A stretch of DNA of 29,401 nt from IMG/VR virus record IMGVR_UViG_3300035140_000038, positions 1 to 29,401 of that record. One strand, written 5' to 3'. Below are positions 1 to 29,401 of this stretch, one piece after another; position 1 is the stretch's first letter; each line of letters begins with the position of its first letter. Under the pieces are notes generated by a model that saw only the letters and a list, made by a program, of their open reading frames with translations, was not told the DNA's origin and ran no database searches. Source of the DNA: a virus. Its lineage: Duplodnaviria; Caudoviricetes. The translations under genes were made by a program, and so were the position numbers.

Positions 1-1518
1 GCTGCAATAACAGCAGGTTTTGGAGGTTCTATAATAGCTGCTTCGAAATTTCAGCAAGAAATATCTAATGTTTTTACTCTTTTAGATCAAGATACACTAG
101 ATGAATTTGGTGGAGATTTAAAAAAAGCATCAATGCAAGCTTTAAAGATGGGGTTTAGCATTCAAGATTCTAATAAAGCATTATTTGACACAGTATCCGC
201 TATTGGGGATGTAGAAAAATCAATAGGCATATATCAACAAGCGCAAAAACTTGCTATTGGAGGTGTTACCGATTTAAGCATTGCCGTAGATGGCATAACA
301 TCTATAATGAATGCTTATGGTAAGGAAGTAACAGATGCAAAAGATGTATCAAATGCTTTTTTCTCGTCGCAAAGGGCTGGTAAAACTACAGTTGCTGCAT
401 TAGCTGTCAATGTAGGAAAGGTGGCTCCAGTAGCCAAACAGGCAGGTGTAGGGTATAAAGAATTGCTTGCGACTATGTCTCAATTAACTTTAGCGGGGTT
501 ATCAACAGAAGAGGCTAGTACTGCCTTAAGGTCTGCTATGAGTGGTTTACTTGCGCCATCTAAAGAAGCAATTAAAATATTTAAAAAAGCAAAAATACCA
601 GTGGGAGCAGCCGCTTTACAGAGTGCTAATTGGGCAGATGTTTTGGCCAAAATCCCATCTGTTTTGGAAAAAAATAAGGATGCATTGTCTGACATGTTTC
701 CTAATATAAGGGCAATGACAGCGGCAGGCTCTTTAGGAGCAAAAGAAATAGAAAATTTGCGTAAAATTGTAGTTAAAACAAATGAAGATATTAAAAATGG
801 GACTGGGTTGACAGATGCTTATAATTTACAAATGGAAAATATATCAAGACAATTTAAAATTTTCAAAGGCACGCTTACAGTAGTCGCGATCAAATTTGGC
901 ACGTTGCTTTTCCCAGCTATTAAGAAAGTTTTAAAAGTAGGGATAAAGCTTTTAACTTTTTTTGAACTTTTAAGTCCCGCGTCCAAAACTGTTATTTTAG
1001 TTTTAGGTGCAATAGTTGGGGTAATATCAGGCATAACATTAGCAGTAGCTATAATATTGCCTCTTTTAGCAACATTAAAATTCACATTGGTAACTTTAGG
1101 CATCACAGCCGGCACAACTTGGGGAGCAATTCTTGGACCAATAACATTAATAATATTAGGGATAGCAGCAGTAACCGCTGCTATAATACTACTAATTGAA
1201 AAATGGGATATTTTTAAAAAAGCATTATTAAATATTGTTGATCTTTTTAATAAACTTTTCCCAAGAGCAGCGGCTCTTTTTAAAATGATAGAAAAAATTG
1301 CCGGAGTTTTAGGCATTATAAAAGGTGCAAATTTAGCAGCAAAAGGCTTTCAACTTCCGCAATTAGCCACAGTCGGAGCAGGGGTACAATCAAGCTTAGA
1401 TGCTAATATTAATATGAATGTAAATGCGCCTAAAGGGGCGGTTCAAAGTATTGTTTCAAAAACTAAATCTAATAACAGTAATGTTAATCTTGGTATTAAT
1501 ATGGAAGAAAGCTTATGA
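1..1518 (+). CDS. Phage tail tape measure protein (TP901-type core), 5'-partial
   Basis: Frame is open from base 1, upstream of the ORF-track Met at 133. Ala/Gly-rich helical repeats (VAPVAKQAGVGYKELLA, LSTEEASTALRS), hydrophobic C-terminal helices, and position just before the baseplate genes. Confidence 0.92.
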   Translation, partial: AAITAGFGGSIIAASKFQQEISNVFTLLDQDTLDEFGGDLKKASMQALKMGFSIQDSNKALFDTVSAIGDVEKSIGIYQQAQKLAIGGVTDLSIAVDGITSIMNAYGKEVTDAKDVSNAFFSSQRAGKTTVAALAVNVGKVAPVAKQAGVGYKELLATMSQLTLAGLSTEEASTALRSAMSGLLAPSKEAIKIFKKAKIPVGAAALQSANWADVLAKIPSVLEKNKDALSDMFPNIRAMTAAGSLGAKEIENLRKIVVKTNEDIKNGTGLTDAYNLQMENISRQFKIFKGTLTVVAIKFGTLLFPAIKKVLKVGIKLLTFFELLSPASKTVILVLGAIVGVISGITLAVAIILPLLATLKFTLVTLGITAGTTWGAILGPITLIILGIAAVTAAIILLIEKWDIFKKALLNIVDLFNKLFPRAAALFKMIEKIAGVLGIIKGANLAAKGFQLPQLATVGAGVQSSLDANINMNVNAPKGAVQSIVSKTKSNNSNVNLGINMEESL

Positions 1519-2711
1519 CTTTAGCAAGCGAAGAATCATTAATAGCTTCTTTTCGTGGAGTCCCCTTTTTTTGGCGGAATAGCTCTTTGACTACCGGCCA
1601 AAAAACAATAACACATGAATATCCAAAATCTAATAGAAGATTTGTTGAGCAAAACGGGTTATTTAATGATGTTTTCACGATAGAGGCCGAAATAAAAAAT
1701 GATAATTATAAAATTAATAGAGACCGATTAAAAAAAGCCTTAAATCTTGAAGGCAGTGGGATATTGCAATTGCCTATGCAGGATAGAATGCTTGTAAAGG
1801 TGGAAGGAACTTATACTATTAGAGAAGATTATAGGAATTTAGGTGAAGCAGTTTTTAGTATTACATTCGCAAAAACAGATACTAATATATTACCAATAGC
1901 AATTGTCAATCCTGCAAAAATAAATACTTTAGCAAAAAATACAACTGAGGAAATGGGAGCGACATTTATTTCCAATTTCAAAAGTGTTGCTAATAAAATC
2001 AGTAATTTTGATGCTGCAAAAGCTAAAATATCAGAATTTACAACTAAAATCAATAAAAAAGTTAGTGAAATAAAAACTTTTTCTGAAAAAATCAATAAAT
2101 TCACAGAGCTGATTGAAGAACTTGAAGATGTAGTTGGGAAATATTTAAAAGATATCGAACTGTTAGAAGCGCAAATACAAGCAATATTTGATGAGGTAAG
2201 ATTATTAGGAGAAACAGCGAAAGACAGGTTAATTTTATTTATTGCATTATTTGATTATGGAAGTGAAGATGAACCTATTGCTCAAAATAGTACAACAAAT
2301 AAAGAGAGATATATAAATAATGGATTAATTAATAATTTAATATTAATTAGTTCAATATCTTACGCTTATGTTGAAGCAATAGATATTGAATATATATCAA
2401 CTGATGCAATAGATGAAACTAAAAATATATTAAATGAACAAGTTAATAGAGTATTTAGTAAGGGCGATGAAATTGTCAATGGGGTTTTTGATAGCTTGAA
2501 AACTTTACAAAGTGAAGCAAATAATTTTTTAGAAAAGAAAAAAATTAATACAGCAAAAATTATTGAAACAAACACACAAGAAACTACATTAACAGCTCTT
2601 ACTTATCAATATTATGGTTCTTTAGATAATTATGAAAATTTAATTGATTTAAATAATTTTATTGATTTACAATTTATTAGAGGCAATATTAAGGTATTAA
2701 CAAATGAGTGA
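1515..2711 (+). CDS. Mu-like DNA circularization / tail protein (gpN/gp43-like)
   Basis: N-terminal ASFRGVPF...HEYP...FVEQNG motif typical of DNA_circ_N; C-terminal LTYQYYG...LIDLN; follows the tape measure gene. Confidence 0.85.
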   Translation: MTLASEESLIASFRGVPFFWRNSSLTTGQKTITHEYPKSNRRFVEQNGLFNDVFTIEAEIKNDNYKINRDRLKKALNLEGSGILQLPMQDRMLVKVEGTYTIREDYRNLGEAVFSITFAKTDTNILPIAIVNPAKINTLAKNTTEEMGATFISNFKSVANKISNFDAAKAKISEFTTKINKKVSEIKTFSEKINKFTELIEELEDVVGKYLKDIELLEAQIQAIFDEVRLLGETAKDRLILFIALFDYGSEDEPIAQNSTTNKERYINNGLINNLILISSISYAYVEAIDIEYISTDAIDETKNILNEQVNRVFSKGDEIVNGVFDSLKTLQSEANNFLEKKKINTAKIIETNTQETTLTALTYQYYGSLDNYENLIDLNNFIDLQFIRGNIKVLTNE

Positions 2712-3801
2712 TATTCTTTTGGAAGTTGAAGGAACTGCTTATAGTGGTTTTACGGATATTTCGGTAACTAAAAATATAGAAAATTTATCGGGAGAATTTA
2801 CTTTTAGTTCTACTGAACCTGAAAAGATTAATAATATTCCTCTAAAAAACGGGGCTGTTGCAAGAGTTTTAATTAACGGGATACCAGTTATAACTGGGTT
2901 TATTGATCCTATAATTAACAATATAGATATATCAACGCATAGTATAAGTGTTTCTGGGAGAGATAAAACTAGTGATATTATAGATAGTTCAGCTCCTTTG
3001 GGGTTAAATATACAATCTAATATAAGCTTGAAATCAGTAATTGAAAAAACATTAATTGCTTCTGGTAACTCAAATGTAAAAGTAATTGATAAAGTAGGTA
3101 ATTTAGAGAATTTTTCAAAGAATGATATTATACAAGTTTCTGTCGGAGAAACTATATTTCAATTTTTAGAAAAATATGCAAGGAAAAGACAAGTATTACT
3201 TAATAGTGATGGTGATGGCAATATAGTTATTGATAGAGCATCAACAATAAGTACTGATACAAAATTATTTTTTTATGATGGAGATAAAGAGAAGCAGAAT
3301 AATGTGAAATTTGCTTCGCCTGTTTTCGATGATACAGGAAGGTTTTACAAAATTACGATGGTGTCGCAAGGGTCGCCTAACTCTGGGTCAAAGTATAACC
3401 CATCAGATTTGGTTATGTCTAAAGGCATAGCTTATGACAATGAGATAAGAAAAAGTAAGCAATTGATTATATTGTCTGAAAATACAATGAATAAAAAAAC
3501 ATTAACTAACCGCGCAAAATGGGAAGTTAATGTAAGACGTGCAAGATCAATAGTTTGGAATGGGACTGTACAAGATGTAATTGATTCTAATGGCAATATT
3601 TGGATGCCGAACACTTTGGTAGAAATTATTGATGAAGTAAATAAAATCAATGCAGAAATGCTAATAAAATCAGTAACTTATGGTTTAAGTTTAACCACAG
3701 GAACGACTACATTATTAAGTTGTGTTTCTTCAGATGCTTATACATTACAAGCATCTATAGATGAATTAGATGCTAGATATAATAAAAAAGGTAGGGATTA
3801 A
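2704..3801 (+). CDS. Mu gp44/gpP-like baseplate hub protein
   Basis: Motifs VITGFID, ISVSGRDKTSDIIDSS, GETIFQFLEKYAR, SDGDGNIVI, WMPNTLVEI; synteny. Confidence 0.88.
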   Translation: MSDILLEVEGTAYSGFTDISVTKNIENLSGEFTFSSTEPEKINNIPLKNGAVARVLINGIPVITGFIDPIINNIDISTHSISVSGRDKTSDIIDSSAPLGLNIQSNISLKSVIEKTLIASGNSNVKVIDKVGNLENFSKNDIIQVSVGETIFQFLEKYARKRQVLLNSDGDGNIVIDRASTISTDTKLFFYDGDKEKQNNVKFASPVFDDTGRFYKITMVSQGSPNSGSKYNPSDLVMSKGIAYDNEIRKSKQLIILSENTMNKKTLTNRAKWEVNVRRARSIVWNGTVQDVIDSNGNIWMPNTLVEIIDEVNKINAEMLIKSVTYGLSLTTGTTTLLSCVSSDAYTLQASIDELDARYNKKGRD

Positions 3802-3802
3802 A

Positions 3803-4303
3803 TTGAGTATTTTAAGAAATATTGTTAAATGGGCTTATACAAGTTTACAAATGAATGATACAGGTGAATTCCCAACAATTCAAGTTACAACTTTAGGAAA
3901 TGTTGCACAAAATATAACATTAATATATCCATATGGATATAATGCAAGTCCATCATTAAACACAGTTTGTTTAATTTTAAATGTACAAGGCAATGAAGAT
4001 AATAAGGTTGCTTTTGTATTAAGCGGGCCTGATAGAGAAAAAACTAGTAATGAGGGTGAAGTTGTTATTTTTAATCCCAAAACAAAATCAAAAATATTTT
4101 TAGATAAAAATGGGAATATCGATATACAAAGTTCTGGCGTAGTAAATATTAACGGGGATACTGAACCGATAGTAAGAGGTGGGGCTTTAAAAACATTATT
4201 TAATTCACACACCCATACTTCTGCTGGGTCAGGTAGTCCATCATCTGCACCCATTCAACAAATGAGTGCGACAGAATTATCAACAAAAAATTTTACAGAA
4301 TAA
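3803..4303 (+). CDS. Mu gp45-like baseplate spike protein
   Basis: PYGYNASP and GEVVIFN motifs plus a C-terminal HTH (His-x-His) metal-binding tip. Probable start is the TTG at 3803, after AGGTAGGG and in frame with ORF 3770. Confidence 0.85.
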   Translation: MSILRNIVKWAYTSLQMNDTGEFPTIQVTTLGNVAQNITLIYPYGYNASPSLNTVCLILNVQGNEDNKVAFVLSGPDREKTSNEGEVVIFNPKTKSKIFLDKNGNIDIQSSGVVNINGDTEPIVRGGALKTLFNSHTHTSAGSGSPSSAPIQQMSATELSTKNFTE

Positions 4304-4338
4304 TTTAAAATGTTTCACATGGAACAAAAGAGTAAAAA

Positions 4339-4791
4339 ATGGCAGAAGTAAAATTAATTAAAACTGATTTAGGCTATTATGATATTGGTTTAGATGCCAA
4401 TGGTGATTTATTAGGGGATGATGGGTTTGCAACATCAATTGTACTTTCATTATTTTCAGATAAAAGAGCAGATGAAAGCGAAGTCGCAGAATCTCATTTA
4501 AGACGTGGTTGGTGGGGGAATCTACTTAATGAAGATAAAACATTTGAAATAGGCTCTAAACTTTGGTTACTTGATCAAGAAAGAGCTACAACGGCCACAG
4601 CAAATATTGCTAAAGATTATACATATGATTGTTTACAATGGCTGTTAAATGATAACCATGTAAAAAATATTGTAGTTAATTCAACTTTAATATCCAATAA
4701 TAATATATCTATTGAAATAATATTTACAAAACCTGATAATTCAACACAAAGTATTTCTTTTACTTTGTGGGAAAATACAACTTTTGAATAG
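4339..4791 (+). CDS. Mu gp46-like baseplate protein
   Basis: SLFSDKRA, RRGWWG, IGSKLWLL and LQWLL motifs characteristic of GP46. Confidence 0.9.
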   Translation: MAEVKLIKTDLGYYDIGLDANGDLLGDDGFATSIVLSLFSDKRADESEVAESHLRRGWWGNLLNEDKTFEIGSKLWLLDQERATTATANIAKDYTYDCLQWLLNDNHVKNIVVNSTLISNNNISIEIIFTKPDNSTQSISFTLWENTTFE

Positions 4792-4802
4792 GAGAATATA
4801 AT

Positions 4803-6122
4803 ATGCCGATACAAATCCGTTCTCGCCAAGAAATAAACGACACAATAAAAGTTGATGTAAAAAATAAATTACCTAATAGTAATCCATTTTTAAAAGTAGG
4901 GTTTCTGCCCGGTATAATTGCTGGACTTGCTGGTATTTCATATTCAATTTATGTTTTCCTAACAAAAACACTTCTTAACGAGTTTTTCATAGATACTGCT
5001 AGTGCTACTTCATTAACTAGAATAGGTGCTATATTAGGATTAGAACTTAATCCAGCAACACAAGCACAAGGCTTAGTAAATGTAGAAGGAGTTGAAAGTA
5101 CACTTATCCCAAAAGATAGCGTCTTACAAAGTCAAACAAATGAAACGTATAAAACTTTACAAGACGCTACAATTATTTCAAATACTATTATAGCTTCAGG
5201 GATAACACAATCATCCGGCATTGCTACAGTAGTTTTTTCAACCCCACACAATTTATCGTCTAATATGACTGTTACCATAAGTGGAGCAAATGAGCCTGAC
5301 TATAACGGAACTTTCAGTATTATAGTTATTAGTGCTGAAGAATTCACATATAATATTAATCCAGCTGCGCCAGGAGTAGCAAGCACATCTGGGACATTTG
5401 ATGTTTTATACACAAAAGCCCAACTTGAAATATTATCAGAAGGATTTGGTCAATCTACGAACCTTGAAAATGGAGCAGAAGTTTCATTTATTGTTCCAAT
5501 TCCAAGTGTTAATACTTCTGGATACGTACAAATTGACGGCGTCGCAGGTGGTACTGATATTGAAACCACTGAAGAATATCGGGCAAGATTAAAATTTAAA
5601 GTTCAAAACCCTATCGCAGGAGGTGGGTTCAATGAAACTGCAATTAAATTGAAAGCTAAAGAAATCTCTGGAGTTACGAAAGTTTGGGTTTTTTCCGCCA
5701 CCCCTGCTAATGGTCAAGCAACAATATATTTTGTTCGATATAATGATTTTAGCCCGATCCCCAGTGCTAGTGAAGTAGAAAAGGTGAAAAATAAATTATT
5801 AGAAATTAAGGTCGTGCCAATGGGGGATAGTGATGTAATTGTATCCGCTCCTACGCCTGTAATTCAAAATTTTACATTTTCAAATATTACTCCAGATACA
5901 CAAAGTATGAGAGATGCAATTCAAATAGAATTAAGTAATTTTTTCAAAGACCAAGTTAATGTATCTGAAAGTATTCCTGAATTGTTATATAGTAGTGTTC
6001 TTATTAATACTATTGATGATACTGGTTCTAGATTACAATCTTTTACTTTATCAGATCCGACTGGGGATATAAGTATTGCTAGTGGTGAATTAGCATTATT
6101 AGGAGACGTAACTTATCCATGA
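4803..6122 (+). CDS. Baseplate J / Mu gp47-like wedge protein with an inserted beta-rich domain
   Basis: FIDTA, GGTDIETTEEYRARL, GGFN...ISGVTKVWV and GELALLGDVTY motifs; extra segment at about 5202-5351. Confidence 0.9.
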   Translation: MPIQIRSRQEINDTIKVDVKNKLPNSNPFLKVGFLPGIIAGLAGISYSIYVFLTKTLLNEFFIDTASATSLTRIGAILGLELNPATQAQGLVNVEGVESTLIPKDSVLQSQTNETYKTLQDATIISNTIIASGITQSSGIATVVFSTPHNLSSNMTVTISGANEPDYNGTFSIIVISAEEFTYNINPAAPGVASTSGTFDVLYTKAQLEILSEGFGQSTNLENGAEVSFIVPIPSVNTSGYVQIDGVAGGTDIETTEEYRARLKFKVQNPIAGGGFNETAIKLKAKEISGVTKVWVFSATPANGQATIYFVRYNDFSPIPSASEVEKVKNKLLEIKVVPMGDSDVIVSAPTPVIQNFTFSNITPDTQSMRDAIQIELSNFFKDQVNVSESIPELLYSSVLINTIDDTGSRLQSFTLSDPTGDISIASGELALLGDVTYP

Positions 6123-6727
6123 GTATTTTAAAAATAAATTCAGCAGATAAAGAAGCAAATAGTTTAACAAATGAAATGGCCTCTGGGAAAATTTGGAAAG
6201 CTAAAAATATATTAACTTCTAATATGCGAAAATTATTAAATGCTTTGTCTGAAGAAATTGTAAGAATAAAATTAAAAATTAATGAAGTTTATAATGAAAT
6301 GGATGTAAGGCAAACAGATCGATTAATTGTTGAATGGGAAAAACAATATGGTATCCCAGACGATTGTTTTAAGATAGAAGATACTTTGCAGAAAAGAATA
6401 GATAATATTTTATTGAAAATTCAATCAAATGGAGCTTCTATAGAAGAAGATTTTTTATTACTTGCAAATACTTTAAATATTAACATAGACATACAAACTG
6501 GTTTTGAAGCTACTGGATGGCCATGGACATGGCCGCATGTTTGGGTGGGAACTGAAATAGAAGCCAGAAATACAATGGTAGTTACTTTTTTAGATTTAGT
6601 TCCTCCTACTGGATGGCCATGGACATGGCCTCATGCTTGGATAAAAGATGAAACTGTAATTTTGAGATGCTTATTTAACAAACTTAAACCAGCTAATATT
6701 AAAATACAATATATATATGGAGGATAA
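6119..6727 (+). CDS. Mu gp48-like (YmfQ/DUF2313) baseplate protein
   Basis: LIVEWEKQYGIPDDC and LRCLFNKLKPAN motifs; follows baseplate J. Confidence 0.85.
   Translation: MSILKINSADKEANSLTNEMASGKIWKAKNILTSNMRKLLNALSEEIVRIKLKINEVYNEMDVRQTDRLIVEWEKQYGIPDDCFKIEDTLQKRIDNILLKIQSNGASIEEDFLLLANTLNINIDIQTGFEATGWPWTWPHVWVGTEIEARNTMVVTFLDLVPPTGWPWTWPHAWIKDETVILRCLFNKLKPANIKIQYIYGG
6510..6630 (+). repeat. 25-bp direct repeat (CTACTGGATGGCCATGGACATGGCC) encoding a duplicated TGWPWTWPH motif
   Basis: Exact copies at 6510-6534 and 6606-6630. Confidence 0.95.
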
Positions 6728-6728
6728 T

Positions 6729-7559
6729 ATGAAAAATATACCGACACAAACAACTTCTACAACTCTCGACCCAGATGAATTTAATCAACCTATGGATGAA
6801 TTGGAAAATGCCATTTTAAACACTGGGATTTCGCTTTCAGGTGGAGACGTAACGCAACTATCAAAATCAATTTCGAATTATGTGGCTGGGGGAAGTTATT
6901 ACACTGATTCAGGAAGTGCAAATGCTTATGTATTATCAGTAGTTGGGAACAAAAAATCACCTACATCATATTTCAATGGTATGCTAGTAAGATATAGAGC
7001 AACTAATGCTAATACAGGTGCATCAACTGTTAATGTTAATGGTTTAGGTGTTCTTAATATTAAACAAGCAGATGGGACATCTGATCCCGAAGATGGGGAT
7101 ATCAGTACAACAAGTGATACATTTTTAGTTTGTGATGGAACTAATTTTAGAATGTTAAATATTGATTTCTCAAGAATTAAAACAAGTAAACTGAAATTAA
7201 CTGCTGATCCTTCAGGCACGCCAGATGCAAATACACTTTACAAAAAAAATACCTGTAAAGCTTGGATAAATTTTAATGGTACGGGGACTATTGCTATTAG
7301 AGATAGTTTTAATGTTTCTAGTATTGTTGATTTAACAGTGGGGCATTACAGAGTTAATTTCGATAGAGATTTTGCAGATACTAATTTTTGTTCAGTTTTT
7401 GGTATAGAATCTGATTCTTACTCTGGGAATATGTCTGCTCGACAAGTTTTTGATTTTGCCAAAACTGTAGGCAGTCAAGAATTAAGATGCATTAATGGAT
7501 CAAGTTCTTATGCTGATTTGCCGACTATCAATATGGTTGTTTTTGGTAATCAAACATAA
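6729..7559 (+). CDS. Tail fibre protein
   Basis: NTGASTVNVNGLG fibre motif and C-terminal KAWINFNGTGTIAIRDSFNVSSIVD domain. Probable start is the ATG at 6729, after GGAGG. Confidence 0.8.
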   Translation: MKNIPTQTTSTTLDPDEFNQPMDELENAILNTGISLSGGDVTQLSKSISNYVAGGSYYTDSGSANAYVLSVVGNKKSPTSYFNGMLVRYRATNANTGASTVNVNGLGVLNIKQADGTSDPEDGDISTTSDTFLVCDGTNFRMLNIDFSRIKTSKLKLTADPSGTPDANTLYKKNTCKAWINFNGTGTIAIRDSFNVSSIVDLTVGHYRVNFDRDFADTNFCSVFGIESDSYSGNMSARQVFDFAKTVGSQELRCINGSSSYADLPTINMVVFGNQT

Positions 7560-7574
7560 AAAGGAGAATAGATA

Positions 7575-7967
7575 ATGAAAAATGATAAAATAATAGTTTT
7601 TTTTCATAAGAATAAAGAAGTTAATATAATGTATCCTACTATTGAAGCTTTACAAAAATATGGAGGTTTTGATAACTGGGCAGAAAGAGAATTAATTAAA
7701 ATTCAAAAAGGATATATCCATCCTGTAACAAAAGAAAATATTAAAGATTCTCTTGCAGATTTAGATTATGAAGTAATGAAAATATCTGATTTACCTGAAG
7801 ATAATAAAAATAGAAATGCATGGGAAGGTTCGAAAGGTCAAGGAATAAAAGTTAATAAAGCTAAAGTATTAAAAAATAAAAATGAACAACTAATACAAAA
7901 AAAGATATTAGAAACCCAAAGAGAACAAGCGATAATTGAATTAAAAAAAGAAAAGAAAATAAAATAG
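7575..7967 (+). CDS. Putative tail fibre assembly/chaperone protein
   Basis: Directly after the fibre gene; LPED..NRNAWE motif; RBS AAGGAG. Confidence 0.55.
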   Translation: MKNDKIIVFFHKNKEVNIMYPTIEALQKYGGFDNWAERELIKIQKGYIHPVTKENIKDSLADLDYEVMKISDLPEDNKNRNAWEGSKGQGIKVNKAKVLKNKNEQLIQKKILETQREQAIIELKKEKKIK

Positions 7968-7974
7968 ATTAAAC

Positions 7975-8002
7975 TTGACATATTTTAAAAAATGTGTATA
8001 AT
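7975..8002 (+). promoter_or_regulatory. Sigma70-type promoter
   Basis: TTGACA (7975-7980), 16-nt spacer, TATAAT (7997-8002). Confidence 0.75.
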
Positions 8003-8031
8003 AAGATATGTCAATTAACTAAAATAAACTA

Positions 8032-8105
8032 TTGATATTGAGTAACTGGATAAAGTTAGCATATAGAACTCCAGAGCTATTATAAGCCTAATCGCTCAAT
8101 ATCAA
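8032..8105 (+). ncRNA. Candidate structured leader RNA (multi-stem junction)
   Basis: Perfect 11-bp closing stem TTGATATTGAG/CTCAATATCAA enclosing two small hairpins, in a non-coding leader downstream of the promoter. Confidence 0.45.
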
Positions 8106-8149
8106 ATCTTAATAGGTCGATAGTGGATGAGCACTAACGATAACAATAT

Positions 8150-8190
8150 ATAGAGTATAAAGGTCTCATCACCTGAGTACTCTATTTTTT
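8150..8190 (+). terminator. Intrinsic terminator/attenuator upstream of the 8210 gene
   Basis: ATAGAGTA/TACTCTAT outer stem, AGGT/ACCT inner stem, loop CTCATC, then a T-run. Confidence 0.65.
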
Positions 8191-8209
8191 ATTGGGAGGT
8201 TAAAATAAA

Positions 8210-8413
8210 ATGAATTTTTTTCATTTTTTCCATAAGCATAAATGGGAACAACATAACAATGTAAAAATTTATTTTCAAAAAGGGAAAAGAGAAAAAATAG
8301 AAATGCAATTAGACTTTGTAAAAATATGTCATAGATGCAATACAATGAAGTATATTTTCAACGACAAAATGCATAAAACTAGAATAAAAAATGACAAGGA
8401 GAAAATCAAATGA
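8210..8413 (+). CDS. Small hypothetical protein, possibly Zn-binding (HxHxW...CxxC)
   Basis: RBS GGGAGGT; FHKHKWE and CHRC motifs. Confidence 0.6.
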   Translation: MNFFHFFHKHKWEQHNNVKIYFQKGKREKIEMQLDFVKICHRCNTMKYIFNDKMHKTRIKNDKEKIK

Positions 8414-8988
8414 AAAAAATATTAATATTATTTATGTTATGTATTATGAATTTAAATTTTAGTGGATGTGAATGGTTAAATAAATTGTTAGGGCTTGAAA
8501 AAGAAAAGACTAAACAAGAAGAAGTAGCAAAAACAGAAAATAAACCTAAACAAGAAGAAGAGGAAGAGGAAAAGGAAGAAGAAAAAAAGCCAGAAGAACC
8601 AGAAGAAAAATTAATAAGTAGAGAAAGGCTTGATGGAACGAATGTGTATAAAGAAGAGTGGACTTCATATTATTTGTGGTCAGGTGGGTTTTGGATAAAT
8701 TCAACTGGAAAAATTATGCCTGTTTTCAACAAAACAGGTCAGTCTATGTTGACTGCCAGTAGGATTGTAGAATATTATTATATAGTAGAACATCCATCAA
8801 CACAAGAACAAATAAAATTATATCCTAAATTGCCAGCAGAAGAGGGCTGGAAAGTATACCCTTTTGATGATTGGCCTCATACAACTATGGAATGGAAGAG
8901 TTATATTTCTTCGCAAATAAGCTTAGTAATTTTTAAGCTTAAACCAAAAACTTGGGCGACTATATATTTGAAAATTAATAAATATTGA
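8410..8988 (+). CDS. Putative lipoprotein (moron-like)
   Basis: MKK + hydrophobic stretch + lipobox FSGC; acidic/Lys-rich linker followed by a globular domain. Confidence 0.7.
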   Translation: MKKILILFMLCIMNLNFSGCEWLNKLLGLEKEKTKQEEVAKTENKPKQEEEEEEKEEEKKPEEPEEKLISRERLDGTNVYKEEWTSYYLWSGGFWINSTGKIMPVFNKTGQSMLTASRIVEYYYIVEHPSTQEQIKLYPKLPAEEGWKVYPFDDWPHTTMEWKSYISSQISLVIFKLKPKTWATIYLKINKY

Positions 8989-9013
8989 AAAAAATATAAT
9001 AATTTTGTATAAT
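8985..9013 (+). promoter_or_regulatory. Sigma70-type promoter
   Basis: TTGAAA (8985-8990), 17-nt spacer, TATAAT (9008-9013). Confidence 0.65.
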
Positions 9014-9055
9014 GTCAATTAAAATAATTATCTTAATATTATGGTGATCTAATAC

Positions 9056-9102
9056 AAAAGAGCCAGAATTACATATTACATGTAGTTTTGGCTCTTTTTT
9101 TT
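9056..9102 (+). terminator. Intrinsic terminator/attenuator
   Basis: AAAAGAGCCAGAATTACA / TGTAGTTTTGGCTCTTTT stem (with G-U pairs) running into a T8 tract. Confidence 0.8.
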
Positions 9103-9119
9103 GATTATAGGAGGAAAGT

Positions 9120-9431
9120 ATGAAAAAGTATTTGATTATTGCTTTATTGTTATTAGTATTGTTTGCTGGGTACGTTTTTGCAAGGCAATACCTGAGTGGA
9201 TTTGGAATTGCAGAAATAAATGAAAGTGATCCGGTAGTAAGTTATTTTGGCTTTACGTCCACTCGTGGCGAAACTGATTGGTATATAATGCGATCAAGTG
9301 AGGCTGTTACTGGCGTAACCGAATATAGATATGTTACTGGGGATGCGAATTTCGATATATATTGGTCAAGTAGAACATTTTTAAATTATCAAAAATATGA
9401 AGATATTTATAATGTGCCGCCACTAAATTAA
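9120..9431 (+). CDS. Signal-peptide protein, small phage family with a W-x-x-R-x-x-L-x-Y C-terminus
   Basis: RBS AGGAGG; N-terminal MKKYLIIALLLLVLFAGYVFA; YFG...WYIMR...YRY..G...F...WSSRTFLNY pattern. Confidence 0.7.
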   Translation: MKKYLIIALLLLVLFAGYVFARQYLSGFGIAEINESDPVVSYFGFTSTRGETDWYIMRSSEAVTGVTEYRYVTGDANFDIYWSSRTFLNYQKYEDIYNVPPLN

Positions 9432-9442
9432 GAGGTAAATAA

Positions 9443-11050
9443 ATGAAAAGAATAAAAATATTAATATTACTATTTTTAGTTTTTGGAATTTCTAAAAGTT
9501 TTGCTTCTATCCCGAAAAAAGTAACAGTAAGTCCAACTGGTCAATTGCAATGGCTTAATACTTCAGACGGAACGTTAACATCTACCGGAACATTAATTCT
9601 TGACGGGCATATAGAAGTGCAAGAAGGGCAAGAAAAAACTTTTGTAGATATGCCAGTGTCAACGACGACAGCTGGACTTATCCGAAGCTATGATAATGAA
9701 ATGGACGGCAACAAAGTTTTTGCAATTGAAGGCTTAACCGACGGTGGAGGTGGAATTGTAGACACTAAATTAAGAATATATGATAATTCATACCTCCAAC
9801 TCGGTTCTACTACTACTGCTATGGGGTTCCGCAATAATAATAATAGTATACAAATGAAAGACATTAATACTGGTAATTGGCGGAGTATAATAGGTGCAAG
9901 AACTGTATATGTTAATAGCTTGCAAGATATTATAGATAACGCTACGTTTGACGGATACAATATTACTTTTCAAAGTGGGGCAAATTATGAGATACACAAT
10001 ACTATATACAGTCCTTATCCATTTAATTACCCCATTGGCGGGTTTGTTAGTATTAGGCATGCAGTACCAGGTGATACAGTATTAGTTAATATATCAACAA
10101 GCACGATGCACAATGCCATCGCTCCAGGACTGATCACAATGTTTGATGGCGTGCAAAGCTCCCCATTTGCTCCATTTTTCAATATAAATGGAACTTCTGA
10201 TGGCATCATTGCTATAAGTAGATTTGTTATTAACGGGACTACCGATTTGGGGAATATCAATACTGTCCAAACTTTTAATGATTTTTTCCTCGCGCAAGAC
10301 ATCGGAGAAGGTATAAAATTTAATAATAATGCTGCTTTGGTTTTTAGAAATTCCGGAGCTGGGGCTTGGAAGAATTTAGTTAGCTCAACAACTATGATTA
10401 CTGTTGATGGTTTTTTAAATTATTATCAAATACATAATTGTGCTTTCATACCAGGTTCAAATGAATATATATTTGATTTCGAGCCTACTATGTCAACATT
10501 ATCAAGTGTTCTTGCTGATAATAATATAGTTTTAGAAGGTGCCGGCATATTTGCGCCCGGCAGCCAAAAACAAGAGCAACTGACTGGGAAATATGCAGGA
10601 AATACAAAACTTAGAGACAGCCAAGTTTTTACTAATATTTATTTCGAGGGAAATGCAACAGCCACGCCTATTGCGGGTATCAGTGTTTCAACTGGGATCA
10701 TAGCAGATATTTTTGTAGAAAAAAATACTGAAAGAATAGTTGTGAGTACAACAACTGGAGTAGTAACATATATAGGGTTAGAAGATGTAGTGTTGAAAAT
10801 TCAAGGGAATTGTATTATGGAACCTGTAAGCGGCGGCACACAAATATTGAATGTTTACACATATTTAAATGGTGTTGAAGTCAATGGAAGTAAGGGTACA
10901 ACATCGACAAGTCCGACTAACCCAAGATCAGCATCTTTTTTCGTTTCAGTTTCGCTAAAAACTAATGATAAATTACAATTTTTTGTAGAAAATGAAACCG
11001 CTGCAAATAACATATTAGTAATCAACTTTCATGCCTTAATTTCTGATTGA
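9443..11050 (+). CDS. Signal-peptide, beta-rich fibre/adhesin-like protein (possible beta-helix + C1q/TNF-like C-terminal jelly-roll)
   Basis: MKRIKILILLFLVFGISKSFA signal; Thr/Gly/Asn-rich beta segments; C-terminal VSLKTNDKLQFFVEN. Confidence 0.6.
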   Translation: MKRIKILILLFLVFGISKSFASIPKKVTVSPTGQLQWLNTSDGTLTSTGTLILDGHIEVQEGQEKTFVDMPVSTTTAGLIRSYDNEMDGNKVFAIEGLTDGGGGIVDTKLRIYDNSYLQLGSTTTAMGFRNNNNSIQMKDINTGNWRSIIGARTVYVNSLQDIIDNATFDGYNITFQSGANYEIHNTIYSPYPFNYPIGGFVSIRHAVPGDTVLVNISTSTMHNAIAPGLITMFDGVQSSPFAPFFNINGTSDGIIAISRFVINGTTDLGNINTVQTFNDFFLAQDIGEGIKFNNNAALVFRNSGAGAWKNLVSSTTMITVDGFLNYYQIHNCAFIPGSNEYIFDFEPTMSTLSSVLADNNIVLEGAGIFAPGSQKQEQLTGKYAGNTKLRDSQVFTNIYFEGNATATPIAGISVSTGIIADIFVEKNTERIVVSTTTGVVTYIGLEDVVLKIQGNCIMEPVSGGTQILNVYTYLNGVEVNGSKGTTSTSPTNPRSASFFVSVSLKTNDKLQFFVENETAANNILVINFHALISD

Positions 11051-11063
11051 TAAGGAGAAAAAA

Positions 11064-11498
11064 ATGAGAATATATATATTATTGTATTTGTTATTCTATT
11101 TAGGGTGTGCTTCTCCGACGGGAACCTTTCAAAAAAATACAAAAACATTAAATGATTTTAAAGTTCAAACAGTAAATGGGGAAGGGGGTAAATACGATAT
11201 TGTAAAATTAGCGACTATCTATTCAGATGATGCTCAAGAAATTATAAATAAAAATGTTAAAATTTTGCAATTTGCAAAAAAAATAAAAATAATCGGGTAC
11301 AATAAAAATAAAGAAAAAGGACTTAAGAGTGCGAATATTGTAAAAGATTATTATGAAATAGAATTGCAAAAATACAGAGATAAAAAACAAATGAGTATAA
11401 AAGGTGGCATAAATTATAAACCGCCGTCTAAAGTCATAATTGAAATAGATGCTTTCGAAGGGGACTCAAAAGTTGAAACATTCATTATTTGTAGGTAA
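11064..11498 (+). CDS. Putative lipoprotein, possibly with a degenerate OmpA-C-like domain
   Basis: Lipobox YLGC after a hydrophobic stretch; KIKIIGY...GLKSANIVKDYY...KVETFI loosely resembles OmpA-C. Confidence 0.55.
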   Translation: MRIYILLYLLFYLGCASPTGTFQKNTKTLNDFKVQTVNGEGGKYDIVKLATIYSDDAQEIINKNVKILQFAKKIKIIGYNKNKEKGLKSANIVKDYYEIELQKYRDKKQMSIKGGINYKPPSKVIIEIDAFEGDSKVETFIICR

Positions 11499-11502
11499 TT
11501 TC

Positions 11503-14010
11503 ATGAACATGAAAAAGATAATAATAATTATATTGACATTATTATATTATAATATTCTATATGCAAATATTGTAATTGAAGATACTGGCACTAACCATAT
11601 TGTAATTGAAGATACTGACACTATTGATAATTCAATTAATTCTAATACGGAACGCTCTACAACTGGAAGCATTTTTGATTTTGAAGGGTTAATGAAAAAT
11701 GCAAAAATCAATGAGATGAGGTTTGAGGGAAGTAGGCGTGTAGAAAATTTACTAAAATATTCTAATAATTTTCTTCAAGATGAATGGATAGAACAATTAA
11801 CTGCAACAAAAGTAGGGGAAACAGATATTGTTGGACCAAGTGGGGATGTTGAAAAAGTGTTGGAACTTTCTTTTGGGACTAATCCTTCGTCTAGCATATA
11901 TCAAACTGGCGTTTTTCAAAATGTGATAGGTTCAAGTGCAACAGCAAGTATATATGCTAGAACTGTGTCGGGATCAACTACTATTAGACTATATGTGGGA
12001 GGGGTTTACTCTCCTAATATTAGTATTAATGAAAACTGGAAAAGAATATCATTCACAAACACAACTGAAAGTGCTAACACTGCTTTTTACATTAAGAATA
12101 ATTCTGCTGGAAATGCAAGCAATGTATACATTGCGAAAGCAATGGCAGAAGATGTAACAGGCCAAACAAATCAAAATCCGAGTGAATTTACTTTGAAGCA
12201 GTGGCAGCGAGAGAACTTATTTTTTGATGGGGTGGATGACTATGTAGGCATAAATTCAAAATTCCCAGAGTTCAATAATTTAAGTCAATTTTCAATTTCT
12301 TTTAAAACAGGAAGGTCTGTATATGAATATTACGCAAAGGTTTTTGAGTGGCAACCAGTTCCGGACGAAAACAAATTACATATAGCTCCTTTTTCTACGT
12401 GGAGAAATGGTTTTCATATTTATATAAATGGGCATCTTGATTTTTCTCCTTTTGTGGCTGATGATGCTGGAGGGATTTATTATTATACTGTTGCCTATAA
12501 TGGGAGTGAAGTAAAACTCTATAGAGATGGAGAATTTAAAGGAAGTCTGCCCAAAATAGGCTTCAACACGGGAACAGCAAATGCTTTTTCTTTTGGAAAA
12601 GCTAATTATTTCGAAGGGATTATTGCGGATATGCAAGTTCACTCAAGAGAAATAAATTTAACAGAAGTCCAACAAATTCATCAAGGGAATGTAATAACAT
12701 CAGGCTTAATAGGTCTTTGGAAACTAAATGAAACAGAAGGTGAAATAGCCTATGATACAAGTGGGAATAATAATCATGGAACTCTACAAGACTTTAATTT
12801 ATTCCCCAAATACTATGAAACAGAAAATGCAAATACAGTTGTGTCGAATATAGTAAGTGAAGCTACAGGCAATTTAATCTCTGAAGAAAAAAAGAAAGGT
12901 GTGTTGATTGAGGAACAAAGAACTAATTTTTTGATTCAAAGTGAAAATTACTTAGCATGGCCATTCAATGATAATATTAATATCACAAATAATACACATA
13001 TTGCTCCAGATGGTAAACAAACAGCTGATACATTGACCGATACCGCTTTTGATGGATTACATAGAATATACCAACAGGCAGTGCCTATCGGAGACAATAC
13101 ATATTCCGCTTCTATTTTTGTTCACAAAAATAGTTCTATTCCTTTCATGCAAATTCGCTTTGGAGGCGGTGCTGGGTATGTTTGGGCTAATTTTGATGTG
13201 CAGAACGGACTAGTTGGAAATTCAGGAATCTCCGGCAACGGAATAATAAAATCAATAAATATTTTTTCCTATGACAATTATTATTGGAAAATTGAAATTG
13301 TTGGAAGTTTGAATCTTATTAGTGTAAGACCTTTTGTTATATCCATGTTGGATATTGATTTCAATGGTATCGGGCGAAACTATCTTGGTACTGGAGATAC
13401 TTTGATTATTTGGGGTGCACAATTAGAGCAAGGATCATTTCCAACTTCATATATCAAAACAGCAGCAACAACAGTAACTAGAACTTCTGACAATTTAACG
13501 TATGAGTTAGAATATTTCCCGCAAGAATTTATAATATCTGCAGATATTACGCCTATTTCAGACGGCAATAATTATGCTGCAGGAGAATTTAGATTTTTCA
13601 GTACCGACGATAGTAGAGGGAATAATTACAAAATTAGAACTTTTGGTGCGGCGGCTTATGGATTCCAACTTCAGGGAGGTGGTGGCAATTTTAATTTAGA
13701 TACAGCTGATTTTCAGAAAGGGATTACAGCAAAATTATCTTTTGTTTTGAAACAAGAAGGTGGTAATATTAGAGCAAAAATAATAAAAGATGGGATAGAG
13801 AAATTAAATACTGCTATAGCTGGAACTTTAGACCATTCTAATTCTGGGATATTGAATATAGGGAAATTTGGAACAGATCGGTTCAATGGAAATTTCAAAA
13901 ATATAGAATTGATTGATTTAGCAATCGACGAAAAAATAATTGATGCTAAAAATACAACAAATATATTCTTAAAAAAATCAGATAGGAAAATAAATTTAGG
14001 AGGAAACTAA
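11503..14010 (+). CDS. Large signal-peptide protein with a LamG/ConA-like domain and phage head-spike/fibre-type carbohydrate-binding-like modules
   Basis: Probable start ATG 11503 or 11509 (MNMKKIIIIILTLLYYNILYA); FDGVDDYV...GLIGLWKLNETEGEIAYDTSGNNNHGT (LamG); GVLIEEQRTN and IWGAQLEQGSFPTSYIKT...VTR fibre motifs. Confidence 0.75.
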   Translation: MNMKKIIIIILTLLYYNILYANIVIEDTGTNHIVIEDTDTIDNSINSNTERSTTGSIFDFEGLMKNAKINEMRFEGSRRVENLLKYSNNFLQDEWIEQLTATKVGETDIVGPSGDVEKVLELSFGTNPSSSIYQTGVFQNVIGSSATASIYARTVSGSTTIRLYVGGVYSPNISINENWKRISFTNTTESANTAFYIKNNSAGNASNVYIAKAMAEDVTGQTNQNPSEFTLKQWQRENLFFDGVDDYVGINSKFPEFNNLSQFSISFKTGRSVYEYYAKVFEWQPVPDENKLHIAPFSTWRNGFHIYINGHLDFSPFVADDAGGIYYYTVAYNGSEVKLYRDGEFKGSLPKIGFNTGTANAFSFGKANYFEGIIADMQVHSREINLTEVQQIHQGNVITSGLIGLWKLNETEGEIAYDTSGNNNHGTLQDFNLFPKYYETENANTVVSNIVSEATGNLISEEKKKGVLIEEQRTNFLIQSENYLAWPFNDNINITNNTHIAPDGKQTADTLTDTAFDGLHRIYQQAVPIGDNTYSASIFVHKNSSIPFMQIRFGGGAGYVWANFDVQNGLVGNSGISGNGIIKSINIFSYDNYYWKIEIVGSLNLISVRPFVISMLDIDFNGIGRNYLGTGDTLIIWGAQLEQGSFPTSYIKTAATTVTRTSDNLTYELEYFPQEFIISADITPISDGNNYAAGEFRFFSTDDSRGNNYKIRTFGAAAYGFQLQGGGGNFNLDTADFQKGITAKLSFVLKQEGGNIRAKIIKDGIEKLNTAIAGTLDHSNSGILNIGKFGTDRFNGNFKNIELIDLAIDEKIIDAKNTTNIFLKKSDRKINLGGN
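11567..11623 (+). repeat. 30-bp-period tandem duplication (IVIEDT x2) right after the signal peptide
   Basis: ATATTGTAATTGAAGATACTG(G/A)CACTA at 11567-11593 and 11597-11623. Confidence 0.9.
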
Positions 14011-14011
14011 A

Positions 14012-14527
14012 TTGGAAGTTATAATATATTTTACAGAGCTTATCCCACCATATTTTAATGATGGTCATCGACGAAAATATAAAGAATTCAAAGTAGAGCA
14101 AAGAATACACGTTGGACGTGATTATGAAGGTAGACAATTAATTGTTGGGATTATGCCTAGTGAGAATATCCCAGCATTAATAGATTTTTTAATTTCATTG
14201 AATAAAGAACCTAAAATATGTGATGTCAGAAAAAGGAATGGTGTTAGATATGGTTTTAGGGCGAAAGATGTAAGATCAGAAGAAGACAAAATAAATGGAT
14301 TGTATAAATATAAAATATTGCCGATCGCGGATGAAGAAGAAAATATTATAGAGCCTTACCTTATTGATGAAGCAGAAAGAGCTAAACATTTTCAACCCTA
14401 CGAAGCAGAAATAAATGGTGAGAAAATCAAAATTACTCCTCCAGATACTTCTTTTGGCGGATGGGCAAACTGGGATGAAAGAGTTGTTGAAGATCAAAAT
14501 GGTGAATTTTCAGGAAGAAAATTGTAA
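14012..14527 (+). CDS. Hypothetical protein (possible fibre-associated chaperone)
   Basis: TTG start after RBS AGGAGG; directly follows the large fibre-like gene. Confidence 0.65.
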   Translation: MEVIIYFTELIPPYFNDGHRRKYKEFKVEQRIHVGRDYEGRQLIVGIMPSENIPALIDFLISLNKEPKICDVRKRNGVRYGFRAKDVRSEEDKINGLYKYKILPIADEEENIIEPYLIDEAERAKHFQPYEAEINGEKIKITPPDTSFGGWANWDERVVEDQNGEFSGRKL

Positions 14528-14556
14528 TGCAATTATTAATAATTGGAGGTAAAATA

Positions 14557-14766
14557 ATGAAATTAAAAGAAATTATAGAAACAGGATTAAGCACTTTTTC
14601 GACGAGTGCAAGCAAGATGTGTTCTTTTTTATTGATTATATTTTTGTTTATTGTAACTATGTTATTAATTAGTCATAAGCAGTATACAATTATGATTCAA
14701 TTCATAAGCATCACTGTCCCATTTATTGTAGGGTTGTTAAGTGTGAAGACACTTAAGCAAAAATAG
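14557..14766 (+). CDS. Putative holin (2 TM segments)
   Basis: ATG 14557 after GGAGGT; two hydrophobic helices and a basic C-terminus; upstream of the endolysin. Confidence 0.55.
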   Translation: MKLKEIIETGLSTFSTSASKMCSFLLIIFLFIVTMLLISHKQYTIMIQFISITVPFIVGLLSVKTLKQK

Positions 14767-14794
14767 TTTTCAAAATAGTAAACAAAGAGGTTTC

Positions 14795-15277
14795 ATGAAA
14801 AAATATCTAATAATAACAATTTTAGGCTTAGTTACTGCTAATATCTTTAGTGTATCAAGTTGTAGGAAAGCAGAATTAATTTTAAAGGAAAAACAAAGTA
14901 ATAATGAAATAAGAAAAGATGCTTTAAAAAACCCAGCTAAAGAGGATTTGGGCGAGACAAAAAAAGTAATAAAACCTGCGACAGAAACAAGAACAAAAAC
15001 AACTACAAAAAAAACTAACGGTGAAGTTATAATAAAAGAAGTAGTTAAGTATATTAAAGGTGATACAATTATAGAATATGTCGACAATGGTAGCATTACA
15101 AAGCCTGTATACCCTGATTTTGAGCCGGATGTAAGGCGTTGGTCATTAATAGGAATAAGTGATTTAAAAGGCAAATATGGCGGTGGTATTAGCTATAGAT
15201 TTTTTGAAAAAATACCTGTTGAGTTAGGAGCTATGTATATTGATAATCCTTACTTTTTATTTTTACTGAGGTTTTGA
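14795..15277 (+). CDS. Membrane/lipoprotein in the lysis module (spanin-like candidate)
   Basis: N-terminal hydrophobic segment ending VSSC, charged middle region, amphipathic C-terminus GGGISYRFF...FLLRF. Confidence 0.5.
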   Translation: MKKYLIITILGLVTANIFSVSSCRKAELILKEKQSNNEIRKDALKNPAKEDLGETKKVIKPATETRTKTTTKKTNGEVIIKEVVKYIKGDTIIEYVDNGSITKPVYPDFEPDVRRWSLIGISDLKGKYGGGISYRFFEKIPVELGAMYIDNPYFLFLLRF

Positions 15278-15278
15278 G

Positions 15279-15749
15279 ATGCCGATTAACTGTAAAATGA
15301 ATGTTGAATGCGTTAAGAAATTTTCATATTTTGAAAATGAGATCGAAAATTTAAAAAATTCATTAAAAGAAGAAAAAAAATATACTAAAAAATTTCAAGT
15401 AGATACATTGTCTAAAATTGATAGCTTAGAAAAAGAGATGCGAACAATGAATGTCAGTAATGCAAGTTTTAGTATACGTTTAAAAGAGTTATCTTATGAC
15501 TTGCAAATTATTAGAGAAACACTTAAAACAATAAGCAGTGTTTCATATACAAATGAGCAGGCAAGGTTATCTGATAAGGCGGCTATTGATAAGAATTCTG
15601 CTGAAATAAAGGCTTTCAATAAGCATTTAAAAGATCGTGTTGCAATGATATTAATTACATTAGTTGCAACTTGTGTTGGAGTGTTTGCTTCTTTAGGTGG
15701 TTTGACTTTGCTTTTTTTAAAAATTACAAAAGAAATAATTGGTAAATAA
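15279..15749 (+). CDS. Coiled-coil protein with a C-terminal TM helix (holin/lysis accessory candidate)
   Basis: Heptad-like body, C-terminal hydrophobic stretch, immediately before the endolysin. Confidence 0.55.
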   Translation: MPINCKMNVECVKKFSYFENEIENLKNSLKEEKKYTKKFQVDTLSKIDSLEKEMRTMNVSNASFSIRLKELSYDLQIIRETLKTISSVSYTNEQARLSDKAAIDKNSAEIKAFNKHLKDRVAMILITLVATCVGVFASLGGLTLLFLKITKEIIGK

Positions 15750-15751
15750 TC

Positions 15752-16123
15752 ATGCCAAAATTTAGTAAATTATCACAGACCAGACTTGCTACTTGCCATC
15801 TTGATATTCAAATTGTTATGGAAAAAGCAATCAAGTATTATAATTTTAGTGTTGTGTGTGGGCACAGAAGCGAACAAGAACAGAATAAAGCTTATCGACA
15901 AGGGTTTTCTAAATTAATATATCCTAATAGTAGGCATAATAAAACCCCATCGACTGCAATTGATATAGTGCCATATCCTATTGATTGGCATAATATCAAT
16001 AGATTCTATCAAATGGCTGGTGTTGTATTAACAATTGCAAAACAATCTTTTATTGTCTTAGAATGGGGAGGCAATTGGCAAACATTTAAAGACTACCCGC
16101 ATTTTCAGTTGAAGAAAAAATAG
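15752..16123 (+). CDS. Endolysin, peptidase M15 family (L-Ala-D-Glu type)
   Basis: GHRSEQEQ, SRHN...AID, WGGNW and DYPHFQL zinc-peptidase motifs. Confidence 0.92.
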   Translation: MPKFSKLSQTRLATCHLDIQIVMEKAIKYYNFSVVCGHRSEQEQNKAYRQGFSKLIYPNSRHNKTPSTAIDIVPYPIDWHNINRFYQMAGVVLTIAKQSFIVLEWGGNWQTFKDYPHFQLKKK

Positions 16124-16152
16124 TTGACAAAAATTGTTATATGTAGTATTAT
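16124..16152 (+). promoter_or_regulatory. Sigma70-type promoter
   Basis: TTGACA (16124-16129), 17-nt spacer, TATTAT (16147-16152). Confidence 0.75.
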
Positions 16153-16158
16153 ATATAT

Positions 16159-16436
16159 TGTATCCTGGAAGTTATCACTTCCAGTACCTAGTCTTCTCGA
16201 AAGCTAGGTAGAAAAAGTAGCGGGGTTGTAGACATACATCCCCAGCAGATATATAATCACTGCGTAGCGGGGGTTATATGTGAAAGGTTCTTTTCCGTCG
16301 ACAAAAACTCAAGCAGTTTTTAATTTGCCTAACCCCACCGGCAAGTTATAGTCGGAAAAGTCAAAGCCTACTTAATATGAAGGTCGGCTACATGCCGTAG
16401 TTTGAAAAAACTTAGTATTAGGTAGGCTTTTCTTTT
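16159..16436 (+). ncRNA. Candidate ~280-nt structured non-coding RNA
   Basis: No ORF of 60 aa or more; GC-richer than flanks; consecutive hairpins, a possible pseudoknot, own promoter and terminal stem. Confidence 0.6.
16363..16436 (+). terminator. Long terminal stem / intrinsic terminator
   Basis: AAAGCCTACTTAATA / TATTAGGTAGGCTTT followed by TCTTTT. Confidence 0.65.
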
Positions 16437-16445
16437 GGTATAGAA

Positions 16446-16512
16446 CTTGACAAATTGCAGTATAATTTGTATAATATGTTATAACAAAATTAAAAAGGAG
16501 GAAGGGGAAATG
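16446..16512 (+). promoter_or_regulatory. Early promoter/RBS cassette, copy 1
   Basis: CTTGACAAATTGCAGTATAATTTGTATAAT (TTGACA-17-TATAAT) ... AAAAGGAGGAAGGGGAAATG. Confidence 0.92.
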
Positions 16513-16710
16513 AATAAATTAGAGTTACTCAGAGCCAAAATAAAATCACTAAGTATCCCAATGCTAAAGGAAGTTTTAGAAAAAATTGATAAATTACACA
16601 CGGAATCTGGAGACATTATTTTTGAAGAAGGATTAAAAATTTTAGAAGAAAAAATGTTAGAATATCAATCAAAAAAAGATTTTATTAATTTTTGCAATAA
16701 ATTGAGTTAA
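16510..16710 (+). CDS. Hypothetical early protein (66 aa)
   Basis: ATG 16510 after the cassette RBS; the ORF-track start at 16447 lies in the -35 box. Confidence 0.8.
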   Translation: MNKLELLRAKIKSLSIPMLKEVLEKIDKLHTESGDIIFEEGLKILEEKMLEYQSKKDFINFCNKLS

Positions 16711-16728
16711 TTTTCTTTTGGGATAGGG

Positions 16729-16795
16729 CTTGACAAATTGCAGTATAATTTGTATAATTAATTATACAAAATAAAAAAAGGAGGAAGGGGAAATG
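16729..16795 (+). promoter_or_regulatory. Early promoter/RBS cassette, copy 2
   Basis: Identical 30-bp promoter core at 16729-16758 and the same RBS/ATG. Confidence 0.92.
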
Positions 16796-17377
16796 GAAAG
16801 AAAAGAAATGAAAGAATTAATTAGAAGATGCGGGCTAGTATATCGTGGAGAGTTAAGGGCTAACATTAGCTGGATGCAGAAAGCCGAGCGAGAAAAAATG
16901 ATAGCAATAATTAAGAAGAATAAAAAAGAAATACTAGATAATATCGACGATATCAGATCAGAATTATATCGCGAAGAAAAAAATATAGAAAATGAAGAAA
17001 AAGAAAAACGAGAAGCTGAAGAAAAAATTGAATATGCGCCATTAATGAAATTCTTAGACGGAAAATATCCCATTCGAAAAAATATAAATGCAGATGAAAA
17101 TAAGTATAATGAAATGGTAAACAAAATCAATAATTTCAAAAATAAATACCAAAATGAAGGCGAAGATGAAGGACTTTTTCACGCGGGAGAACATGAAAAA
17201 AGTAAGTTAATAATGGAATTGAAAGAATGTTGTAATCATAAATATACAATTAAATACGAAAAAGATAGAATGGGTTCCAGTGATAATTATGCGAAAGTGT
17301 TAATTAGAAAAATACATTGTGAAAAATGCGGTGATAATGCAACACATGATGTTTCCGATTTTGATTTGAAAAAATAA
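16793..17377 (+). CDS. Hypothetical early protein (C-terminal Cys/His cluster)
   Basis: Cassette RBS; CCNH...HCEKC. Confidence 0.8.
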   Translation: MERKEMKELIRRCGLVYRGELRANISWMQKAEREKMIAIIKKNKKEILDNIDDIRSELYREEKNIENEEKEKREAEEKIEYAPLMKFLDGKYPIRKNINADENKYNEMVNKINNFKNKYQNEGEDEGLFHAGEHEKSKLIMELKECCNHKYTIKYEKDRMGSSDNYAKVLIRKIHCEKCGDNATHDVSDFDLKK

Positions 17378-17453
17378 AAAAGATGAAAATGAAATCAAGC
17401 GAATAATATTAATTAAGGTATTAGAATATGCGGAACTATTTTAGAGGCTTATA

Positions 17454-17786
17454 ATGAAAAATGAAAAAATAATAGAAAATATAAAAACAGTAAAAGAATA
17501 TTTTGCACAATTTAAAAGACCTATAAATATTTCTAAATGTTATTACAAGAAAATTGAAGGGTATCAAATAGCTTACGACTTAGGTTGGTTATGGTCTGAA
17601 AATATTATTGATGATTGGTTTTATAATCCTAAAGAATTGTCATCAATGATTAATTATACAATGAGAATATCTGATGGATTAATTATTAAGGAAGTCAAAA
17701 TACAAGAGTTAAATAATATTATAGACTTATTCAGAGACACAGTTAAAATGCTTTCTAAAAATGAAAAAATAAAGGATTATATATGA
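17454..17786 (+). CDS. Hypothetical protein
   Basis: ORF with RBS GAGG, in a co-directional operon. Confidence 0.7.
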   Translation: MKNEKIIENIKTVKEYFAQFKRPINISKCYYKKIEGYQIAYDLGWLWSENIIDDWFYNPKELSSMINYTMRISDGLIIKEVKIQELNNIIDLFRDTVKMLSKNEKIKDYI

Positions 17787-18100
17787 AAATAACAACATTT
17801 TTTTTGCGCGGAGGTTATAGAGATAATATTAAAGTAACAGCATCTATTATTAAGGGAATAAAAAAAGATAATACTTTTGACAAGCAAATGAAACAATATC
17901 GATTTATAAGTGAATGTTCAGCCAAACATATTTACTATGATTATTATTTTGATGGCGAAGATGGTGATTTGGTAGAAATTTATGAAAAATCAGAATATAT
18001 ACAAAACGTTAAATACTATAAGGTTTTATATGGGGAATTAAAAGAAATTAATGTTGGTTATATTGTAAAATATTTCAAGGATGTGAAATATGCCGAATAA
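17783..18100 (+). CDS. Hypothetical protein
   Basis: ATGA overlap with the upstream ORF. Confidence 0.7.
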   Translation: MKITTFFLRGGYRDNIKVTASIIKGIKKDNTFDKQMKQYRFISECSAKHIYYDYYFDGEDGDLVEIYEKSEYIQNVKYYKVLYGELKEINVGYIVKYFKDVKYAE

Positions 18101-19319
18101 GAACTATAAAAAAATTAATGTTTTAGACGCTTCAATTGAAAGGATAAAATATGTTTTTGATAATTTTGAAAAAATATATTTGTCTTTTTCAGGAGGCAAA
18201 GATTCGACTGTAATGTTACATTTGTGTATGGATGAAGCAATTAAAAGAAATAGAAAAATAGGAGTGTTAATAGTTGATTTGGAAGCGCAATATAAATTAA
18301 CAATTGAACATATATATGAAATTGTAGAATTATATAAAAATAATATTGATTTATATTGGGTATGTCTACCAATATCATTAAGAAATGCAGTTAGTCAATA
18401 TGAACCTAAATGGATGTGTTGGGAGAAAAATAAAGATTGGGTTAGGCAACCTCCAAAAGAATCTATAACAGATATTAATTATTTTGATTTTTTTAAAATA
18501 GGTATGGAGTTCGAAGAGTTTGTTCCAGCTTTTGGTAAATGGTATGGAAAGGGTGAAAATACAGCTTGTTTAGTTGGTATTCGAGCTGATGAGTCATTAC
18601 ATAGATATCGAACAATTAGATTTGAGGGGAAAAAAACATTTAGAGGGAAAATGTATACTACTCATGTAGTAAGCTTGGTTTATAATGTTTATCCTATTTA
18701 TGATTGGAGAGCAAAGGATATTTGGGTATATAATTCTAAGTTTAAAAAATGTTATAACATATTATATGATAGAATGCACCAAGCTGGTTTAAGTATTCAC
18801 CAGCAAAGAATTTGTCAGCCTTACGGAGATGACCAAAAGAAAGGTCTATGGTTATATCATGTAATAGAACCTGAAACTTGGGGTAAATTAATATCAAGGG
18901 TAAATGGAGCTAATTTTGGTGCTTTATATGTTTGTGAAACTGGAAACATTTTTGGAAATATTAAAATATCAAAACCAGATGGGCACACGTGGAAATCTTT
19001 TTCTGAATTATTACTTAAATCTATGCCATCTAAAACATCTGAACATTATGAAAATAAAATATTAATATTTTTACGTTGGTGGGAACATAAAGATATTCAA
19101 TATTTAAATGGTATTCCAGATGAAGCCGATAGAAAATTAGAAATGGATCGTAAAATCCCATCATGGAGAAGAATTTGTAGGTGTCTTTTGAAAAATGATT
19201 ATTGGTGTAAAAGTTTATCTTTTAGTATGCATGTGAATGAAGCTTATCGAAAATATTTAAAATTAATGCGAAAAAGGAAAGAAAAATGGAAAGTAAATCT
19301 AATAAAAAACAGTTATTAA
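18090..19319 (+). CDS. ibrA: PAPS-reductase-like / DUF3440 protein (IbrA/YbdN family)
   Basis: SFSGGKDS PP-loop, VGIRADES, YPIYDW, QRICQPYGDDQ and IPSWRRICRCLLKNDYWC motifs. Confidence 0.88.
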   Translation: MPNKNYKKINVLDASIERIKYVFDNFEKIYLSFSGGKDSTVMLHLCMDEAIKRNRKIGVLIVDLEAQYKLTIEHIYEIVELYKNNIDLYWVCLPISLRNAVSQYEPKWMCWEKNKDWVRQPPKESITDINYFDFFKIGMEFEEFVPAFGKWYGKGENTACLVGIRADESLHRYRTIRFEGKKTFRGKMYTTHVVSLVYNVYPIYDWRAKDIWVYNSKFKKCYNILYDRMHQAGLSIHQQRICQPYGDDQKKGLWLYHVIEPETWGKLISRVNGANFGALYVCETGNIFGNIKISKPDGHTWKSFSELLLKSMPSKTSEHYENKILIFLRWWEHKDIQYLNGIPDEADRKLEMDRKIPSWRRICRCLLKNDYWCKSLSFSMHVNEAYRKYLKLMRKRKEKWKVNLIKNSY

Positions 19320-19816
19320 ATTGGACAAAAAAACATCCAGTTTCAAATGTAGTATGGATAGAATCAGATAAAGTTCAAGCGAACGATTACAATCCAAATA
19401 AAGTTGCAAAACCTGAAATGGAATTGTTAAGACTTAGTATCGAATCAGATGGCTACACACAGCCAATTGTAGTATGGGAAATTAAGGAAAATGAATATCA
19501 AGTAATAGATGGATTCCATAGACATATCGTCGGGAAAGAAATGGGCTTAACTCATTTACCTTGTGTGATAATTAACAAAAATCGAGAAAATAAAAATGAT
19601 AGAATTGCATCAACTATAAGACATAACCGTGCGCGTGGAAAACATACTATTGACGGGATGAGTAATATTGTTGTCGAGCTAACAAGAAGAAACTGGAATG
19701 ACAAAAAAATAGCTAAAGAATTAGGGATGGATGCAGACGAAGTATTAAGACTAAAGCAAATAACTGGATTGGCTGAATTATTTAAGGATGAAGATTTTAG
19801 TTTGAGTTGGGAGTAA
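19286..19816 (+). CDS. ibrB: ParB-like nuclease-domain protein (IbrB/YbdM family)
   Basis: ANDYNPNKVA, DGYTQPIVV, VIDGFHR, STIRHNRARGKH and LGMDADEVLRLKQITG motifs; overlaps ibrA. Confidence 0.9.
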   Translation: MESKSNKKQLLNWTKKHPVSNVVWIESDKVQANDYNPNKVAKPEMELLRLSIESDGYTQPIVVWEIKENEYQVIDGFHRHIVGKEMGLTHLPCVIINKNRENKNDRIASTIRHNRARGKHTIDGMSNIVVELTRRNWNDKKIAKELGMDADEVLRLKQITGLAELFKDEDFSLSWE

Positions 19817-19834
19817 TATTTTCAGACCCCAACA

Positions 19835-19902
19835 CTTGACAAATTGCAGTATAATTTGTATAATTAATTATAACAAAATAAAAAAAGGAGGAAGGGGAAA
19901 TG
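19835..19902 (+). promoter_or_regulatory. Early promoter/RBS cassette, copy 3
   Basis: Identical 30-bp core at 19835-19864 and the same RBS/ATG. Confidence 0.92.
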
Positions 19903-20181
19903 AATAAAATCTTTAATAATTTTCAGAAAAATCAAATTGTTAATGTGTGTGGTTTTCATGGGGAAAAATACGAAAATGGGCAAAGAAAACTAAGTGTAAT
20001 GAAATGTGTTGTCGAGAATGTCCGGAAGGATAAAATATTAGTAAGTCAATTTCATAACCGCGATTTGCACTGTTGGGTCGAAGAGACAACAGTTTTTTGC
20101 CCTACAAAACGTTTTTCCCGAATATTGAAAAATGGGAAAAAAATAGCTGTGTATCGATACCAAGTACAATTTTTCGATTAA
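19900..20181 (+). CDS. Hypothetical early protein
   Basis: Cassette RBS and ATG. Confidence 0.75.
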   Translation: MNKIFNNFQKNQIVNVCGFHGEKYENGQRKLSVMKCVVENVRKDKILVSQFHNRDLHCWVEETTVFCPTKRFSRILKNGKKIAVYRYQVQFFD

Positions 20182-20184
20182 AAT

Positions 20185-20220
20185 AAAAAAGGCAGGTACG
20201 GTTCCCCTTCCTACCTGCCT
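20185..20220. terminator. GC-rich hairpin (terminator-like on the minus strand) with an anti-RBS loop
   Basis: AGGCAGGTA/TACCTGCCT 9-bp stem, preceded by A6 on the + strand; loop CGGTTCCCCTTCC. Confidence 0.6.
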
Positions 20221-20253
20221 AAAATAAAAAGGGGATTATAATAGGAGGGGAAT

Positions 20254-20463
20254 ATGAGTATAAAAAATAAAAAAAAGATTGATTGGAGAGTAAGTTTTAT
20301 CAATAGATGCGAAAAAAATAAATTTAAGGCAAAAATTTCATTTGAACAAAAACATAAAATGGTCAACGAGAACTGGTCAGAATGGGATATAATGCACTAT
20401 GTGAAAAAGTTAGGCTTGCAACAACGATATAATAGAATGCATTCTATAATAATATCTAATTAA
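20254..20463 (+). CDS. Hypothetical protein
   Basis: RBS AGGAGGGG. Confidence 0.7.
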   Translation: MSIKNKKKIDWRVSFINRCEKNKFKAKISFEQKHKMVNENWSEWDIMHYVKKLGLQQRYNRMHSIIISN

Positions 20464-20518
20464 TCCATACAACAAAGAACCGCAAAACGAAGTGTATTTA
20501 AATATTTGGGAGGAAAAT

Positions 20519-20644
20519 ATGAAAGTACAAAGCGTTTCACACATCTGTTATTTGTTGGACATGTTTTTTTCGAGATTACATCGACATTATAAATTATTAG
20601 GAGACAAACTTTTAAGATTATTTTTGAAAATTTCCGGAATTTAA
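20519..20644 (+). CDS. Possible 41-aa hypothetical protein
   Basis: RBS GGGAGG, ATG 20519, MKVQSVSHIC...ISGI*; below the ORF-track cutoff. Confidence 0.35.
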   Translation: MKVQSVSHICYLLDMFFSRLHRHYKLLGDKLLRLFLKISGI

Positions 20645-20835
20645 AATATATTCAAAGGGGGATATATGAATGAAAATATTGAAATTTTGGTGAGTGAAAA
20701 TATAGAATTTAAAAAGTCAGCATATTATATATATTATTATCGGGGATACGATTTGATAAAAGAATTGTTTATTGATTTTTCAAAAGCAAAAAAGAAAATG
20801 AATTTTCTAAAAAAAGAAAAAAGGAGGCATAAATA

Positions 20836-21171
20836 ATGAGTGCAAAATCTATTTTGAAAAAACCATTGAATGCTAAAAAAATAAGTAAATATCCGACGGA
20901 AGAAGTGCAGTTGGAAGCAGTAAAAAATAACGGTAATGTAATACGATATATTCATAGGCCGACGGAAGAAATGCAGTTGGCGGCGGTAAAAAATAACGGG
21001 TATGCAATACAATATATTCATACTCCGTCGGAGGAGGTGCAGTTGGAAGCAGTAAAAAATAACGGTGATGCAATACAATATATTCATAGTCCGACGGAAG
21101 CAGTGAAAGATTACCTGTTTCAAAACAAAAAAAGTATATTTTGTAAATATTTCAAGTTTAAGGAGGCATAA
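20836..21171 (+). CDS. Helical repeat protein (DUF4116-like PTEEVQLEAVKNNG..IQYI repeats)
   Basis: Three full 22-aa repeats plus a partial one; RBS AAGGAGG. Confidence 0.8.
   Translation: MSAKSILKKPLNAKKISKYPTEEVQLEAVKNNGNVIRYIHRPTEEMQLAAVKNNGYAIQYIHTPSEEVQLEAVKNNGDAIQYIHSPTEAVKDYLFQNKKSIFCKYFKFKEA
20893..21105 (+). repeat. 66-bp tandem repeat (about 3.2 copies), coding
   Basis: Units start at 20893, 20959, 21025 and 21091. Confidence 0.95.
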
Positions 21172-21174
21172 ATA

Positions 21175-21351
21175 ATGAGTGAAAATCCATCAACAATTGA
21201 CCCTGTAAGAGAAGCAGAATATAACCGACAAGAGAAATACTACTCTATGAAAAAAGATATGTTAAATCTTAAAAAAATAAAAGAGTTTAGAGATGCATGT
21301 TTAAAAGAATTTGAAATAAGAAATCTTTTAGAAAATGAGAATGAGGGATAA
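21175..21351 (+). CDS. Hypothetical protein (58 aa)
   Basis: RBS AAGGAGG; MSENPSTIDPVREAEY...; below the ORF-track cutoff. Confidence 0.65.
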   Translation: MSENPSTIDPVREAEYNRQEKYYSMKKDMLNLKKIKEFRDACLKEFEIRNLLENENEG

Positions 21352-21380
21352 AAGTAAAATAAAAAGGAGGAGGGGGTATT

Positions 21381-21551
21381 ATGATATTAAACAATAATGA
21401 AGACATTTTAAAAATTGATAAACAAATTGGGAGTTTAAAAGATGATCTGTTATATAGAAATGGATCTTCTTTTCGAAAAGAAATACTAAAAAAGATAGAA
21501 ATATTAGAAGAGAGAAAAAGAATTAGGAAAATGAGAAGAGGATTAAAATGA
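21381..21551 (+). CDS. Hypothetical protein (56 aa)
   Basis: Strong RBS AAGGAGGAGGGGG; ATGA overlap with the next ORF. Confidence 0.65.
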   Translation: MILNNNEDILKIDKQIGSLKDDLLYRNGSSFRKEILKKIEILEERKRIRKMRRGLK

Positions 21552-21739
21552 ATTGCACAAATTGTAAGCACAACCGCAAAGATAAAAAAGAATGCCCATT
21601 AAAATATTTTTTTAAGGTTTATAATTCGGATGAAGAAATTGTAAAAGAAATAAGAGATATTTTTGTTGAAAAAGTTAAATATGAATTATCAGAAATTATA
21701 ACTTGTGCAATGTTTATTGAGGGGGATAAGTGGATTTAA
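21548..21739 (+). CDS. Small Cys-rich (CxxC...C...C) protein
   Basis: MNCTNCKH...ECP...TC. Confidence 0.65.
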   Translation: MNCTNCKHNRKDKKECPLKYFFKVYNSDEEIVKEIRDIFVEKVKYELSEIITCAMFIEGDKWI

Positions 21740-21939
21740 ATTTAAATTATTGTTTGAATTTTTTGTTAAAAAACAAAGATGAATTAAAAACATGGAAAGC
21801 GACTTTTGCAAGCTATGCTATCGAGGGGGATCCTTTGGCAAATAAATGTTGGATAAGTTTAAGTAAAATTTTAGCTGGTGAAAATATTTCAAATAATGAA
21901 ATTAAAGAATTAGTAACTGTTATGCGAAGAAAAAAATAA
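21730..21939 (+). CDS. Hypothetical protein
   Basis: GTG start after GAGGGGG. Confidence 0.6.
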   Translation: MDLNLNYCLNFLLKNKDELKTWKATFASYAIEGDPLANKCWISLSKILAGENISNNEIKELVTVMRRKK

Positions 21940-21957
21940 ATAGGAGGATTGTAGATT

Positions 21958-22776
21958 ATGGAAAATGAAAATCAAGAACAAAAAACGGGGATGCAAACAA
22001 CATTATCAAAAGAACAGCTTATAGACGCCAAAGAACAATTAGAATTATACAAACAGTATGTCGCGTTAGCTTTGAAAATTACTAATACTCATGATTGGGT
22101 TGATATGGATGGTAAACCATATCTAAATGAAGGTGGTTCTTCTAAATTAGCAAAAGTGTTTGGCATATCGACGAAAGAAACCGTTATTCAAAAAGAAATT
22201 TGCAGAGATGAGAACGATAAACTATATTACGTGTATACTGTCCAAATGATTATGTATAGTTCGAAAAATCCTGAAAATTGTCAAAGTGTTGTAGGCGCTT
22301 GCTCCAGTAGAGATAAATTGTTCGGAACGGAAAATGGTAATTTCAAAGATATTTCTCTAATTAATGAAACTAACATTAAAAAGAAAGCAGAAACAAATTG
22401 TTTCGGGAGAGGCGTGAAAAGAATGCTAGGGATTCAAAATCTAACATGGGAAGATTTGAACCATGCAGGAATTAAGAAAGAAACTACATCAAAAGTAAAT
22501 TATAATAATAATGCAATTTCTGATGACGATAAAAAAAAGCGGAGTGAGTTAGGAAACATGATTTTAGAAATGTCAAGCGGAGATAAAATAGAGGCAAAAG
22601 CTTATTTAAAAAGTATCACTGCATTCACAGGAAAAGATGGTAAAGAAGTATCTGGAGTAGAAAGTGTAACTTATCTGAGAGAGAAAAGATTAAATATCGC
22701 TCATTCGAAAGTGAAAAAAATATATCTCGATTGGCAAAAAAGTTTAAATAATGCTGGAAAAGAAGGAGTAAAATAA
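21958..22776 (+). CDS. Putative single-strand annealing/recombination protein
   Basis: KPYLNEGGSSKLAKVFGI...VGACSS...NIKKKAETNCFGRGV pattern reminiscent of Rad52/ERF-like folds; near the exonuclease. Family not certain. Confidence 0.5.
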   Translation: MENENQEQKTGMQTTLSKEQLIDAKEQLELYKQYVALALKITNTHDWVDMDGKPYLNEGGSSKLAKVFGISTKETVIQKEICRDENDKLYYVYTVQMIMYSSKNPENCQSVVGACSSRDKLFGTENGNFKDISLINETNIKKKAETNCFGRGVKRMLGIQNLTWEDLNHAGIKKETTSKVNYNNNAISDDDKKKRSELGNMILEMSSGDKIEAKAYLKSITAFTGKDGKEVSGVESVTYLREKRLNIAHSKVKKIYLDWQKSLNNAGKEGVK

Positions 22777-22777
22777 A

Positions 22778-23122
22778 ATGGCCGAAAATAAAAGTCATAA
22801 AATTATTAAAGATTTTGAATATAAAAACCATAGATGTGTTGTTGTTGAAATGTTTTTTTTGGACAATAGTTGTAACGGTTATGTCGCATTAAATGCTAAT
22901 GAAATAAAGTCAAGTTATGATGCTTACGATATGAAGTGTGTTGAGCTAACTTTCATGGGCGATTTAAGTCGGTACGGTAAACAATATGATGAAAATACAA
23001 TATATATTGGTTTCGATACGTCTCATTCTTATAATGAGGTGCATCCGGAAACAAAAACTCCTGAGGCGGTGGAACAAGTTTGCAAAAATATTGTTGATGA
23101 ATTATTAGGGGAGGGTAGATAA
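22778..23122 (+). CDS. Conserved phage hypothetical protein
   Basis: CNGYV...ELTF...IGFDTSH pattern; RBS AAGGAG. Confidence 0.7.
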   Translation: MAENKSHKIIKDFEYKNHRCVVVEMFFLDNSCNGYVALNANEIKSSYDAYDMKCVELTFMGDLSRYGKQYDENTIYIGFDTSHSYNEVHPETKTPEAVEQVCKNIVDELLGEGR

Positions 23123-24121
23123 GTGTTAAGCTTAGAGACAGTAAATAATTTAATAGATGATATGGTCGAAAGTAGAAAAATAAATTTAGAAAAGAAAATA
23201 AAAATATACCCGAGAGATCGGTTCAGAGCTTCCGATATTCCAGAATGCGACAGACAATTATTTTATGGGGTTAATAATTGGCAAGATAGAATCAAATACG
23301 ATATAAGTGTACAATCATTATTTGATGCTGGTAATGAGGCTGAAAAAACTGTAAAAAAAAGATTAGCAGATGACGGTTTTGAAGTGATCGAGCAACAACG
23401 AGATTTTGAGATAAAAAATAGAGACGGAGAAATTATTTGTAGAGGTCATATCGACGGGAAAATAGAATATAATGGTCAAGTCATCCCGATAGAAATAAAA
23501 AGCATGAATCAAAATATTTATAATGGGATTAAGTCTTTACAAGACTTCGGAAAGAAACCTTATTTAAGAAAATATTTACGACAAATGCAATTATACTTGT
23601 ATGGTAACAATGCAGAAGCAGGCATATTTATTTTGACAGATTTTAGAACTCATAAATTATTGCCTGTTGTTTTAGACATGGGGGAATGTGAAGCTATACT
23701 AAAACAACTAGAACGAACATGGGAAGCAGTAAAAGAAAAAAAAGTTCCTGAAAAAATAGAATATAAAGAAAGCATTTGTGGCAAATGTTCATTCGCTCAT
23801 ATTTGTTTGCCCGATGTAAAAAACGAAGGTGCTAAATTCATTAATAATGAAGAGCTTGAAAATACGCTTGAGCGAAGGGAGGTTTTAAAACAATCTGTCC
23901 ACGAATACAAAGAATTAGATGATCTTGTCAAAAATACATTCAAAAACATTCCAGTAGCTTTTGTTGGCAGTAATTTCCACATAGTCGGGAAAGAAATAAA
24001 AACTAATAGGATAGATACAAAGGTATTGCCTGAAGATATTAAAAAAGAATACTCAAAAGAAAGTACCTATTGGAAAACTAAAGTGATAAATTTAACACGT
24101 AAACTAGGAGGTATAAATTGA
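23123..24121 (+). CDS. Cas4-like PD-(D/E)XK exonuclease with an Fe-S cysteine cluster
   Basis: ASDIPECDR, GHIDG, IEIKS, QMQLY and CGKCSFAHIC motifs. Confidence 0.85.
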   Translation: MLSLETVNNLIDDMVESRKINLEKKIKIYPRDRFRASDIPECDRQLFYGVNNWQDRIKYDISVQSLFDAGNEAEKTVKKRLADDGFEVIEQQRDFEIKNRDGEIICRGHIDGKIEYNGQVIPIEIKSMNQNIYNGIKSLQDFGKKPYLRKYLRQMQLYLYGNNAEAGIFILTDFRTHKLLPVVLDMGECEAILKQLERTWEAVKEKKVPEKIEYKESICGKCSFAHICLPDVKNEGAKFINNEELENTLERREVLKQSVHEYKELDDLVKNTFKNIPVAFVGSNFHIVGKEIKTNRIDTKVLPEDIKKEYSKESTYWKTKVINLTRKLGGIN

Positions 24122-24423
24122 ATAAACACATAAAAAAAATGATAGAATTAATAAAAGAAAATCCAGAATTAGAAATAAAATTTCTAATTTCTGACGAGGT
24201 TTTTATCGATCCGATTTTTAATCGCAGTTTAGGACATGCTAGTTTTGCAGAAAAAGGGATATATTATGAATATGGAGACTGTTGGTACAATACAAAAGAT
24301 GCTGTAATTGAGAAGATCGAAGACAATGAATATTTGGATTATGCAAAAGATAAAATAAAAATTGATAAAATTATAAAAAGTCTTAATCCCAAAGAAGTTA
24401 TTTATGTGTGGATTGATCTATAA
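24118..24423 (+). CDS. Hypothetical protein
   Basis: TTG start after AGGAGG, overlapping the upstream stop. Confidence 0.7.
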   Translation: MNKHIKKMIELIKENPELEIKFLISDEVFIDPIFNRSLGHASFAEKGIYYEYGDCWYNTKDAVIEKIEDNEYLDYAKDKIKIDKIIKSLNPKEVIYVWIDL

Positions 24424-24436
24424 TAAGGAAAAACAA

Positions 24437-24745
24437 ATGAAACAAAAACTAAATAAATACTTGTATCAAACAAGAAAGAAAAGGGGATTAACGCAACAAG
24501 CCGTTAGTGATGGGATAAAAGAAATGTCAGAAGGAAATATAATACCATTTTCATTAGTATCTAGATACGAACTGGGCTATGGATTGCCTTCGATAAAACA
24601 TTTATATTTATTAATTAATTTTTATAAATTGAATTTAAAATATACTCTTAATTTGTATATTGAAGCCAAAATGCAATTATATGAAAAACGTCTTAAAAAA
24701 ATTATTAATAGGGATTTTATGAAAGGAATAGTATGCGAAAAATAA
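24437..24745 (+). CDS. XRE/Cro-type helix-turn-helix regulator
   Basis: RKKRGLTQQAVS...VSRYELGYGLPS; probable start ATG 24437. Confidence 0.8.
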   Translation: MKQKLNKYLYQTRKKRGLTQQAVSDGIKEMSEGNIIPFSLVSRYELGYGLPSIKHLYLLINFYKLNLKYTLNLYIEAKMQLYEKRLKKIINRDFMKGIVCEK

Positions 24746-25293
24746 CACAAAAAGAATTGGATAAATTAATTGAATCTCACCAAGAATATTTAAAATCTGG
24801 CGAAGAAAAATATAGGCTTAAATTGAATGATACTGATTGTTCTGGGTTAGACTTGAGAAATGCAAACTTGAGAAGTTCAAACTTGATTGGAGCAAACTTG
24901 AGTTATGCAAACTTGAGTTATGCAGACTTGAGTTATGCAAACTTGAGTTATGCAGACTTGAGATATGCAGACTTGAGATATGCAGACTTGAGAAGTGCAG
25001 ACTTGAGAGGTGCAGACTTGAGAAGTGCAAACTTGAGTGATGCAGACTTGAGAGGAGCAGACTTGAGAGGTGCAAAAACTGATTTGCAAATTATTAGTAT
25101 TATCGGGATTGGTAGCGAACGGCGAATGACAACATATATATTTGATTTTGACAAAATTTTTTGTGGATGTTTTAGTGGAACTTTGGCAGAATTTGAAGCT
25201 CGTGTAAAAGAAAAAAAAGCAAATAATAAAAAAGAATTAAGTGAGTATTTGGATTTTATTGAATATTTAAAAAAGAGGAAATCAGATGTATAG
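24733..25293 (+). CDS. Pentapeptide repeat protein
   Basis: About 15 A(D/N)Lxx repeats; C-terminal CGCFSGTLAEFE domain. Confidence 0.95.
   Translation: MRKITQKELDKLIESHQEYLKSGEEKYRLKLNDTDCSGLDLRNANLRSSNLIGANLSYANLSYADLSYANLSYADLRYADLRYADLRSADLRGADLRSANLSDADLRGADLRGAKTDLQIISIIGIGSERRMTTYIFDFDKIFCGCFSGTLAEFEARVKEKKANNKKELSEYLDFIEYLKKRKSDV
24847..25071 (+). repeat. 15-bp tandem repeat (15 units, GCA(A/G)ACTTGAGNNNN), coding
   Basis: Directly visible; encodes the pentapeptide repeats. Confidence 0.95.
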
Positions 25294-25465
25294 GTGCAAA
25301 AATTGTAAATATTTGCAAAGGTGGGATAGAGGCAAAAAAATCATTATATATTGTAGTTTCTATAAATCAAATAAGAATGAAATTGTTAAAATAAGCAAAG
25401 ACAGACCTGCTTGCAAGTATTTTGAAAAAATTAATGAAAAAATATATAAAAATCTTGACAAATAA
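25286..25465 (+). CDS. Small Cys-rich protein (59 aa)
   Basis: MYRCKNCKY...YC...ACKYFEK; RBS GAGG; below the ORF-track cutoff. Confidence 0.6.
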   Translation: MYRCKNCKYLQRWDRGKKIIIYCSFYKSNKNEIVKISKDRPACKYFEKINEKIYKNLDK

Positions 25466-25484
25466 ATAATAAATATTATATAAT
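25455..25484 (+). promoter_or_regulatory. Sigma70-type promoter for the replication operon
   Basis: TTGACA (25455-25460), 18-nt spacer, TATAAT (25479-25484). Confidence 0.7.
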
Positions 25485-25513
25485 ATTTATTCAGGGGTGA
25501 AACAAAACAAATA

Positions 25514-25557
25514 GCAGAGCTGAAAGGATCACCCCTCCTTGAGGCTCTGTTTTTTTT
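25514..25557 (+). terminator. Attenuator-type intrinsic terminator in the leader of the replication initiator
   Basis: GCAGAGC/GCTCTGT and AAGGA/TCCTT stems, loop TCACCCC, T8 tail. Confidence 0.75.
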
Positions 25558-25572
25558 CAGAAGGAATTAAAT

Positions 25573-26295
25573 ATGAAAAAATCATACTATGCAGTTATCC
25601 CAGCCAATGTAAGATACAATAAAAAACTTACTGCGAATGCTAAATTATTATATGGTGAAATTACTGCATTGTGCAATGAAAAAGGGTATTGCTGGGCATC
25701 TAATAGTTATTTCGCAAAACTTTATTCTGTTTCCAATAAAAGTATATCTCTTTGGATTAAACAATTATCTAATCATGGGTTTTTGAAAAGTGAAATTATT
25801 TACAAAGAAGGTACTAAAGAAATTGTTAATAGGTATATACGAATTTGTGGGGGGGGTATGGAAGAAAATGTTAATACCCCTATGGAAGAAAAGGTTAAAG
25901 ATAATATTACATCTTCTAATAATACAATTAATAATACATCTAATAATATATATACGAAAAATAAAAATTCCATTTCTAAAAAAGAAAGAGAAGAACAATT
26001 TGAAAAGCTATGGAAGAAATACCCTAAAAAGCAAGGTAAGCCAAGGGCTTATGCCTATTACATGAAGAAAATCAAAGATAATGCTATATATGAGCTTATT
26101 AACAAGGCTATAGATAATTACAACGCTGATATAGAGGCGAATAAAACAGAAGGGAAGTATATTAAGAATGGTGATGGCTTCTTTTGCGGCGAATATTGGG
26201 AATACTGGTCTAATTATGATGTTTCGAAAAATAAGCCTAAAGATTCTGATTTGCAAACTTATAAGCAAGAAGATGACATACAATGGATATCCTAA
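25573..26295 (+). CDS. Phage replication initiator (N-terminal winged HTH, replisome-organiser type)
   Basis: YYAVIPANVRY...AKLLYGEITAL...GYCWASNSYFA; C-terminal FEKLWKKYPKKQGK; upstream of a DnaC-like gene. Confidence 0.88.
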   Translation: MKKSYYAVIPANVRYNKKLTANAKLLYGEITALCNEKGYCWASNSYFAKLYSVSNKSISLWIKQLSNHGFLKSEIIYKEGTKEIVNRYIRICGGGMEENVNTPMEEKVKDNITSSNNTINNTSNNIYTKNKNSISKKEREEQFEKLWKKYPKKQGKPRAYAYYMKKIKDNAIYELINKAIDNYNADIEANKTEGKYIKNGDGFFCGEYWEYWSNYDVSKNKPKDSDLQTYKQEDDIQWIS

Positions 26296-27114
26296 ATGAC
26301 TCAATTATGTATTAATTGCCACCAAAGGGCTAGAAACACAGCAAGGAACAATGCTAAATATGGATTATGTGATAGTTGCTATTATGATTTGATCGAAAAA
26401 AAAGAAGTATGCGTGGCATGTGGTTTTAGCTCTGATATTGTTAATAATTTATGTTTTTCGTGTAGAAAATTATATGATATTGACATGAATATATTGAAGA
26501 TAGAGCAACAATATACAGTTGGAGAACCAAGTGCAATAATTCAAGCGAAAATAAAAAATATGACTTTTGCTAATTTCAGAGGCACGAAAAACAATGAAAA
26601 AGCAATGCAAAAAGCTAGTCAGTTTGCAAATGGGCATATAAAAGGATTATGGCTATTTTCAGACAACTATGGCAATGGGAAAACTCACTTATTATTTGCT
26701 GCTATGTTTGAGTCTTTGAAAAAATACAAAAAATGTTATTATATCAATACTAAAATTTTCATTGAAAAAATTATAGCAAAAAAAAGTCAATATAGATCAA
26801 TTGAACAAACTTTTCTTGACGAGCTCAAAATTTTGCCATTACTAAAGCAAGACTATATATTTTGGGATGAAATAATAACAGAAAGTAGTTCAATTTTGAA
26901 TCTAAAATTATACTTTCGTTTGCTGTGTAATTTCTTGGGAACTATTTGCCTTAATGACAAGCCTAGAATTTTTTGTGTCAGCAATAAGAAGCTAAATTAT
27001 TTAAGTGGAAAAATTGACGGAGACGTCTATAGCAGATTGAAAGCATTATTTGATACATTTATAATTAACGAAGAAAAAACAGATTGGAGGATCAATGCGA
27101 AAAATAAAGTTTAG
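26296..27114 (+). CDS. DnaC/IstB-like ATPase (helicase loader)
   Basis: TFANF, Walker A YGNGKTHL, Walker B YIFWDE, VSN, SRL; N-terminal Cys pairs. Confidence 0.85.
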   Translation: MTQLCINCHQRARNTARNNAKYGLCDSCYYDLIEKKEVCVACGFSSDIVNNLCFSCRKLYDIDMNILKIEQQYTVGEPSAIIQAKIKNMTFANFRGTKNNEKAMQKASQFANGHIKGLWLFSDNYGNGKTHLLFAAMFESLKKYKKCYYINTKIFIEKIIAKKSQYRSIEQTFLDELKILPLLKQDYIFWDEIITESSSILNLKLYFRLLCNFLGTICLNDKPRIFCVSNKKLNYLSGKIDGDVYSRLKALFDTFIINEEKTDWRINAKNKV

Positions 27115-27331
27115 AGGGCAAAGTTTAGAAACTAAAAAGTGGGTTTATGGATATTTAGTAGGAGAGAATTATATTATACATGACTATGATGATATGAGCA
27201 ATGCTATTGAAGTCGATCCAGGAACAGTCGGTGAGTATACTGGCGTAAAAGATATAAATGGTAAAGAAATATATGAAGGTGATATTGTCAAAATATACCG
27301 AGGGCTAAACTCTAACAGAAGAAATTGTTAA
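27095..27331 (+). pseudogene. YopX-family protein, N-terminal half
   Basis: MRKIKFRG...WVYG...TVGEYTGVKDINGKEIYEGDIV; stops before the usual C-terminal VIGNIY motif. Confidence 0.8.
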
Positions 27332-27437
27332 AATAAATGATGATTTAATGGATGCTTTAAGGTATACAATAGCAAGTAATCCTAGATATGATATTTATGA
27401 AACGAGTCGTTTACCCACACCGGTACCGTGGTATTAA
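27309..27437 (+). pseudogene. Fragment resembling the extreme C-terminus of a terminase large subunit, with no start codon upstream of the motif
   Basis: Frame 27309 reads TLTEEIVKINDDLMDALRYTIASNPRYDIYETSRLPTPVPWY*. Confidence 0.65.
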
Positions 27438-27532
<95 letters not shown>

Positions 27533-27548
27533 AGAAAAAGGAGGTTTT

Positions 27549-27914
27549 ATGCAAAAAGAACATGTAATTTACTCTATTGTAATTCGCGATACCGAGGCAG
27601 CACAATTCCTTTGTGTAAATAAACAATACACTAAAATTCTAAAAAGATCAATAGGTAGTATTTTAGAATTTACAGTAATAGGCAGCATCTATCAAAATAA
27701 AGAGCTCGTGATATGCAATGATAAAATTAAAGACTTTAAAAATGAAATAATTTATTTAAAATTTGATATCAAAGAACTTCAAGAAACAGTAAGAGAAAAA
27801 TATAGAGAGATTTATGAATTAAATAAAAAAATAGATAGAAAAAATAAAAAGATTTTAGAATTGTATAAAGAAAATAAAGAGCTTAAAGAAAGAATCAAAA
27901 AAAATAGAATGTGA
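27549..27914 (+). CDS. YopX C-terminal half fused to a coiled-coil tail
   Basis: ATG 27549 after AAGGAGG; VIRDTEAAQF...FTVIGSIYQNKELV matches the YopX C-terminal motif. Confidence 0.65.
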   Translation: MQKEHVIYSIVIRDTEAAQFLCVNKQYTKILKRSIGSILEFTVIGSIYQNKELVICNDKIKDFKNEIIYLKFDIKELQETVREKYREIYELNKKIDRKNKKILELYKENKELKERIKKNRM

Positions 27915-27946
27915 TCACGACGAAATATATAAAAAGGAGAAAATAC

Positions 27947-28180
27947 ATGATATTAGATATAATTATATATTTATTAATAGGTTTGATTTTATTTTTCTTA
28001 TTTTTAGATCATGAAATAAATTTAGAAAACATTCACCAAAAAAAGATGGATAAAATGCAGAAAAAATTTACTGATTTAAATTTTGAATATTTAGAATTAG
28101 CTAAAGATTCGGAACTTAAAGAGAAGGAATTAAAAGAGAAAATCAAGAATTTAGAAAAAATAATAGAGGTGAAAGTATGA
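27947..28180 (+). CDS. Small membrane-anchored coiled-coil protein
   Basis: ATG 27947 after AAGGAG; N-terminal TM helix. Confidence 0.7.
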   Translation: MILDIIIYLLIGLILFFLFLDHEINLENIHQKKMDKMQKKFTDLNFEYLELAKDSELKEKELKEKIKNLEKIIEVKV

Positions 28181-28205
28181 ATATTGTTAATGGAGGCTTA
28201 ATAAA

Positions 28206-29162
28206 ATGAAACAAATATTCAAAACTATATATGGCTCAAGACTATATGGGACATCAACAACATCAAGTGATTATGATTATAAAGGTGTTTTTTTGCCTCC
28301 TAAACAAAATTTATACTTGGGTCGCTGTCCTAAAAGTACTAGTTCAAATACTAACAATGACTCGTGTAAAAATTCTAGTAAAGATATTGACTTTGAAAAC
28401 TATTCAATACAATTTTTTTTGAAACTAGCTTCGCAAGGACAAACAGTGGCCTTAGATATGCTTCATGTTCAAAGGCAACAAGCTAATATTTGGAGTCCTA
28501 CATGGGAATTTTTGCATAAAAATAGAAAAAAGTTTCATACGAAAAGTTTAAAATCTTATTTTGGATATTGCAGAAAACAAGCTTCAAAATATGGCGTTAA
28601 GGGTTCAAGATTATCGGATGTAAAAAGAGTTATAGACTTGCTCCAAGCATATATTAACTCTGGGCGAGGAAGTCTTATATTAAATCAAATTTGGGATATC
28701 TTACCAGAAGGAGAACATATTGAAAAGATTATAATTGCAGAATCTATGCAAAAAGACAAAAGAGCTTATAGTGTTTGCGGTCGAAAAGTAATGGCCACAT
28801 CAAAAATTGAATATATTATGAGTGTTTTTCAAAAAATATATGACAATTATGGGGAGCGAGCAAAAAAAGCAGAGTCAAACAAAGGAATTGATTGGAAAGC
28901 TATATCCCACGCCTTTAGAGCTGGGTTGCAACTCAAAGAAATATATACAACAAATGATCTTGTTTTCCCTCTGAAAGATGCTAAATTTTTACTAGAAATA
29001 AAAAATGGAAAGTTAAATTTTAAAAATGACGTTCAAAAACAACTTGAAGATTTAATCGATGAAATTGAAATTCTTTCGTCAAAATCTGAATATCCAGAAA
29101 AAGTAGATATATCTTTTTTTGAGAATTTTATTATTGAGTGTTATAAAAAAGAGGGAATATAA
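28206..29162 (+). CDS. DNA polymerase beta-superfamily nucleotidyltransferase (RlaP/YcgL, T4 NrdC.11-like)
   Basis: GSRLYGT...SDYDYKGVF catalytic motif; GQTVALDMLH, QASKYG, DWKAISHA. Confidence 0.88.
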   Translation: MKQIFKTIYGSRLYGTSTTSSDYDYKGVFLPPKQNLYLGRCPKSTSSNTNNDSCKNSSKDIDFENYSIQFFLKLASQGQTVALDMLHVQRQQANIWSPTWEFLHKNRKKFHTKSLKSYFGYCRKQASKYGVKGSRLSDVKRVIDLLQAYINSGRGSLILNQIWDILPEGEHIEKIIIAESMQKDKRAYSVCGRKVMATSKIEYIMSVFQKIYDNYGERAKKAESNKGIDWKAISHAFRAGLQLKEIYTTNDLVFPLKDAKFLLEIKNGKLNFKNDVQKQLEDLIDEIEILSSKSEYPEKVDISFFENFIIECYKKEGI

Positions 29163-29163
29163 A

Positions 29164-29401
29164 ATGAGAGAAGAAGACCAAATACAAATAGCATTCGTTC
29201 AATATATGCGACTGAAATATCCTAAATTGTTGTTTACAATAAGTCCTATTTCAAAATATAAAAAAGTTGTAAATAAGAAAGGTAGAGTTTATTGCCCTGA
29301 AGGCGTCAAGCAAAAACAAATGGGGTATGAAAAATATACACTTGATATTATGATTTTTAAAGCAAAAGGGACTTATTCTAAAGAATATTATTTTGGGCTA
29401 C
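29164..29401 (+). CDS. VRR-NUC-like nuclease, 3'-partial
   Basis: MREEDQIQIAFVQYMRLKYP...KQMGY...LDIMI; open to the window end. Confidence 0.7.
   Translation, partial: MREEDQIQIAFVQYMRLKYPKLLFTISPISKYKKVVNKKGRVYCPEGVKQKQMGYEKYTLDIMIFKAKGTYSKEYYFGL

Follow-up and report, generated by a model that had tools for sequence, protein, structure and literature searches.

A putative stand-alone RNA gene at the lysis-early junction of an uncultured phage with Mu-like baseplate genes

An intergenic element of 278 nucleotides (16159 to 16436, + strand), situated between the lysis genes and the early region of an uncultured phage, is likely to represent a stand-alone small RNA gene, seemingly built from modules that are shared among phages with Mu-like tails. 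The sequence that contains it (hereafter 'the window', meaning the whole stretch of DNA that was analysed) is a 29.4-kb virus record from a wetland metagenome run, estimated to be about 35% complete, with a G+C content of 30%. At the level of sequence the element has the layout of an independent gene (its own promoter match, its own terminator match and no sizeable reading frame); it is also strongly folded, matches no Rfam family, and has one hairpin (H4) in common with a distant relative, G414. A preliminary description had proposed a free-standing RNA of no catalogued family, and these observations support that proposal, in which transcription of the element is a prediction that appears quite probable. 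The explanation preferred here, which is put forward tentatively, is that such an RNA would present H4 to a protein, either as a decoy or as a docking site. A function is known for few of the non-coding RNAs of phages, and the catalogued ones come mostly from cultured hosts; the element is most likely a phage non-coding RNA, which is a known kind, and may serve as a lead to a wider, uncatalogued family.

Setting, anatomy and folding of the element

The genes of the window encode a contractile tail with Mu-like baseplate genes, then an endolysin, and then, from 16510, an early region made up of small genes, a PAPS-reductase/ParB pair, an exonuclease, Rep, DnaC, a tRNA-Ser and a nucleotidyltransferase; no integrase was found in the window. 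The element is bounded on its 5' side by the endolysin gene (15752 to 16123, + strand; an M15 peptidase, with matches to phrog_465 at E 8.6e-40 and to PF13539), which is the final gene of the tail-lysis operon, and on its 3' side by the early promoter P3. For the phage-specific proteins of the window almost no relatives were found. The closest relatives recovered are 29-49% identical in a baseplate protein. Rep resembles Bacillota loci and phages (its first half is 67-78% identical to three Bacillota loci), and the best matches of the endolysin are to phages of Gram-negative bacteria. The sequence of the element is identical in a second IMG/VR contig, and contigs of run X1 cover it without differences, both of which may come from the same sample as the source record. 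The PAPS-reductase/ParB pair (18090 to 19816), which is early here, is found among baseplate genes in four relatives (L110, L133, L135 and L142), which suggests a mobile cassette; two early genes contain coding repeats of 66 and 15 bases (20892 to 21105 and 24804 to 25119).

The stems, promoter and repeats that had been listed in the preliminary description were all located at the positions claimed for them, with small corrections to individual stems. The putative long RNA (278 nt, its ends placed from the promoter and the T tract) opens with two hairpins set back to back (16165 to 16210, + strand): H1 (8 bp, 16165 to 16184), which is a perfect palindrome, and H2 (7+3 bp with one bulge, 16185 to 16210). 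These are followed (16217 to 16246, + strand) by the first copy of a 9-mer termed the 'G-box' (16217 to 16225) and by hairpin H3 (16222 to 16243), which holds a T-T mismatch, and then by H4 (16249 to 16281, + strand; arms 16251 to 16258 and 16272 to 16279), whose 3' arm is the second copy of the G-box. H4 consists of an A/U-rich lower stem, an A-G mismatch, G-U pairs and a 3-base loop. The three-way junction beyond it (16290 to 16360, + strand) carries a loop of 5 bases and one of 10 bases, L3 (16330 to 16339), which is C-rich and exposed, with a probability of 1.0 of being unpaired in the long RNA. Both junction arms are present, and as originally written both use base 16321; the second of them, like H4, contains one G-T pair. 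The 9-mer occurs at 16217 and 16264, with no further copy in the window, and the 7-mer at 16330-16336 is, as had been pointed out, complementary to 16270-16276.

The earlier statement that no sizeable reading frame exists was also upheld. A 23-codon frame with a GTG start is present (16280 to 16351, + strand), behind a run of G residues that resembles the early ribosome-binding sites of this phage, and is probably not a gene; its peptide has no Pfam match, and G414 has no start codon at the matching site.

The minimum free energy of the element (-94.3 kcal/mol) corresponds to a z-score of -6.45, and none of 200 dinucleotide shuffles was equally stable. With the terminal stem removed the z-score is still -5.3, and the three parts of the element, when folded separately, give values of -5.2, -3.6 and -5.5. 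Nearly all of the listed pairs form with a probability above 0.8 (two terminal pairs reach 0.33 and 0.65). On a grid phased to the start of the element, its energy is the lowest among 291 segments of 278 nt (the next non-overlapping segment having -77.2), and on an unphased grid of 150-nt segments only the 3' part of the element falls within the top 15 of 195. The G+C content of the core (0.43, versus 0.30 for the genome) is in the top 0.7% of segments. A GC-rich 9-mer repeat arises in 0.06% of 5000 shuffles, and any 9-mer repeat in 14%; no tandem array was detected within 16159-16436 at a score of 30.

Promoters, terminator and two predicted transcripts

The hexamers of the promoter ahead of the element (P1; 16124 to 16152, + strand) were confirmed as a putative sigma-70-type site that agrees with the consensus at 11 of 12 positions, with a predicted start near 16159. 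Within the element there is an inner promoter-like site (P2; 16229 to 16257, + strand), likewise at 11/12 and with a 17-nt spacer, whose predicted start (about 16264) lies within the H4 loop, at the point where the 9-mer occurs for the second time. A site of this grade is found in 0.5% of shuffles of the element (a chance of 0.005), and it is considered moderately probable that P2 is real. Sites matching at least 11 of the 12 consensus positions number nine in the window, all on the gene strand and none on the opposite one, and eight of the nine are intergenic. The early promoter P3 (16447 to 16475, + strand; 12/12) has a 7-7-7 palindrome and belongs to the first of three repeated cassettes (16428 to 16523, 16711 to 16806 and 19817 to 19912), each of which combines an early promoter and ribosome-binding site with an operator-like palindrome. 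The palindrome between the hexamers is common to P3, P4 and P5 and is lacking from P1 and P2, so that the element appears to be separately controlled.

The long terminal stem with a T-rich tail that had been noted at the end of the element was likewise confirmed (16363 to 16430, with 8 T in the next 9 bases); the whole feature (16363 to 16436, + strand) comprises a stem of 15-16 bp with a G/C-rich base, an inner hairpin and the T tract. At equilibrium the stem forms with a probability of 1.0 in every fold tested, whichever pairing is forced, and for that reason it likely ends the RNA of the element and the late operon, as an intrinsic terminator serving P1, P2 and that operon, rather than acting as an attenuator. 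A consensus terminator scan called no terminator at the element, because its loop is too long; a scan for terminators with long loops returned two sites per strand in the window, of which the terminal stem alone falls between the lysis genes and P3. This T tract is also present ahead of the second promoter cassette, with no hairpin detected there, and its recurrence in a duplicated cassette makes it weaker as independent evidence of a terminator.

Elsewhere in the window, at 8985-9105, a promoter match is accompanied by a terminator hairpin of 19 bp (z -6.1); a short motif at the top of this hairpin is also present in the inner loop of the terminal stem of the element. A consensus promoter, a structured 200-nt leader (z -3.2) and a T-tailed hairpin at 7975-8200 stand ahead of two unknown genes and are a candidate for a second RNA, or an attenuator, in a moron-like block. 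At 25455-25560, a promoter and then a terminator-like hairpin lie just before rep; the loop of this hairpin, which we take to resemble the 3' end of 16S rRNA, scores -19.9 kcal/mol against the early ribosome-binding sites, better than all of 200 shuffles (200/200).

The preliminary description had further suggested that 16270-16276 and 16330-16336 might pair with each other, as an alternative fold or as a pseudoknot. By chance, a complementary loop 7-mer arises in 6-7% of cases when the loop is randomised and in 11 of 150 shuffles of the whole element (in 0 of 150 when at least four G/C are required), so that the match alone is only suggestive. In the 278-nt RNA the probability of this pairing is about zero, and forcing it costs 6.6 kcal/mol. 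In the predicted short RNA (16264 to 16436, + strand; 173 nt), on the other hand, it belongs to the lowest-energy fold, with a probability of 0.78-0.89 for starts from 16262 to 16265, and the probability of the junction falls to 0.1-0.2. As a nested alternative (the folding program scores nested folds, without pseudoknots) the pairing excludes both H4 and the junction. The folds of the long and the short RNA are thus mutually exclusive, which leaves the pseudoknot unsupported; a true pseudoknot also looks strained, with a 3-base link across 7 bp. Since the pairing appears only in the short RNA, the 'alternative pairing' is best read as a second fold of that shorter molecule. G414, the sole case available for comparison, has neither P2 nor a loop complementary to the G-box, and neither P2 nor the alternative pairing is conserved there.

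In the model preferred here, transcription from P1 would run as far as the terminator, which is also the predicted end of the late operon, and would give the 278-nt RNA; this long form would display H4 to a protein partner of either host or phage origin. P2, by starting within the loop of H4, would give rise to the 173-nt form, which would lack H4 and hide the C-rich loop, so that the choice of promoter would set the ratio of H4-bearing to H4-less RNA. If P2 is real, the element would show in compact form how a single RNA gene can have two folds, the promoter choosing between them.

Hairpin H4 in related phages and searches for known families

R1, a covariance model built from a single sequence (16213 to 16364), matched one of 30 related virus records, namely G414, and did so at H4 (E 6.8e-4 for that record). 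Seventeen bases of H4 (16257 to 16273) are identical in G414, its pairs are all kept (11/11), and the variable pairs are compensated (2/2), a level of covariation that, with two sequences, is not significant (113 of 500 shuffles do as well). When 500 shuffles were compared with 1.9 Mb of sequence from relatives (the G414 region having been added to it after the match), 20 of them gave an exact 17-base match, and a reversed control pattern matched 1 of 45 records with at most 2 mismatches. Global alignment of the element with the G414 region is weak (78.5, versus 63.7 +/- 6.6 with a maximum of 89).

The match is made more convincing by its gene-free and strongly folded setting in G414. It falls on the matching strand of an 800-nt region (L210, 860 to 1665, corresponding to about 2243-3048 of G414:C1; minus strand) that has no sizeable gene on that strand and that sits in an operon leading to a DnaB helicase. 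The region folds with a z-score of -8.4, versus -4.1 on the opposite strand (25 mononucleotide shuffles), and contains many hairpins and a repeated 22-base stretch; GNRA tetraloops make up 8 of its 23 loops, versus 0 of 20 on the other strand. Against the explanation preferred here, the loops of the element include none (0/7), and its G-U pairs show no preference for the + strand (6 of 94, versus 8 of 85). The G414 region, for which no Rfam, phage or plasmid match was found, is a candidate for a large RNA or a cluster of RNAs. That H4 is truly homologous in the two phages appears highly probable.

Recognition of H4 by a protein is suggested by the pattern of its conservation, in that the 17 bases at its top are identical, non-canonical pairs included, and the lower stem varies only in compensated pairs; because the identical bases are mostly paired, a protein would fit better than pairing with an mRNA. 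Exact preservation of the hairpin in two phages with only about 35% identity in their baseplate proteins suggests that its partner is fixed, and H4 offers a 30-base handle for pull-down.

A further relative, G411, has a gene-free block of 1.1 kb with a tRNA-Gly-like gene (L213, about 930-2070, minus strand). H4 was not found in G411; the hairpins upstream of H4 in G414 are shared with it (77% over 70 nt, E 3e-9, with compensated changes). In both the window phage and G414 a hairpin with a G-rich arm precedes H4, and a five-base G-rich core opens a hairpin at the same relative place in the window phage (where it is the 5' arm of H3), G411 and G414; this last homology is weak, because the row for the window phage is gapped or broken at many pairs. 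The gene-free regions of the relatives are three to four times longer than the element, and these blocks of 0.8-1.1 kb suggest an unannotated RNA family. A broader proposal, which must be regarded as doubtful, is that Mu-tailed phages carry an uncatalogued, modular family of multi-hairpin RNAs, 0.3-1.1 kb in length, that head early or replication operons; the window phage would then have a minimal version, whose two nested promoters would yield either H4 together with an open seed loop (in the long RNA) or neither of them (in the short one).

Structured non-coding stretches were also seen in other loci. A conserved element in AT-rich phages (L085, L060, L049, L035, L088 and L032, at about 380-700) has two copies of a 21-base unit, together with a hairpin that covaries and a complementary box at a distance, with no Rfam match; tried as a homologue of the window element by means of R1, it proved not to be homologous. 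Another stretch, following a tail gene (L193, 300 to 600), contains a long-range helix between a G-box and a C-box and has no phage or Rfam match.

The preliminary description had recognised no known family in the element, and a scan against Rfam 15 bore this out: no family reached the gathering threshold there, and the only hit in the whole window was the tRNA at 27438. Matches within the element (8 and 6, at E 0.18-8.9) all lay at least 20 bits under threshold, and the families covered included tmRNA, 6S, SRP, RNase P, ribozymes, riboswitches, c4, CRISPR repeats, and GOLLD and ROOL where included. Within the element ARAGORN likewise identified no tmRNA or tRNA-like domain, the sole gene that it called in the window being the tRNA-Ser at 27438. 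Likenesses to SRP helix 8, the c-di-GMP-I and preQ1 riboswitches, RNase P, the tmRNA tag, type I-E and Cas12a repeats, IS200/605 ends and MISL RNA were dropped, as none had Rfam support, and no anti-defence RNA family fitted the element. Retron non-coding RNAs adjoin a reverse transcriptase gene (PMC5737381), and no reverse transcriptase was found among the 48 proteins of the window or the 27 that were rescanned (in a genome about 35% complete). Literature searches by topic rather than by sequence returned no paper on the element, which may have been published elsewhere, and nothing on MISL RNA. The word 'uncatalogued' is used here relative to Rfam 15, and the supplements of two studies (PMC5737381 and PMC2864571) list motifs that may be missing from Rfam.

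The search for homologues that the preliminary description had proposed gave no full-length copy, and gave the recurrence of H4 in G414. Comparison of the element by blastn produced short matches only among phages (11 records, E 0.1-0.4), none among plasmids, and only the promoter cassettes within its own genome. Exact patterns in IMG/VR recovered the identical contig alone in two scans, with one chance locus added by a third; of the 81 and 14 loci given by two other patterns, none besides the identical contig aligned (scores of at most 31, versus more than 600) or matched R1. The element was absent from endolysin neighbourhoods at 5 viral and 11 metagenome loci (37-54% identity), and from 79 baseplate-linked loci within the DNA examined. 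Among whole related records, R1 matched 1 of 30 (G414), R2 0 of 30 and R3 1 of 80 (its own source sequence); six of the 80 records searched are at least 90% complete, and L185, one of the 79 relatives, was excluded from the record searches. In a Bacillota sample the three models each matched 0 of 151 and the pattern 0 of 401, and the blastn matches (5 of 401 at E <=0.01, 4 of these 5 inside long open frames) were at chance level.

Alternative explanations and known systems

The rival explanation that survives best, which is judged somewhat unlikely, is that the element encodes an antisense or immunity-type RNA, in which L3 would be the seed for pairing to the two upstream G-boxes and to G-rich ribosome-binding sites, after the manner of the P4 CI RNA or the C-rich small RNAs of Bacillota. 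L3 is indeed fully exposed in the long RNA, its duplexes with the two G-boxes are each of 7 bp (-11.5 and -11.7 kcal/mol; randomised loops have two such sites in 1-5% of cases), a GGGG run is present in 8 of 44 start regions tested (all of them in the early region), and the first half of Rep has the identity to Bacillota loci given above. The leader of the CI RNA contains two sites to which that RNA pairs (PMC4825925), and C-rich regions bind mRNA targets (PMC8216469). However, both G-boxes are upstream of L3 instead of flanking it, and the terminator, being formed whichever pairing is forced, leaves no attenuation switch. The best L3 duplex among the 44 phage start regions is at shuffle level (45%, or 9% with the arm), no antisense target of at least 12 bases was found elsewhere in the window, there is no Rfam match of the c4 type, and G414 is without the partner loop.

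The corresponding known systems resemble the element in part. With the P4 CI RNA and its seqA and seqC sites it has in common a loop complementary to two sites of its own leader; unlike CI/c4, it has both sites upstream rather than on both sides, no switchable terminator, and no Rfam match (PMC4825925), the c4 antisense RNA being Rfam RF01695 (PMC2864571). Its two predicted forms recall IsrK (PMC4825925). Like RoxS, FsrA, RsaE and the sponge RosA (about 229 nt), it is a unit with its own promoter and terminator, comparable in size and carrying both C-rich and G-rich boxes; unlike RosA, whose G-rich boxes are single-stranded, it has two G-boxes that are both predicted to be paired, is phage-encoded, and has no target above chance among the 44 phage start regions (PMC8216469).

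It is unlikely that the element acts instead as DNA, through hairpins formed in single-stranded or extruded DNA for priming, packaging or recombination at the late-early junction. The top of H4 is what we take to be a GNA-triloop mini-hairpin, of a type presumably very stable in DNA; H1 is perfectly palindromic, the two strands give similar values when folded with DNA parameters (-53.2 versus -48.7), and the G414 region belongs to the operon leading to DnaB. Comparative searches for structured motifs can also pick up single-stranded DNA (PMC5737381). Against this explanation, a promoter lies directly 5' and a T tract directly 3' of the element, the junction folds only on the + strand (z -3.6, versus -1.4 on the - strand), the GNRA loops and strand bias in G414 point to RNA, the phage itself encodes Rep and DnaC, at a distance of 9 kb, and the window is without an integrase. 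An RNA-primed prophage origin, such as those described in PMC7157519, is likewise unlikely, because Rep is present.

The element might also be an ordinary junction, in which a late terminator and spare promoters accompany what is left of a longer RNA region in decay, and the 200 bases upstream would have no function at present. Its 3' third is explained as a terminator, there is no full-length homologue, and the corresponding regions of the relatives are three to four times longer; but the z-score of -5.3 without the terminator, the G+C content of 0.43 in a genome of 0.30 and the nearly mismatch-free helices make this distinctly unlikely.

An early leader acting in cis is improbable. In that case P1 and P2 would open a tandem series of early promoters, and RNA polymerase, modified by the 5' hairpins, would read through this terminator and later ones, as with HK022 put, which is two stem-loops just after an early promoter (PMC9378689). 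The element does have two back-to-back stems that start 7 bases after P1, as in putL, and a promoter-proximal terminator precedes rep too. The put site was nevertheless rejected as a counterpart, for it measures about 70 nt and has a G at the stem junction, whereas H1 and H2 span 46 nt as abutting, nearly perfect helices followed by further domains and a strong terminator (PMC9378689); moreover P3 (12/12) is only 11 bases beyond the terminator, so that read-through is not needed. Finally, a translational switch for the 23-residue peptide, in which the G run in the 3' arm of H4 would be a ribosome-binding site that both folds hide and that processing or a ligand opens, is highly improbable: the reading frame is present, and its G run and spacing resemble the start region of gene 20666 (the next-best match of the H4 model, at E 0.024), but an ATG-stop pair overlaps the GTG start, the peptide is polar and without a Pfam match, and G414 has no start codon behind the G run.

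For the stand-alone RNA preferred here, precedents exist among phages, two reports having described non-coding RNAs that come from early promoters or from intergenic units (PMC5712189, PMC10914365), and the Pseudomonas phage candidates of the second of these are similar in position. The Pleft RNA of the cluster A mycobacteriophages (L5, D29 and StarStuff), a repressor-controlled RNA of about 500 nt detected by RNA-seq and northern analysis, is likewise a non-coding RNA several hundred bases long, whose transcription starts at the first early promoter and which precedes small early genes; its forms share their 5' end and have no evident terminator, whereas the element is predicted only, is 278 nt long, has a terminator-like stem, and would have forms that share their 3' end (PMC5712189). 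A decoy role has been proposed for another phage non-coding RNA, the pseudo-ToxI of PhiTE; the type III antitoxin comparison was rejected, as the element is without tandem 36-nt pseudoknot repeats, only the 9-mer recurring (PMC3475682). GOLLD and ROOL, too, are structured RNAs found in phages and prophages, in many cases close to tRNA genes (compare the tRNA-Gly-like gene in G411); unlike them the element is much shorter and consists mostly of independent hairpins, and neither it nor the G414 region has an Rfam match (PMC5737381). In the window itself, a gene for an RlaP-family nucleotidyltransferase (28206 to 29162) lies near the tRNA-Ser gene (27438 to 27532), whose genomic 3' end reads CCA, an arrangement for which a function in RNA repair is possible.
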